64,000 nucleotides of DNA from NCBI GenBank assembly GCA_040222015.1, contig JAVJWO010000030.1, positions 1 to 64,000 on the forward strand. Reading direction: 5' to 3'. This document shows, in pieces, positions 1 through 64,000 of the stretch (positions within the stretch are counted from its first letter, which is position 1; each line of letters starts with the position of its first letter). The position numbers and the translations under genes are program-made. Source of the stretch: Coleofasciculus chthonoplastes F2-STO-03. Its GTDB lineage: Bacteria > Cyanobacteriota > Cyanobacteriia > Cyanobacteriales > Coleofasciculaceae. The notes below the pieces were generated by a model. It searched no databases, was not told the origin of the DNA, and saw only the letters and a list, made by a program, of their open reading frames with translations.

Positions 1-108
1 CTTCTGAACAAAACCCGCCCTCCCCCCTACCGAATAACTTCTGAACAAAACCCGCCCTCCCCACTCCGAACAAAACACACCCAACAACCAACAAAGGACA
101 ACAGAGAA

Positions 109-354
109 ATGTGTTTAGGCATTCCCGGTCAAATTACTGAAATAACGAATAGAGAACATCAACTCGCCATGGTTAATATTGGCGGCGTCCAACGCCAAGT
201 TAATATTGCCTGTATTATTGATGAAAATCATCCCATTGACGCTTGTGTTAACAATTGGGTATTAGTTCACGTCGGCTTCGCTATGAATCGCCTCGACGAA
301 CAAGAAGCCGCCGAAACCTTACAATTACTCCAAGAACTCGCCTTAACCGAATAA
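109..354 (+). CDS. hypC: Hydrogenase maturation chaperone HypC
   Basis: N-terminal MCLGIPG and WVLVHVGFA motifs; lies upstream of hypD. Confidence 0.95.
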   Translation: MCLGIPGQITEITNREHQLAMVNIGGVQRQVNIACIIDENHPIDACVNNWVLVHVGFAMNRLDEQEAAETLQLLQELALTE

Positions 355-368
355 ACCCGATCAAATCT

Positions 369-445
369 GTAGGGGCGGGTTTCACTACTATCCTTTTGAA
401 ATGGTGCGTTACGCTTACGCTAACGCACCCTACACCCGCCCCGAC
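369..445. repeat. Composite GTAG-REP-like palindrome (near-identical copy at 2196-2271)
   Basis: GTAGGGGCGGGT...ACCCGCCCC arms enclose a second hairpin GGTGCGTTA...TAACGCACCCTAC. Confidence 0.8.
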
Positions 446-506
446 TAGGTTACAAATCATAGCCAATGTAGACATAATACGAATGACATAATACGAATAA
501 CAAATT

Positions 507-1649
507 ATGAAATACGTTGACGAATTTCGCGATCCCCAAAAAGCCAAAGCCCTACTGCGAGAAATCCAAACCTTAACCACTCAATTAGGCAAAACTCCCA
601 GCCAACCGCTAAAAGTGATGGAAGTCTGTGGCGGTCATACCCATTCCATCTTTAAATATGGACTCGAAGAAATCCTACCCGACACCATCGAATTAATCCA
701 TGGTCCCGGCTGTCCCGTCTGTGTCATGCCTAGGGGACGCCTAGATGACGCGATCGCGATCGCGGATTATCCTAATGTTATCCTCACCACCTTTGGTGAC
801 GCCATGCGGGTTCCTGGTTCCCAGAAAAGCCTCCTCCAAGCCAAAGCAACTGGGGCGGATATTCGTATGGTGTATTCTCCCCTAGATAGCCTGCAAATTG
901 CTAAAGACAACCCCGATAAAGAGGTAGTTTTCTTCGGACTTGGCTTTGAAACCACCGCCCCGAGTACCGCATTAACTATCCTACAAGCCGATGCTGAAGG
1001 ACTGCAAAACTTCAGTATGTTCTGCAATCACGTTCTAGTTATTCCCGCCTTACAAGCCTTATTAGACAATCCAGATTTACAACTGGATGCCTTTATTGGT
1101 CCCGGTCATGTCAGCATGGTCATTGGGACAGAACCATATCACTTTATTGCCCAACAGTACCGCAAACCCTTAGTGGTTTCCGGATTTGAACCCTTGGATA
1201 TTTTGCAATCCCTGTGGATGATTTTGCAGCAATTAATTCAAGGACGCTGTGAGGTAGAAAACCAATATAATCGCATCGTCCAACCCCAAGGAAATCGCGT
1301 CGCCTTAGACGCCATGAATACCGTCTTTGAAGTGCGGCAAAAATTTGAATGGCGAGGACTCGGTGATATTCCCAATTCCGGATTCAAAATTCGCCCCGAC
1401 TACGCCCAATTTGATGCCGAAGTTAAATTTACCCTTCCCAATCGTCAAGTTGCCGATCACAAAGCCTGTCAATGTGGCGAAATCCTCAAAGGCGTCATGA
1501 AACCTTGGCAATGTAAAGTTTTTGGTACAGCTTGTACACCAGAAAACCCGATTGGAACCTGTATGGTATCCTCAGAAGGAGCCTGTGCTGCCTACTACAA
1601 ATACGGACGCCTATCCAAAGTTACCAAAACCGCCGTCGGCATCAATTAA
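507..1649 (+). CDS. hypD: Hydrogenase maturation protein HypD
   Basis: MEVCGGHTH, GPGCPVCV, GFETT, GPGHVS and CMVSSEGACAAYY motifs. Confidence 0.97.
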   Translation: MKYVDEFRDPQKAKALLREIQTLTTQLGKTPSQPLKVMEVCGGHTHSIFKYGLEEILPDTIELIHGPGCPVCVMPRGRLDDAIAIADYPNVILTTFGDAMRVPGSQKSLLQAKATGADIRMVYSPLDSLQIAKDNPDKEVVFFGLGFETTAPSTALTILQADAEGLQNFSMFCNHVLVIPALQALLDNPDLQLDAFIGPGHVSMVIGTEPYHFIAQQYRKPLVVSGFEPLDILQSLWMILQQLIQGRCEVENQYNRIVQPQGNRVALDAMNTVFEVRQKFEWRGLGDIPNSGFKIRPDYAQFDAEVKFTLPNRQVADHKACQCGEILKGVMKPWQCKVFGTACTPENPIGTCMVSSEGACAAYYKYGRLSKVTKTAVGIN

Positions 1650-1927
1650 CCCCCTGTAGGGGCGACCCGCCTGCATAAATTAACAACACCATTCCACTCA
1701 ATGACATCGGGTCGCCCTTTACTCAATTGCATCAGGTCACCCTCTCCTCAACCCCCTGTATCAGAACGTGTTTCTTGAGAGTTAAAACAGTCGAGGGAGA
1801 ACATTTGTCAAGGTGGGTTTAGCCCCCAAACTTTATCCACCAAACCGATAATTAAACTACAAAATCCGTCTGTTTTCCCCCATACAATGCTGTTAAAACA
1901 CAGTTTTAGATTGGAGAATAAACGGTT

Positions 1928-2140
1928 ATGCCATTTGTCACTGTTCAGATTGCTAAAGGTCACTCTGTTGATCAAAAACGTGAACTTGCCAAAGCCCTCA
2001 CGGATACCCTTGTTTCCACCTTAGGCACGAAACCCGAATGGGTAACCATTCACATTGATGAATTTGATCGAGAAAATTGGGCAGTTGGCGGTGAATTACA
2101 TTCCGATAAACCCGGTAAAGGAGGTAAGCATCACACATAA
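1928..2140 (+). CDS. 4-oxalocrotonate tautomerase family protein
   Basis: N-terminal Met-Pro, about 70 aa, ENWAVGG motif; GGAG RBS upstream. Confidence 0.85.
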   Translation: MPFVTVQIAKGHSVDQKRELAKALTDTLVSTLGTKPEWVTIHIDEFDRENWAVGGELHSDKPGKGGKHHT

Positions 2141-2195
2141 AGGAGGTGGGGAAGATGAGGGAGATGGGGGAGATGAGAAAGATAGGGAAAATTGT

Positions 2196-2271
2196 GTAAG
2201 GGCGGGTTTCACTACTATCTTTTGAAATGGTGCGTTACGCTTACGCTAACGCACCCTACACCTGCCCCAAC
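2196..2271. repeat. Second copy of composite REP-like palindrome
   Basis: Near-identical to 369-445. Confidence 0.8.
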
Positions 2272-2302
2272 TACATAACAAATGACAAATGACAAATGAC
2301 AA

Positions 2303-3391
2303 ATGACAAATAATCAAAATCCTCTCTTCCAAAAAATCGAACAAATCCGACGCCGCCCTAATAAAGTTAAAGATACCGCCATCACCCTGGCACATGGTAG
2401 TGGGGGTAAAGCGATGCGGGATTTAATTGATGATATTTTTGTCGGCAGTTTCGATAACCCCATCCTCTCCCAACTCGAAGATCAAGCCACGATTCCCCTC
2501 GCCCAACTCATCAGTCAGGGGGATCGATTAGCGTTTACCACTGATTCTTATGTCGTTGATCCCCTATTTTTTCCCGGTAGTAATATTGGTGAATTAGCCA
2601 TCAATGGAACCGTCAACGATTTAGCCGTCAGTGGGGCAAAACCTCTCTATTTAACCTGTAGCATGATCATGGAAGAAGGACTTCCGGTTGAAACCTTACG
2701 GCAAGTCGTTCTGAGTATGAAAACAGCCGCCGATGCTGCTGGGGTGCAAATCGTTACGGGGGATACCAAAGTCGTTCATCGGGGTTCGGCGGATAAACTA
2801 TTTATTAATACAGCCGGAATTGGCGTTATTAGAGAAAATGTTTCTAGTTCCGCCCATCAGATTAAACCCGGTGATGCTGTAATTATTAATGGTAAATTGG
2901 GAGATCATGGCGCAGCTATTTTAATCGCCCGTGGGGAATTGGCGTTGTCAACGGATATAAAAAGCGATTGTCAACCGTTAAATGGGTTAGTGGATGCCAT
3001 TCTTGAGGTTTGTCCCCATATTCATGCTATGCGGGATGCAACTCGTGGTGGTGTCGCAACGGTGTTAAATGAATTTGCCCAAAGTTCTGAGGTGGGGATT
3101 CGTTTAGATGAAGCATCGATTCCGATTCGGGAAGAGGTGAAGGGCGTTTGTGAAATATTAGGATTAGATCCGTTATATCTTGCCAATGAAGGGAAACTGG
3201 TGGTTATTGTAGCGCGATCGCACGCTGAATCAGTATTATCGGCGATGAAGTCTCATCCGGCGGGAAAGGATTCCTCTATTATTGGTGAAGTGATTGATTC
3301 ACCGGCGGGTGTAGTGTTACTGCAAACGGCGTTTGGGGCGGAACGGATTGTTGATATGCTGGTGGGGGATCAACTTCCTAGAATTTGTTAA
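2303..3391 (+). CDS. hypE: Hydrogenase maturation protein HypE
   Basis: HGSGG, FTTDSYVV, RDATRGG and C-terminal PRIC. Confidence 0.97.
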   Translation: MTNNQNPLFQKIEQIRRRPNKVKDTAITLAHGSGGKAMRDLIDDIFVGSFDNPILSQLEDQATIPLAQLISQGDRLAFTTDSYVVDPLFFPGSNIGELAINGTVNDLAVSGAKPLYLTCSMIMEEGLPVETLRQVVLSMKTAADAAGVQIVTGDTKVVHRGSADKLFINTAGIGVIRENVSSSAHQIKPGDAVIINGKLGDHGAAILIARGELALSTDIKSDCQPLNGLVDAILEVCPHIHAMRDATRGGVATVLNEFAQSSEVGIRLDEASIPIREEVKGVCEILGLDPLYLANEGKLVVIVARSHAESVLSAMKSHPAGKDSSIIGEVIDSPAGVVLLQTAFGAERIVDMLVGDQLPRIC

Positions 3392-3429
3392 ATCTTTCAC
3401 TCAAATCTACTTTCGTTAAATTCGCCTGA

Positions 3430-3615
3430 GTCACTCTCTTTCTTTGCCTCAACGACTACAAAATAGGGCTTATCAAACACCACAGTTCCCAAAGGAGAGC
3501 GCTTTGCCACAATATAATCAGGAGTCCCTGATAAGTTTTCATCGTAGGTCAATGCTTGGTGACTCCAGAGCAGGAAATTGCGGCGATAAGCTTTCCAAAC
3601 TTCTTTTAGTCCTTT
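3430..3615 (-). pseudogene. Fragment of cyanobacterial PD-(D/E)XK-like hypothetical protein
   Basis: LSGTPDYIVAKRS...VVVEAKK segment with no credible start; the upstream part of the ORF is translated repeat DNA (3650-3695). Confidence 0.5.
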
Positions 3616-3897
3616 TGGTATCACGGAAAGGAAAGCACATGGCTGCCCTCTTACTCCCCTCTCCCCCGGTGGGAGAGGGGCTGGGGGTGAGGGGTTTGAG
3701 CTTAAGTTGACACAGATGGCAAGGCTTGCGCTACTAAAACGGTGATTCAAATGGAGCATCATAGCGAATTACTTTACCGCGTAGAGGATAAGGATTTGAA
3801 TTGAGAGGTCGAAGATGACGTTCTAACTAAAGTGCTTACTACAAACAAAGCCCTCTGCGGCAGGTGTAATCTGACCTTTGCTTAACCTTAAGAGCCA

Positions 3898-4437
3898 TTA
3901 TTCAGCACTCAGCAATGTTTCCAGAACCTCATGGATTTCATGCTTAATCTCATCCGATTTCCTCTGAAAAAAATCTGCCAGGTTATACCCTAGCACTTGT
4001 TCACAAAAGGCATATAGAGAGATTTGTGGATCACCATTCATTGTGCCAATCAGAATTCCACAACGGTTGTTCCGATATCTCAACACAATATCTGAATCTA
4101 TTTGTGCTGAAAATATGGCAAAGACAGGCAGATAATCATTTGCCCAAGCCACTGTAGCATTGTCTATGTCAGCATTCTGACGCTTGCTATCTTTGCTCTT
4201 ATATCCCTGTCTCACCTCAAATACAATACCATTGTAGGGTTGAGTCACTTCACCTAAGCCATTGTCAAGTATCTAAACCAACCCAAGAATAAAACGAATC
4301 AGCCCCGTAGAGGACTTTAAATTCTTGAACTGAGAAACCTTTATTTGAGTTTCCCTGACCAAACTTTGGGCGATAGTCTTTGCATTTTCTAATCGGTTGA
4401 AGAAAGGTTTCTAGATACTCCTGTTCATCTGGCACAT
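3898..4437 (-). pseudogene. Type II restriction endonuclease-like gene, split and probably internally deleted
   Basis: Two fragments: ...PIRKCKDYRPKFGQG...YSWVGLDT* and ...FEVRQGYKSKDSKRQNADID...; no methylase adjacent. Confidence 0.55.
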
Positions 4438-4540
4438 TAAGCTGTAATGCATTTAAATTGGGTATTAGTAGCGAGCAAGATGCTCGCACTACAAGGATTG
4501 TGCCATTATTGATATTAAGGTTTAAATGCCGAACAGCTTA
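4438..4540. mobile_element. MITE, TAAGCTG...CAGCTTA terminal-repeat family
   Basis: 20-bp imperfect TIRs TAAGCTGTAATGCATTTAAA / TTTAAATGCCGAACAGCTTA; internal GCGAGCAAGATGCTCGC palindrome; related copies at 30740-30829, 32589-32615 and 56059-56335. Confidence 0.8.
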
Positions 4541-4694
4541 TTGGTCATTGATCAATTGATATCATGTCCGGCGAAACAGTCATCATTTCCTTTTCTCTGG
4601 CAACCTTATTTCTTACCTTCTGCCTTGGACTCTTCTGCCCTCTACCTTAGATTAATGTGATTTTAGGGGTACGAGATATCGTACCCCAATCAAC

Positions 4695-5912
4695 TTAGGG
4701 ATCGAGCCAACGATCATCCGCTTTAATCAAATTAATCAACTCCTCAACCCCCTGATCTTCCGGCACCTTCTTAATCTCTTCCCGCCCCCGATACAGGGAA
4801 ATATAACCGGGTTGCTTACCCACATAGCCATAATCCGCATCTGCCATTTCCCCTGGACCATTGACAATACAACCCATCACGGCAATATCTAAACCTGTCA
4901 GGTGTTTCGTCGCTTCCCGAACTTCGTGCAGTACGTCTTCTAAATTAAACAATGTACGACCGCAGGACGGACAGGCGACATATTCTACCATGGTTTTCCG
5001 CAGTCCCAACGCCTGGAGAATGCTATAGCAAACTGGGATTTCTTTTTCTGGCGCTTCCGTCAGGGAAACGCGAATGGTATCGCCAATCCCTTCCGCTAAT
5101 AGCGTACCAATACCCGCTGTAGATTTAATCCGTCCATATTCCCCATCACCGGCTTCTGTAACACCTAGATGCAAGGGATAATCCATCCCCAACTCATCCA
5201 TGCGCCGTACCATCAACCGATACGCCGCCAGCATAACGGGAACACGGGAGGCTTTCAGGGAAATCACCAAATTGCGGAAGTCGAGGGATTCACAGATTCG
5301 GATAAATTCCAGCGCCGATTCCACCATCCCTTCCGGGGTATCGCCGTAGGTAAATAGCATCCGTTCCGCCAAGGAACCGTGATTCACCCCAATTCGCATC
5401 GCTTTCCCTTGATCCCGTAGGGAAATGACCAGGGGTGCTAAAGTTTCCTTAATCTTTGCGCCAATTTGTTCAAATTCAGCTTGAGTATACTCCGTGCGAT
5501 CGCTCTTTGGTTTCTCGAACACATATAACCCTGGATTGATCCGCACTTTATCTACATGCTTGGCGACTTCTAGGGCTATTTTCATCCCATTGTGGTGAAC
5601 ATCAGCCACCAAGGGAACATCTTGGTACGTCTGAATCAGTTTCTCCTTGATTTGGGCGAGGGCTTTAGCGTGCGCCATACTGGGAACCGTGACTCGGACT
5701 ATCTCACAGCCAATTTCATGCAAGCGGCGAATCCCCGCCACGGAACCCTCAAGATCTAAGGTATCTTCATTAATCATCGACTGCACCACCACCGGATGTC
5801 CGCCCCCAATCGTGATATTCCCGACGGATACCGGGCGGGTTTGGCGACGGTGGATAACGGTATCTAATGCTGGGGGTTTGGGGGCAGTTTGAGGGGTTGG
5901 AAGTGTTTGCAT
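4695..5912 (-). CDS. ispG: (E)-4-hydroxy-3-methylbut-2-enyl-diphosphate synthase
   Basis: [29 protein letters not shown] and [10 protein letters not shown] motifs. Confidence 0.97.
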
Positions 5913-6022
5913 AACCTATCGGGATAATTTCTTTAGCTAAACTATCTGTATGTTCTCTATTCTCCCAGATTGCCACAGTTGGGGCGTTTTTGGGTTAAGG
6001 CAAGAGAAAGTGCGATCGCGCT

Positions 6023-6112
6023 GTTCGTAGTGAGCGCTGTCTTCGCTTCTGACTCCCCTCAGTTCACTCCAATTTCAACGTTCGTAGTGAGCGCTGTCTT
6101 CGCTTCCGACTC
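6023..6112. repeat. Two direct copies of a ~33-bp GTTCGTAGTGAGCGCT... REP-like unit
   Basis: GTTCGTAGTGAGCGCTGTCTTCGCTTCYGACTC at 6023 and 6080; related arm at about 19450. Confidence 0.7.
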
Positions 6113-6114
6113 AA

Positions 6115-6318
6115 CTACTCCGGAAAATCAGGGATCACCCACTTGGGAGGTTCCATCATTTTCTTCCGTCGCGCCTCCTCAGCTATCTCATACATTTTAT
6201 CCAGTGACGTCTCATTAATAAATGTTGAGGCTTTAGCCGCATACTCCTTGTGGGGACATTTATCACCCAATACACAACCATTGACGCAGGCTTCAGCACA
6301 GTTTATGGTAGGTTCCAC
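6115..6318 (-). CDS. Small Cys-rich cyanobacterial hypothetical protein
   Basis: CxxxCxxGCxxxxxCP pattern; GTG start with GGAGGGGAG RBS. Confidence 0.75.
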   Translation of the reverse strand: MEPTINCAEACVNGCVLGDKCPHKEYAAKASTFINETSLDKMYEIAEEARRKKMMEPPKWVIPDFPE

Positions 6319-6479
6319 TTCTCCCCTCCTTATTTCCAGCTTCGTCGGACAATTTTAAACGCTATATCCTATTTCTCTATATTTACAAATTTTAATGCAT
6401 TTAACCGAGTCTGGGGAATATAGTCTTATTGTTTGACAACTAGCCTATATTTTTTTATAATTTAACGTTTACTATTCTT

Positions 6480-6525
6480 TGACCAATGACCAATGACCAA
6501 TGACCAATGACCAATGACCAATGAC
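6480..6525. repeat. Heptamer short tandem repeat (TGACCAA)n
   Basis: About 6 tandem units; similar STRR tracts at 2279-2310, 35674-35718 and 37885-37930. Confidence 0.9.
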
Positions 6526-6531
6526 GAATCC

Positions 6532-7380
6532 CTACCTCAATCGCTTCTTTTCCCCTTGATAGCGCAGCCACTCACCCACAAAGGCAATTGCCCCAGATGC
6601 GCCAATCAAAATTACACTCAAGGCATTAATATCTGGTTTAACTCCAGTACGAATGCGGCTAAAAATTTCCATCGGTAGAGTTGTCGATCCGGTTCCAGCC
6701 GTAAAGCTAGCAATCAGAAAATCGTCCATACTGAGAACAAAGGAAATTAAACACCCCGCAATTATGGCAGGCATCAATTCTGGCAATAACACTTGAATAA
6801 ACGCTTGAAACGGGGTTGCGCCTAAATCGAGTGCTGCTTCTTCCAAATACGGATCAAGACTGGAAATACGCGAAGAGACGACAAAAGCAATGTATGCCAG
6901 ACAGAATACCACATGCGCCGCCACAATTGTCCACAAACTTAATGGCGTGCCAATCACCGCCAGAAACACCAGAGTCGCCACTGCCATTGCGATATCGGGA
7001 ATAATCAACGGTAAGTAGGATACCCCACGATATAACCCCTTCCCCATAAATTGATAACGCACCAACCCCACCGCCATCAACGTGCCAATCACGGCGGAAA
7101 TAACCACAGCAACAAAAGCAACCGTCAAGCTATTTTGCAACGACTTCAGCACCCGTACATCACTAAATAGCTTAATGTACCACTCCAACGTAAATCCCTG
7201 CCACTTGGCACTATAGGCTGACTCATTAAAGCTATAAAATGTCAAGACCAAAATCGGCAGATACATATAAAAAAACATCAGCAAAGAAAATATCCCTTGC
7301 CAAGAAAAGCTCGGCTTGAGTTTAGATGATTGCATCTCGACGGGAAGTTCCTCCTGCTGATGGCTTACTGAGTCTGTCAT
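6532..7380 (-). CDS. potC: Spermidine/putrescine-type ABC transporter permease (PotC-like)
   Basis: YLPIL..YSFN, EEAALDLGA EAA loop, LSMDDF and TLPMEI motifs. Confidence 0.85.
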   Translation of the reverse strand: MTDSVSHQQEELPVEMQSSKLKPSFSWQGIFSLLMFFYMYLPILVLTFYSFNESAYSAKWQGFTLEWYIKLFSDVRVLKSLQNSLTVAFVAVVISAVIGTLMAVGLVRYQFMGKGLYRGVSYLPLIIPDIAMAVATLVFLAVIGTPLSLWTIVAAHVVFCLAYIAFVVSSRISSLDPYLEEAALDLGATPFQAFIQVLLPELMPAIIAGCLISFVLSMDDFLIASFTAGTGSTTLPMEIFSRIRTGVKPDINALSVILIGASGAIAFVGEWLRYQGEKKRLR

Positions 7381-7400
7381 CTAATGCTGCTGAAAAATGG

Positions 7401-8180
7401 TTAAATAAATCGGGTTAACTGGATACGGTAACGCTCTTTTTTGGTTATGGCAACATCTCCAACTTGCAAGCGTCCTTTACCCCGAATCGCGATTAAGTCA
7501 CCCGGTTTAACCGAGTAACTCGACTGGCTAACTTCTTTCCAGTTTACCCGCACATCACCCGCACCAATCAAATCTGCCATCTTACTGCGGGATGTGCCAA
7601 ATCCGGCTGACGCGATCGCATCTAGGCGCATCGATGCTTCGACTGTCGTCATTTCTTTCTTCTTGGGTTCTCGAATCTTGAGTTGACTCAACTCAATCGG
7701 TCGAGTTTTCACCGGCACCGAACGCACTTGAGTCAGGTGCATCTCCAGAAACTCGACAATATCTGGAATCACAATCACTTGAGCGCCGCGTTCTCCTAAG
7801 ACAATAATATCGCCAACTTTCTCTCGAACAATCCCTGTTCCCAGAATCGCGCCCAAGAAATCCCGATGCGTGGCTGGATCAAAGAGAAAATTGCCCTCAA
7901 TATCTAACGCCGCTACCTCAACCTGAGACTGATCCAGAGGTAATTCTTCACGGGTGATCCCCAGCCGTTGACGTTCAGCTTGAGGATATCCTCCCCATGA
8001 CAAAAGTTGTACCTCTGTCAACCGAGAAAACTGCTGCTGAATTTCCACCAGTACAGGCGGTGAGAGGAAATCGCTCAACACCACTTCCCAGGTTTTGATG
8101 GCTTGTTCCGCTTGATCAATCACACGGGCAACAGGATCACGATTTTCGACGCCTTTGAGTAAGTCCTCTCGTGGCAGCAT
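7401..8180 (-). CDS. Photosystem II S4 domain protein (YlmH/Sll1252 family)
   Basis: GGYPQAERQR, HRDFLGA, and C-terminal S4 domain (SMRLDAIASAGF...IRGKGR). Confidence 0.9.
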   Translation of the reverse strand: MLPREDLLKGVENRDPVARVIDQAEQAIKTWEVVLSDFLSPPVLVEIQQQFSRLTEVQLLSWGGYPQAERQRLGITREELPLDQSQVEVAALDIEGNFLFDPATHRDFLGAILGTGIVREKVGDIIVLGERGAQVIVIPDIVEFLEMHLTQVRSVPVKTRPIELSQLKIREPKKKEMTTVEASMRLDAIASAGFGTSRSKMADLIGAGDVRVNWKEVSQSSYSVKPGDLIAIRGKGRLQVGDVAITKKERYRIQLTRFI

Positions 8181-8319
8181 GAGTAATGATGAGTTATGAA
8201 TTATGCATAAGTTTGTTATTATATTTCATCTCTGAAAAAATTGCTAAAGTTATTTGTTTGGGAATAGAAACTAGCCGATGAACCGAACTGAGTACTCTAT
8301 CCTACTCTGACTTACTCCT

Positions 8320-9291
8320 ATGTCGCTGTTTTCCCTGCGAGTTTTAATCCTAACGGCTACAACCTTGTATCAAGCGATCGCCTGCTGGCGAGAAGATCGT
8401 ACACCACCACCGGGTCAACGGGTGGATGTGGGCGGTTTCTGCTTGCATTACGTTACAGCAGGCACCGGATCTCCAACCGTTGTACTCGATCATAGTTTGG
8501 GCGGAGTTGAGGGCTATTTTTTGGTGGATGAATTGGCGCAACTTGCGCGGGTTTGTATTTATGATCGTGCGGGTTTTGGCTGGAGCGATCACAGCCCTCA
8601 TCCTCGCACCAGTAATCAAATTGTCACCGAACTTGACCAGATGTTGACCCTGGCGGGTTTAGAACCTCCTTATATTTTAGTGGGCAACTCCTTTGGCAGT
8701 TACAATATGCGTCTTTACACCCATCGCTACCCTGAAAAAGTTGTAGGATTAGTCATGACTGACGGGTTACATGAATCAGCGATGTTAAAAATGCCCCTAA
8801 TCCTGCGCGGATTACAATTGTTCTTTGCGTCAGGCTTTATCCTATCCGTTTTGGGAGCAACATTGGGCATCATTCGTCTGCTAAATATAATTGGCGTATT
8901 TGAATTAATCAAACCAAAATTACGTCAGTTTTCCCTGGATTCACGTCAAGCGGTAAAACGCTCTTTCTGTCGCCCCAAACACTGGGTAACGATGACCCGA
9001 GAAATCTTGAGTTTAGATACAAGTGGTCGCCAAGTCCGCTGCGCTATTAATCTTAAGGATCTGCCGATTGTTAGTCTTAAAGCCTCTTCATTTTTCATCC
9101 CTTCACTTCTAACCGTTTTGATGCCATTGAAAGCCGCCAATCGATTACGCGATCGCATCCACGATGAGTTAGCTAAACTTTCAACCAATTGCGTGCAAAT
9201 TCCGGTTGAAAACAGTGGTCATTTTGTCTGGGTGGATCGACCCGATGCGATTATTAAAGCTGTAACAATCTTGTTGGAAACTACTGGATAA
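8320..9291 (+). CDS. Alpha/beta fold hydrolase
   Basis: YDRAGFGWS, GNSFG nucleophile elbow, SGH catalytic His. Confidence 0.85.
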   Translation: MSLFSLRVLILTATTLYQAIACWREDRTPPPGQRVDVGGFCLHYVTAGTGSPTVVLDHSLGGVEGYFLVDELAQLARVCIYDRAGFGWSDHSPHPRTSNQIVTELDQMLTLAGLEPPYILVGNSFGSYNMRLYTHRYPEKVVGLVMTDGLHESAMLKMPLILRGLQLFFASGFILSVLGATLGIIRLLNIIGVFELIKPKLRQFSLDSRQAVKRSFCRPKHWVTMTREILSLDTSGRQVRCAINLKDLPIVSLKASSFFIPSLLTVLMPLKAANRLRDRIHDELAKLSTNCVQIPVENSGHFVWVDRPDAIIKAVTILLETTG

Positions 9292-9652
9292 TAGAAAAAA
9301 TAATCAATGAATGCTAAAAACAGATCAAATGATCAATAAATAGGGGACATGAGCAAAAAGTATTACCCAGATATAGAGTCGGGTAAGCTGATAGTGTATA
9401 CATTAGATGAGTAAACCTGTATTCTCATAAGAGGGAGTGAATGGCTAGAAGTATTTCTACAGTAGATCTAAACGACTTTTTGCTTTTCGCGAATTTCCGC
9501 TTCGGCTGCTTCTCTTTGTTGATCTGTAATTTCGGATTCCGGTGATATTTTTGTGGCTTTTGGCATTTTAAACTCCAGTTCTAGCGAACATGGGTCAGGA
9601 GGCAGGGAAGAGGAAATAGGGAGTGATCACAAAAGTGTTCAATCTACTACCG

Positions 9653-10153
9653 TCATTCAGTATATCCTTGAATCGTTTCCGGCTCAAATCGCTTCAGTAG
9701 CGGGGTAGCTTGGCGAATTAAGTCCTCCGAACCTTTGACGACAATTATATATTTCCCTTGATTGAGACGATTGCGATAGGGGAGTGCGTCACCACTACCC
9801 AAGGCAATGCCAACTCCACCACCGACAAAAAAGCTGCCCATAGCTGCCGCGATCGCACCGAAGATACCGCCAATGATATGATTCCCTATGGGACTTATAG
9901 GTAGAATTTCGATCGCCGTGAGTAGGTTAAAGGCATATCCAGCCGCAAAGCCAAAAGGGAGCAACCAGTAGGCGAGTTGCTTAACTTGCTTAATGGCTTG
10001 CAGATTCGGGTCAATTAAGCCAAACTCATCAGCACTTTGGTAACCTTTCCCCAGAATCGTGACTTGATTCAGCGGCAAGCCTCTTTTTTCCAGAACTGTG
10101 TAAGCTTCTTCGGCTTCAATGCGATTTTTCAGGACAGCAATCAGGTAGTTCAT
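9653..10153 (-). CDS. Conserved cyanobacterial membrane protein
   Basis: 166-aa ORF with Gly-rich hydrophobic hairpin. Confidence 0.75.
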   Translation of the reverse strand: MNYLIAVLKNRIEAEEAYTVLEKRGLPLNQVTILGKGYQSADEFGLIDPNLQAIKQVKQLAYWLLPFGFAAGYAFNLLTAIEILPISPIGNHIIGGIFGAIAAAMGSFFVGGGVGIALGSGDALPYRNRLNQGKYIIVVKGSEDLIRQATPLLKRFEPETIQGYTE

Positions 10154-10292
10154 AGTATCAGGTAGACTAAAGCGTTACAGAGGCTTCGGAATTAAATTCA
10201 TTGACCAGACTTAGATATGACGGCAACAATCCAAAAGGCAGTTAGGGAGATGCCAACATCTCCTAAAGTAGCCAAAGTACTTATCGAAGGAG

Positions 10293-11780
10293 TTACGCCC
10301 GAATTTCCAGATTGCCCATCATACCCAAATCTTCATGATCAACGATGTGACAATGATAAACAGTTTTACCTGCAAAATCTCGGAAAGGAATGCGAATGCG
10401 GACAGTTTCACCTCTAGGAACTAAAACTGTATCTGTCCAAGCTGGGAAAGGTTCTGATTTTCCGTTGCGGCTGATGACTTGGAATGGATTGGTGTGAATG
10501 TGAAAGGGATGATCCATCATTCCCGTATTCACGATTTCCCAATCTTCAACTGTATTAAGCTGAACTTGGGTATCGATGCGATCGCTCTTGTAAGGTTGAC
10601 CGTTAATTAGAAACACCATGCCCATCCCAGGCTCCATCCCGTGATTGAGCTGAAAGCGTCGCACCTGTTGGGTTTCAGGTAACGTCGGTATGGATAAGAG
10701 TTTGGTGGGTAGAGGAACGGGTTCTACAGCGTTCTCGTAATTGAGAGTAGCTAGAACTGTTGGGGCGTTATCTTCTCTCCCCATCATGCCTTGACCACCA
10801 CCCATCATACCTCTGCCACCCATCATGCCTCTGCCACCCATCATTCCCATTCCGCCTCGATTATAGGGAAGATTCTGCAAAGAATATTGTCCTGGGTTTC
10901 TATCCCCCCGCACCAGCACTTCTGCTCGTTGTCCAGGTGTTAGCAGTAATTCTGACAGTTCTACAGGTTCGGCTAAGGAACCGCCATCTGTAGCAATCAG
11001 ATAAAAGGGATGATTTTCCAGAGACAGCCGATAAAAACGAGACGGGGAAGCATTGAGGATGCGCCATCGGAGTAAACCATTAGCGGGTATGGATAATGTT
11101 GGGTTAAGCTGACCATTAATCGTGATCAGTTGTCCTTCCCGTCCCGTCATCGCTGACATTTGGTTTGAAGGCAACATTCGCCCGTTCTCATCCAGGGCAA
11201 AATCTTGGAAAACCAGGAATTCTTCCTGAGCGGCTTGAATTTCGGGAATGTCATCCAACTCCCCACGCACAATAAATAAACCCGCTAAACCGCCAAATAG
11301 CTGCTCGGCGACTAAACCATGACGATGGGGATGATACCAAAACGTGCCAGCCGGATGGTCTTGGGGAATGGTAAACTCGTAGTCAAATCTTTCTCCCGGC
11401 TCGATGCTGAGAAAGACATTATCCGCATTTCCCGTAACCGGAATGTGCAATCCATGATAATGCAAATTGGTGGGTTGGGAGAGATTGTTGGTGAAGTGGA
11501 TGCGAACGGTATCTCCGGGTTTAGCTTCTAAGCGAGGAGCAGGAATTTGTCCGTTGTAGCTTAAAAGATACGCCTGCTGACCCCCTAAATCAACAGCACC
11601 AGAACTGGCTTCTAGGTCAAGTTCTAGTAAACCATCCCGGCTTTGATGCAGTGAAGATCCGGCAATTGGTGATTTTGAGGTTGGTTTGCTATTTTGTCCG
11701 ATTGCACAGCTTGTTCCTAAAGCCACTCCAGCTCCAGCGACACTTAGAGCTAGAAATGTTCGGCGATTCATCTTTGACAT
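10293..11780 (-). CDS. Tat-exported multicopper oxidase with Met/Gly-rich insert
   Basis: RRTFL Tat motif; Cu ligands HYHG, WYHPH, HPFHIH, HCHIVDHEDLGM; GMMGGR repeats. Confidence 0.93.
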   Translation of the reverse strand: MSKMNRRTFLALSVAGAGVALGTSCAIGQNSKPTSKSPIAGSSLHQSRDGLLELDLEASSGAVDLGGQQAYLLSYNGQIPAPRLEAKPGDTVRIHFTNNLSQPTNLHYHGLHIPVTGNADNVFLSIEPGERFDYEFTIPQDHPAGTFWYHPHRHGLVAEQLFGGLAGLFIVRGELDDIPEIQAAQEEFLVFQDFALDENGRMLPSNQMSAMTGREGQLITINGQLNPTLSIPANGLLRWRILNASPSRFYRLSLENHPFYLIATDGGSLAEPVELSELLLTPGQRAEVLVRGDRNPGQYSLQNLPYNRGGMGMMGGRGMMGGRGMMGGGQGMMGREDNAPTVLATLNYENAVEPVPLPTKLLSIPTLPETQQVRRFQLNHGMEPGMGMVFLINGQPYKSDRIDTQVQLNTVEDWEIVNTGMMDHPFHIHTNPFQVISRNGKSEPFPAWTDTVLVPRGETVRIRIPFRDFAGKTVYHCHIVDHEDLGMMGNLEIRA

Positions 11781-11807
11781 GGTTAATTTGGTTGAGTACG
11801 GCTTTGG

Positions 11808-11885
11808 CTTACTTTTAGTCGGGATCTGGAAAACCTCTCTCCTGCAAGGAGAGAGGCTTTGAATTCTCCCCCTTCCGTGCCAAGA
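11808..11885. repeat. One-ended copy of the MITE at 58527-58776
   Basis: Reverse complement matches the right ~75 bp of the 58527-58776 element. Confidence 0.75.
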
Positions 11886-11934
11886 AACATTCTTTAGTTG
11901 ACACCAAAGGTTGATGGTGTTGCCTCAATCGGAA

Positions 11935-12540
11935 TTAGTAAGACGGATACTTCTGAAAAACCTCAAATTTTCCGTCCTGATTAAACGCCAACACCGCAAA
12001 GGATTCTTTTCTCTCCCCCGCCTCCATTCCCGGACTTCCCAAGGGCATTCCCGGTACAGCAATGCCAGCAATATCAGGCTTTTGCTTAACCAAACGTTTG
12101 ATATCATCAGCAGGTATATGCCCTTCAACGACATAGCCATTCACAATCGCCGTGTGACAGGAGGCGAAATCCTGGGGTACGCCATGTTTTTCTTTAATAG
12201 CGGTCATTTCGTCGGTTTTAGTATCAGTAACCTTAAAACCGTGTTTTTCTAGGTGTTTAATCCATTCTCCACAGCAACCACAGGAGGGACTGCGATACAC
12301 GGCAACTGAGAGCGGTTCTGACAGGGGTTCAGTTTCTTGATCCCAGACACTGCCATTCATGCTAACGGGTTCAGCCGCAACAAGATTGGGTGATTGAGAA
12401 TTGACTCCTTGGCTATTGGTGCTTTTTCCCCACACCCCAACAGTCAAATAGGTCGCTCCCAATACTCCCACGACAGCAACACCCGATAACAGCAGGGGAC
12501 GTGACTGTTGATGCATCCAAGATGTTAGACGTTTGAGCAT
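11935..12540 (-). CDS. DUF411 (CopG-like) metal-binding protein
   Basis: SPSCGCCGEW, SCHTA, EGHIPA and PGMPLGSPGME motifs. Confidence 0.9.
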   Translation of the reverse strand: MLKRLTSWMHQQSRPLLLSGVAVVGVLGATYLTVGVWGKSTNSQGVNSQSPNLVAAEPVSMNGSVWDQETEPLSEPLSVAVYRSPSCGCCGEWIKHLEKHGFKVTDTKTDEMTAIKEKHGVPQDFASCHTAIVNGYVVEGHIPADDIKRLVKQKPDIAGIAVPGMPLGSPGMEAGERKESFAVLAFNQDGKFEVFQKYPSY

Positions 12541-12703
12541 AATTACAACCTCACCATTAATTCTTTGTTTGGGGTTTAGGACTCTACTTTGATTTTAAAC
12601 TCTCCAGTTAGGTGGAGTGTCAACTCAGAGAGACTATTCCCATCGTGGACTTCCCAGACGCGACTTTTGTCAAGAAGGATAGTAACTATCCTCTCAAAAG
12701 CCA

Positions 12704-12720
12704 ATGAAATTAGAATGAAA
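12704..12720 (-). promoter_or_regulatory. CopR-type box for the DUF411-multicopper oxidase operon
   Basis: ATGAAA-ttaga-ATGAAA, i.e. TTTCAT-N5-TTTCAT on the minus strand. Confidence 0.75.
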
Positions 12721-12768
12721 TTATCTTGGCTTTCCCTCTGCTTAATTTATTGGCTAAATCCAGACAGA

Positions 12769-12801
12769 TTTCATCTCCATTTCATCTTGTTTTGGCATAA
12801 T
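12769..12801 (+). promoter_or_regulatory. CopR-type box plus -10 element for the two-component operon
   Basis: TTTCAT-ctcca-TTTCAT followed 10 nt later by CATAAT. Confidence 0.8.
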
Positions 12802-12888
12802 GACAACTGGTAATTCAGTCATCTACCGTGAGTTAGAGTTGTAGTCTAAAAATTGAAGCTTACCCTAAACAGTTGACCGATTAAGTCT

Positions 12889-13596
12889 ATGAGAGTGTTG
12901 CTAGTTGAAGATGAGCCAGACTTGGGGGCTGCCATTAAGCGAGCGTTAAGTCTAGAAAAGTACGTGGTTGATTGGGTTGTTGATGGTACTGAAGCTTGGG
13001 GCTATTTAGAAAACCAGGAAATGCAGTATACGTTGGCTATTTTAGACTGGTTACTACCAGGACTATCGGGACTAGAGCTACTGCGTCGGCTGCGTGCGAA
13101 AAAAAGTTCCTTGCCCGTTTTGATGCTAACCGCAAAAGACCGCTTGGAAGACCGGGTGGCGGGGTTGGATGCGGGAGCAGATGACTATTTAGTCAAGCCG
13201 TTTAGAATGGCAGAGCTGCTAGCCAGAGTTAGGGCACTGCAGCGGCGATCGCCTCAACTCCAACCCCAACAACTTCAAGTGGGAAGCCTGACGCTCGACT
13301 GCGGTACTCGAACAGTTTATCGTGTCGCGGCTAAGGGAGAAAAACGGGAGGTGCCGCTGACTAATAAGGAGTACCAGCTTCTAGAGTATTTCATGAGGCA
13401 TCCCAATCAAGTGGTGACTAGCGACCAAATTCGCAATCAGCTCTGGGAAGTGAGTGCAGAACCGATGAGTAATGTCGTGGCGGCACAAATACGCTTGCTG
13501 CGCCGCAAACTTGAATCAATCGGCTGCGCGATTCCGATTGAAACGGTACATGGTATAGGATACCGTCTTAACCTAGGCAACGATGCGTCAAAATAA
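12889..13596 (+). CDS. rppA: OmpR-family response regulator, CopR/RppA type
   Basis: Receiver (VEDE, DW, KPF) plus winged helix (ETVHGIGY); copper-gene context. Confidence 0.88.
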   Translation: MRVLLVEDEPDLGAAIKRALSLEKYVVDWVVDGTEAWGYLENQEMQYTLAILDWLLPGLSGLELLRRLRAKKSSLPVLMLTAKDRLEDRVAGLDAGADDYLVKPFRMAELLARVRALQRRSPQLQPQQLQVGSLTLDCGTRTVYRVAAKGEKREVPLTNKEYQLLEYFMRHPNQVVTSDQIRNQLWEVSAEPMSNVVAAQIRLLRRKLESIGCAIPIETVHGIGYRLNLGNDASK

Positions 13597-14950
13597 GCTA
13601 TTTAGCCAGACTCGTGGGAAATTGGCACTCTCCTATGCCTTCGTCATGGGTGTCATTTTGAGCCTGTTGGGGTTTGGCGTTTATGAAGCGATCGCTCATG
13701 CTCATTTAATCACTTTAGAGCGGGAGTTAAAATCTGTAGCCGGGACACTCCATGACAGCCTAGAATCAAAACTCAAGCAACCTGGACAAGTAGAGCCAAG
13801 GGTTAGGGATATTTTACCGAATCTTTGTCTAGTGGAGATAAACTGCTCTCCAGCACGGGTGAATGGTGAACGCCACAGGCTCAGTGCTGTTAATCAAGGA
13901 GACTACTACATCCAGCTATTTGATCAGTCAGGCAGTTTGGTGGCGATCGCGGGGGCTGATCCAGCCGGATTACCCCTCGTGTTCAACCTGGAATCTTGGC
14001 AAACTGTATCAGATGAAGAAGGCAATACCTACGAGCAAATTTCCCTATCCCTACATACCGATGATCAGCAGGATTGGGGCTACTTACAGGTAGGGCGTTC
14101 TGTGCAAGACATCAACGACTACATGAGTACAGTGAAATTGATATTGGGATTGGGGTTGCCAATTGCCATGATTCTTGTTGGTGTTGCCAGTTGGGGGTTA
14201 GCGGGGTTGGCAATGCAACCTATTTACAAATCCTACAAGCAGATTCAACAATTTACCGCTGATGCGGCTCACGAGTTGCGAACCCCTGTCGCCGCGACAC
14301 TGGCGACGGTAGAATCGGCTCTATTGATACCCAGCTTGGATGAAAAAGAGGCACGAAACACCCTGGAAATTGTTGAACGACAGAATCGGCGGCTGAGTCA
14401 GTTGGTTGCAGATTTGTTATTTTTGTCTCGCCTGGATCGGCAACCTGTATCGGTGCTACGCCAGAGATGCTGTCTCAATGATTTGGTTAGCGATTTAGTT
14501 GAGGAATTGGCAGCCTTAGCCGTTGCTTCTCAAATAACACTGAGTTCTGAGGTACGAGTGGGAATTCCTCTAGAGGTGATCGGGGATGAGGAACAGCTTT
14601 ATCGCTTAGTTTCTAATTTAATTATTAATGCCATCCAATATACTCCAGTTGGGGGAAACGTAACGGTTATTTTAGACAAGGGTGATCATTATGGGGTGAT
14701 CCAAGTTAAAGATACAGGGATTGGCATTGCCCCAGAAGACCAAAGACAGATTTTTGATCGCTTCTATCGAGTGAATAGCGATCGCTCTCGTCACACGGGG
14801 GGTTCGGGATTAGGCTTGGCTATTGCCCGCGCGATCGCGCAGTCACACCACGGTAGTTTGCAGGTACAGAGTGAATTAGGCGTTGGCAGTATCTTCACCC
14901 TGCGATTGCCTTTAGTGGGAAGTTCCGTGACATCTCCTCAACCAACTTGA
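13583..14950 (+). CDS. rppB: Sensor histidine kinase, CopS/RppB type
   Basis: Two TM segments, DAAHELRTP H-box, N/G1/F/G2 boxes; overlaps the regulator. Confidence 0.88.
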   Translation: MRQNKLFSQTRGKLALSYAFVMGVILSLLGFGVYEAIAHAHLITLERELKSVAGTLHDSLESKLKQPGQVEPRVRDILPNLCLVEINCSPARVNGERHRLSAVNQGDYYIQLFDQSGSLVAIAGADPAGLPLVFNLESWQTVSDEEGNTYEQISLSLHTDDQQDWGYLQVGRSVQDINDYMSTVKLILGLGLPIAMILVGVASWGLAGLAMQPIYKSYKQIQQFTADAAHELRTPVAATLATVESALLIPSLDEKEARNTLEIVERQNRRLSQLVADLLFLSRLDRQPVSVLRQRCCLNDLVSDLVEELAALAVASQITLSSEVRVGIPLEVIGDEEQLYRLVSNLIINAIQYTPVGGNVTVILDKGDHYGVIQVKDTGIGIAPEDQRQIFDRFYRVNSDRSRHTGGSGLGLAIARAIAQSHHGSLQVQSELGVGSIFTLRLPLVGSSVTSPQPT

Positions 14951-14976
14951 GTACAGATGGACGTAACACAAAGTAG

Positions 14977-15210
14977 CTAAATATACACGACAAAATCACC
15001 CTGACTAATTTGACTGACTTGAATTCCAATTAGAGTCGCCAAGACTTCGCCACTGTTCTTAACAGAAATCAAGGTATTGTCTTCAGCTTGGGTGAGCAGC
15101 AGTTGACTGAAGGTTAAACCCGATGCCAAACCCAATACATCTGCACCGACTTGAAAATCAAAAATCGTATCCATTCCGGAATCAGCGATTAATTGAAATT
15201 GATCAGGACT
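14977..15210 (-). pseudogene. C-terminal fragment of an RTX/Ca-binding-type secreted protein
   Basis: DTIFDFQVGADVLGL...VLATLIG..ISQGDF tail; the frame runs up to the REP array at 15211. Confidence 0.65.
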
Positions 15211-15715
15211 GTAGGGGCGACCCGATAAAATTAAAGGTTAGGTGATGTTAATTGAATCCGGCTCTTCGCCCCTACCATTGTTTTTATGGATGCGATGTTA
15301 GATTATTACCAATACCCGACGGAGGGCGACCCGATACCATTAAGGGTTGGGTGATGTTAATTGAATCAGGCGGGTCGCCCCTACGAGAACATCAACGGTT
15401 TCGGGTTTTCTGTCGTGATTGTCAAGATTATTGGGATAATATCGGTTGTAGGGGCGAGTCGCTGCATCAATGTTGGGTGTAAGAATTAACCTATATCGAC
15501 TCGCCCCTGTACCAATGTTGTGTCACATTTCCGATACCCGGCGGAGGGCGACCCGATACCATTAAAGGTTAGGTGATGTTGATTGAATCCGGCTCTTCGC
15601 CCCTACCATTGTTTTTATGTATACGATGTCAGATCATTACCAATACCTGACGGAGGGCGACCCGATACCATTAAAGGTTGGGTAATGTTAATTTAATCGG
15701 GCGGGTCGCCCCTAC
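15211..15715. repeat. Array of five GTAG-REP-like palindromes with an internal ~170-bp duplication
   Basis: GGGCGACCCG...CGCCCCTAC units; 15215-15384 is repeated at about 15546-15715. Confidence 0.85.
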
Positions 15716-15855
15716 CGTAGTTTAAAGGTATCTGGTGTCTGATTTATCCCCATACCGGGATACCATAAGAGGGGCAATGTGGAATCAAAATTGTGTCGTC
15801 GAGTTGATAGAGTAGATCTAGTTCAGGTTGTACAAATTAGATGTACCCAAGCTAA

Positions 15856-17514
15856 GCGGCGGTGATTATCACTCTAACCTTGGTGGGACGGTTTATGGAA
15901 AACCGGGCTAAAGGGGAAACCTCAGAAGCCATCCGTAAGTTGATGGGGTTGCAGGCGAAAACGGCGCGAGTAGTGCGGGATGGTGCAGAGATAGATATTC
16001 CCATTGCCGAGGTTGTGGTAGGCGATGTGATCATCGTCCGCCCTGGGGAAAAAATCCCCGTGGATGGTGAGGTAATTGCTGGTACATCCGCCGTGGATGA
16101 GTCAATGATTACGGGTGAGAGCATCCCGATTAGTAAAGAACCCGGCGATGATGTAATTGGCGCCACGATTAATAAAACGGGTAGCTTCCGGTTTCGCGCC
16201 ACACGAGTGGGGAAAGACACCGCCTTAGCGCAAATTGTCCAACTGGTACAGCAAGCTCAAGGCTCAAAAGCACCGATTCAAAAGCTAGCCGATCAAGTGA
16301 CGGGATGGTTTGTCCCTGGGGTGATTGGAATTGCGATCGCAACCTTCACCATCTGGTTTGACTTGATGGGTAATCTTACCTTAGCTATGATTACGATGGT
16401 CGGTGTCCTGATTATCGCTTGTCCCTGTGCTTTAGGGTTAGCGACTCCCACCTCCGTTACCGTTGGTATTGGTAAGGGAGCAGAAAACGGTATTTTGATT
16501 AAAGGGGCAGATAGTCTGGAACTTGCCCTAAAAATTCAGACCATTGTTCTGGATAAAACAGGTACGATTACCGAAGGCAAACCTGGTGTCACCGATTTTG
16601 TTACGGTGCGAGGCACAGCCAATCACAATGAAATCAATCTACTGCAACTAGCTGGAGCCATTGAACGTAATTCCGAACACCCCTTAGCTGAAGCCGTTGT
16701 CCAGTTTGCTCAACTCCAGACGGGGGAAACGTCACTCCCAGAAACCGAAAACTTTGAAGCTGTGGCGGGAAGTGGGGTTCAAGGGGTGGTTAATCGCCGA
16801 TTGGTGCAAATTGGCACTCAGCGCTGGATGGATGAATTGGGGATTGAAACGTTACCCCTTCAGGCGCAAAAAGTCGCTTGGGAAGAGGCTGGAAAAACGG
16901 CAGTCTTTATCGCCGTTGATAGTCAATTAGAAGGATTAATTGGGATTGCCGATAAAATTAAATCCTCTTCACCGACAGCAATTCGAGCCATGGAACGTAT
17001 GGGGTTAGAAGTGGTGATGCTGACAGGAGATAACCGACGCACCGCTGACGCGATCGCTCAGGAAGCTGGAATCCAGCGTGTATTCGCCGAAGTGCGTCCC
17101 GATCAAAAAGCGGACACCGTGAAAAAGCTGCAAGCTGAGGGCAAAGTGGTAGCAATGGTAGGCGATGGTATTAACGATGCACCCGCTTTAGCCCAAGCTG
17201 ATGTAGGATTAGCCATTGGTACAGGAACCGATGTTGCGATCGCGGCTTCTGACATCACCCTAATTTCCGGCGATCTGATGGGAATTGTCACTGCAATTCG
17301 CCTGAGTCGTGCCACCATGCGGAACATTCGCCAGAATCTCTTCTTTGCCTTTGCTTATAACGCCGCAGGGATTCCCATCGCCGCTGGTATTTTATTTCCA
17401 TTCTTTGGCTGGTTACTTAGCCCCGTTATTGCTGGAGCGGCTATGGCATTTAGTTCAGTCTCCGTTGTAACGAATGCCTTACGCTTGCGTAAATTTCAGA
17501 CCCAAATGAGTTAA
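15856..17514 (+). pseudogene. copA: Cu(I)-translocating P1B-type ATPase, 5'-truncated
   Basis: [34 protein letters not shown] and MAFSS motifs; frame begins abruptly at AAVIITL after an in-frame TAA, so N-terminal metal-binding domain and first helices are missing. Confidence 0.85.
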
Positions 17515-17541
17515 GAACCAGCCACTTTAAAGAGGTGAAAG

Positions 17542-18444
17542 ATGATGAAAACGAAACCTAAACTATTGAACCATGTAATCAATCTGGGATTATTCATGGG
17601 AATAGCGTCAGGAGCAACCGCCACCGAAATGGAAATGCCCGCTAACCCGACGCAACAATTCCGTCGCATCGAACAACCTTTAGGTCTAAAAGTTGGTGTC
17701 ACTCTAGGGGGAATCGCCTTAATTGGTGCAGAACTGTGGTGGTTTTTGGGTAAAAAACGGCAGGTGCAGCAAGCCACTATCCAAGGGAATATTCAGGAAC
17801 TTACGGTTACTGTCGATGGGGGTTATCAACCTGACTACATTGTTGTCCAAGCGGGTCAACCTGTGCGACTTAACTTCTTCCGCCAAGATGCGAATAGTTG
17901 CTTGGAAGAAGTCCTGTTTCCTGATTTTGGAATTGCTGCCAAATTACCGCTCAATCAAACCACTCCCATAGAATTTACTCCACCCAAGTCTGGTGAATAT
18001 GAATTTACCTGTGGGATGAGAATGTATCGGGGAATTGTTGCAGCTTCCTCAGACTCCAGTAATGATTCCGATAGCTCTAAGCATCAACCCCAAGCCACAG
18101 AAACTACGGCAGAGTTAGCGCATGAACCGCCAACTTTAGCTGAATCGGTTCCGGTTGTTGATGGAGTTCAAGAGGTAACAATCAATGTTGAAGGAGGATA
18201 TAAACCAGCGCGAATTGCGGTTCAAGTTGGTAAACCTGTTCGACTGAACTTTTTCCGCAAAGACCAAAGTGAATGCTTGAGCCAAGTTGTATTACCTGAC
18301 TTTGGCATTACCGCCGATTTACCGATCAACGAAACAACAACGGTTGAATTTACGCCCCAAGATGTCGGGGAATATCCATTTACCTGTGGCATGAACATGG
18401 TTCGGGGTGTGGTGGATGTACAAGACTCTATTTCTAGTAATTAA
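17542..18444 (+). CDS. Membrane-anchored protein with two cupredoxin-like (CupA-type) domains
   Basis: Two repeats of V.GGY.P....V..G.PVRLNFFR....C...F.CGM.M..G. Confidence 0.85.
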   Translation: MMKTKPKLLNHVINLGLFMGIASGATATEMEMPANPTQQFRRIEQPLGLKVGVTLGGIALIGAELWWFLGKKRQVQQATIQGNIQELTVTVDGGYQPDYIVVQAGQPVRLNFFRQDANSCLEEVLFPDFGIAAKLPLNQTTPIEFTPPKSGEYEFTCGMRMYRGIVAASSDSSNDSDSSKHQPQATETTAELAHEPPTLAESVPVVDGVQEVTINVEGGYKPARIAVQVGKPVRLNFFRKDQSECLSQVVLPDFGITADLPINETTTVEFTPQDVGEYPFTCGMNMVRGVVDVQDSISSN

Positions 18445-18466
18445 TTCGTCTAAATGAGGTCAAACG

Positions 18467-19339
18467 ATGAACAATAAATCTTTGCTTTACGGCTTTCTTA
18501 GTTTAGCAACCATCGGTACAATTACCGGGTTAGCGATGACCAACCAGAGCCAAGCTGAAGTCCAAATACCCGGAAAAAATTCTCCGGCTCAAATCCAAGA
18601 AAATCGGTCGGGACACAATAATCATCATCTGAAACAATCTGGAAATGCTGCGACTCCCGGTATGGAAATGATGAATCATCACCAAGGCGAACAGCACTTT
18701 ATCCAAATGATGATACATCATTATCAGATGACTGAGGACATGGCAAACCTGGCGTTGGATAAGGCTCAGCGTCCTGAAATTCAACGATTTGCCCAAACTG
18801 TCAAGACAGAACAAAACCGAAAAATTGAGCAACTGAAAACCTGGTATAAACAGTGGTACGGTACCGAAGCGCCTGCGGTATCACAGATGAGGATGCATCC
18901 TGGTGGTAATCAAGATATGCCCATGAATTCGGGTACAGGTATGCATCCTGGTGGTAATCAAGATATGCCCATGAATTCAGGTACAGGTATGCATCCTGGT
19001 GGTAATCAAAATATGCCCATGAATTCAGGTACAGGTATGCATCCTGGTGGTAATCAAAATATGCCCATGCATCAAGGGATGAACATGATGAGCATGATGA
19101 ATAAAATGGGCAATATGAACATGATGGCTGTAGATTTAGACACCCTAAAAAATGCTCCTGACTTTGACAAAGCCTTCATGGAGCAGATGATTCCCCATCA
19201 AAAAATGGCAGTGATGATGGCTGGGATGGTACTGGATAGCAACCGCCCTGAAGTTCGCAATCTGGCACAATCCATTCTCCAGGAAGAGAGTGCTGAAATT
19301 GAACAGATGCGGCAATGGTATCAAACTTGGTATCAATAG
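18467..19339 (+). CDS. copM: DUF305 CopM-like periplasmic Cu-binding protein
   Basis: Signal peptide; FIQMMIHH and FMEQMIPHQ helices; His/Met-rich linker. Confidence 0.8.
   Translation: MNNKSLLYGFLSLATIGTITGLAMTNQSQAEVQIPGKNSPAQIQENRSGHNNHHLKQSGNAATPGMEMMNHHQGEQHFIQMMIHHYQMTEDMANLALDKAQRPEIQRFAQTVKTEQNRKIEQLKTWYKQWYGTEAPAVSQMRMHPGGNQDMPMNSGTGMHPGGNQDMPMNSGTGMHPGGNQNMPMNSGTGMHPGGNQNMPMHQGMNMMSMMNKMGNMNMMAVDLDTLKNAPDFDKAFMEQMIPHQKMAVMMAGMVLDSNRPEVRNLAQSILQEESAEIEQMRQWYQTWYQ
18893..19069 (+). repeat. In-frame 48-bp tandem repeat (MHPGGNQ[DN]MPMNSGTG, ~3.7 copies)
   Basis: Units start at 18893, 18941, 18989 and 19037. Confidence 0.95.
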
Positions 19340-19639
19340 TCTTCCCTCTGGCTTGATGCAATTCAAGCCAGAATTGATCCTTTGTATTCAATGACAATTT
19401 CCTGACTAATACCAAGTTGCAGTCTAAGGTAGAATCTGTCATGCTGAGTGGTTCGTAGTGAGGGCTTTAGCCCTCTCCAGCTAGGCGTTAGAGAACTAAA
19501 GTTCTCACTACAAACCTGATAACGTGGTAGTGCAGCGCCGACTCAAACTGTTACCTATAAAACCTGTTGAACTTGAGACAATTTTTTTAGCGTTTCATTG
19601 AAGCGCTGTAATAGCTATGTAAGCTGTCCTTTCTCTCGT

Positions 19640-19936
19640 TTATTGTTTAGATCGCCTAGAAGCAGACCGACCTGTTTGAAACCACATGATCAATCCCGTA
19701 ACCACTAAAAACAAAAGACCTAGAGCGTTTAAAAATACATATACACTCTCTAAATTGATGCTGCCAAATTTACCACGATGTAGGGCTAATAACCACAGAA
19801 AATCTGTTTCTTTGCCATTGAGGACAGCAACTTGAAAGAGCAAACCTGTGGTTAGCGTCAGCAGCAGGGGAAAAAGCATAATTGGCGCGAGAACGCGATG
19901 TAGTTGGCGCGTGTAGCGTTTGATTAAAACAGACAT
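19640..19936 (-). CDS. Small PepSY-associated TM-type membrane protein
   Basis: RQLHR..APIM..PLLLT..TG and LALHRG motifs, hydrophobic helices. Confidence 0.7.
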   Translation of the reverse strand: MSVLIKRYTRQLHRVLAPIMLFPLLLTLTTGLLFQVAVLNGKETDFLWLLALHRGKFGSINLESVYVFLNALGLLFLVVTGLIMWFQTGRSASRRSKQ

Positions 19937-19946
19937 ATCAGTTCTA

Positions 19947-20309
19947 TCACCTCCGCTGTTTCAAGAAAAATAGCCCCAAGGGAGTACCAATTAACAAGAC
20001 AAAAATTGACTCTCCCAGTCCTGTGGGCATGAGAGTGGACGCTTGGCTAGTCATGGAGTATTCATCAGGAGCCGTTGTAGGCATTAATTCGTTGGGCGTA
20101 TGCGATTGAACGGGGGATTCCACCCTTTGGCTTGGCTGCTCTTGTTCGGCAGTGTGGGAGGTAGAAGCGGGAGTTTTTGAGGTCTGGGAGTGAGGTTCTG
20201 AACCATGTGCCAATAACGGATCGGCTACAAAGGTTAATAACAGCAAACTAATTCCTGTTGTTTTAATGACTGTTCGCACCGATTGTGCCAGTTTCATGGG
20301 AAAATTCAT
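19947..20309 (-). CDS. Exported His-containing hypothetical protein with C-terminal anchor
   Basis: Signal-like N-terminus then AHGSEPH; C-terminal hydrophobic helix and basic tail. Confidence 0.65.
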   Translation of the reverse strand: MNFPMKLAQSVRTVIKTTGISLLLLTFVADPLLAHGSEPHSQTSKTPASTSHTAEQEQPSQRVESPVQSHTPNELMPTTAPDEYSMTSQASTLMPTGLGESIFVLLIGTPLGLFFLKQRR

Positions 20310-20355
20310 GGTGCTTAAATTCCACTTTGCAGTAGCTGAATGAATGAGTTTTTGC

Positions 20356-20389
20356 CATTATGCCAAAAGACTATGAAATTAGCATGAAA
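20356..20389 (-). promoter_or_regulatory. CopR-type box plus -10 for the 20309/19936 genes
   Basis: Minus strand reads TTTCAT-gctaa-TTTCAT-N10-CATAAT. Confidence 0.8.
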
Positions 20390-20522
20390 TCTGTCTGGAT
20401 TTGGCAAAAACTTTCGGCGGTGAACCCTGAATGTAACGTTTGATCAAAATGGATTAGCCCTATGAAAAGAAAACTTGTATTGGGGCTAAGGTTCCCCTAC
20501 TACGAACCTAATCGCAATTTGG

Positions 20523-20542
20523 GAATTTCACCTGAATTTCAT
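20523..20542 (+). promoter_or_regulatory. CopR/NrsR-type direct repeat upstream of the efflux operon
   Basis: GAATTTCA-cct-GAATTTCA(T), 11-bp period. Confidence 0.75.
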
Positions 20543-20594
20543 CTGTCCTTTGGCAGACTGGGGAAGATTTTCGTCAACCCAGAGCGAGTGAACT

Positions 20595-21284
20595 ATGCGT
20601 TATCGGCACAAAGCCTTACTAGAATCTGTCCTGATTACCACCCTGATGCTGTCTATGCCTAATGTGGCTTTTTCCCATGTCGGACATGGGGATGAGTTTC
20701 AAGCGACAGGGGGTGTGGAACGAGTACAGGTGAATGCTGAAACTGATCAGATGTTGGGCATTGTTGTCACGCCGATCGCTCAATCCGCTGAGGGTGGAAC
20801 TGGAGTGATGGTGCCTGTCACCGCATTGGTGGATGCGGATGGCAAGCAGCTCGTCTTTGTGCAGTATGAGAATTTTTATGAGCCAGTTGAAATTACAACA
20901 GGTGCAACCCAGGGCGAACTGATCGAAGTAACCGCAGGATTGTCGGTTGGGGAAAACCTCGTCACCCAAGGTGGCTTGTCACTTTATGCCGAATCTCGCA
21001 AAACCAAAACGGCTGATTCAGCCACTAACCCCGATGCGATCGCATCTTCTAAAACCGATGCAGCTCATGCTCAGGCAGATGCCCAAGGAATCCCTCATAG
21101 CCACGATGCTGCTGGCAATATAACCCAACAGCCTGGGGAAGTCGCACCGCAAGAGGGTGGATTTCCGATGGGGATTTTAGCTGCTGTTGGTGGCGGAGCC
21201 GTGGTGTTAGTTGGTGCGATCGCCTTTATCGGGGGCAATCGTAAGAAAAAGAATGTCTTTTCTGACAAAAGAGGGGGCTTCTAA
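20595..21284 (+). CDS. NrsB-like periplasmic adaptor for heavy-metal RND efflux
   Basis: Signal peptide then HVGHGDEF; adaptor-like VPVTALV..VFVQ..YEPV..G; PHSH; C-terminal TM. Confidence 0.75.
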   Translation: MRYRHKALLESVLITTLMLSMPNVAFSHVGHGDEFQATGGVERVQVNAETDQMLGIVVTPIAQSAEGGTGVMVPVTALVDADGKQLVFVQYENFYEPVEITTGATQGELIEVTAGLSVGENLVTQGGLSLYAESRKTKTADSATNPDAIASSKTDAAHAQADAQGIPHSHDAAGNITQQPGEVAPQEGGFPMGILAAVGGGAVVLVGAIAFIGGNRKKKNVFSDKRGGF

Positions 21285-21290
21285 TCTAAA

Positions 21291-24200
21291 ATGTTTAACA
21301 CGATTCTGAATCAGACGCTCAAAAACGCGATCGCTCATCGGTGGTTCATCGTTGCGGGTGCTATTGTGATTACCCTGTGGGGTGTTGTCAGTATCACTCA
21401 GATGCCACTGGATGTGTTTCCTGAATTTGCACCGCCTCAAGTCGATATTCAAACCGAAGCAACGGGATTGGCTCCAGAGGAGGTGGAAACACAGATTACT
21501 GTACCCATTGAAAGTGCGGTGAATGGCTTACCCGGAGTGACGACGGTGCGATCGTCTTCTAAGGTAGGGCTATCGATGGTGCAGGTAGTCTTTGACCAAG
21601 ATGCTGATATTTACAAAGCGCGGCAATCGGTAACAGAACGGCTCCAGCAAGTCACCAATCAGCTTCCAGAAGACACGCATCCGCCAGAAATTTCGCCACT
21701 GGTATCCCCGTTGGGTACGATTTTGCAGTATGCCTTTACCGTAAATGGGCAGGGGCAAACCTCGCTGATGGAACTGCGCCGACTGGTGGACGTCACCCTC
21801 AGCCATCAGATTCTGTCAGTACCGGGAGTCTCTCAAGTTACCATTTATGGGGGAGATGAACGCCAAGAACAAGTGCTGGTCGATCCGGCAAAACTGCGAT
21901 CGCGTAATGTCTCTCTCACCGACGTCACCAATGCCGCAAGAGGTGCCAATTCTAATGCTCCTGGTGGTTTCCTGATTGGTGGGGGTCAAGAACTGCTGGT
22001 GCGTGGCATTGGGCAGATCCAATCCATTGAAGACTTGCAGCAATCGGTGGTGAAGGTGCAGGAGGGGCAACCCATTCTGCTTCAAGATGTGGCAGAGGTC
22101 AAAACCGGGGCAGCCCTAAAGCGCGGGGATGCCAGCTTTAATGGACAGCCTGCGGTGGTGCTGATGATTAATAAACAGCCTGATGTGGATACTCCCACCG
22201 TCACGAAAGCGGTGGAAGCGGTGATGCAGTCGTTGCAGCCAACCTTTCCGGCTGATGTACAAGTGGCACGAACCTTTCGCCAGTCTAACTTCATTGATGC
22301 GGCGATTCGCAATGTCAGCGGTTCTCTGATTCAAGGCATCATTATTGTGTCGGTGATCATGCTGCTGTTTTTGATGAATTGGCGCACGGCGGTGATTACT
22401 CTGAGTGCGATTCCCCTATCTTTGTTGGTTGGGTTACTCTTGATGAAAGCCTTTGGCTTGGGCATCAATACAATGACATTGGGTGGATTAGTGGTTGCCA
22501 TTGGCTCCGTTGTGGATGATGCAATTGTGGACATGGAAAACTGCTATCGTGGACTCCGCACGAATCAAGCCCAGGGCAATCCCAAGCATCCCTTTCAAGT
22601 TGTCTATGACACCTCTGTGGCAGTACGGCTGGCGGTGATTTTTTCCACCGTGATCATCATTGTGGTATTCGCACCGATTTTTAGTTTGACTGGCGTGGAG
22701 GGGCGTATTTTTGCGCCGATGGGGTTGGCATATTTGCTGTCAATCGCGGCTTCTACACTGGTGGCTATGACCCTTTCTCCTGCCCTTTGTGCGATTTTGC
22801 TGGCTAATCAAACCTTGCCCCAGGAAGGTACGTTTGTGTCCCGCTGGGCAGAACGGCTCTATCGCCCGTTGCTGAATGTTTCGTTGCGATCGCCCCAAAT
22901 TATTTTAGGTGTGGCACTGGCGGCGTTGGTGGCGGCTTGTGCGATCGTTCCTTCCCTAGGACGGGTGTTTCTGCCGGAATTCCAGGAAAAGTCGATGGTT
23001 AACTCGATGGTGTTATTTCCGGGTGTGTCCCTGGATATGACGAATCGGGCAGGGATAGTGCTTTCTAAGTCGCTTCAGGACAATCCCCTCTATGAATGGG
23101 TGCAGGTACGGGCAGGACGCGCTCCTGGGGATGCTGATGGGGCTGGAGTGAGTATGGCACACGTTGATGTGGAACTGAGTGATCGGGCGCTGAAAGACCG
23201 GGAAGCTAGCGTTAAACACCTGCGGGAAGCCTTCCTGAAGTTGCCCGGTGTCGCCCCTAATATTGGCGGATTTATCTCCCACCGCATGGATGAGGTACTC
23301 TCTGGAGTTAGAAGTGCGATCGCGATAAAAATCTTTGGTCCGGATTTGATCGAACTCCGCCAGATTGGTGAACAGGTGCGCGATGTTATTCAACCGATTG
23401 CTGGGGTTGTAGACTTGCAGCTTGAACCCCAACTGCCCATACGTCAGGTGCAAATCCAATATGATCGGGCGGCGGCGGCGACGTATGGATTGAGTATGGA
23501 ACAATTGTCAGAGGTGGTAGAAACGGCTCTGAATGGTCGAGTGGTGTCCCAGGTAGCGGAAAACCAACAGCTTATTGATATCTACGTCTCATTGACACAA
23601 AAGGCGCGTAACAGTTTAGATGCGATTGGTGGGATTCCTATCTCCACTCCCACGGGAGAAACCATCCCCCTGAGTACCGTGGCTAAAGTAGATTACGGCA
23701 TGGGCGTCAATGTGGTGAATCGAGAAGACGTTTCCCGGTTAATTGTTGTTTCAGCTAACGTTACTGAGCGGGATTTGGGCAGTGTGGTTGGTGATATTCA
23801 AGCTCAAATTCGCCAAAACGTACAGTTGCCTAATGGCTATTTTATCCAGTACGGCGGACAGTTTGAATCGGAGGAACGGGCGACTAATAACCTGCTGGTG
23901 TATAGTATCTTGGCGGCGATAGTGATTGCGGTGTTGATGTTCTTTTCGGTTAAATCCCTTCCTGCTACGCTCGCGATCATGATTAACTTACCTTTGGCAT
24001 TAGTGGGAGGTATTGTCTCAATTGCGCTGACTGGCGGTGTGATTTCGGTTGCATCTCTGATTGGCTTTATCACCCTGTTTGGCGTTGCTGTTCGCAATGG
24101 CTTGTTACTGGTAGACAACTACAACAACAAGTTTGCCCAGGGAATGTACCTTAAAGATGTAATTGTCAATGGTTCTCTAGAACGAGTGAACGCCATCTTG

Positions 24201-24455
24201 ATGACAGCAATCACCTCAGCATTGGGGATGCTACCGTTAGCGATCGCCAGTGGCGCTGGAAATGAGATTTTACAGCCGTTGGCAATTGTGGTTTTGGGTG
24301 GTTTGTTTACTTCTACAGCCTTGACATTATTGGTGATTCCTGCACTTTATGCCAAGTTTGGCAAGCGGTTGATACCCAAACAAAAAACCATGGCGGTTCA
24401 GACGAGTTTTCCGGTGAAGGCTGCACCGCAATCATCGGTAGATTCACTGCTGTAG
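21291..24455 (+). CDS. CusA/CzcA-family heavy-metal efflux RND transporter (NrsA-like)
   Basis: 1054 aa; LDVFPEF, GLAPEEVE, GSVVDDAIVDMEN, AILMTA and LAIVVLGGL motifs. Confidence 0.93.
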   Translation: MFNTILNQTLKNAIAHRWFIVAGAIVITLWGVVSITQMPLDVFPEFAPPQVDIQTEATGLAPEEVETQITVPIESAVNGLPGVTTVRSSSKVGLSMVQVVFDQDADIYKARQSVTERLQQVTNQLPEDTHPPEISPLVSPLGTILQYAFTVNGQGQTSLMELRRLVDVTLSHQILSVPGVSQVTIYGGDERQEQVLVDPAKLRSRNVSLTDVTNAARGANSNAPGGFLIGGGQELLVRGIGQIQSIEDLQQSVVKVQEGQPILLQDVAEVKTGAALKRGDASFNGQPAVVLMINKQPDVDTPTVTKAVEAVMQSLQPTFPADVQVARTFRQSNFIDAAIRNVSGSLIQGIIIVSVIMLLFLMNWRTAVITLSAIPLSLLVGLLLMKAFGLGINTMTLGGLVVAIGSVVDDAIVDMENCYRGLRTNQAQGNPKHPFQVVYDTSVAVRLAVIFSTVIIIVVFAPIFSLTGVEGRIFAPMGLAYLLSIAASTLVAMTLSPALCAILLANQTLPQEGTFVSRWAERLYRPLLNVSLRSPQIILGVALAALVAACAIVPSLGRVFLPEFQEKSMVNSMVLFPGVSLDMTNRAGIVLSKSLQDNPLYEWVQVRAGRAPGDADGAGVSMAHVDVELSDRALKDREASVKHLREAFLKLPGVAPNIGGFISHRMDEVLSGVRSAIAIKIFGPDLIELRQIGEQVRDVIQPIAGVVDLQLEPQLPIRQVQIQYDRAAAATYGLSMEQLSEVVETALNGRVVSQVAENQQLIDIYVSLTQKARNSLDAIGGIPISTPTGETIPLSTVAKVDYGMGVNVVNREDVSRLIVVSANVTERDLGSVVGDIQAQIRQNVQLPNGYFIQYGGQFESEERATNNLLVYSILAAIVIAVLMFFSVKSLPATLAIMINLPLALVGGIVSIALTGGVISVASLIGFITLFGVAVRNGLLLVDNYNNKFAQGMYLKDVIVNGSLERVNAILMTAITSALGMLPLAIASGAGNEILQPLAIVVLGGLFTSTALTLLVIPALYAKFGKRLIPKQKTMAVQTSFPVKAAPQSSVDSLL

Positions 24456-24581
24456 GGCTTTTGATTAGATTGGGTTTCCACCCGTTCATTAATCCGTGAA
24501 AAAACCGCGATCGCACGCGGGTTATCTTAAACTGAAGTTCCCCACCGTTCACTTTAATTGTCCCCACCTACTAAAAACACA

Positions 24582-24836
24582 ATGTCACATCAACTCACAA
24601 TCACCTACCCAGAAACCTTTCCCGATGCCTTACAACAAACCAGAGAACAGTTTGAACATGAGGCAAAATGGGCAATGGCAGTGAAACTTTTTGAGATGAA
24701 ACGCCTATCATCGGGAATGGCAGCCGCATTGATTGGCACGGATAGAGTTTCATTCCTGCTTCACTTAAATCGTTATGGTGTGCCAATGATTGACCTCACC
24801 GAAGCAGAACTATTATCGGATTTGGACAATGCCTGA
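24582..24836 (+). CDS. UPF0175 family putative antitoxin
   Basis: AVKLFE..RLSSGMAA...G..R..FL motif; overlaps the next gene. Confidence 0.85.
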   Translation: MSHQLTITYPETFPDALQQTREQFEHEAKWAMAVKLFEMKRLSSGMAAALIGTDRVSFLLHLNRYGVPMIDLTEAELLSDLDNA

Positions 24837-25341
24837 AACCCAGAAGATTGTAATCAATACTTCCCCCTTAATCGCTCTTGTTGCTGCTTTAGGTGATTTA
24901 ACGGTATTGCCATCTCTTTATACTCAGGTATTGGTTCCCTTTGAAGTCTGTCAAGAAATTATGGCAGGTGGTTCAAGTGGGTTTGCCGTAGCTGAATTTG
25001 AAGCAGCAACCTGGCGGCAAAAACAACAAACCTCCTTGACAATTTCTCCCCTTCTGCTCAATTCCCTCGATAGAGGCGAAGCCGCCGTGATTCAGTTAGC
25101 TATGAATGAAAACATTCAAACTGTCTGTATTGATGAAGTGGCAGGTAGACGAATCGCCAGATTAAGTGGACTTTCACTGACGGGTTCTATTGGCATTTTA
25201 CTCCGTGCTAAGCGGGAAGGCTTCCTTTTTTCAATGCAGCAAGCGATATCTCAAATGCTCAACCGAGGGATTCGATTAAGTCCAACGGTGATTAAGTTTG
25301 CTTTAGAACAATCTGGGGAAAACCCTGTATCTGAGGAATGA
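24829..25341 (+). CDS. DUF3368 PIN-domain protein (putative toxin)
   Basis: VINTSPLI, LDRGEAAVI, IDE..GRR.A and GSIGILL.AK motifs. Confidence 0.85.
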   Translation: MPETQKIVINTSPLIALVAALGDLTVLPSLYTQVLVPFEVCQEIMAGGSSGFAVAEFEAATWRQKQQTSLTISPLLLNSLDRGEAAVIQLAMNENIQTVCIDEVAGRRIARLSGLSLTGSIGILLRAKREGFLFSMQQAISQMLNRGIRLSPTVIKFALEQSGENPVSEE

Positions 25342-25525
25342 GCATTTAGGTTATTTATTATGGAATAGGCTAAAGTCCCCAATCAACTGGGACAAAGTAA
25401 ATCCAGAGTTTTGCGATCAGTTGTTTCAGTCCCCTTGGGAGAATTAGGTTAGCGGAAAGTCATTCAAATTATGACTCTTTTCCTGGTTGAGGAACTGTTA
25501 TCACTTCCAAGTTTTTCAGATAACC

Positions 25526-26968
25526 TCATGACAGCATAAAGGCATCAAGTTCATCGATATCGTGGATAATATCGGTTTCTGAAACCTCATAGGCTTCTGC
25601 CAATTGAATACTAGCTTGCAGCCTCAGCGCCACGTTTTTACCTGTATCAAATGCAGCCTTAGTCAAGTCTCCAAGTTTTTCATATTCCGCGATAATTATC
25701 GATACGACTGCACGGTAGGTTTGGTCAATTTTAGCAAGGCACTGATTGTAGTATTCATCCATCTGACGCTGCAACTTTTCAGTTTCTTTACCAAGGTATT
25801 TTTTACTAAAATCTATAACTATTCGTCCAGCAATTGTTCCCAGAACTGCACCGAGAACAGGAATTGGAATTACAGCCTGTCCAAGAACAGAAGCCAAAGC
25901 TGCTGCTGCCGACTCCATACAGGCTAACTGACTCAACTCGGCAAATTGGTCAAAGGAAATTGCCCCTAAATTTAGCTCGTTAGCAAGACTGGCAATTACC
26001 TGACCAGCACTGACAAAAGAACCAGCAAAGGGAGCAGACAAACTGGCAAAATTAGTGAGGGCATAGATAGCTCCAGCAGCGATACCACCAAAAGCAGCTC
26101 CTTTAGCGGTATCAATGCCTATCTCTTTCCAGTCGTCGGCTGTGTAATCACCCTTAAAGGGATTTTTGCCCTGTTTGTACTTCTCATATACTTTGAAAGC
26201 TAATCGAATTCCACCACCGATTAAGGCTCCCTTGCCAGCTACTTGAGCCATATCTCCTAAATTCGGTTGTACATCAGTTCGGATGTTCTCCTTGATTTGT
26301 TTGTTTTCGTCGCTAAGTTTTTGCTCGTGCCTGTCTAATGTGTCGTGGAGCTTGCCTTGCTGTACCTCAGTGTAATTAGAAATACCAGGCTTGACGACGG
26401 CACTAAATGACTTACCAGAAAACTCTTCTATTTCTTGGGCTTTTTGCTGGATTTTTTGTAATGTGCGGTTGGCTAATCCTTCTACAGACTCACCCTTCAG
26501 TACCTTTTGAATAGTCTCGTAGTAGTCTCTTGGAATATGGTAATAGGAACCTTCTCTACCGAAATTATCATACTTGCTCATGTGTTCTAGTACATGATCC
26601 AAGTTTTTGTTAAGACCATTGATAAACTTGGACTGAACTTGAACACTATTAATAAGGTAGTCTTCAGGAGCTGTTCGACCAACTCCCTCGAATGTTGCAC
26701 TTGGAGTTTGCTGACGCAAATAGTCCCTGGCGTTACGAATGCCTACTTCAACTTGCTCGGCAATCTCGCCATGTTTAGTTTTGTCGCTACCTAGAATTTG
26801 CTCAGGGCTTCCAACAAAATCTCTTACTTTCACAACCTGCTCAATAGCCTTGGCGAAGGCGGAATCTTGACTTTCCAAAGCAGCTTTGAGCTGTTCTGCA
26901 TGACGGAGATTATCCCCCGCCACCATACCGCCAATTATCTGAGTCGTCTGATGAACGTTCTCTTTCAT
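25526..26968 (-). CDS. Uncharacterised protein with putative nuclease-like N-half and hydrophobic/coiled-coil C-half
   Basis: 480-aa ORF; HGEIAE...PEDY...VQSK motif; Gly/Ala-rich helices including IPIPVLGAVLG. Confidence 0.85.
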   Translation of the reverse strand: MKENVHQTTQIIGGMVAGDNLRHAEQLKAALESQDSAFAKAIEQVVKVRDFVGSPEQILGSDKTKHGEIAEQVEVGIRNARDYLRQQTPSATFEGVGRTAPEDYLINSVQVQSKFINGLNKNLDHVLEHMSKYDNFGREGSYYHIPRDYYETIQKVLKGESVEGLANRTLQKIQQKAQEIEEFSGKSFSAVVKPGISNYTEVQQGKLHDTLDRHEQKLSDENKQIKENIRTDVQPNLGDMAQVAGKGALIGGGIRLAFKVYEKYKQGKNPFKGDYTADDWKEIGIDTAKGAAFGGIAAGAIYALTNFASLSAPFAGSFVSAGQVIASLANELNLGAISFDQFAELSQLACMESAAAALASVLGQAVIPIPVLGAVLGTIAGRIVIDFSKKYLGKETEKLQRQMDEYYNQCLAKIDQTYRAVVSIIIAEYEKLGDLTKAAFDTGKNVALRLQASIQLAEAYEVSETDIIHDIDELDAFMLS

Positions 26969-26980
26969 CGGTATCCTTAA

Positions 26981-27829
26981 TTAGCTCAGTTTCTTATTCA
27001 GTAGTTTAGAAAGCGCTTGGATGTTGTTAATCAGGGTTGCTAACTCAATCTTTTGCTGATTGCTGAAGTCCTGATAGTTGTTAGGAGCATCTATCTTGAG
27101 GAAGTTCAATCGTGTGTTAACACCTTCAGCATGTTGTTGAGTTAAAGTGAAAAGTCTGGCAATTTCTTCCTTAGCAGCCTTCAGAGTTGCTGTCTTTGCC
27201 TTAATTTTGGTTGCTTCCTGAGTGGCTTTCTGGGCAATTTCTTCATTTTTGTGTCGCGCCCAAAGCGTACTGCCTACAAGAGCTGTGCCGCCAATAGCCC
27301 AACCAACTGGTCCAGCCATCGCTAGCAGAAAGTTACCTGCTGCCATCCCACCACCACCAGCAGCAAGCGCACCGCCGCCGAGCCATGCAAGTGCCGCGTT
27401 AGTTGCAGCAGCGCCTGATAGAGCTGAGATAGCAGTACCTGTTGAAGCAGTGCCAAAGGTTGTTGCAATAGCCATCGCCGCAGTTGGAGCAAAAGCAGCA
27501 ACACCAACACCTGCTGCGGTTCCTGCTCCTGCCACTGATCCGCTCACATTGGCAGCTTTATCTGCGTCAGCCTTAATTTGCTGAACTACCTTAGTAAACT
27601 TGTCGAACTCTACCTTGAATTCAGACACTGACTTATCGAACTCTTTTGGTGAGTTGGCAAGAATGTTGACATATTCCTCGCAAGCCTGAATCACTTGTTC
27701 AGCAGTCGCTTTGCGCTTCTCGTATAGTTCTGCCGCTCTCTTGGTTACATCCGTTGCAACTGTCTGATATTCTTTATCAGTAGCTTCAAGCTTAGCTAAA
27801 GCTTTTTTCTTTAGGTCACCATTTAACAT
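26981..27829 (-). CDS. Uncharacterised coiled-coil protein with long Gly/Ala hydrophobic hairpin
   Basis: ATG at 27829 (MLNGDLKK) with AGGAG RBS; TASTGTAISALSGAAATNAALAWLGGG..GPVGWAIG segment. Confidence 0.85.
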   Translation of the reverse strand: MLNGDLKKKALAKLEATDKEYQTVATDVTKRAAELYEKRKATAEQVIQACEEYVNILANSPKEFDKSVSEFKVEFDKFTKVVQQIKADADKAANVSGSVAGAGTAAGVGVAAFAPTAAMAIATTFGTASTGTAISALSGAAATNAALAWLGGGALAAGGGGMAAGNFLLAMAGPVGWAIGGTALVGSTLWARHKNEEIAQKATQEATKIKAKTATLKAAKEEIARLFTLTQQHAEGVNTRLNFLKIDAPNNYQDFSNQQKIELATLINNIQALSKLLNKKLS

Positions 27830-28188
27830 TTTTTGCTCCTTAGATCCCTTTCTATTCCGTGCAGCCTTATTCTTCAGTATCAACGAGCAAATGATGAAGT
27901 TATCGTGAATCAAGATGAAGATCGTGTGAATCTTTGCTGCTGTCGTTAGCAGCTAGGAGCGCGTACTGAACAGAATGAAATTTAACAGGTTGAAGGAATT
28001 GATAGACCAGAGGTAAGATAACCATTATTTCTCGGCTTAAAGAAGGTCAGGACTTACGCAACTGTCACACGCGATCGCAAACCCATTCTCTTGGTCTACA
28101 ATGACTCTGACTTTTGTCAAGTCCTTTTATCTGTGTTTGTTTCCTTTACAATACAGTTTCTTGTTGAGATTATCTAAGCATTCTTTCT

Positions 28189-28414
28189 ATGCGAATTCTG
28201 TTAGTTGAAGATGAACTGGATTTAGGCGCAGCAATTAAGCGAGTCTTAGTTAGTGAGAAATATGTGGTGGATTGGGTACAAGATGGTACTCTGGCATGGA
28301 GTTACTTAGAGTATCAGTGGACAGATTACACCGTAGCCGTTTTAGACTGGTTACTGCCGGGACTATCGGGGTTAGAGTTATGTCAGGGGTTGCGATCGCG
28401 AAACAATGCCTTAC
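28189..28414 (+). pseudogene. Truncated RppA/NrsR-type response regulator
   Basis: First ~75 codons are closely paralogous to 12889..13596; similarity stops at the IS left end. Confidence 0.85.
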
Positions 28415-29883
28415 AGTATAAGCGATGGTGCAGGTTCCCCCGCACTTCAGTCGGGGGATGAAACCGAGCAAGTCGTAAAGACAGCGGGATTTATCCCGCA
28501 ATAATTCCCTCAAGTGATATAATATAAAAATCAACAAGGAGGGAATATTCTTGTACGGTTGTCAGCAATTACTATTAAATCCAGATCAAGAGCTAGCCGC
28601 CGTTCTAGAGTTTATTTGCACCGAAGCGAATAACTTAATGAACTGCGGTATTTATTATGCTCGTCAAGTCTGGTTTAAGTGTCGGCGGATTATCGGTAAA
28701 TATGACTTAGAAAAGGAGTACAAAAACAACAAACACTTCCAAGCCCTCTACTCTCAAGCAGCTCAACAAGCGCTAAGAACAGTTAGCGAATCTTTCAAAT
28801 CGTTTGATGGGTTAATGAAGGCGTTCAGAAAAGAAAAAATAGCGGACAATCCTAGATTACCTAAGTATTTAAAGAAGGGCGGTCTTTCTGTTGTCAGTTA
28901 TCCCAAACAAGCTTTGAAGATTAAAGATGGTCAAATCAGAATACCGCTAGGAACGCTAGTCAAGACATGGTTCAAGATAGCGGATTTCTTCATTCATAAG
29001 CCATCTAATCTTGCCTTCAAAGACATCAAAGAGCTGAGAATCCTTCCCCGCAACGGCTGCTTCTATGCTGAGTTTGTCTACCTCATGCCTTCTATAACAG
29101 CAGATGTAGACTCCTCACGGGTACTAGGAATCGACCCCGGACTCAACAACTGGATGACCTGTGTTTCTAATGTAGGAACCAGCTTTATTGTTGATGGACG
29201 TAAACTAAAGAGTCTTAATCAGCTCTACAACAAACGGGTGGCAACCATTAAGGTGGGGAAATCTCAAGGATTTTGGAATGAAGAATTAGCCTCTCTTGCA
29301 GAAAGGCGCAATAGGCAAGTAAGAGATGCGGTTAACCAAGCCGCTCGTATCGTTATCAACCATTGCCTCCAACATCGAATTGGAACAGTCGTTTTCGGTT
29401 GGAATCGACGCCATAAAGATGGGATTGAGTTAGGGAAAAAGACGAACCAGGAGTTTGTTCAAATTCCTACTGCTCGTCTTAAACATAGGATTGAGCAACT
29501 GTGTGAGCAATACGGGATTCAGTTTGTAGAAACTGAAGAAAGCTATACCTCTAAAGCTAGTTTTCTTGACAATGACCCTCTGCCTGTATTCGGCTCCAAG
29601 CCGAAAGGGTGGATGCCGAGCGGGAAGCGAGTAAAACGAGGAATGTACCGCACCAAAAACGGAGAATTTGTCAACGCCGATGCTAACGGGGCTGCCAATA
29701 TCCTCCGCAAAGTAGAGATACAGCTAGGTCTTGATCTAGCCAAGGTCAGTAGGGCGTTTTTGACTGCGCCATCCAGGGTTTTCCTCTGGAACTCTAAGAA
29801 GATGAAACGGAGGGACGCGGCTTTAGCCCGTCCCGCAGTATCCTCTTAGAATCCCCTGCGTTTTTAACCAGGGGAGAAGTCAA
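28415..29883 (+). mobile_element. IS200/IS605-family TnpB-only element
   Basis: Left hairpin TCCCCCG..CGGGGGA (~28436-28458); right hairpin TCCCCTG..CAGGGGA ending in TCAA at 29883; left boundary uncertain by a few bp. Confidence 0.85.
28551..29849 (+). CDS. tnpB: RNA-guided endonuclease TnpB
   Basis: LYSQAAQQ, RuvC-I LGIDPG, EESYTSK, RuvC-III NADANGAANI; GGAGG RBS before TTG. Confidence 0.92.
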   Translation: MYGCQQLLLNPDQELAAVLEFICTEANNLMNCGIYYARQVWFKCRRIIGKYDLEKEYKNNKHFQALYSQAAQQALRTVSESFKSFDGLMKAFRKEKIADNPRLPKYLKKGGLSVVSYPKQALKIKDGQIRIPLGTLVKTWFKIADFFIHKPSNLAFKDIKELRILPRNGCFYAEFVYLMPSITADVDSSRVLGIDPGLNNWMTCVSNVGTSFIVDGRKLKSLNQLYNKRVATIKVGKSQGFWNEELASLAERRNRQVRDAVNQAARIVINHCLQHRIGTVVFGWNRRHKDGIELGKKTNQEFVQIPTARLKHRIEQLCEQYGIQFVETEESYTSKASFLDNDPLPVFGSKPKGWMPSGKRVKRGMYRTKNGEFVNADANGAANILRKVEIQLGLDLAKVSRAFLTAPSRVFLWNSKKMKRRDAALARPAVSS

Positions 29884-29982
29884 GTTTAATCTAGTCGGGG
29901 CGGGTTTAGTTACATCTGGGTGAGGGAAGAAATGATAGTAGTGAAACCCGCCCCTACAGACGAATCATGGCACATCTCTACA

Positions 29983-30684
29983 CTAAAAATATTTCGAGAC
30001 ATCTTCGCCCCGTTCATCTGCCAGATAAGATAATGCCCGGAAGCGCAAGCCGACTAACTGATCATAGAGTGGATTGATCTTACACATTGCTGGAATGTGG
30101 GCGACTTTGCGACCGAATAGGTTGACATCCCGTTCAAACGGACATTGAGAAGGAATAATATTGCAGACGAATCGGGCAACTCGTGGGTCATGAATGTCCA
30201 TCCCGTCCAGCCATTTGCGTAAAGGATGCAGAATATCTGAATGGGGATGGGGAGAGGTTCCCGGTTGCTGGGCGTCTTGGTGGACACTATCTGGTGTATC
30301 CGTTTCCTCACCATCGTAAAGAGTGTGCCGCAGGGAGTTCAATGCCTCGATTTGCAGTCCTAGCGCCTCGCAGAACTCTTGCAGAACATTGTCTTCCGCC
30401 GCCGAGTAGATACCATCTGCCATCGCCACCATGACAGCCGTTCTGATAAAGTTCTCGGCGGTATGCTTGTTATGACCTAACGCCGCAGCCAGTTCTTCGG
30501 CAGAAATAGTTTGTTCAACCGACTGTGGATCTTTATCCACCTCCAGGAGTTCATGAGTCAGTTGAGAAACAATCTCTTTTTCTTCGGGATCAAAGTGACC
30601 ATCAGCCCAAGCCACGGTACACAAACCGCGCAGCCAAGCTGAAATTTGGTCTTCAGTGTAGGGAGATTGAGTGACAGTCGTCAT
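29983..30684 (-). CDS. TerB-like plus 'Mo-dependent nitrogenase C-terminal' domain protein
   Basis: VAWADGHF..EE, MADG.YS..E and C..IP.QCPFERD...CKINPLY.QLV.LRFRAL motifs. Confidence 0.85.
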   Translation of the reverse strand: MTTVTQSPYTEDQISAWLRGLCTVAWADGHFDPEEKEIVSQLTHELLEVDKDPQSVEQTISAEELAAALGHNKHTAENFIRTAVMVAMADGIYSAAEDNVLQEFCEALGLQIEALNSLRHTLYDGEETDTPDSVHQDAQQPGTSPHPHSDILHPLRKWLDGMDIHDPRVARFVCNIIPSQCPFERDVNLFGRKVAHIPAMCKINPLYDQLVGLRFRALSYLADERGEDVSKYF

Positions 30685-30739
30685 AATTATCTAAATGACC
30701 TCAACGAACACGATGTAAGAGCGAACCTTGGCAGAGTCC

Positions 30740-30829
30740 TAAGCTGCTATGCAGCTAAATCAATAATTTAGCTCCTGAAACCCTTTGATAGCTTAGATTG
30801 CCTTATCAAATTAAATGCGTTACAGCTTA
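30740..30829. mobile_element. MITE with TAAGCTG...CAGCTTA ends and a different core
   Basis: TAAGCTGCTATGCAGCTAAAT ... ATTAAATGCGTTACAGCTTA. Confidence 0.6.
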
Positions 30830-31032
30830 ACAGGCTGTAAACTAGGAGACTAAACGACTGGGGTTTAGTGACAACGGCATTACCCTACCAGGGTTGGAAC
30901 TGTTTCCACTCTTCATCTTAACTACTACGGAAGAGAAGTTCTGGTTACTATCGGCACAATCAGGCTGAGACGATTGGTAACACAGCTAAAATTGTGGGAT
31001 AGATTTTACGGTTAAATCGGCGGCATAAACCC

Positions 31033-31851
31033 ATGACTTCTATTATTCAGTTGAGTGGAATCTATATCTACCCGATTAAGTCAGCAGGTGGGATCGCACT
31101 CTCTACGGCTCAGGTAAGCGATCGCGGTTTACACTATGACCGACGCTGGATGCTAGTGGATGAAAAGGGTAAGTTTCTCACCCAGCGTCAGTTTCCTCCC
31201 ATGGCGTTGATTCAAGTACGGTTGGGGAAGAACGAGTTAGTCGTGGAAGCACCCAACCAGCCCAGCTTATCCATTCCCCTAGACTATGAAAGTGACCATC
31301 GCCTCCCGGTGCAAATCTGGAATGATATCTGCCAAGCTATGCCATTGGATCAAGAGTTCAGTCAGTGGTTTAGCAAATTTCTCGACATTCCCTGTCAGTT
31401 AGTCTATATGCCAGAGGACTCCATCCGCCCGATTAATCCGAATTATGCTGATCCCAGCGAACCCGTCAGTTTTGCCGATGGATTTCCCTTTTTGCTCATT
31501 TCTGAAGCCTCGTTGCAAGACTTAAATCAACGGTTAGAACAACCTATTCCCATGAATCGATTCCGCCCCAATTTAGTGGTTTCTGGCTGTAAAGCCTATG
31601 CCGAAGACAGTTGGCGTCAAATTCGCATCGGTGCAATTTCTTTTCGCGTGGTTAAACCTTGTTCTCGATGTACGATTACCACGGTGGATCAATCTCAGGG
31701 GATACGAGGTAAAGAACCCTTAGCAACACTGGCAAACTATCGGCTGCGGAATGGGCAAATCTTTTTTGGGCAAAACGTGATTCAAGAAGAATTGGGAACA
31801 CTGCAAGTAGGGGATAAGGTGGAAATTGAGAGTTTTGGTGAAAGGATTTGA
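31033..31851 (+). CDS. MOSC domain protein (YcbX/mARC-like)
   Basis: IYPIKS, DRRWML, FADGFP, RFRPN and KPCSRC motifs. Confidence 0.92.
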   Translation: MTSIIQLSGIYIYPIKSAGGIALSTAQVSDRGLHYDRRWMLVDEKGKFLTQRQFPPMALIQVRLGKNELVVEAPNQPSLSIPLDYESDHRLPVQIWNDICQAMPLDQEFSQWFSKFLDIPCQLVYMPEDSIRPINPNYADPSEPVSFADGFPFLLISEASLQDLNQRLEQPIPMNRFRPNLVVSGCKAYAEDSWRQIRIGAISFRVVKPCSRCTITTVDQSQGIRGKEPLATLANYRLRNGQIFFGQNVIQEELGTLQVGDKVEIESFGERI

Positions 31852-31903
31852 CGGCATTTGTACGTTAAGCTGGTGAGAGCCACAGAAGCTGCACGTTCTA
31901 GAT

Positions 31904-32554
31904 ATGGTCAATCCACCGCCCGTTATATCCACTGTTGCTACCGATACTTGGGTTGAAGCCAACTGGGAAGATTTTCTCACCTTTGCTGATGATCCCACCT
32001 TAGCCAGTGGCAGGTTTTATTATGATCAGGGTTACATGAGGATTGAAATGGCTCCACTCGGTTCGGCACACGGTCAGGACAACTCCATTCTCTCTACGGT
32101 GATTGTCTTGTATGCCACCATTAAAAATATTCCCATCAAAGAACTAACGAATACCAGCTTCAGGAAAGCCAGATTGCGAGAATGCCAGCCAGATATTGCC
32201 TTCTACATCGGTAAAACTATAACTTTTCCGCCTCATACTAATGCACCCGTTAACTTGAATGAACTTGATCCCCCAACGCTAGTGGTTGAAATTGCCGCTT
32301 CATCTTTGGAAGATGACACAGAGCGCAAACAAAAACTCTATCAACGTCTAGGAGTACGAGAATATTGGGTTGTCAATGTCAATGCTGGCAAGATAATCGC
32401 TTATTCTCTGTCCGCAACAAACGCTGAATTGATTCGAGAATCTCAAGTTTTGCCGGGACTAGTGATTGATTTAGTTGAAGAAGCTCTAAAACGTTCTAAA
32501 ACTGAAGATGACGGCGCAGTTAGTCGTTGGTGGTTAAGGACTATTAGTGTTTAA
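31904..32554 (+). CDS. Uma2 family endonuclease
   Basis: QPDIAFY, LVVEIA and K..LY..LGVREYWVV motifs. Confidence 0.9.
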   Translation: MVNPPPVISTVATDTWVEANWEDFLTFADDPTLASGRFYYDQGYMRIEMAPLGSAHGQDNSILSTVIVLYATIKNIPIKELTNTSFRKARLRECQPDIAFYIGKTITFPPHTNAPVNLNELDPPTLVVEIAASSLEDDTERKQKLYQRLGVREYWVVNVNAGKIIAYSLSATNAELIRESQVLPGLVIDLVEEALKRSKTEDDGAVSRWWLRTISV

Positions 32555-32616
32555 TGCGGTAAAAGTGGGAACTGTGATTTCGGTTGAAATTAAGGTTTAA
32601 ATGCCGAACAGCTTAC

Positions 32617-33048
32617 TTATACTCCAAAAGGGGTATTGATAAACAATTTAATAATTCCCACTAAAGCACCGATTAGCAGGACGAGAAGAGATAGAGAATT
32701 AATTCCAAAACCAATACCGCGTTTTTCCGCCGCTGTATAGTAACCCCAGGCATAAATAATTCGCCCAATCACCCAAACCGCACCAATTCCCGCTCCCCAA
32801 ATTGGACTAACAAACAGAGAGAATAACCATAAACTGGGTAAAAAGAGGAGCAATTGTTCTGACGTATTTTGTTGCACGCGAAACACACACTCAAAATTGA
32901 CATCTCCTGAAATTTGAGGTGCAGGTATATTATATTTTGCTCTGGCTCGACCCACATTGATCGTGAGAACAAAGTAAACCAAAAGAGTGGCAATGGTGGC
33001 TAAAGCGGGAAAAATCAGTGGTTTCAGTTCAATCATCGTTAACTCCAA
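32617..33048 (-). CDS. MAPEG family protein
   Basis: VGRARAKY.I.AP, RVQQNT.EQ and GRIIYAWGY motifs. Confidence 0.9.
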   Translation of the reverse strand: MELTMIELKPLIFPALATIATLLVYFVLTINVGRARAKYNIPAPQISGDVNFECVFRVQQNTSEQLLLFLPSLWLFSLFVSPIWGAGIGAVWVIGRIIYAWGYYTAAEKRGIGFGINSLSLLVLLIGALVGIIKLFINTPFGV

Positions 33049-33083
33049 TGGCTGATTTGGGAAAATATTTTTTTTGTTGCTGA

Positions 33084-33698
33084 TTACATTTTACTGATTT
33101 TCTCGATAAAATCAACCGCTCCTTTCGGAGATAAAAGTTTGCAGTAATGTTTATAGCTTAAAGCCTCAAACAATAAGTTTCCTGTCCTTAAATAAGGAGT
33201 CTCTAAACTATAGGATTTATCGTTGAGCTTTTGCCAAACAAGTTCGGCACTAGACCAGGTAAATCCGGTTAAATTTTGGCTTTCCCGATAATCTATAGTG
33301 ATATCGGCAGCTTGATAGGCATTTTTGATAGGATCATCAACATAATTGTATGCCCAGTTGAACGCCAGTTCGTTCATTTTTGAGTTAGATTGATATTCCC
33401 CTAGAGAGCGAAACCCTAAATTAGCAGCATCAATGCGATGAGCTGTATTGACTTTGCACCAAATCTGTTCGTAATCAGCGTTAACCTCATTCACTGAAGG
33501 AAAATACGTGCTGGTGTAGATTTTGCCATTTTCCACGGTTGGCTTACTTTCCAGAAACTTGTCCAAACGGGTATAGATAGTATTGACGACATTATTTGGA
33601 TTAATCGCATCGCGATGATAGTTTTCTATTATCCGTTGAGCGTAGATACACCAATTGGTTCTGGCTTCTTCAAGAGTGGATGCTTCAATTTTAGACAT
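33084..33698 (-). CDS. Hypothetical protein
   Basis: Open frame from MSKIEAS; the upstream extension in the ORF track is repeat DNA. Confidence 0.55.
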   Translation of the reverse strand: MSKIEASTLEEARTNWCIYAQRIIENYHRDAINPNNVVNTIYTRLDKFLESKPTVENGKIYTSTYFPSVNEVNADYEQIWCKVNTAHRIDAANLGFRSLGEYQSNSKMNELAFNWAYNYVDDPIKNAYQAADITIDYRESQNLTGFTWSSAELVWQKLNDKSYSLETPYLRTGNLLFEALSYKHYCKLLSPKGAVDFIEKISKM

Positions 33699-33851
33699 AG
33701 AATTAACGCCAATACTGCTTGGATAAGACTGATCTCCCCTAGACCCCTTTAAGATCCCCCTTCCGTCCCGCTTAAAAAGGGGGAGACCAAATGATAAATG
33801 ACAAATAACAAAATATCTCAATTATCCTCACCTTCTGCCTTGTATCCAAAA

Positions 33852-33881
33852 AAGCAGCCTGTCCAACTAGACAAGCTGCTT
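33852..33881 (-). terminator. Probable intrinsic terminator of groEL
   Basis: AAGCAGCCTGTC..GACAAGCTGCTT hairpin followed by a T run on the minus strand. Confidence 0.6.
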
Positions 33882-33911
33882 CGGTCATGAACTATAGCAG
33901 ATGGGTGAGGA

Positions 33912-35606
<1,695 letters not shown>

Positions 35607-35623
35607 TTACTCCATTAGCAAAC

Positions 35624-35650
35624 TTAGCACTCTTGTTACGTGAGTGCTAA
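35624..35650. promoter_or_regulatory. CIRCE element (HrcA operator)
   Basis: Perfect TTAGCACTC-N9-GAGTGCTAA upstream of groEL. Confidence 0.95.
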
Positions 35651-35848
35651 TTCTGGGGGGGTTCGGTTATTACGGCAGGAGGCAGAAGGCAGGAGGCAGG
35701 AGGCAGGAGGCAGGAGGCGGGTCTGAATCATAAAAGCTGATGAATAAGGGCGGGTTTTGTTGTTCATTTATCGGTTACTAGCTGAATTTAGTCCCTAAAA
35801 CCGCCCCTACGATTGTGGCTAAACCCGCCCCTACAATTGACTTATTAC

Positions 35849-37903
<2,055 letters not shown>

Positions 37904-37945
37904 TCATTCGTCCTTCGTCCTTCGTCCTTCATCATTTGTCCTTTG

Positions 37946-38059
37946 TATAGCGCTACGCGCCAGACTCTCTTGCAATAGTGAACAAAAAAGCTTACCTTAC
38001 AAGGGATTGAGTGATTTGAATTTTTCTTATATATCCTAACCTTAGTGCGTAGTGCTTTA
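37946..38059. mobile_element. MITE of the TATAGCA(C)TACGC family, degenerate
   Basis: TATAGCGCTACGC ... TATCCTAACCTTAGTGCGTAGTGCTTTA; the right end matches the TIR at 45359. Confidence 0.6.
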
Positions 38060-38284
38060 ATTCTATAAAATGTTCTCCCCCATAGAGCCAATCCCTCTGC
38101 GAACCTCTGCGCGAACCTCTGCGCCCCTCTGCGTTGAAAAACTCCATAAACCAGTAGGTTTTCCTGCACTAATCAGCATTCAAAACTCATCCATTTATTT
38201 AACTTAATTTCCAATAAAAATTAGCCGTTATACTTGGTAAATAAGCAACTTATCTAATCATCAAACAGAATACCGGAACTCTCA

Positions 38285-38875
38285 ATGTGGCAATCATCCA
38301 TCGAATCACTCAACAAGGGTCGGATTCAGAAGATTTCGCTTCTGTCTAATAATAACCCAATCCTTTACTCAGAAATCATCCAGCTATGGCAGGATAACCC
38401 TGATTTTCGGACATTCTTCATCTCCCTACTCGCCGATGCTCCATTTTCCGCCTTTTTCTGGGAAACTCCGCCTATCACCGACGCGACAGTAAACCAGGTA
38501 TTCGAGTTTGTTCTCGTCAATAGTCCATCCCTGGTAAATATACAAGCTGATCCCAGTGATTTTGCTCGCCATTTTTCCGCCGCCGGAGAAAACGAGTCCA
38601 TTATTACATTTCCCAATCTGGGAAAGGATGCGTTGCTGGTTGTGCCTTGTCCCCAAGCCTCTACGTCTCCATACTGCCATTTGGCGGCTTTTATGCGTGA
38701 AGCACCCGAACATCAGCAGCACGCCCTGTGGCAAAATGTGGGGTCAGCGTTAGAACAACGGCTGAATCCGCGTCCTACCTGGGTAAGCACTTCCGGGTTA
38801 GGGGTGTATTGGTTGCATATCCGGCTAGATTCACGCCCGAAATACTACACCTATCAGCCATACAAAGTTATTTAA
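38285..38875 (+). CDS. Conserved hypothetical protein (DUF6940-like)
   Basis: FFWETPP, FPNLGKDA.LVVP and STSGLGVYWLH.RLDS.PKYY motifs. Confidence 0.75.
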   Translation: MWQSSIESLNKGRIQKISLLSNNNPILYSEIIQLWQDNPDFRTFFISLLADAPFSAFFWETPPITDATVNQVFEFVLVNSPSLVNIQADPSDFARHFSAAGENESIITFPNLGKDALLVVPCPQASTSPYCHLAAFMREAPEHQQHALWQNVGSALEQRLNPRPTWVSTSGLGVYWLHIRLDSRPKYYTYQPYKVI

Positions 38876-38948
38876 ACTTTACCCTGACATAAGACATGAA
38901 GACCAAAAGTATCTGTCACCTAACAGATAAGAACCTAAGAGTGATTGT

Positions 38949-39124
38949 GTAGGGGCGATTCGCTTATATCAATTAACAACACCAATCCACTTAATAGACT
39001 CGGGTCGCCCTTTAATAGTCTTGCGTTTAGTCTAAACTGAAATAATTACCGATATCTGATGCAGGGCGACCCGATAAAATTAATCGGTGGGCGGTGTTAA
39101 TTTGGTGCGGCGGGTCGCCCCTAC
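38949..39124. repeat. Pair of GTAG-REP-like palindromes
   Basis: GTAGGGGCGA...TCGCCC and GGGCGACCCG...CGGGTCGCCCCTAC; similar units at about 1656, 29892, 35749, 41593, 41743, 42308 and 63195. Confidence 0.75.
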
Positions 39125-39264
39125 AAGGTGTCTTTTATGATGATTGATAACCCTTGCCCACCCGACTACTCTGATTAAGCCCAAACATTGTGTCACACTA
39201 TTCAAATATAAGTGCTAAACTAACCCTGAAATTGACTATATTCTCTATTACCTGTGATTAAGAC

Positions 39265-40140
39265 ATGACTCAAACTAAAATTGATTTACCCCCTGCCTTT
39301 CCTGACCATACTCAACTACCTGAATCTGATGGCACCTTTGTGAAAAATTTCCAAGAACATCCTCAAAGTATCATTTTGACCGATTCCATTGGTTCAGTTT
39401 TGCAGCAACTTCATCCTAATGGTGATTACGCTATTGGGCAAGACTGCGGTATCTACTGGCGCGAAACCGAACCCCCAGAAAAAGGTGCAGAAGCTCCCGA
39501 TTGGTTCTATGTTCCCAATGTTCCCCCATTACTGAATGGTGAAATCCGCCGTTCTTATGTTCTCTGGCGGGAATTGATGGCACCAATGATTGCCTTAGAA
39601 TTTGCCAGTGGCAATGGAGACGAGGAACGAGATGCTACACCCTTATCGGTTTCCGCTGAAGGAGAAACCACTAAACCCGGTAAATTCTGGGTGTATGAAC
39701 GGATTATTCGCATTCCCTACTATGGCATTTTTGAAGTCAAAACTAGCAAACTTGAGGTTTATAATTGGCTAAATTTTTCTTATCAAAAACTCCAACCGAA
39801 TGAACGGGGTCACTATCCGATTACGCCCTTAGGAGTAGAACTAGGACTTTGGCACGGGACTTATCAAAATCAAACTCAACATTGGCTGCGTTGGTGGGAT
39901 AGTGAAGGCAATCTTTTGTTAATTGGTGAAGAACGCGCCCAATTAGAACGTCAACGTGCTGAACAAGAACGTCAACGCGCCGAACAAGAACGGCAACGTG
40001 CTGAACAAGAACGCCAACGCGCCGAACAAGAACGTCAACGCGCCGAACAAGAACACCAACGCGCCGAACAAGCCGAGCAAAAATCGGCAAGATTGGCGGA
40101 ACGATTAAGAGCCATGGGCATTGACCCGGATTCAGAATAG
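39265..40140 (+). CDS. Uma2 family endonuclease with repeated coiled-coil tail
   Basis: APDWFYV, LEFAS and KFWVYE motifs; six 21-bp repeats (ERQRAEQ) at 39946-40071. Confidence 0.9.
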   Translation: MTQTKIDLPPAFPDHTQLPESDGTFVKNFQEHPQSIILTDSIGSVLQQLHPNGDYAIGQDCGIYWRETEPPEKGAEAPDWFYVPNVPPLLNGEIRRSYVLWRELMAPMIALEFASGNGDEERDATPLSVSAEGETTKPGKFWVYERIIRIPYYGIFEVKTSKLEVYNWLNFSYQKLQPNERGHYPITPLGVELGLWHGTYQNQTQHWLRWWDSEGNLLLIGEERAQLERQRAEQERQRAEQERQRAEQERQRAEQERQRAEQEHQRAEQAEQKSARLAERLRAMGIDPDSE

Positions 40141-40374
40141 ATTAGTTAAGAGATGTCGTGGCGTGGCACACCTAAATTGATAGATTAAGGAACTGTAGGG
40201 GCACCATCCTTGCGCCCTTCCCGATACCGCATCAGACGGGAAATTACGATAAAACTTTTTTGCTGTCGTGACGTACAGCGTTTTGGTGGGGGCGCTTCCG
40301 GTTGTAGAATAATAGGGGAAATTTCCCGCCCAACAGGTTGAGTCTTCAGAAAATACAGGAGGAATGAACCGCAG

Positions 40375-41607
40375 ATGCAGGAACACCAGGGTCATCCGAG
40401 CATCCACTCTCAAGACTGGTCATGGTCGCTTTGGTTTCCTGTACCCTTGTATCCTTATGGTAAACGACGCACTATCCGTGTGGAAGTGGTTAAGGATAGG
40501 ATTTGGACGTTTGACCAGATTCAGGGGATTCTCTATGTGGTTGTCCCGATTCGGATGACGGTGATTAAGCTGGATGCTGGGGGGCTGTTGATTTATGCGC
40601 CTGTTGCACCTACCCCGGAATGTATCCGGCTGGTTCAGGAATTGGTGGGAGAGCATGGTGAGGTTAAATATATCATTCTGCCCACGGTTTCGGGGATTGA
40701 GCATAAAGTGTTTGTGGGTCCCTTTGCCCGCAAGTTTCCGAACGCCCAGGTGTTTGTTGCGCCGCACCAGTGGAGTTTTCCGGTGAATTTGCCCCTGAGT
40801 TGGTTGGGGTTTCCCAGGAAACGGACTCATCTGTTACCTGCGGATAGCCGTCAAACGCCTTTTGCTGATGAATTTGATTATGCTGTATTGGGTCCGGTTA
40901 ATTTGGGGTTGGGACTCTTTGCTGAAGTGGGATTTTGGCACAAGCGATCGCGCACGCTTCTGGTGACGGATACTGTGGTTAGTGTACCCGAAGATCCGCC
41001 TGCGATCGCGCAACTTGATCCCTATCCGTTATTATTCCATGCCAGAGATCATGCCTTGGATATCGTTATCGATAATAAGATGACTCGCCGCAAGGGATGG
41101 CAACGCATCTCACTGTTTGCATTTTACTTCCGCCCCAGCGCCTTGGACACAATACCCTTCACTCAGACGTTACGGGAAGCGAGAAAGGCACCGGATTGGT
41201 CAAAGCAAGCCTATTTCGGTTTATTTCCCTTCAAATGGAAACCCGGTTGGCAGAAATCCTTTGACGCTTTGCGGGGAAATGGACGTCCCTTTGTTGCGCC
41301 AATTCTGCAAACCTTGATTTTGAATCGCGCACCGAAACAAACGTTGAACTGGGTGGAGAAGGTAGCGAGTTGGGAGTTTGAACGGATTATTCCCTGTCAT
41401 TTAGAGGGATCAATTGCGGCAAATCCGGATCAGTTTCGCCAAGCGTTTGGGTTCTTGGAACCGGATTTAAAGGGGAGTGAAAATAGCGGGACTCCAGACA
41501 ATTATCCGTTGCCCGATAATGATTTTGAACTCTTACGGCAAATCGAAGCAACGTTAAAGCGGCGGGGGATTTTACCACCCGTTTCTGGAAGCAGGGCGAC
41601 CCGATAG
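40375..41607 (+). CDS. DUF4336 domain protein
   Basis: PIRMTVIKL..GGL.IYAPVAPT, EHKVF, TLLVTD and IIPCH motifs. Confidence 0.85.
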   Translation: MQEHQGHPSIHSQDWSWSLWFPVPLYPYGKRRTIRVEVVKDRIWTFDQIQGILYVVVPIRMTVIKLDAGGLLIYAPVAPTPECIRLVQELVGEHGEVKYIILPTVSGIEHKVFVGPFARKFPNAQVFVAPHQWSFPVNLPLSWLGFPRKRTHLLPADSRQTPFADEFDYAVLGPVNLGLGLFAEVGFWHKRSRTLLVTDTVVSVPEDPPAIAQLDPYPLLFHARDHALDIVIDNKMTRRKGWQRISLFAFYFRPSALDTIPFTQTLREARKAPDWSKQAYFGLFPFKWKPGWQKSFDALRGNGRPFVAPILQTLILNRAPKQTLNWVEKVASWEFERIIPCHLEGSIAANPDQFRQAFGFLEPDLKGSENSGTPDNYPLPDNDFELLRQIEATLKRRGILPPVSGSRATR

Positions 41608-41850
41608 TATTGATAAGTCGGTTCTGTTATTTAATGCAGCGGGTCGCCCCTACAGATGCTGATTTTTCGATAATAATTTATCGTAATTATCACAATTATC
41701 GGAATTACCAGAATTGTCAGAATTGTCGTAATTATCGAAATTGTAGGGGCGAGTCGCTGGGCAAATGTAGCGGTATTCAGAATTAACCTATCTCGACTCG
41801 CCCCCGTCTAAATGGACTAAAAACATTCGTTATCATTTATTCCTGATAAT

Positions 41851-42237
41851 TTATTCCTCATATTCTACCCAGCTATTCGGCGTTTCTGAAACAGCAACTT
41901 TGAGTTGTACGCCTTCAGGAATACGCTTTTTTGTTTCGTCATAAATGTATTGAGCAATCATTTCGGCGGTGGTTTCGTAATTATCCGGTAATATGTCATT
42001 CAAAATTCCGTGATCTAACCCGCCTTTGGTAACATCTTTTTTTGCCCAGCGCAAGGTTTTAAAATCAGCCACCATAACTGGGTGGGGACAGTGTTCGGAG
42101 GCGTGCAGGGTTGAGGATGTTGCTTCTAATCGCACTTTATAGGTATGTCCATGCATTCGACCACATGGTCCATCGTAGTCTTTGATGTAATGGGCGCTAT
42201 CAAATGTAAATTCGGTTACCAGTTTCCATTTAGACAT
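41851..42237 (-). CDS. queD: 6-carboxytetrahydropterin synthase
   Basis: FDSAH, C.RMHGHTY, LDH, TAE and SET motifs. Confidence 0.88.
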   Translation of the reverse strand: MSKWKLVTEFTFDSAHYIKDYDGPCGRMHGHTYKVRLEATSSTLHASEHCPHPVMVADFKTLRWAKKDVTKGGLDHGILNDILPDNYETTAEMIAQYIYDETKKRIPEGVQLKVAVSETPNSWVEYEE

Positions 42238-42429
42238 ATTTTTTACCGTTGGTCATTCGTCTTATGTTATTTGTCTTATGTTTGGCAATTATTTTAGTCA
42301 CAATTGAGTCGGTGCGGGTTTAGTTACATCGGGGTAGGGTCAGAAAGGATGGTTGTGAAACCCGCCCCTACACACCAATAAAAAACAGGTTTATTGGCAG
42401 GTCGTGAAGGGTCAATACTCAAAACTATT

Positions 42430-44355
42430 CTATCTCCCAACGCTTATTTGATATAATAACATAGGTTCGTCAATTCCTCTTAAGAGTCGATGTTCACTAT
42501 CGGTGATGTGTAATTGTAAGTGATTTTTAACCGCTTCATACACAATCCAGGAAATACAAATTCCACCGGGTTTCGCTTGAGATTGTAACCGGGCGGCAAT
42601 ATTGACCCCATCGCCTTGGACATCGGTGCCGTTGAAAAAGACATCGGCTAAGTGAATGCCAATACGATGTTGTAAGACGTCCTCATTAGGTAGTCCTCTG
42701 GCGGCGAGGGAGAGGGTTTTTTGAATAGTTTGGGAACAATCAACGGCTTTGACGGCGGAGACAAAGTACATGAGTAACCCATCACCCATAGATTTGAGAA
42801 CTTCTCCTTCAAATTGATGGCATAATTTGGTCATAAGTTTGAGATCACGATGGATGGCGGCTAGGGTGGGTTGTTGGTTTTCATGCTGTTTTTGGGTGGA
42901 GTCTTTGATATCGGTAAAGACAATAGCGGCTAGGACATTATCTCCTAGAGAATGGGGAATAATTCTGCCTCGGTACTCTTTGGTGTCTTGGCTTTTGGGT
43001 TTTTCTGGATGTAGGCGTTCGCGAAAATACTGGCGATATAAATCATTGCGAATACTCACCTGATTTCCCACCAGATAGACCAATCCCATACTATTCAGTT
43101 TAAACGCGATCGCACCTTTTAGTTGCACCAGGCGATCGGCTTCCAGGATTTGGGTGAGGGCGTCGGCTAAGTCGGGATGTTTCTCTAAATTCCAGCGATG
43201 TAAGCGCAAATGATCTGCATAGATTCCGGTTTCAGTCGGGGCGTCTTCTAGGAGTTGGTTTAAGGTAATATCCTGACGGGCAATTTTATACAAGGCTAAT
43301 CGGATGAGATGGGGATGTCCTCCCACCATTGCCATCAGTTGTTTGATATCATTCCAGGTGAAGTCTAAACCATAGCGCAGGGCTAAGTCTTGTACCTGAT
43401 GGGCGTCAAATTCGGATAATTCAATCGGTAATCCGACATTAAAGGGGGATTGGTCGTTACTTAGGGGAATATAAACTTCTGTCCCATGGACAATAATCAG
43501 GCGAAAATTCTTCCAAATTTCATGTTGTTTTGCCTTTTCATGCCAAGCCCGGAGTAAGCCGAAAAAGTCATCGGCGACATGTTCGTGAGGGAAAATTCGG
43601 TCAACGGCATCGAGTCCTAAGGCTAGGGGACTTCTCAGGGTGGGTAAGAGATATTTTTCAAAGTAATTGGTACAGTTTTTTTTACTGCCCAGAAATTTAC
43701 TCCAACGGTTTTCTAACTGGATGGGTAGGTGTAAGTCATCGGTAACGGTAGCACAAAACCATTGTAGAAATTGATTTAAATCCGCAAAAACTTCCCGTTC
43801 TGCTAACTCAAAGTTTAATGCCACTGACTGACAGCCTTGTCGTTCAGCGTGATACAGTAATCGCACCATGAGGGAGGTTTTACCCATTTGTCGCGGCGCT
43901 TTAATCCGAATCAAACTCCCTGGTTTACTAACTTCTTCATAGGCGCGAGATTCATCAGCAGGGCGTTGAACATAGCAGGGGGAGGCTAAATCCAGTTGAC
44001 CGCCGGGTAGTTCCCAGATGGGGGAAGGAAATGTCGTTGTACTTGGAGGGGGTGAGGGGGTGAGAGTATCGGCGTTGTTGATAGTGGCGTTGGGTAATCC
44101 TTCCAGGATGAGTCGTAAACGTTTGATGGTGACTCGTTTTCCGGTAACTTCAGACAACAGCTTCCATAACTTCGGCGCTAAATCTCGCTGGACGGTATTC
44201 TGGCTATAGCCCATGACTTGAATGGTTTTGAGTTTTTTGCCTGCTAAGGCTTGACTCAGGATAGTCTTTTGGGCATCGTTCATTACGTTTCCTGTTTTCT
44301 GGGCAATCCAATACTCGGCTAATTCAACCAGCTTTATGACCTCTGCATCTGCCAT
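42430..44355 (-). CDS. N-terminal HTH, AAA_35-like ATPase and class III nucleotide cyclase
   Basis: APRQMGKTS P-loop, SPFNVG, GGHP; cyclase motifs FTDIKDST, KSMGDG, GDGVNIAARLQ. Confidence 0.88.
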   Translation of the reverse strand: MADAEVIKLVELAEYWIAQKTGNVMNDAQKTILSQALAGKKLKTIQVMGYSQNTVQRDLAPKLWKLLSEVTGKRVTIKRLRLILEGLPNATINNADTLTPSPPPSTTTFPSPIWELPGGQLDLASPCYVQRPADESRAYEEVSKPGSLIRIKAPRQMGKTSLMVRLLYHAERQGCQSVALNFELAEREVFADLNQFLQWFCATVTDDLHLPIQLENRWSKFLGSKKNCTNYFEKYLLPTLRSPLALGLDAVDRIFPHEHVADDFFGLLRAWHEKAKQHEIWKNFRLIIVHGTEVYIPLSNDQSPFNVGLPIELSEFDAHQVQDLALRYGLDFTWNDIKQLMAMVGGHPHLIRLALYKIARQDITLNQLLEDAPTETGIYADHLRLHRWNLEKHPDLADALTQILEADRLVQLKGAIAFKLNSMGLVYLVGNQVSIRNDLYRQYFRERLHPEKPKSQDTKEYRGRIIPHSLGDNVLAAIVFTDIKDSTQKQHENQQPTLAAIHRDLKLMTKLCHQFEGEVLKSMGDGLLMYFVSAVKAVDCSQTIQKTLSLAARGLPNEDVLQHRIGIHLADVFFNGTDVQGDGVNIAARLQSQAKPGGICISWIVYEAVKNHLQLHITDSEHRLLRGIDEPMLLYQISVGR

Positions 44356-44669
44356 CTGGCATTCCAATTTGTGGCTCTAATGACCACGCTAGCATAAAAC
44401 TGAATTTTTTGAATTTTTTGAATTTTTTGAATAATATGATAATTCTGTTCAGTGAAAGTCCTGACTTTCCTGAATACCACGGTTGAATAATTCGTCGATT
44501 AAGTTATTGATTTTTCGACCATTAAAGCATAATTGTATGGCGTTTCTGTCTTACCGGTGTAATATTAAGAGAATTTACGCATGCGAATCAACAATTCATA
44601 ACCCTGATCATCACTCACCCATTTCCGTTGCTGCACTTGTCGCAATAACTCCCACTGATTATCCGATAC

Positions 44670-45288
44670 TGTACCGGAACCATGGGCAAGATTTTCGGTC
44701 GTTCGGGAAACCGTTGCGTCAATACCCCATAATCATCGGAGAACTTCAGCGCCAAGGGCATGGTATAAACGAGATGACAATGCAGCTTCGTTAAACATTC
44801 AGCCTGATCCACAAACAAATAGTCCTGCTGTGGACGTCCCCACGGTTTTGGGCTATTATCGATCCGATCCAGGTTATCGACAATCACGACTAACTCCTTT
44901 TTACCCTGTTGTTTCAGTTTTGCGATCGCAGGTTCGATCAGTTCCTGATTAATCACTTGCAACAGTTGAGTTTTCTGGGGTCCCAGGTACTGATTCTTTC
45001 CAAGTCTTCACTGGACTCAAAATAGACGACATGAAAGCCATCTTCTTCTAGTTCTGCCTTCAGTCGCAATAACTCCGTGGATTTGCCACAACCAATATGT
45101 CCGGTAAATAAGGCGCAGGTGGGTTCATCGGGGGAGAAAAAGGTAATATTATCCTTAAGTTCCTCAATAATCTTCCCCCCGCGCACTGGGGAAAAATCGA
45201 TATAAAATTTCTGGTCTTCCGGATTGTCTGCAACCAGCGTCCGGCTAGGGTTCGTTGCTTTAAAAAATGTCTGTAACTCTACCTTCAT
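44670..45288 (-). pseudogene. Fragmented cyanobacterial P-loop ATPase
   Basis: GHIGCGKSTEL Walker A in one frame, VIVDNLDR Walker B in another; ends at PMVPVQ. Confidence 0.75.
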
Positions 45289-45360
45289 TTTCCCAGTTCC
45301 TTCGCGTTTAACGCATTATCCGATACCATAGCTTAGTTATGGGTCATTGATCATTGGTTA

Positions 45361-45481
45361 TAGCACTACGCATTGAGGTTAGGACAATAAAATTAGGTGA
45401 AAAAGCAACACCTCGACTTCGCTCGGTGTGTTATAGGCAATAGGCAACAGGGTAATGTCCTAACGTATGCCAGTAATGCTA
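45361..45481. mobile_element. MITE with TA duplication
   Basis: TA|TAGCACTACGCATTGAGGTTAGGACA ... TGTCCTAACGTATGCCAGTAATGCTA|TA. Confidence 0.75.
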
Positions 45482-45580
45482 TATTTGTCCTACTCGCGAA
45501 GTGCCAAGCACGCTACGTCCTTTGCCTGTTCCCTTCTGTCTTGCAGCCTTCTGCCTTTCTGGTTCGGCACAATTTTCACT

Positions 45581-48334
45581 ATGTTAAAAACCATTCATAA
45601 AACTCAACCATTTTCTCCCTTTTTTATCTTTCTATTTAGCCTGTTGCTGACGCTCCACCTTGCCCTCCCTTGGGTGAGCGCCGAAGAACCGCCCAAGCCG
45701 CAACCTTGGCAGATTGATGGGATAATCGCGGCTCTGGATGATGGACATGATTATGTAAAACTGTATGCTTTGGATCGATTAATTGCATACGATCCTTTGG
45801 ACTTGCAAGCTGTGGTTGAAAACCCCGATTATATTGCCCAGAAAGCTGCCAACTTACTCCAGGATCAAACCGCTGACTTATTTATTCGTGGCGGGGCTGC
45901 TGCAGCCTTAGGGAATTTAGGAGAAGCTGGTATCTCATACATTCCTTTAATTCTAAATTTTCTCCAGGATGAAGATGAAACTGTCCCCTCAAATATTCGT
46001 GACCCAGTGGCTTATGCATTAAGTAATCTTAGGGAAGCTGACGCCTCATACATTCCTTTGATTCTGAATTTCATCCAAGATAAAACTGTTGATTTAAGGG
46101 TTCGGAAATCGGTGGCTTATGCATTAGGTAATCTGGAGGAAGACAGCGCTCAATATATTCCTGAGATTCTCAACTTTATCCAGAATGAAACGGTTGACTC
46201 AGAAGTTCGAGACTCAACGGTTAGAGCATTAGGAGATTTGAGAGAAGTCGGCGTCCCATACGCCCCAGAGATTGCCAGCATCCTTCAGGATAACACTGTT
46301 GACTCAAGGGTTCGTAGCTGGGCGGCTAGAATATTACTTAATCTGGGGGAAGACAGCGCCCAATACATCCCGTTGATTCTCAACATTATCCAGGATGAAA
46401 CGGTTGACTTAAATGTTCGCGAATCGGCGGCTGGTGCATTAATCAATCTCCGTGAAGAAACCGCTCCATACATCTCTGAAATTATCAATATTATCCAGAA
46501 TAAAACGGTTGATGAGCAGGTGCACCCCTGGGCAGCTAGAGCATTAGATAATTTGGGTGAAAAAGCTACTCCATACATCCCTGAAATTGTCAACATTCTC
46601 CAAGATGAAACCCTTGATGAGCAGGTTCGCGGCTCGGCGGCTGAAGCATTAGGTAATTTGGGAAAAGCTGGCGTTCAATACATTCCTGAGATTCTCAACT
46701 TCCTTCAAGATGAAACCGTTGACTCAGTTGTTCGTCGTCAGGCGGCTGAAGCATTAGTGAATCGGGGGGAAATCGGCGTTCAATACATTCCTGAGATTCT
46801 CAACATTCTCCAGGATGAAACCATTGATCAGCCGATTCGCGGCTGGATGGCTAGAGCATTAGAGAATCTGGGGGAAACCAACGTCAAATATGCCCCTGAG
46901 ATTGCCGACATTCTCCAGGATGAAACCGTTGATGCTCAAGTTCGTGGCTGGGCGGCTCTAGCATTAAGTAATCTGGGGGAAGCCAGCACCCAATATATCC
47001 CTTTAATTCTCAACTTTCTCCAGGATGAAACCGTTGATGTTCAAGTTCGTACATGGGCGGCTGAAGCATTAGAGAATCTGGGAAAATTCAGATTCCCATA
47101 CATACCTGAAATGCTCAACTTTATTCAGGATAAAACTGTTGACTTAGATGTTCGAGTCTGGGCGGCTAGAGCATTACAGAATTTGGGGGAAGTCGGCGCT
47201 CCATACGCATCTAAGATTGCCAATATTCTCCAGAATGAAACTGTTGATTCAGTTGTTCGTCGTTCGGCGGCTTCTACATTAATTAATCTAGGGGAAGCTG
47301 CCATTCCCTATATTCCTGAGATTGTCAACATTGTCCAGGATAAAACCGTTGACTCAGTTGTTCGTCGCTCGGCGGCTTATGCATTAATTAGTTTGAGAGA
47401 AGCCGCCATCCCCTATATTCCTGAGATTGCCAACCTTGTCCAGGATGAAACCATTGATGATGAGGTTCGTAGCTGGGCGGCTACAGCATTAATTAGTTTT
47501 GGGAACTTCGGCGTTTCTTATAGTCCTGAGATTCTCAGCTTTCTCAAAGATAAAACGGTTGACTCATACGTTCGTAGTTGGGCGGCTAGAGCATTAGTCA
47601 ATCGGGGGGAAACCGATGCCCAATATATCCCTTTGATTCTCAACTTTTTCCAGTATACAACTGTTGATGGTGAGGTAGGTGACTCTATGGCTGATGCATT
47701 AATGAGTCTAGGGAAATCTGCCGTCCCTTACATCCCTGAGATACTCAAATTTATTGAGAATGAAACTGTTGATAATCCGATTCGGGGATTTGCAGCTTAT
47801 GCATTAGTCAATGTCCGCAAACTGGATTTAAATGAGATTGTTGTTATTCTGAACAATATCTATGAACCCAATCAGTCAGATTTTGGACAATGGAGGTCTT
47901 TAACCTATTTCACAGGTGAGAGTTACTGGCGTTTTTTAACTTATTTACTGAGTGGGGGTACTGATGAAGTAAAAACTCTGCTGAAATGGGTTGGCTCTCC
48001 TGAATCAATTCCTACCGCACTCAACTATGAAGACGGTAAAAAAACACTGGAATTGTTTCTCCAAGTCTGGGACAATGCTCAGGATTTACCCCGACTGCAA
48101 AAAGATTTAGCCGAAAAAATAGCCGTAGTGACTCCTCTTGTCTCTTGGCAATCCCAGGATAGGGATTTACTCCAACGCCATTACAATAACCTCAAAGCGG
48201 GAAACTTCCCTCAAGCTGATACTGTGGAATCAGTCATCCAGGATTTACGCTCCACGAAAAGAGGAGTGAAGATAAGCCCTAGCGATTGGAAATCGCGGAA
48301 CCAAACGAAACAAAGTCCGCTTGACAAGGACTAA
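45581..48334 (+). CDS. Exported HEAT-repeat protein (35-aa repeats)
   Basis: Signal-like N-terminus from ATG 45581; about 19 repeats of VD..VR..AA.AL.NLGE....YIPEILN.LQDET. Confidence 0.85.
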   Translation: MLKTIHKTQPFSPFFIFLFSLLLTLHLALPWVSAEEPPKPQPWQIDGIIAALDDGHDYVKLYALDRLIAYDPLDLQAVVENPDYIAQKAANLLQDQTADLFIRGGAAAALGNLGEAGISYIPLILNFLQDEDETVPSNIRDPVAYALSNLREADASYIPLILNFIQDKTVDLRVRKSVAYALGNLEEDSAQYIPEILNFIQNETVDSEVRDSTVRALGDLREVGVPYAPEIASILQDNTVDSRVRSWAARILLNLGEDSAQYIPLILNIIQDETVDLNVRESAAGALINLREETAPYISEIINIIQNKTVDEQVHPWAARALDNLGEKATPYIPEIVNILQDETLDEQVRGSAAEALGNLGKAGVQYIPEILNFLQDETVDSVVRRQAAEALVNRGEIGVQYIPEILNILQDETIDQPIRGWMARALENLGETNVKYAPEIADILQDETVDAQVRGWAALALSNLGEASTQYIPLILNFLQDETVDVQVRTWAAEALENLGKFRFPYIPEMLNFIQDKTVDLDVRVWAARALQNLGEVGAPYASKIANILQNETVDSVVRRSAASTLINLGEAAIPYIPEIVNIVQDKTVDSVVRRSAAYALISLREAAIPYIPEIANLVQDETIDDEVRSWAATALISFGNFGVSYSPEILSFLKDKTVDSYVRSWAARALVNRGETDAQYIPLILNFFQYTTVDGEVGDSMADALMSLGKSAVPYIPEILKFIENETVDNPIRGFAAYALVNVRKLDLNEIVVILNNIYEPNQSDFGQWRSLTYFTGESYWRFLTYLLSGGTDEVKTLLKWVGSPESIPTALNYEDGKKTLELFLQVWDNAQDLPRLQKDLAEKIAVVTPLVSWQSQDRDLLQRHYNNLKAGNFPQADTVESVIQDLRSTKRGVKISPSDWKSRNQTKQSPLDKD

Positions 48335-48558
48335 TCGAGGGGTGTGGAAACCCGCGCAGGCGGGTTTTGTTTGTGTAGCTGCGGTTTAAACCGCCCAGTT
48401 AACACAGAAACCGGGATGAGAACCAAAAACCCTGCAACAATCGATAACAAGTGTAAAAATGGATCACGATCGCACTGATCAACCTCGTTATCTCTAGGAT
48501 GGGTAAGTCTAAAATCCAAACTCCGATAAATCCATTCCTAGTCTGTGATTGAAACACC

Positions 48559-51192
48559 ATGCCCAAATCTCCCAAATCCCTCAGCGGTAACCAAATCCGA
48601 CAAAAGTTCCTAGACTTCTACGAAAAACGGCAACACCAGGTTTTGCCGTCGGCTTCCTTAGTCCCCGAAGATCCCACCGTGTTACTCACCATCGCCGGGA
48701 TGTTACCCTTTAAACCCATATTCCTGGGACAACGCCAGTCGGACTTTGCCCGCGCCACCACGTCGCAAAAATGTCTCCGCACCAATGATATTGAGAATGT
48801 GGGGCGCACGGCGCGACACCATACCTTCTTTGAAATGCTGGGCAATTTTAGCTTTGGCGACTATTTTAAAGAACAAGCGATCGCATGGGCATGGGAGTTA
48901 TCGACACAAGTCTTTGCATTACCCCCAGAACGCCTGATAGTGAGTGTGTTTCGAGAGGATGACGAAGCCTTTGCCATCTGGCGGGATAAAATTGGTATCC
49001 CAGCTCATCGTATCCAGCGGATGGGAGAAGAAGATAACTTCTGGGCATCGGGTTCCACGGGTCCTTGTGGTCCTTGTTCAGAACTCTATTACGACTTCCA
49101 CCCGGAAAAAGGGGACAAGGACATCGATTTAGAAGACGATACCCGGTTTATTGAGTACTATAACCTGGTGTTCATGCAATACAACCGGGATGCAGACGGG
49201 AATCTCACCCCCCTGCAAAATAAAAATATTGACACGGGGTTGGGATTAGAGAGGATGGCGCAAATCCTCCAGCAGGTTCCCAATAACTACGAAACCGACC
49301 TAATTTTCCCGATTATCAAGACGGCGGCTGAAATTGCTGGACTTGATTACGCTAAAAGTGACGAGAAAACCAAAGTATCCCTAAAAGTGATTGGGGATCA
49401 CATTCGCGCCGTGGTTCATCTGATTGCTGATGGCGTTACCGCCTCGAATATTGGACGCGGCTATATCCTACGCCGTTTAATCCGGCGAGTGGTGCGCCAT
49501 GGGCGATTAATTGGCATTCAAGGCGAGTTTACCACCCAAGTCGCCGAAACCGCGATCGCACTGGCTGAAGATGCTTATCCGAATGTGCGCGAACGGAATA
49601 ATTCGATTCAAGCCGAATTGCAACGCGAAGAATCGCAATTCCTGAAAACTCTGGAACGTGGCGAGAAGTTATTGGCAGATATTCTGGCGCAAAAGCCGGA
49701 TCTTATTTCTGGAACCGATGCCTTTACTCTCTATGATACCTACGGGTTCCCCTTAGAATTAACCCAAGAAATTGCCGAAGAACAAGGGATTACTGTAGAT
49801 TTGGCAGGCTTTGAAGTGGAAATGGAGAAGCAGCGCCAACGGGCAAGAGATGCCCATGAAACCATTGATTTGACGGTACAGGGAAGCTTGGATAAGTTGG
49901 CTGAACATATCCATGGCACCACCTTCTTGGGCTATAGTGAACCGCAGTCTACTGCCAAAATTGAAGCCTTGTTAGTCGAAGGTCAAGCGGTAGAATCAGC
50001 TTCATCCGGTACGGAAATCCAGATTATTTTAGACCAAACCCCATTCTATGCCGAATCTGGGGGACAAATTGGCGATCGCGGTTATTTATCTGGCGATAAT
50101 TTAGTAGTACGGATTGAAGATGTCAAAAAAGAATCCGACTTCTTTATCCATTTTGGTCGCGTGGAACGGGGAACTCTAAATCTGGGGGATACCGTTACCG
50201 CCCAAATTGACCGCGCCTGTCGCCGTCGTGCCCAAGCCAATCATACGGCGACTCATTTATTACAAGCGGCGCTGAAAAAGATTGTTGATCCGTCTATTTC
50301 CCAAGCGGGTTCTTTAGTGGCATTTGATCGGCTGCGGTTTGACTTCAATTGTTCCCGTTCCCTGACGTCAGAGGAATTGGTACAAATTGAGGAGCAAATT
50401 AATACCTGGATTGCCGAAGCCCACGGCGCAGATGTGGCGATTATGCCCCTAACAGACGCCAAGGCAAAAGGTGCGATCGCGATGTTTGGCGAAAAGTACG
50501 CTTCGGAGGTACGAGTGATTGATTTCCCTGGTGTTTCTATGGAACTCTGTGGGGGAACTCATGTGAATAACACCGCCGAAATTGGGGTGTTTAAAATTGT
50601 CTCTGAAACTGGGGTAGCGTCGGGGATTCGGCGCATCGAAGCTGTAGCGGGTCCGGCGGTATTGGATTATTTGAACCTGCGGGATAAAGTGGTCAAAGAA
50701 TTATGCGATCGCTTTAAAGTCAAACCCGAAGAAATCCCGGAACGCATTACCACTATCCAGAACGAACTCAAAGCGTCTCAGAAACAACTAGACGCCGTTA
50801 AACAAGAATTGGCATTAGCCAAATCGGATCAGTTATTGAGTCAAGCTGAATCGGTAGGCGAGTTCAAGGTTTTGGTGGCAAATCTGGGAGACATTGAACC
50901 CGACGCCCTGAAAACCTCAGCAGAACGACTCCAGCAAAAACTAGGAGAAAGTGCGGTTATTTTAGGTTCGGTTCCGACAGAAGGAAAAGTTAGTTTAGTC
51001 GCGGCGTTTAGTGCCAAAATCCACAAAGATAAGAAGCTACAAGCCGGTAAATTTATCGGTGGAATTGCCAAACTTTGTGGCGGTGGTGGTGGGGGACGCC
51101 CCAACTTAGCCCAAGCTGGGGGAAAAGATTCCAGTAAGTTACCGGAAGCCTTGGATACGGCAAAACGTCAGTTAATTGAACAGTTGCAGTAA
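48559..51192 (+). CDS. alaS: Alanine--tRNA ligase
   Basis: [34 protein letters not shown] and GGGGGRP motifs. Confidence 0.98.
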
Positions 51193-51327
51193 TTATGTAG
51201 GGTGGGCAATGCCCACCTTTTTTTCCTATAAATTAGGCAAGGTATAGTGGTGCATTACGGCAAGATTGAGATGAAAGGAATTATAATGACTCTACTGACG
51301 CCTAATGCATCCTATTAAACGCTAAAA

Positions 51328-52590
51328 ATGATTACTAAACCAGAAAAAGAAAATATCGTCATAAAGATATGTTTTATAGGTTTGCTACTTTCATCTCTCC
51401 TGAGTCGGGTAAAATTCACTTATTTTAGTTCTTTTAGCCTGAGTATCCATTATCTCTTGATTCCTTTATTTTCCACTCTATTAATTCTTTTGAACCTAAA
51501 AAGCCTAAAACAATTTTGTATTGCTCACTCAAAAATATTGGCAGCTATTGGATTATTATATATCTGGATATGGGTCTGTGTCTTTTTTAGCAATTTTCCA
51601 GCCACTGCCCTAACTTACACGATAAAATACACCAATTATTTTTTCATATTTATTGCTTTTTTAAGCCTAAACTTTCCCAAACCGAAAAACATAAAATCTT
51701 ACTGTCTAACTCTATTAGTTATAATCCAAGTCATAGCTATTTTAGGTTGGGTAGAAATAGTCTTCCCCAAAATGTGGATGTTTAGACTGTTAAAGTATCC
51801 CAGCTTCCATCCTCAGATTGGTTCAATCATGCAAAACCCAAATCAGTTTGGCGTTTTAATGGCGATAGGCGCGAGTTTGACTCTGATTCTATACCAGAAA
51901 AAAATTATTTCTACAATTTACTTATATATCAGCGAAGTACTGTTGGTTATTTCCCTAGCAATTTCTACAAGCCGAAATGCATGGTTAGTGTTTATTTTAG
52001 GGTTAGTTCTACTTAGGGGGACAAAAATAATTAATAATATTAAGTTTATTTCGTTGTCTTTCTTGTTAATTATTTGTATCTTATTGTATCCCCCTGCTAA
52101 TTATAAACTAGGACTAGTCAATAGTAATATACTTCCTGGATTTGAGCTATTGAATCAAAACTTTACCAACCCAAGTTCCCTTGAAACAAAAATATCAAAT
52201 CCCAAAGGAACAGCTTTGTCGAGATTAGCTTTATGGAAAGCGGCTATTAGTGAAATGACTAAACAACCAATAACAGGCATAGGACTAGGCGTTTTTGCAG
52301 AACATATAGGAAAACAAGTTTTTGGTGTAAAAGGTTTTCACGCCCATAATATATTTTTAAATATAGGTACAGAACTGGGAATACCTGGATTACTAATATT
52401 TATTGGTTTCTTGTTGAAAATAGCATCGGATCTCAAGCCGAGTAATTTTGTCACTGTCATCATACTTCTATTTTTAGCATCGCAAATGCTTGACTTTTTC
52501 ATTGAAGACTATACCTTTACAACGATTGAGCTGTATTTTTTATCCCTAGCAGTTATATCCGGAACAAACGTTGAACCAACGCTCAAGTAA
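51328..52590 (+). CDS. O-antigen ligase/polymerase family membrane protein
   Basis: Many TM helices; NPNQFG, SRNAW, GIGLG and HAHNIFL...ELGIPG motifs. Confidence 0.85.
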   Translation: MITKPEKENIVIKICFIGLLLSSLLSRVKFTYFSSFSLSIHYLLIPLFSTLLILLNLKSLKQFCIAHSKILAAIGLLYIWIWVCVFFSNFPATALTYTIKYTNYFFIFIAFLSLNFPKPKNIKSYCLTLLVIIQVIAILGWVEIVFPKMWMFRLLKYPSFHPQIGSIMQNPNQFGVLMAIGASLTLILYQKKIISTIYLYISEVLLVISLAISTSRNAWLVFILGLVLLRGTKIINNIKFISLSFLLIICILLYPPANYKLGLVNSNILPGFELLNQNFTNPSSLETKISNPKGTALSRLALWKAAISEMTKQPITGIGLGVFAEHIGKQVFGVKGFHAHNIFLNIGTELGIPGLLIFIGFLLKIASDLKPSNFVTVIILLFLASQMLDFFIEDYTFTTIELYFLSLAVISGTNVEPTLK

Positions 52591-52604
52591 ATTTGGATTT
52601 TACC

Positions 52605-53756
52605 ATGACTCAAAACCATCATTTTTATCTCATATTCCCTAATATCTTTGAATTTAAGGGAGGAGTGCAAGTTTATTCAGCTTTCTTGCTCAAATCATTA
52701 CAAGAGTTATATCCGGATGCCAATTATGACATTTTTATAAAGTATGATAAAAACGATTCAAAAAACCTGCAAAATCTCCAGTTTCTACCCCATACTAAAT
52801 TTCACTATTTCGGACATTTTCCCCGATTGCTACAAACTATACTTTTGGCAATTACAATAATTTTACAAGGCATTTGGCAGCGTCCAAGTTTAGTAGTATC
52901 TACCCATATCAACTATGCGATCGCTTGCTATATACTTCAACGAATAAATGGAGTCCCTTACTGGTTCATTGCTCATGGTACCGAGGTTTGGTCTACAGAA
53001 AGAAAATCCCACAAACTCGTATTACAGGGAGCCGAAAAAGTCATTGCTGTTAGTGAATATACACGACAGAGAATAATTAAAGAGCAAAATATTGATACGG
53101 ATAAAATTCATATATTATTTAATACTTTTGATTCTAAACAATTTCAGATAAATCCTAAACCAAATTACTTACTACAACGGTATAATATAACCCCCAATCA
53201 ACCGATAATATTAACAGTAGCTCGCCTGGGTCGTATGGCTAAGCATAAAGGCTACGATCAAATTCTCCATGCTTTAGTCAAAATTCGTCAGCAAATCCCC
53301 AACATTCACTATATTCTCGCGGGTAAAGGTGACGATAAACCGAGAATTCAAAGCTTAATTACCAGCTTAAACCTCGATGATTGCGTGACTTTGCCAGGAT
53401 TTTTGACAGATGAGGAATTATGCGATCACTATAACCTTTGTGATGTGTTTGCTATGCCCAGTCAGGGGGAAGGCTTTGGCATTGTCTTTTTAGAAGCCTT
53501 AGCCTGTGGTAAACCTGTGTTAGCCGGTAATCAAGATGGTTCTGTTCAACCTCTGGCTAGTGGGGAATTAGGATGCTTAGTTGATCCCAATAATGTAGAG
53601 GATATTGCTACCAAACTCATTGAAATCATCCAAGGACATTATGGGAATAAAATGGTGTACAATCCAGAATGGTTACGAAAAAGAACAATTGAATTGTTTG
53701 AATTGAATCAGTTTAAAACCAAACTCGCAGCCTTGTTGTCTTCTAATTTAAAATAA
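52605..53756 (+). CDS. Glycosyltransferase family 4
   Basis: GGVQ, KGYD and EGFGIVFLEALACGKPV motifs. Confidence 0.92.
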   Translation: MTQNHHFYLIFPNIFEFKGGVQVYSAFLLKSLQELYPDANYDIFIKYDKNDSKNLQNLQFLPHTKFHYFGHFPRLLQTILLAITIILQGIWQRPSLVVSTHINYAIACYILQRINGVPYWFIAHGTEVWSTERKSHKLVLQGAEKVIAVSEYTRQRIIKEQNIDTDKIHILFNTFDSKQFQINPKPNYLLQRYNITPNQPIILTVARLGRMAKHKGYDQILHALVKIRQQIPNIHYILAGKGDDKPRIQSLITSLNLDDCVTLPGFLTDEELCDHYNLCDVFAMPSQGEGFGIVFLEALACGKPVLAGNQDGSVQPLASGELGCLVDPNNVEDIATKLIEIIQGHYGNKMVYNPEWLRKRTIELFELNQFKTKLAALLSSNLK

Positions 53757-53990
53757 GCCCCGACACCCGGTCAAATCCGGTTGAATACTCACACAAGGCA
53801 GACGGCTTATTTCACAGTAACTAGACTCAACAGGTTGATGGTAGATATTATGTAACTTACCATGAATCGGTTGAACCCCAACGCCTTGAAAATTCTCTGT
53901 GCAGACGTTCACCACTGCACCGGAAACTGACAATCTGGATAAGGGTGATCTAGTAAAATAATTGAACGAACTTTTAAAGATGCGATCGCC

Positions 53991-55976
53991 TTGAACCCAA
54001 TTCAATTCTTACACCCTTTCCCCAAGCGACTCCTCGGATTCCTGCTTACGTTTCTCCTCCTCCTCATCCCCCTCCCCGCCTTCGCCGCCACTCCAGAACG
54101 TCAACCGTTAACCCTGGAACTCCTGGAAGAACGCCTAGAATCCCCGATTCAAAGCGAAGGTGTTTCCACGATTGATCTGCATCAGTTTGTTATTGACTTA
54201 ACAAACGAGAATACAGACTTTCGGGATCAGTTCTACCAACACCTGCAAAGCAAGCTGACTCGTTCTCAAACCCCTCTCGCTTTAGACTTAAGTGAATCCT
54301 TGATTCAAGGAGAGTTTACGGCTAGCAAATTAGGCTTGCAAACCGCCCTCTCCCAAGCCACGTTACCTTCTTTGTTAACTGAACAGGAACAAGAAAAATT
54401 GGCAAAAGATTCTCGCTTTATTACCGAAGCCAGTGACCAAGTTTCCTCGGTTACTGTCTTTCGGGGTACGCTTAAACTAAATCAAACCCGTCTAAGTGGT
54501 GCGATTAATTTTGCCAATACCTTCTTTCTGCAACGCTTAGAAGTCGCTGAGGCTGTGTTTATCCAGGAAGTCGATTGGTCGGGGAGTCGTTTTAGCCAAT
54601 CTGTTGATTTTAGTAACACTACGTTTGGTCGAGATATTAACTTCAGCGGTGATACCTTCTTTGATAAAGCTGGATTTACTCAGGTGGAGTTTAAAGGTAT
54701 AGCCAATTTTAGTCGGTCTACGTTTCATGGGACTGGGAATTTTAGTCAGGCGGAATTTGTCCAGCTTGCTAATTTTACCGGAAGCCAATGGCTAGAAGAT
54801 GCCGATTTTTCCCAAGTGATTTGGCGCGATCGCACGTTGTTAAGTAAGAGTCGGTTTACTCAGTCGTTGTTACTCACCGAGGCGACGTGGGAAAAATCCA
54901 CTAGCTTTCGAGGAAGTCAGTTTCAGCAACCGATTTCAATGCGGGATGCAAGTCTACTGGATCAACTGGATTTCAGTAATACCCGCTTTTCCCCTAATGC
55001 TTATGTTAAAGTCGCTGGGATGACCTTTGACTCCGACCAAGCTAAAATTTTTGGTGATGCGGGTCATGTGGGACAAATTCTATCCGTTCCCCAACTTGAA
55101 GGGAATGAAGATGTACTGCGGAATTTAGTCCGCAACTTTCGCGAACAAGAACAAATTCCCGATGCGAATTCCTTAGATTATCTCCGGGAACGATTACGAC
55201 GAGAACAACTGTGGGGGCGTTTACTGGGTAGCATTCTCCAGTTAATGGGTCGCGAGGATATCACTGTGCGATCGCGCCATTGGCTAATTGATGCTCTGCA
55301 CTGGGCGAAATTGAGTTTACTGCTACTATTAAGTGCCGATGGTACCAGTTTTGGCTTAGTGTTCGGCGTGGGAATGATTGCGATCGCGTATTTCGGATTG
55401 CTGTTTTGGTTGCTTGACCGTTGGCGGCGACGTTACCCTAAACCGATTCTACCCACCTCTATAGAAACAGTTTACATGGTGGGGAGTGGGGCGGCGGCTA
55501 CTGTGGGCGGTGCGATCGCGATTTTTCAAACCAGTGAACAACCCTGGCTGACGCTATTGTGTTTGGCGGGACTTCTGTTTCCGATACCCCTATTGCTGGT
55601 GTGGCGACTGTATCGTCAAGGGCGTTATCATGATATGCTCAATGTCACCTATTTTGTCGAAGATGGGGGGATGCGCCAATTACGCCTGCTGATTGGACGC
55701 CTCCCGGTTATGCCTCGGTTTGACTTTTTCCGCGATCGCTATATGCCGATTCTTTGGGATCGCCGCTGGAATTGGCTGAATTATTATGACTTTAGTTTTA
55801 ATAATTTGCTTAAGTTTGGATTTAATGATATTCGCTTGAGAGAGGAACATGTTCCCGGTATTATTAGTACATTGGCGTGGTATCAGTGGGGTTTGGGTCT
55901 TGCTTATATTGCCCTGTTATTATGGACACTTTCTCGTACTATTCCAGGGCTGAATTTATTGATTTATTTGAAATAA
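53991..55976 (+). CDS. Pentapeptide-repeat membrane protein
   Basis: Signal peptide, F-x4 periodic repeats, C-terminal TM helices. Confidence 0.85.
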   Translation: MNPIQFLHPFPKRLLGFLLTFLLLLIPLPAFAATPERQPLTLELLEERLESPIQSEGVSTIDLHQFVIDLTNENTDFRDQFYQHLQSKLTRSQTPLALDLSESLIQGEFTASKLGLQTALSQATLPSLLTEQEQEKLAKDSRFITEASDQVSSVTVFRGTLKLNQTRLSGAINFANTFFLQRLEVAEAVFIQEVDWSGSRFSQSVDFSNTTFGRDINFSGDTFFDKAGFTQVEFKGIANFSRSTFHGTGNFSQAEFVQLANFTGSQWLEDADFSQVIWRDRTLLSKSRFTQSLLLTEATWEKSTSFRGSQFQQPISMRDASLLDQLDFSNTRFSPNAYVKVAGMTFDSDQAKIFGDAGHVGQILSVPQLEGNEDVLRNLVRNFREQEQIPDANSLDYLRERLRREQLWGRLLGSILQLMGREDITVRSRHWLIDALHWAKLSLLLLLSADGTSFGLVFGVGMIAIAYFGLLFWLLDRWRRRYPKPILPTSIETVYMVGSGAAATVGGAIAIFQTSEQPWLTLLCLAGLLFPIPLLLVWRLYRQGRYHDMLNVTYFVEDGGMRQLRLLIGRLPVMPRFDFFRDRYMPILWDRRWNWLNYYDFSFNNLLKFGFNDIRLREEHVPGIISTLAWYQWGLGLAYIALLLWTLSRTIPGLNLLIYLK

Positions 55977-56058
55977 TAACACTGATTTCAGCCCTTACAT
56001 AAACCTAGTGCAGCGCGGCAGAAATAACTGACCAGTTAACAAGCTCCCTAAAAGCAGC

Positions 56059-56335
56059 TAAGCTGTTCGGCATTTAAACCTTAATGTTAATAATCGCGAA
56101 ATCCCTGTAGTGCGAGCATCTTGCTCGCTAAGCTGTTCGGCATTTATAGCACTTCGCGCTGATCTATTTACACTTTGGATTCAGAAACATCTTACCTGGA
56201 CTAAGTTTCAGCTACGAGAGTTGTAAATACACGCCTAGCGACTTGCTATAAACCTTAATGTCAATAATGGCGAAATCCTTGTAGTGTGAGCATCTTGCTC
56301 ACTACCCATTCCCAATTTAAATGCATGACAGCTTA
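56059..56335. mobile_element. MITE cluster: partial copy plus full TAAGCTG-family MITE carrying a nested TA-flanked MITE (56147-56248)
   Basis: Removing 56147-56250 restores CATTTAAACCTTAATG as seen in the neighbouring copy. Confidence 0.8.
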
Positions 56336-56427
56336 CCCATTCTGCCTTCGTACTTCTGCCTTCTTGTACTAGGCTAAACGCCGAGCTCGGTTTCATCACT
56401 TCGACAAAGCTCAGTGACCTCCCTCGG

Positions 56428-57873
56428 TTAAAACGCGAGGGAGCCTGCACCATTGCTATTCTGTAAGCGTCTCACCAACTCATCAAACGGTTGCCAATTA
56501 TCGTCGCGATCGATAGCTGCCCAAACCTCTTCAATAATCGGTCGTAGCAATGCAGTTTTCGGATTCTTCTCCTGTAACCGCTCAGCCATTTTAGCCAACT
56601 CATCCGTTGACAAATCCTGCAAAATATGATGATATAATTCGCGCCAAGTAGCTAACAACACTTGCTGTTCAGCCGACTGGCAAAATGAGACCTGCTCAAA
56701 AATTTGTGAAACATCATCGCGCCAACTCGGGTGAAACTGCTGGGTTAATTCAGCGAAGAAGGCATGATATCCTACCTGAGTTTCCTTTAACAACTCAATC
56801 GTCCTTTTTAATAACTCATTCCCTTGTGATTCATTCACTTGCTCAAATCCCAGCTTATTTAGCATTAACTGCCGATAAGCCTGATAATAGTGTTCCTCAT
56901 AAGCCGCTAACCCAGCTTCCATATCAGCAACCGGAATCACCATGCCTAACGGTTGCTGCAACATTTCCAAATTCAACCGACAAATGCTCGGTTGATTGCC
57001 ATAACAATAGCGTCCGTAATAGTCGAAATACGCCGCTGTAAACACAGGATTATAGGTGGGGATAAACGCATAAGGACCATAATCAAAACTTTCCCCCGTA
57101 ATTGACATATTATCCGTATTTAAAACAGCATGACAAAAGCCTGCTGCCATCCATTGAGCCGCTAACTCTGCCACTCGTTTCACTAACTCGGCGTAAAATT
57201 GGCGATATTGCTCAACTCTATCCTGATGTTGCAACAGATGCGGATAGTAATAATCAATGACATGATCCAGCAGCGTTTTGATTAAATCCCGACGCTTAAA
57301 ATAGCGCAACCGCTCAAACGTGCCAAACCGGATATGAGAACGACTCATCCGTACCATCACCGATGAACGAGTCGGTGACGGTTCATCCCCTCGCCACAAA
57401 CCTTCCCCCGTTTCAATCAAACTTAAACAGCGAGAAGTACGCACACCTAAACCATGCAACGCTTCCGCCGCTAGAACTTCCCGTACTCCACCTTTGAGAG
57501 TCAATCGACCATCCGCACCCCTAGAATAGGGAGTTGTCCCGGAACCTTTCGTGCCAAAATCATACAGTTCGCCATCACTTCCCCGCACCTGACCAAAGAG
57601 AAACCCGCGACCATCTCCCAATCTGGAATTATATTCGCCAAACTGATAACCGTGATAGCGCAAGGCTAAAAAGGGTCGTATGCCAACAAACTTACCAAAA
57701 GCCTGGATAAAATCGGCATCTGTCACCCTTTGCGGGTCTAACCCTAAAATTGGCAGCAGTTGGTCATTACGGAACCGCAGGTGATGACAGGGAAATTCGG
57801 CGGCGGCGACTTCATCAAAATAGTCATAGCCTAGGGATTCTAACGCTCTTTCGTATTCCAGGGAGAGAAACAT
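56428..57873 (-). CDS. selO: Protein adenylyltransferase SelO (YdiU)
   Basis: YHGYQFG, LGDGRG, KGSG.TPYSR.ADGR and [14 protein letters not shown] motifs. Confidence 0.93.
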
Positions 57874-58035
57874 ATTGATGTTGGTTATGGATCATTGCTA
57901 AATGCAGGAGAGTCTATTCATAATAGTCCCCTGAAGCGAGGCTATGTGGATAATACAGCCCATTGGCGGTATTCTAGTTACCGTGGATGTGATTAACGCT
58001 CTTTAAAACTGTTGAACTAAATCCTAGAATAAACC

Positions 58036-58296
58036 ATGCCCGATTCAATCATGTACCAAGAGGATGCTTATGTTGTTCTGGAAACGAATCAACCTGAGCA
58101 ATTTCTCACACCTGAAGAGTTACTGGAAAAACTCAAAGCTATTTTAGCAACACGGCAGGATACTTTACCCCGTGATTTACAGCAGTTTTCCTCCGTGGAG
58201 GAGCAAGGCAAGTATTTAATGGAAACCTCCTGTGAATTGGATATGGAACCAGGAGAGTATTTGCAATGGTATGTCGTGCGGTTGGAAAAGCCCTAG
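58036..58296 (+). CDS. Chlororespiratory reduction 7 (CRR7)-like NDH-1 assembly protein
   Basis: YVVLE...PEQFLT.EEL...CEL...PG.YLQWY.VRLE; near the ndh genes. Confidence 0.85.
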   Translation: MPDSIMYQEDAYVVLETNQPEQFLTPEELLEKLKAILATRQDTLPRDLQQFSSVEEQGKYLMETSCELDMEPGEYLQWYVVRLEKP

Positions 58297-58526
58297 TGAC
58301 CAAAGAACTCCCGACCTTAAACGTCTGGAGTTCCTTTAAAATTAACTTTTTTAACTGAATCTCTAAAACACTATCAGTAATAGACAGGTTTGCTTTTTTA
58401 TGCCAATAAATTCAGAAATTATTTGATTTCGCAAAAGCCTTTTTCTACATCACTGACCCGGTTGTCTCGACGGATATTGTTACGGTTGAATGATGGGTTA
58501 GGCTATATCACGGGTCGATTATTACT

Positions 58527-58776
58527 CTGACTTTTCACGCCATTTAGGAAAATCGATATCAAACCTAACCCCCCTACCCCCCTCGTTCCCCCCTACAAGA
58601 GGGGGGAGGACAGAGGATGCTTCGCTTTTGTTGCACGGGGGAGGATAGAGGATGCGAGAGCTTTTGTGGCAGGGGGGAGGATAGAGGATGCGAGAGCTCT
58701 TGTTGCACGGAAGGGGGAGAATTCAAAGCCTCTCTCCTTGTAGGAGAGAGGTTTTCCAGATCCCGTGAAAAGTAAG
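58527..58776. mobile_element. 250-bp MITE with 13-bp TIRs and 10-bp target duplication
   Basis: CTGACTTTTCACG / CGTGAAAAGTAAG flanked by GATTATTACT at 58517-58526 and 58777-58786. Confidence 0.9.
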
Positions 58777-59012
58777 GATTATTACTCTGGTCTGAAAAGA
58801 AGGACTTAATTGAGAAAAAATCGATTCTGGCTTATCGCTCTTGTGTCAATTTCGGAAGGGCGAAGCCTGAAACCCTTACATTAATAGAGTTTGGTGAATT
58901 GCCCCTATGTCATTAGTTTCTATCAATTTCTCAACGCCCAAATGCTTGGCAGCCAGGGCTTTCAGCAATCCGGTTTGATAATTCTTTTCCCAGAGTGACA
59001 ATAGAGCGCTAG

Positions 59013-59558
59013 TTAAGGTGCAGCAATCAATGCCACATCAACCTGGTCTTCTTCAGGTTGGCTCAATTCAACTCGGATATTCGGACCAAAGAATTTTTCT
59101 ATTTTTTCCCGCTTTTGTTCCCATGTTTCAAAGGGAATCAGCGGCGAGTAAAATTCCAGTACTAACGTGTAAGCGCCATCCACTACAGTTTCTCGTAAAC
59201 TATTGAGGTCTGGTCGTTCCTCATCGCTAGGAGAGAGACCCAAACTTTCCAGAGAGCTATCTAAGTGAGCGTCTTGACCGTAACGATAACGCATCACATC
59301 TTGGCGAATTTGGTTTTGAATCGGAGTAGCTGTCTGCTGTCGCTGTTGCAACACGTCCGGTGGTGTGGGTTGACTTAAAGGTACAGGCTTAAGTTCGGCG
59401 GCTTTCAGGGCAAAACCGCCCAGTAAGATGGGGACGCCGTAGAAAAATCCCACTAAATTTAAGGTCGCGTTCTCGGTGGCATAAGCCACAAAGCCGATAA
59501 TGGTAAGTACTCCCCCAACCCACAATCCTACCGTTCCCAAGGAAATTTTGCGTAACAT
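59013..59558 (-). CDS. DUF2854 family protein
   Basis: N-terminal TM pair; ALKAAELKP, RYRYGQDAHL and FFGP motifs. Confidence 0.85.
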   Translation of the reverse strand: MLRKISLGTVGLWVGGVLTIIGFVAYATENATLNLVGFFYGVPILLGGFALKAAELKPVPLSQPTPPDVLQQRQQTATPIQNQIRQDVMRYRYGQDAHLDSSLESLGLSPSDEERPDLNSLRETVVDGAYTLVLEFYSPLIPFETWEQKREKIEKFFGPNIRVELSQPEEDQVDVALIAAP

Positions 59559-59860
59559 CTTAATTTAACTATCTACACAACAATCACTTTAGCTTTATTA
59601 TCGGTGTCAATGGGTGGCATGGGAAATGATAGGGTGCAGAACATCCATGTTTTAGATCTTGGATCTTGCCTGAGTTGCTCTAGGGGAGCAAAGGCAAAAG
59701 CGTCAACGTCGTATTGTCTTAGTTATACTAGGCAAATTCGCTCTCTCGTAGCGTGATCGCTGTGTCGGCAGAAGTCCAGCCTTCTCTGTAGCATGGTATG
59801 TAAACAGTTTTTATCAGCTCAGTTTTGTTTAGTCTGCTGTTGTCTCTATAGCGTTTTCAA

Positions 59861-60121
59861 ATGATTCAAGAAAAAAAGCAACAAGCATCCTCAAAAAAAC
59901 ACCCTTTTCACGATCAGCTTGATTCGTTAAAGCGTGAGGATGAAACCCTAAATAATATTCTGGCTGTTGATGTTTGGGCGTTGGCAAAAACCATGGATGA
60001 ATTTTATCCCGGCTTTTGGTCAGCGTTTATGAAAAATCGAGAAAAGGCATTAAAGCGATTTATTGCCGAAGTGATTAAAAATAAACCGACTAAATCCAAA
60101 CGTCCTCCTTTCCTCAGCTAG
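59861..60121 (+). CDS. Small cyanobacterial hypothetical protein
   Basis: 86-aa ORF with DVWALAKTMD..PGFWS.FM.NR segment. Confidence 0.65.
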   Translation: MIQEKKQQASSKKHPFHDQLDSLKREDETLNNILAVDVWALAKTMDEFYPGFWSAFMKNREKALKRFIAEVIKNKPTKSKRPPFLS

Positions 60122-60561
60122 GATACCAGTTCACTAATTAAATCATCAACTGAAATCCTGGAAACTTATTCCTTGCTTAAGGGAAGGATAAAACAACAGC
60201 ATGCTAATATTTAGCTTGATCGGCGATTCATCTCACCGTCTAATCTCTGATTGACCGTGAGGCTTCCGGTGAGCGTCAGCCGAACCGATGAATCGCCAGT
60301 GAACTATAGCTATTGACAACTCACCCAATGTAAAGCAGACTCAATAAATAAGGTTAATATCATTTCCGGTCAAATACCCCTGAATAAAAATGCCTGCAAT
60401 CCTTGTTTTTACAGCTTTGCAATTATGGGCAATCATCAGGACATGATATAATTCTAATTTACTCTAGCTGTAAAAGCTGGTAAATATAGTGAACTAAACC
60501 TTAAGTTATATCATTGTTGGTTTGCCAATTAGAAAAATAGCGAAACTAAAGGATAGGAATT

Positions 60562-60747
60562 ATGGACTCACAAGCGATGCGAGAGCGCATAACTGTCATT
60601 GAGAGTAAGCGAGAGTTTCTCGTCAAACTGTTGGAGGAACCCAATTTAGGTACTCTGAGAATCGATGTTAATCAAGCCCTCGAAGAACTAGACGATTTAA
60701 TTGAAGAATTTAAGCGAACATTTCCTGAATCAAGCGGTAATCTTTAA
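60562..60747 (+). CDS. Small cyanobacterial hypothetical protein
   Basis: LGTLRIDVNQALEELDDL; AGGA RBS. Confidence 0.7.
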   Translation: MDSQAMRERITVIESKREFLVKLLEEPNLGTLRIDVNQALEELDDLIEEFKRTFPESSGNL

Positions 60748-60868
60748 CCAATTATTTGGATCGAAAAGCTACCTGTAAAAATTATTGTCTGACTTTCCTT
60801 ACTCTTGTTTAAAAGTAGGCGAGCAAGATGCTCGCACTACTTTTTAAGATGGGAAGGAGTTGCTCGAA

Positions 60869-61405
60869 TTAATAAGCATCCTGCAATTCATAGAAGTCGG
60901 GCGAGATATAATCCTTCCGCAGGGGCCAGCCCACCCAATCTTCCGGCATCAAAATCCGCTTCAAGTTGGGGTGTCCTTCATAGACAATGCCAAACATATC
61001 GTAGGTTTCCCGCTCTTGCCAGTCAGCACTCTTCCAAATCCAATAGACGGATGGCACGCTGGGATTGTCGCGGGGTAGAAATACCTTCACCCTAACTTCC
61101 TCAGGTTGATCAACATCATCACTGATCTTAATTAAATGGTAGAAGCTGACCAACTCTTCACCAGGACCAACATCATAACCGCCTTGACATTGCAGGTAGT
61201 TAAACCCATAAGCATAGAGAGCCGTGGCAACGGGAATCAAGACCTCTGGTTGTACCTTAATCACCTCAATTCCCAGGTGATCCGGTTCCATTAACTCGGT
61301 TTCAAAGCCATTTTCCTTCAGCCAGCCATGGACTTCTCCTGTCTCAGCGAGTGAGGATTCTTCAGCGTTCTCTGGTGTCTGTTCTTTGGACTCTTCTTCA
61401 GCCAC
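60869..61405 (-). CDS. ndhJ: NDH-1 subunit J
   Basis: [34 protein letters not shown]. Confidence 0.96.
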
Positions 61406-62141
61406 GATTCACCTCCTGCTGTTGAGACGACTTCAGTGCGGGGGGAACAGGCATTCCCATCGCTTCGGTTAACTCCTTCGGTGGAGTTTGGCGATTTTCA
61501 GACCGCAAGTATTGACCTGTGAGAATATCGGGTACAACCTTCATGCTATGCGTGGTGCTGTAATAGCGGTGGGTTGGACTCAGAGTTGCCCGTTCCTGGA
61601 TAGACTCATTTGCTACCTTCTTACGAAGTTTAATGATCGCATCCATAATCGCTTCCGGACGGGGTGGACAACCAGGAATATAAACATCCACGGGAATCAA
61701 CTTATCCACACCCCGCACGGCGGTTGGTGAATCGACGCTGAACATTCCCCCGGTAATCGTACAAGCCCCCATCGCCATCACATATTTAGGTTCTGGCATT
61801 TGCTCATACAGACGCACCAGTGCTGGTGTCATTTTCATCGTGATCGTGCCAGCAGTAATAATCAAATCCGCTTGTCGGGGACTACAACGGGGCACCAATC
61901 CAAATCGGTCAAAGTCAAACCGAGAGCCAATCATCGCCGCAAATTCAATAAAACAGCAGGCGGTGCCATACATCATCGGCCACAGGCTGGAAAGCCTAGC
62001 CCAGTTGTAGAGATCGTCTACTGTCGTCAAAATCACGTTTTCTGAGAGATCCTGCGTCACCTGAGGACGACTAATGGGATTAAGAATTTTCTCTTTGGGT
62101 TGCGGCTTTTGGGGTGCCGCGTTTGCTGTATCTGTATTCAT
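61398..62141 (-). CDS. ndhK: NDH-1 subunit K
   Basis: [17 protein letters not shown] and GCPPRPEA motifs; start taken at ATG 62141 (MNTDT). Confidence 0.95.
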
Positions 62142-62590
62142 CCAAATATTCGCGACTGGATACCTCATCCATAGATAGTATGGGCAGTTAGAAAGCCGCG
62201 CCTCCTAGGTAAAGTACAAAAAGCTCTAAACCCCTACCGCCTTGGATTTACTCGCCGACGTTCGACATATTGCGCTTGCCTGTCGCCTGGGTAGTTACTT
62301 TCCTCGTGCTTTTAACCTGTACGGATATGGGTTATTTGATTGGGCTTGCGCCCCTCCCTTTCGGGGTAACGTTAGCTTCGCCAAAGTTATGTCTCGGTAC
62401 TTTCTCCAACACACTGGCTTTTCCCTATAACCTGTTTAATGCTGGAGTTGTAGAGCTACAGACTAGCTACGCATCCGTAGGTACGAACTTTAACACTTAG
62501 ACATAACGTAGTTCAAGGCAGAACTTAGGCTGGTAAACATAGGCTTTTGGAAAGCCTCTTCCATGCCTAAGCATGGACGGGGTAGTTTAC
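62142..62590 (-). mobile_element. Non-autonomous IscB-type (OMEGA, IS200/IS605 superfamily) element without ORF
   Basis: Begins GTAAACTACCCC, has hairpins near both ends and ends directly before ATGA; removal restores the ndhC/ndhK overlap GAATGGTCATGA. Confidence 0.85.
62350..62590 (-). ncRNA. HEARO / omega-RNA scaffold
   Basis: Minus strand shows ordered HEARO hallmarks: GTAAACTACCCC, GTTTACCAGCCTAAG, CTACGTTAT, GGATGC..CTAGTC..GCTCT, TTAAACAG, CAGTG, ATAACTTTGGCGAAG. Confidence 0.85.
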
Positions 62591-62949
62591 GACCATTCTA
62601 AAGCTCCTTTGCGCCAAGCGTAAACGAGGGCAACGACGAGAATTGCAATAAAGATGAGTGCTTCGATAAACGCTAGTAGTCCTAGCTGATTGAATGCCAC
62701 TGCCCAAGGATAGAGAAAAACGGTCTCCACATCAAAAATCACGAAGACCAGGGCAAACATATAGTACCGGATATTGAACTGAATCCAAGCGCCCCCAATC
62801 GGTTCCATGCCAGATTCGTAGGTCGTCCGGCGTTCGGGGGAGCGGATGCTGGGTCGCAGCAGCTTCGAGGCTGCCAGCGCTAGAACTGGGACTAAACTGC
62901 TTGCCAGTAAGAACCCTAGGAAATATTCGTAGCCGCTAAGAACAAACAC
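62587..62949 (-). CDS. ndhC: NDH-1 subunit C
   Basis: [19 protein letters not shown] and WRKGALEWS motifs. Confidence 0.97.
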
Positions 62950-63308
62950 AATAGGTAAGTATCCCTAAACCTTGTCGTTATTACTTCTTTACATTCTTTT
63001 ACCCATTATAAGGGTGGTTGGTTTTCTGCAAATCGAAGCGGGTCAAGTTTTTCCGAGACGATGAGATTTCCGCGATCGCGCCTCTTTAAAAGACACACCT
63101 AGCGACTTGCGATAATCCGGAAAAATGGGCGGGAATATTTTTCCCGAAATTTCGCGAAAATGCCTGTAAATCAGGCTTCTATGATTAACCCCCTGTAGGG
63201 GCGACCCGCTTGCATCAATTAACGACTGTATCCACTCAATTAGGTCGGGTCGCCCTATACTCAATTAGGTCGGGTCGCCCTATACTCAATTGGCAGATAC
63301 GATAATTA

Positions 63309-63340
63309 GATCCCCGCCTTCTTGGAGAAGGCGGGGATCT
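63309..63340. terminator. Strong hairpin downstream of the reductase gene
   Basis: GATCCCCGCCTTCT-TGG-AGAAGGCGGGGATC. Confidence 0.55.
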
Positions 63341-63360
63341 GGTCATCATCCAGCAATTGT

Positions 63361-63999
63361 TCACACCAACTGGTTATAGTCCAGATAAGCCCGAATCACC
63401 TGACTATTAACTGACGGACAGACAATATGCGTTCCAGCTAAACCCGCTAACGTATTCTGAGAGTCAAACGCCTGAGAGACTAAAGCCGCCGTTTCCAGAT
63501 AGGGGCGTTGGTTTTCACCCACCCATTGAGTAAACAGGAACACCAACGGACTCAACGCATTGTCAGGCTGGGAACTGGCCACCTGAACCAGCTTGTCTTG
63601 CCACGTAGAATAATCCATCCATTCAATCGGATGACCGATCGCCCGGATTTCGTCCACCAATTGCCGTAAGGACACCATCTCCGGACTGACCAAGTGAAAG
63701 GCTTGACCGCATAAATCCGGTTGCTGGGACAGATGGATCATCGCTTGGGACACATAATCTACAGGAGTCAAGCTCAGATTTAAGTCCAACTCCGGCGCAC
63801 TCCCCAATTGAATCAACCCTTTAATTAATCGGTCAATCAGATCCCCCTGTTGAGACGCCCCAGTTTGGCTATGTCCCGTAATCATACCCGGTCGGTAAAT
63901 CGACGCCGGAATCCCCCGTGCGTGTGCCTGTTTTACTAACTTCTCACCCACCCATTTACTTTGTGCATAACCATCAGATAAGTCATCCCCTGACTCCAA
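63361..63999 (-). CDS. C-terminal thioester-reductase (R) domain of an NRPS/PKS-type protein, partial at window edge
   Basis: GYAQSKWVGE, IYRPGMITG and TPVDYVS motifs. Confidence 0.85.
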   Translation of the reverse strand: MESGDDLSDGYAQSKWVGEKLVKQAHARGIPASIYRPGMITGHSQTGASQQGDLIDRLIKGLIQLGSAPELDLNLSLTPVDYVSQAMIHLSQQPDLCGQAFHLVSPEMVSLRQLVDEIRAIGHPIEWMDYSTWQDKLVQVASSQPDNALSPLVFLFTQWVGENQRPYLETAALVSQAFDSQNTLAGLAGTHIVCPSVNSQVIRAYLDYNQLV

Positions 64000-64000
64000 A

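What the first reader, a model, noticed from the sequence alone, without database searches (positions are those of the whole stretch)
62142..62590. ORF-less HEARO/omega-RNA element inserted seamlessly into the ndhC/ndhK overlap, with a guide supplied by ndhC
Seen: a 449-bp insert separates ndhC from ndhK. On the minus strand it reads ...GAATGGTC|GTAAACTACCCC...AATATTTGG|ATGAATACA. Deleting it gives GAATGGTCATGAAT, where ndhC ends GAA TGG TCA TGA and ndhK starts ATG GTC ATG AAT, the usual overlapping ndhC-ndhK layout. The element's first bases rebuild the same Ser-stop (TCG TAA), so NdhC is unchanged and NdhK can start at the second ATG. The 5' ~240 nt carry HEARO-like motifs, and I see no IscB ORF. 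Established: IscB omega-RNAs take their guide from the 5' flank, insert without target duplication and use a 3' TAM such as ATGA. Inference: this is a standalone omega-RNA transcribed within the ndhCKJ mRNA. Its guide (..GGAGCTTTAGAATGGTC) would direct a trans-encoded IscB to the empty ndhC/K allele. The structured RNA also breaks ndhC-ndhK translational coupling and may have been co-opted for regulation.
Basis: partly seen in the sequence, partly recalled or inferred. Interest (0 to 1): 0.88.

Follow-up and report, generated by a model that had tools for sequence, protein, structure and literature searches.

The report
Gene-less guide-RNA transposon splitting ndhC/ndhK
A 449-base mobile element that carries only the guide-RNA scaffold of an IscB (Cas9-ancestor) transposon sits exactly in the overlap between two photosynthesis-related genes; it belongs to a known class, but it carries an extra folded RNA domain and seems to have spread between related species.

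Summary
Window 62590..62142 (minus strand) is a 449-bp insert between ndhC and ndhK. Its first 225 nt match Rfam HEARO (IscB omega-RNA) over the full model at 141.9 bits (cut-off 83). It has no IscB-like frame. Three congeners have the exact empty site GAATGGTC|ATGAAT, as do 17 of 21 loci outside the genus.

It is a non-autonomous ISC (IS200/IS605-IscB) transposon inserted at N|ATGA without duplication, as published for cyanobacterial ISC elements. The genome holds 35 HEARO matches. Of 24 assessable strong copies, 16 are gene-less, and many sit at host start codons.

New here:
- The insert carries a second structured RNA domain of about 105 nt, supported by covariation, absent from Rfam and from IscB-bearing copies.
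- In one congener a second, IsrB-like element used the same ATGA.
- The filled allele, meaning the element plus about 116 and 50 nt of flank, is far less diverged between five species than the surrounding genes. It is therefore younger than the species and moved by recombination.

RNA-derived contigs bridge both junctions. Use of the ndhC-derived guide by an IscB supplied in trans is plausible but untested: the closest intact IscB has a scaffold only 69% identical. Nothing supports regulatory co-option.

The parts
62142..62590 (-). Whole mobile element, 449 bp: a gene-less ISC (IscB-type IS200/IS605) derivative
   Evidence: Exactly this stretch is missing in G002, G006 and G008. It is present at 98.4-99.3% identity in G001, G004, G005 and G007.
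62366..62590 (-). HEARO / IscB omega-RNA scaffold
   Evidence: RF02033 full-length match, 141.9 bits (gathering 83), fourth best of 35 matches in the genome. The P1 stem GUAAAC...GUUUAC pairs where the family consensus has GUCAAC...GUUGAC (alignment).
62591..62607 (-). Presumed guide segment (GGAGCTTTAGAATGGTC, the last 17 nt of ndhC before its Ser codon is completed). The length is an assumption.
   Evidence: It lies directly 5' of the scaffold and outside the element boundary. The IscB guide is encoded outside the transposon end (Meers preprint). It is unique in the genome at up to 2 mismatches, and guide+ATGA is absent from G000.
62226..62365 (-). Mid region. Two small hairpins (62365-62332) are followed by a conserved four-helix RNA domain of about 105 nt (core 62331-62226).
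   Evidence: Alignment A1 of 27 copies has 19 consensus pairs, 11 with changes on both sides, and 94.5% of cells paired. 0 of 500 shuffles reach the observed values, and slid controls give 0-4 such pairs. No Rfam match at E<=10. Absent from IscB-bearing copies. Helix 3 is disrupted in this copy (GAAAG...CAGGC).
62142..62228 (-). 87-nt terminal module (the transposon end next to the target), ending ...GGTATCCAGTCGCGAATATTTGG
   Evidence: No other copy in G000. The full length is found only at this site, in 6 genomes of the genus. It is homologous to the terminus of a sister HEARO element in G004:C18 and G001:C86 that ends ...GGTATCCAGCCGCGAAATATTA|ATGA.
62138..62141 (-). ATGA: the transposon target site and presumed TAM. 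Its ATG is the ndhK start codon.
   Evidence: Retained, not duplicated, at empty and filled sites. All 8 of 8 G000 copies with a definable 3' end abut ATGA. A second element in G003 inserted at the same ATGA. N|ATGA is the published target of cyanobacterial ISC elements.
62587..62949 (-). ndhC coding sequence. Its last sense base and its stop codon (G TAA, 62590-62587) are supplied by the element.
   Evidence: Empty alleles end TCA TGA and filled alleles TCG TAA, both Ser-stop.
61398..62141 (-). ndhK coding sequence from the ATG of the ATGA (247 aa). An in-frame ATG at 62168 inside the element would add 9 residues.
60869..61405 (-). ndhJ, the third gene of the operon
   Evidence: Used as neutral-rate flank.

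Best explanation
The insert is a non-autonomous, gene-less member of the ISC group of IS200/IS605 transposons, the group that normally carries iscB.

Shown:
- It consists of an intact-looking IscB omega-RNA (HEARO) scaffold at its 5' end, a second conserved structured RNA domain where iscB would be, and an 87-nt transposon end.
- It was inserted between ...ATGGTC and ATGA in the ndhC/ndhK overlap, without target duplication. This is the N|ATGA specificity published for cyanobacterial ISC elements.
- By chance of sequence the insertion preserved NdhC and left ndhK with its own ATG.

Inferred from the published mechanism:
- A Y1 transposase (TnpA) supplied in trans performed the insertion.
- Read-through from the ndhC promoter yields an RNA whose scaffold is preceded by ndhC sequence acting as guide.
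- With a compatible IscB, that RNA would cut any chromosome copy carrying the empty site (guide match followed by ATGA). Repair from a filled copy would then keep or spread the insert.

Shown but open as to cause: the filled allele (element plus about 116 nt and 50 nt of flank) is several-fold less diverged among five species than the surrounding coding DNA. I read this as a young allele that moved between lineages by homologous recombination. Whether IscB cleavage drove that spread is not shown.

My odds: identity and mode of insertion about 0.95; young, recombination-spread allele about 0.65; currently working as a guide RNA with a resident IscB about 0.3.
For: Identity:
- Full-length RF02033 match starting at the boundary.
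- No IscB-like frame.
- The genome holds 35 HEARO matches, 26 over the cut-off.
- It holds 17 Y1_Tnp matches and five RRXRR+HNH proteins of 404-467-aa frames.

Boundaries and target:
- Exact empty sites in 3 congeners.
- 5' ends of 13 aligned copies start GT(C/A)A after unrelated flanks.
- 8 of 8 copies with a definable 3' end abut ATGA.
- The sister element ends ...AATATTA|ATGA.
- A second element landed at the same ATGA in G003.
- Kapitonov 2016 reports 5'-GT termini and an N|ATGA target for cyanobacterial ISC.

Mobility of the family since speciation:
- The C215 insertion is present in 0 of 8 congeners, while 93-99% identical copies lie elsewhere in G003, G006 and G008.
- The C177 insertion is shared only with G002.

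Transcription:
- X1 has one 2126-nt RNA-library contig spanning 61700-62987. X2 and X3 have contigs crossing each junction.
- No terminator-like site lies inside the insert on the ndh strand.

Young allele:
- 11 of 449 element sites vary among 5 species, against 116 of 548 third-codon sites in ndhC/K/J.
- The element is 0.67-1.56% diverged and the flanks 2.39-5.70%, in 10 of 10 pairs.
- G000 differs from the filled consensus at 0 of 166 junction-flank sites but at 27 of 458 sites further out. The four non-filled genomes differ at 9-13 of 166.
- The 138-nt remnant in G003 differs from G000 at 2 sites, although most of its scaffold is deleted (counted by eye).

Guide logic:
- The guide is unique in the genome and guide+ATGA is absent from G000, so there is no self-target.
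- The Meers preprint states that the guide lies outside the transposon end and needs outside transcription.
Against: No intact IscB in G000 has a close scaffold:
- HEARO-core identity to the window copy is 69% for C31, 64% for C77 and 56-58% for C12, C193 and C214.
- The closer scaffolds belong to gene-less copies or to IscB fragments such as C5 at 71%.
- In the congeners, every match above 80% to the element runs on into the mid region, so it is also of the gene-less type.

The element's 3' end is GG, not the CG reported for ISC1-1_MA. Its 87-nt terminus has no second full-length copy anywhere in 52 genomes, so recent transposition of this particular element is not shown.

Helix 3 of the mid domain is broken in this copy.

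The RNA evidence is contigs only. They give no strand, no ends and no proof of one transcript, and DNA carry-over in RNA libraries is possible.

The recombination reading has limits:
- The pairs are not independent.
- The tract limits were set after looking at the data.
- Informative sites give a mixed picture: 60 group G000 with the other filled genomes and 16 with G002, the latter clustered at 62091-61780.
- Mosaic near-identical tracts occur elsewhere too, for example 416 nt at 100% between G000 and G004 at the rpsO locus. Ordinary recombination without any nuclease could suffice.
- In the C177 control the contrast was weaker: element 1.43%, one flank 1.68%, the other 4.29%.
Confidence: 0.8

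Rival explanations
1. Inert relic. The element is a dead, single-copy leftover of an ISC transposon that happens to be tolerated between ndhC and ndhK. It makes no working guide RNA today. Its low divergence reflects only a recent origin and ordinary homologous recombination between closely related species.
For: No cognate intact IscB is evident. The terminus is unique. Helix 3 of the mid domain is broken. Mosaic identical tracts are seen at an unrelated locus. G003 carries a heavily deleted remnant at the same site, showing that decay is tolerated.
Against: The HEARO core scores fourth best of 35 in the genome and covers the full model. Its P1 stem keeps pairing through a change on both sides relative to the family consensus. 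All eight congeners carry 9-37 RRXRR matches each, so a partner nuclease is not excluded.
Confidence: 0.35
2. Co-opted regulatory RNA. The structured insert has been recruited by the host to uncouple ndhK translation from ndhC, or to create a processing or stability site in the ndhCKJ mRNA, and is conserved for that reason.
For: The insert removes the stop/start overlap. It is retained in five species with very few changes. RNA-library contigs cover it. Short unitigs in its mid region have very high depth in X3 (19000-25000 against 1498 for the flanking contig).
Against: Three congeners and nearly all other relatives do without it. The conservation extends to synonymous sites of the flanks and to the G003 remnant, which points to youth rather than constraint. 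The high-depth unitigs are 31-44-nt words shared by many copies, and the tool warns that depth is not a measure of expression. Sibling elements sit in front of unrelated genes such as tig, a clpP-like gene, psbN and a ComFB-domain gene. That pattern fits target choice, not a dedicated ndh function.
Confidence: 0.07
3. Ancestral spacer. The 449 bp is original intergenic sequence that other lineages lost.
For: None found.
Against: The overlap GAATGGTCATGA is the state in 3 congeners and in 17 of 21 loci outside the genus. The insert is a member of a 35-copy repeat family with the same boundaries elsewhere.
Confidence: 0.01

Closest known systems
ISC transposons of cyanobacteria, e.g. ISC1-1_MA of Microcystis aeruginosa (Kapitonov, Makarova and Koonin 2016, PMC4810608; passages read)
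   Same: 5'-GT(C)A start, insertion immediately upstream of ATGA, no target-site duplication, presence/absence polymorphism between related genomes, mobilisation in trans by a Y1 transposase.
   Different: Those elements encode IscB/IsrB and end in CG-3'. This one has no nuclease gene, ends in GG-3' and carries an extra structured domain.
HEARO RNA / IscB omega-RNA, Rfam RF02033 (Weinberg et al. 2009 and Altae-Tran et al. 2021: recalled, not read here; Meers et al. preprint, passages read)
   Same: Full-length covariance-model match. The scaffold starts at the transposon boundary, with the guide position in the outside flank. It is co-oriented with the upstream gene, as Meers et al. report for iscB loci.
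   Different: No adjacent iscB. About 105 nt of further conserved structure lies downstream, outside the Rfam model, and is absent from the iscB-bearing copies of the same genome.
PATE-like gene-less IS200/IS605 derivatives that still encode guide RNAs (Meers et al. preprint discussion).
   Same: Both transposon ends and the guide-RNA scaffold are kept and the protein gene is lost. The element depends on nuclease and transposase supplied in trans, and the type is common in the genome (16 of 24 assessable copies here).
   Different: The passage in Meers et al. speaks of TnpB-type elements. The copy here sits inside a stop/start overlap of an operon and includes the mid domain.
RNA-guided retention and drive of IS200/IS605 elements (Meers et al. 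preprint; Mears et al. 2025 preprint on TnpB drive in multicopy plasmids, PMC11870625, passages read)
   Same: The anatomy fits the model: the guide records the insertion site, the TAM is the retained ATGA, and only the empty allele is a target. Cyanobacteria commonly keep several chromosome copies (general knowledge, not tested here).
   Different: Those studies used elements that carry their own nuclease, and they were laboratory experiments. Here the nuclease would act in trans, and the only evidence for spread is comparative.
Homing of group I introns and inteins with co-conversion of flanking markers (general knowledge; review PMC13565253, passages read)
   Same: The presence/absence allele travels with a short flanking haplotype centred on the insertion site.
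   Different: No self-splicing occurs. The insert stays in the mRNA between two reading frames.

Membership tests
HEARO RNA / IscB omega-RNA (RF02033) | Sequence and secondary structure match the covariance model above the curated gathering score | tested here: met
   141.9 bits against 83, model positions 1-211 of 211
HEARO RNA / IscB omega-RNA (RF02033) | Lies directly upstream of an iscB (RRXRR + HNH) gene | tested here: not met
   No IscB-like frame in the 2.6 kb downstream; ndhK follows. The same holds for 16 of 24 assessable strong copies in this genome.
HEARO RNA / IscB omega-RNA (RF02033) | The 5' end of the scaffold coincides with the transposon boundary, so that the guide comes from the outside flank | tested here: met
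   The Rfam match starts at 62590, the first base missing from the empty sites.
HEARO RNA / IscB omega-RNA (RF02033) | Binds IscB and directs cleavage of a guide-matching target next to a TAM | not testable with these tools
   Needs biochemistry. The closest intact IscB has a scaffold 69% identical.
ISC / IS200-IS605 transposon (non-autonomous) | Inserts at a specific 4-bp site without target-site duplication | tested here: met
   ATGGTC|ATGA at empty sites and ATGGTC[449 bp]ATGA at filled sites. 8 of 8 definable copies abut ATGA.
ISC / IS200-IS605 transposon (non-autonomous) | Conserved termini (5'-GT ... CG-3' for the cyanobacterial N|ATGA group) | tested here: inconclusive
   The 5' GT is met. 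The 3' end is GG here, TA in the sister element, and CG or TG in C215-type copies.
ISC / IS200-IS605 transposon (non-autonomous) | Subterminal imperfect hairpins recognised by the Y1 transposase | not tested
   Possible hairpins CCATA-CTATC-TATGG and GGAT-GAGGT-ATCC were seen by eye near the 3' end. No fold or comparison with a TnpA-bound end was made.
ISC / IS200-IS605 transposon (non-autonomous) | A Y1 (TnpA) transposase is available in trans | tested here: met
   17 Y1_Tnp matches in the genome, 16 over the Pfam cut-off. Which of them, if any, recognises these ends is unknown.
ISC / IS200-IS605 transposon (non-autonomous) | Presence/absence polymorphism at orthologous sites, with multiple copies at different sites | tested here: met
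   5 filled, 3 empty and 1 derived among 9 genomes of the genus. The family has 35 matches in G000.
Host-recruited cis-regulatory RNA of the ndh operon | Conserved with the operon across relatives and evolving under constraint of its own | tested here: not met
   Absent from 3 congeners and from all 21 loci outside the genus. The low divergence extends into flanking synonymous sites.

The most novel reading that the evidence does not exclude
The filled ndhC|ndhK allele is a natural, nuclease-less drive cassette. Its RNA, read through from ndhC, carries a guide for the empty site. An IscB encoded elsewhere uses it to cut empty chromosome copies, both within polyploid cells and after DNA exchange between species. 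The 449-bp element then spreads across species boundaries with only about 50-120 nt of co-converted flank. The conserved four-helix mid domain, found only in gene-less copies, would be a new RNA module that adapts such cassettes to life inside host transcripts, for example by defining the 3' end of the guide RNA or protecting the downstream message.
Probability: 0.18. Interest if true: 0.78.

Novelty: new variant of a known kind. Interest (0 to 1): 0.5.

Why it matters
The basic object is textbook OMEGA/ISC biology: a gene-less IscB guide-RNA transposon at an N|ATGA site. Three things make this case useful.

1. It is an unusually clean natural example. The insertion splits an overlapping stop/start without changing either protein. 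Filled, empty, decayed and doubly occupied alleles are all available within one genus.

2. The comparative data suggest that the filled allele is much younger than the species carrying it and travels with a very short flank. RNA-guided homing would leave this footprint in nature, although ordinary recombination could too. Homing has so far been shown only in laboratory systems.

3. The gene-less copies carry a second RNA domain, supported by covariation and absent from Rfam. It is found in 19 of 52 genomes of the family. If it proves functional, it would show that these mini-elements are more than deletion products.

The tendency of the family to sit at or next to start codons of housekeeping genes (ndhK, tig, a clpP-like gene, psbN, a folD-like gene) also bears on how such elements affect host gene expression.

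Tried and rejected
- Sister relationship of G000 and G002: I first took these as sister genomes, which would have made G000's filled allele a clear import. The informative-site scan did not bear this out: 60 sites group G000 with the filled genomes and 16 with G002, the latter clustered in ndhK 62091-61780. I dropped that argument and used pairwise and consensus-distance contrasts instead.
- Mid region as the 3' part of full-length IscB elements: rejected. BLAST against ten IscB-bearing or fragment-bearing elements of G000 found the C215-type terminus in C95 and C5 but found the mid region in none.
- Partial matches in G001:C158 and G003:C127 as ends of full-length elements: no IscB gene lies beside the G001 one, and G003:C127 ends at the contig edge.
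- Mid module beside TnpB: the three HEARO-less copies in G000 (C56, C40, C195) have no TnpB- or IscB-like ORF within 2.5 kb, judged by eye from ORF translations without a Pfam run.
- Known RNA family for the mid or terminal parts: nothing in Rfam 15 at E<=10, on the window copy or on the intact C215 copy.
- Promoter at the ndhC end (62624..62595, 9 of 12 matches): the number of such sites equals the shuffle expectation (2 found, 2.1 expected), so I draw nothing from it.
- Depth in RNA contigs: not used as a measure of expression. X12 leaves parts of the stretch uncovered, which proves nothing.
- Literature: the searches (listings seen) turned up no description of the ndhC/ndhK insertion or of an extra domain in gene-less HEARO copies. 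Weinberg et al. 2009 is not held, and Altae-Tran et al. 2021 was not read, so prior description there cannot be excluded. Supplementary figures of Kapitonov 2016 and Meers 2023 were not seen.
- Earlier scan notes: nothing for this genome or for the mid-module sequence.
Full report
**What is there.** On the minus strand the window encodes ndhC (62949..62587), ndhK (to 61398) and ndhJ (61405..60869). CGCGAATATTTGG|ATGAATACAG, at 62590..62142, 449 bp.

A scan of the whole window against Rfam 15 gives a single match above a gathering score. It is HEARO (RF02033) at 62590..62366, minus strand, 141.9 bits (gathering 83), covering model positions 1-211 of 211 and starting at the first base of the claimed insert. 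A permissive scan of 61900-62900 adds nothing else of note.

No IscB-like reading frame follows. An HMM built from the genome's own five IscB proteins finds nothing in the 2.6 kb downstream. The two small antisense ORFs inside the insert match no Pfam family at E<=1.

**The empty site.** I searched 40 relatives with an 851-nt query spanning the insert. Within the genus:
- Four species (G001, G004, G005, G007) match end to end at 97-98%.
- Three (G002, G006, G008) have query positions 210 and 660 adjacent, so exactly 62590..62142 is missing.
- One (G003) has a derived form.

Reading the junctions, the three empty genomes have ATGGTC|ATGAATACAGATACA. Of the 21 loci outside the genus, 17 have ATGGTC followed directly by ATGA, 2 by ATAA and 1 by GTGA; 1 (L069) reads ATGGAC followed by unrelated sequence.

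The insert turns TCA TGA into TCG TAA, so NdhC is unchanged. The first ATG of the old overlap now opens a 9-codon frame that ends at TAG inside the element (read). ndhK must therefore start at 62141, or at an in-frame ATG at 62168 inside the element.

**What family it belongs to.** The window's genome (7.72 Mb, 219 contigs) has 35 HEARO matches, 26 above the cut-off. It has 17 matches to the Y1 transposase domain.

The 26 strong copies classify as follows (Pfam, HMM):
- 5 are followed by an apparently full-length IscB (RRXRR + HNH; C214, C77, C12, C31, C193). C12 has a further 71-aa IscB-like piece in another frame, so it may be frameshifted near its end.
- 3 are followed by IscB fragments (C5, C23, C95).
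- 2 lie at contig ends and cannot be judged.
- 16 have no IscB-like frame.
An IsrB-like gene (RRXRR without HNH) follows a weaker HEARO match at C170.

In an alignment of 13 copies, every copy begins GT(C/A)A after an unrelated flank. Several gene-less copies share the end ...CCAATTTTCG followed by ATGA and then unrelated sequence.

For eight copies the 3' end can be fixed. Three are fixed by empty sites in relatives (C30, C215, C177) and five by the shared terminus (C216, C5, C33, C48, C120). All eight abut ATGA.

This matches Kapitonov et al. 2016 (passages read). They report that cyanobacterial ISC transposons have a 5'-GT end, insert at N|ATGA and make no target duplication. It also matches the Meers et al. 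preprint (passages read). They state that the IscB guide RNA begins outside the transposon end, so it needs transcription from an upstream host promoter, and that iscB loci are biased to the orientation of the upstream gene.

**Anatomy of the 449 bp.**
1. Positions 1-225 (62590..62366) are the HEARO scaffold.
2. Positions about 226-365 (62365..62226) are a block shared with other gene-less copies of several scaffold subtypes. It is absent from all ten IscB-bearing or fragment-bearing elements of the genome.
3. The last 87 nt (62228..62142) have no other copy in the genome.

*The terminus.* In 52 genomes of the family, the full-length terminus is found only at this very site, in six genomes of the genus. 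Weaker relatives (75-87%) exist elsewhere. Two of those relatives adjoin HEARO cores that are 83-87% identical to the window's, at an orthologous locus in G004:C18 and G001:C86. A third such core, in G008:C126, came from the HEARO search, not from the terminus search. Aligned, this sister element has a homologous terminus...GGTATCCAGCCGCGAAATATTA|ATGAAATCTGTT in G004 and G001, and no mid block. Both ends of the window element are thus those of a genuine element subfamily, and the mid block is a cassette on that backbone.

*The mid block is a structured domain.* It occurs in 19 of 52 genomes of the family, in 8 of 24 genera. I extracted 34 copies and aligned 27 of them. I left out two with a 15-nt inserted hairpin and five lacking one half. 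RNAalifold predicts 19 pairs in four helices, 11 of them with at least one sequence changed on both sides. On the same alignment:
- 94.5% of cells are paired.
- 11 pairs have double changes, against 5.4 +/- 1.3 in shuffles (0 of 500 reach it).
- Sliding the partners by 1-3 columns leaves 0-4 such pairs and 27-47% pairing.

Three of the pairs are mostly G-U or U-G on this strand. That favours an RNA read in the same direction as the guide RNA. There is no Rfam match at E<=10 on the window copy or on the intact C215 copy. In the window copy helix 3 is disrupted (GAAAG...CAGGC where others have GUCUG...CAGAC or GCUUG...CAAGC). Three copies of the domain in G000 stand alone without a HEARO. Its function is unknown.

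**Activity of the family.** The C215 insertion (upstream of rpsO) is absent from all 8 congeners, each with a clean or near-clean empty junction. Copies 93-99% identical to it lie at other loci in G003, G006 and G008. The C177 insertion is shared only with G002, one of the genomes that is empty at ndhC|ndhK. C177 ends ...GAAGACAG|ATGAAAGTTACT, and that ATG is the start of trigger factor.

In G003 the ndhC|ndhK site holds a remnant of the window's element: its first 51 and last 87 nt, still ending ...GAATATTTGG. Directly after it comes a second, different element of about 1.15 kb with a PLMP/RuvC-type frame (RRXRR positions 1-110). That element ends ...GGTTTACG|ATGAATACAG. The same ATGA was therefore used twice.

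**Where the gene-less copies sit.** In six of the eight copies with a fixed 3' end, the ATG of the ATGA opens a frame of 47 aa or more:
- ndhK
- trigger factor
- a Clp-protease-family protein
- a ComFB-domain protein
- PsbN, whose Pfam match starts 4 residues in, so its true start is probably the next ATG, 12 nt downstream
- a 143-aa protein of no known family (Pfam results)

The sister element precedes a frame beginning MKSVYPQLLDGKALAQRI, which looks like FolD. That identification is from memory and was not tested. Other gene-less copies lie just upstream of genes for a GTPase, an encapsulin-family protein and an RNase II-family protein.

**Is it transcribed?** Four metatranscriptome runs were laid on 61700-63000. 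X1 has one 2126-nt contig covering 61700-62987 with 16 differences. X2 and X3 each have one contig from ndhK to 62395 and another from 62379 through ndhC. They break in a stretch shared with other HEARO copies. No contig shows the empty joint.

Contigs cannot give strand, ends or proof of a single transcript, and DNA can be present in RNA libraries. I count this as a hint only. No terminator-like site is predicted inside the insert on the ndh strand.

**The unexpected part: the allele is too similar between species.**
- Among the five filled species, 11 of 449 element sites vary (HEARO 5 of 225, mid 5 of 137, terminus 1 of 87), plus insertions of 1 nt in G004 and 3 nt in G005.
- By contrast, 116 of 548 third-codon positions of ndhC, ndhK and ndhJ vary.
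- Pairwise, the element is 0.67-1.56% diverged and the flanking coding DNA 2.39-5.70%. That is a ratio of 2.6-5.1 in all 10 pairs. The pairs are not independent.
- The similarity extends into the flanks. In the last 116 nt of ndhC and the first 50 nt of ndhK, the five filled genomes differ from their consensus at 0-1 sites, while the four others differ at 9-13 of 166.
- In the remaining 458 nt compared, G000 differs from the filled consensus at 27 sites. That is as many as or more than the non-filled genomes (18-24).
- The environmental contigs of X2 and X3 show the same limits: no listed difference between 62092 and 62222 or between 62572 and 62706 (14 further differences were not shown by the tool), five differences inside the element, and many beyond.
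- The 138-nt remnant in G003, which can hardly serve as a guide scaffold, differs from G000 at only 2 sites (counted by eye).

Constraint on an RNA would not explain identical synonymous sites in the flanks or a conserved remnant. I therefore read the filled allele as younger than the species that carry it, and as moved between them by homologous recombination as a tract of roughly 600 bp.

Cautions:
- I set the tract limits after seeing the data.
- An informative-site scan gives a mixed picture: 60 sites group G000 with the filled genomes and 16 with G002, the latter clustered at 62091-61780.
- Near-identical mosaic tracts occur at unrelated loci, for example 416 nt at 100% between G000 and G004.
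- The C177 control shows the effect only partly: element 1.43%, flanks 1.68% and 4.29%, with 460 nt free of differences spanning the scaffold and 84 nt of the guide-side flank.

Ordinary recombination could be enough. Nothing here shows that an IscB cut drove the spread.

**Does the guide work?** The anatomy is right:
- The 17 nt before the scaffold are unique in the genome at up to 2 mismatches.
- The target (guide followed by ATGA) is absent from G000.
- The filled allele is protected, because GTAA follows the guide there.

Nuclease genes are plentiful: five apparently intact in G000 and 9-37 RRXRR matches in each congener. But the scaffolds attached to intact IscB genes in G000 are only 56-69% identical to this one (C31 is closest). 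The closer scaffolds belong to gene-less copies or to fragments. Whether any resident IscB accepts this RNA cannot be told from sequence. The idea of a drive among multiple genome copies has a laboratory precedent for TnpB on multicopy plasmids (Mears et al. preprint, passages read).

**Verdict.** The mechanism it proposes is the published one for this class. It fits the anatomy but is untested for this copy, and regulatory co-option has no support.

The object is a member of a known class. It has an undescribed second RNA domain (as far as Rfam and my searches show) and an evolutionary footprint that deserves a proper population-genomic test.

Noticed in passing
window 62226-62365 (minus strand); also G000 C215:33648-33794, C56:16651-16747, C40:62721-62831, C195:42463-42536: A conserved four-helix RNA domain of about 105 nt, found in gene-less HEARO elements and as solitary copies. 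It is supported by covariation (A1; 11 of 19 pairs with double changes), has no Rfam match, and occurs in 19 of 52 genomes of the family. The C195 copy lies just upstream of a Rho_N-like ORF and has orthologs in the congeners.
   Followed up: partly
L046 (G003:C58), about 90637-91930 in contig coordinates: The same ndhC|ndhK site holds a 138-nt remnant of the window's element followed by a second element of about 1.15 kb. The second element has an IsrB-like frame and inserted at the same ATGA; its guide would be the end of the first element.
   Followed up: partly
L069 (G034:C332), ndhC 3' end: In this more distant relative ndhC ends ...GAATGGAC and is followed by CTAAAAATGACTGGGGACTGGGAATAAG... 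instead of the ndhK start. This is possibly a different insertion at the same junction.
   Followed up: no
G000 C177:6432-6850, C33, C5, C48, C120; G004:C18 (L160): Gene-less HEARO elements sit exactly at, or within about 12-16 nt of, start codons of housekeeping genes: tig, a ComFB-domain gene, a clpP-like gene, psbN, rpsO and a folD-like gene. They replace the native sequence just upstream of the ATG.
   Followed up: partly
G000 copies C48, C49, C95, C120, C18 (alignment); L046: A short GC-rich palindrome (GTAGAGACGCGCCATGGCGCGTCTCTAC, and a variant with GTAGCATGCTAC) is inserted at different positions in several HEARO elements. It looks like a separate miniature repeat that targets hairpins.
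   Followed up: no
window 62950-63360: The intergenic region upstream of ndhC contains a tandem direct repeat (CAATTGAGTATAGGGCGACCCGACCTAATTGAGT...). It is scrambled by indels among the five species that share the insert, in sharp contrast to the insert itself.
   Followed up: no
window 62228-62270 and 62303-62333: In metatranscriptome run X3, 31-44-nt unitigs of the mid domain have depths of 19000-25000, against 1498 for the flanking ndh contig. These words are shared by many copies, so this is not a clean expression measure. It would still fit an abundant stable RNA.
   Followed up: no
L083 / G004:C544:1-416: At the rpsO locus a 416-nt stretch is 100% identical between G000 and G004 while neighbouring segments are 89-95% identical. 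Mosaic recombination between these species seems common.
   Followed up: no
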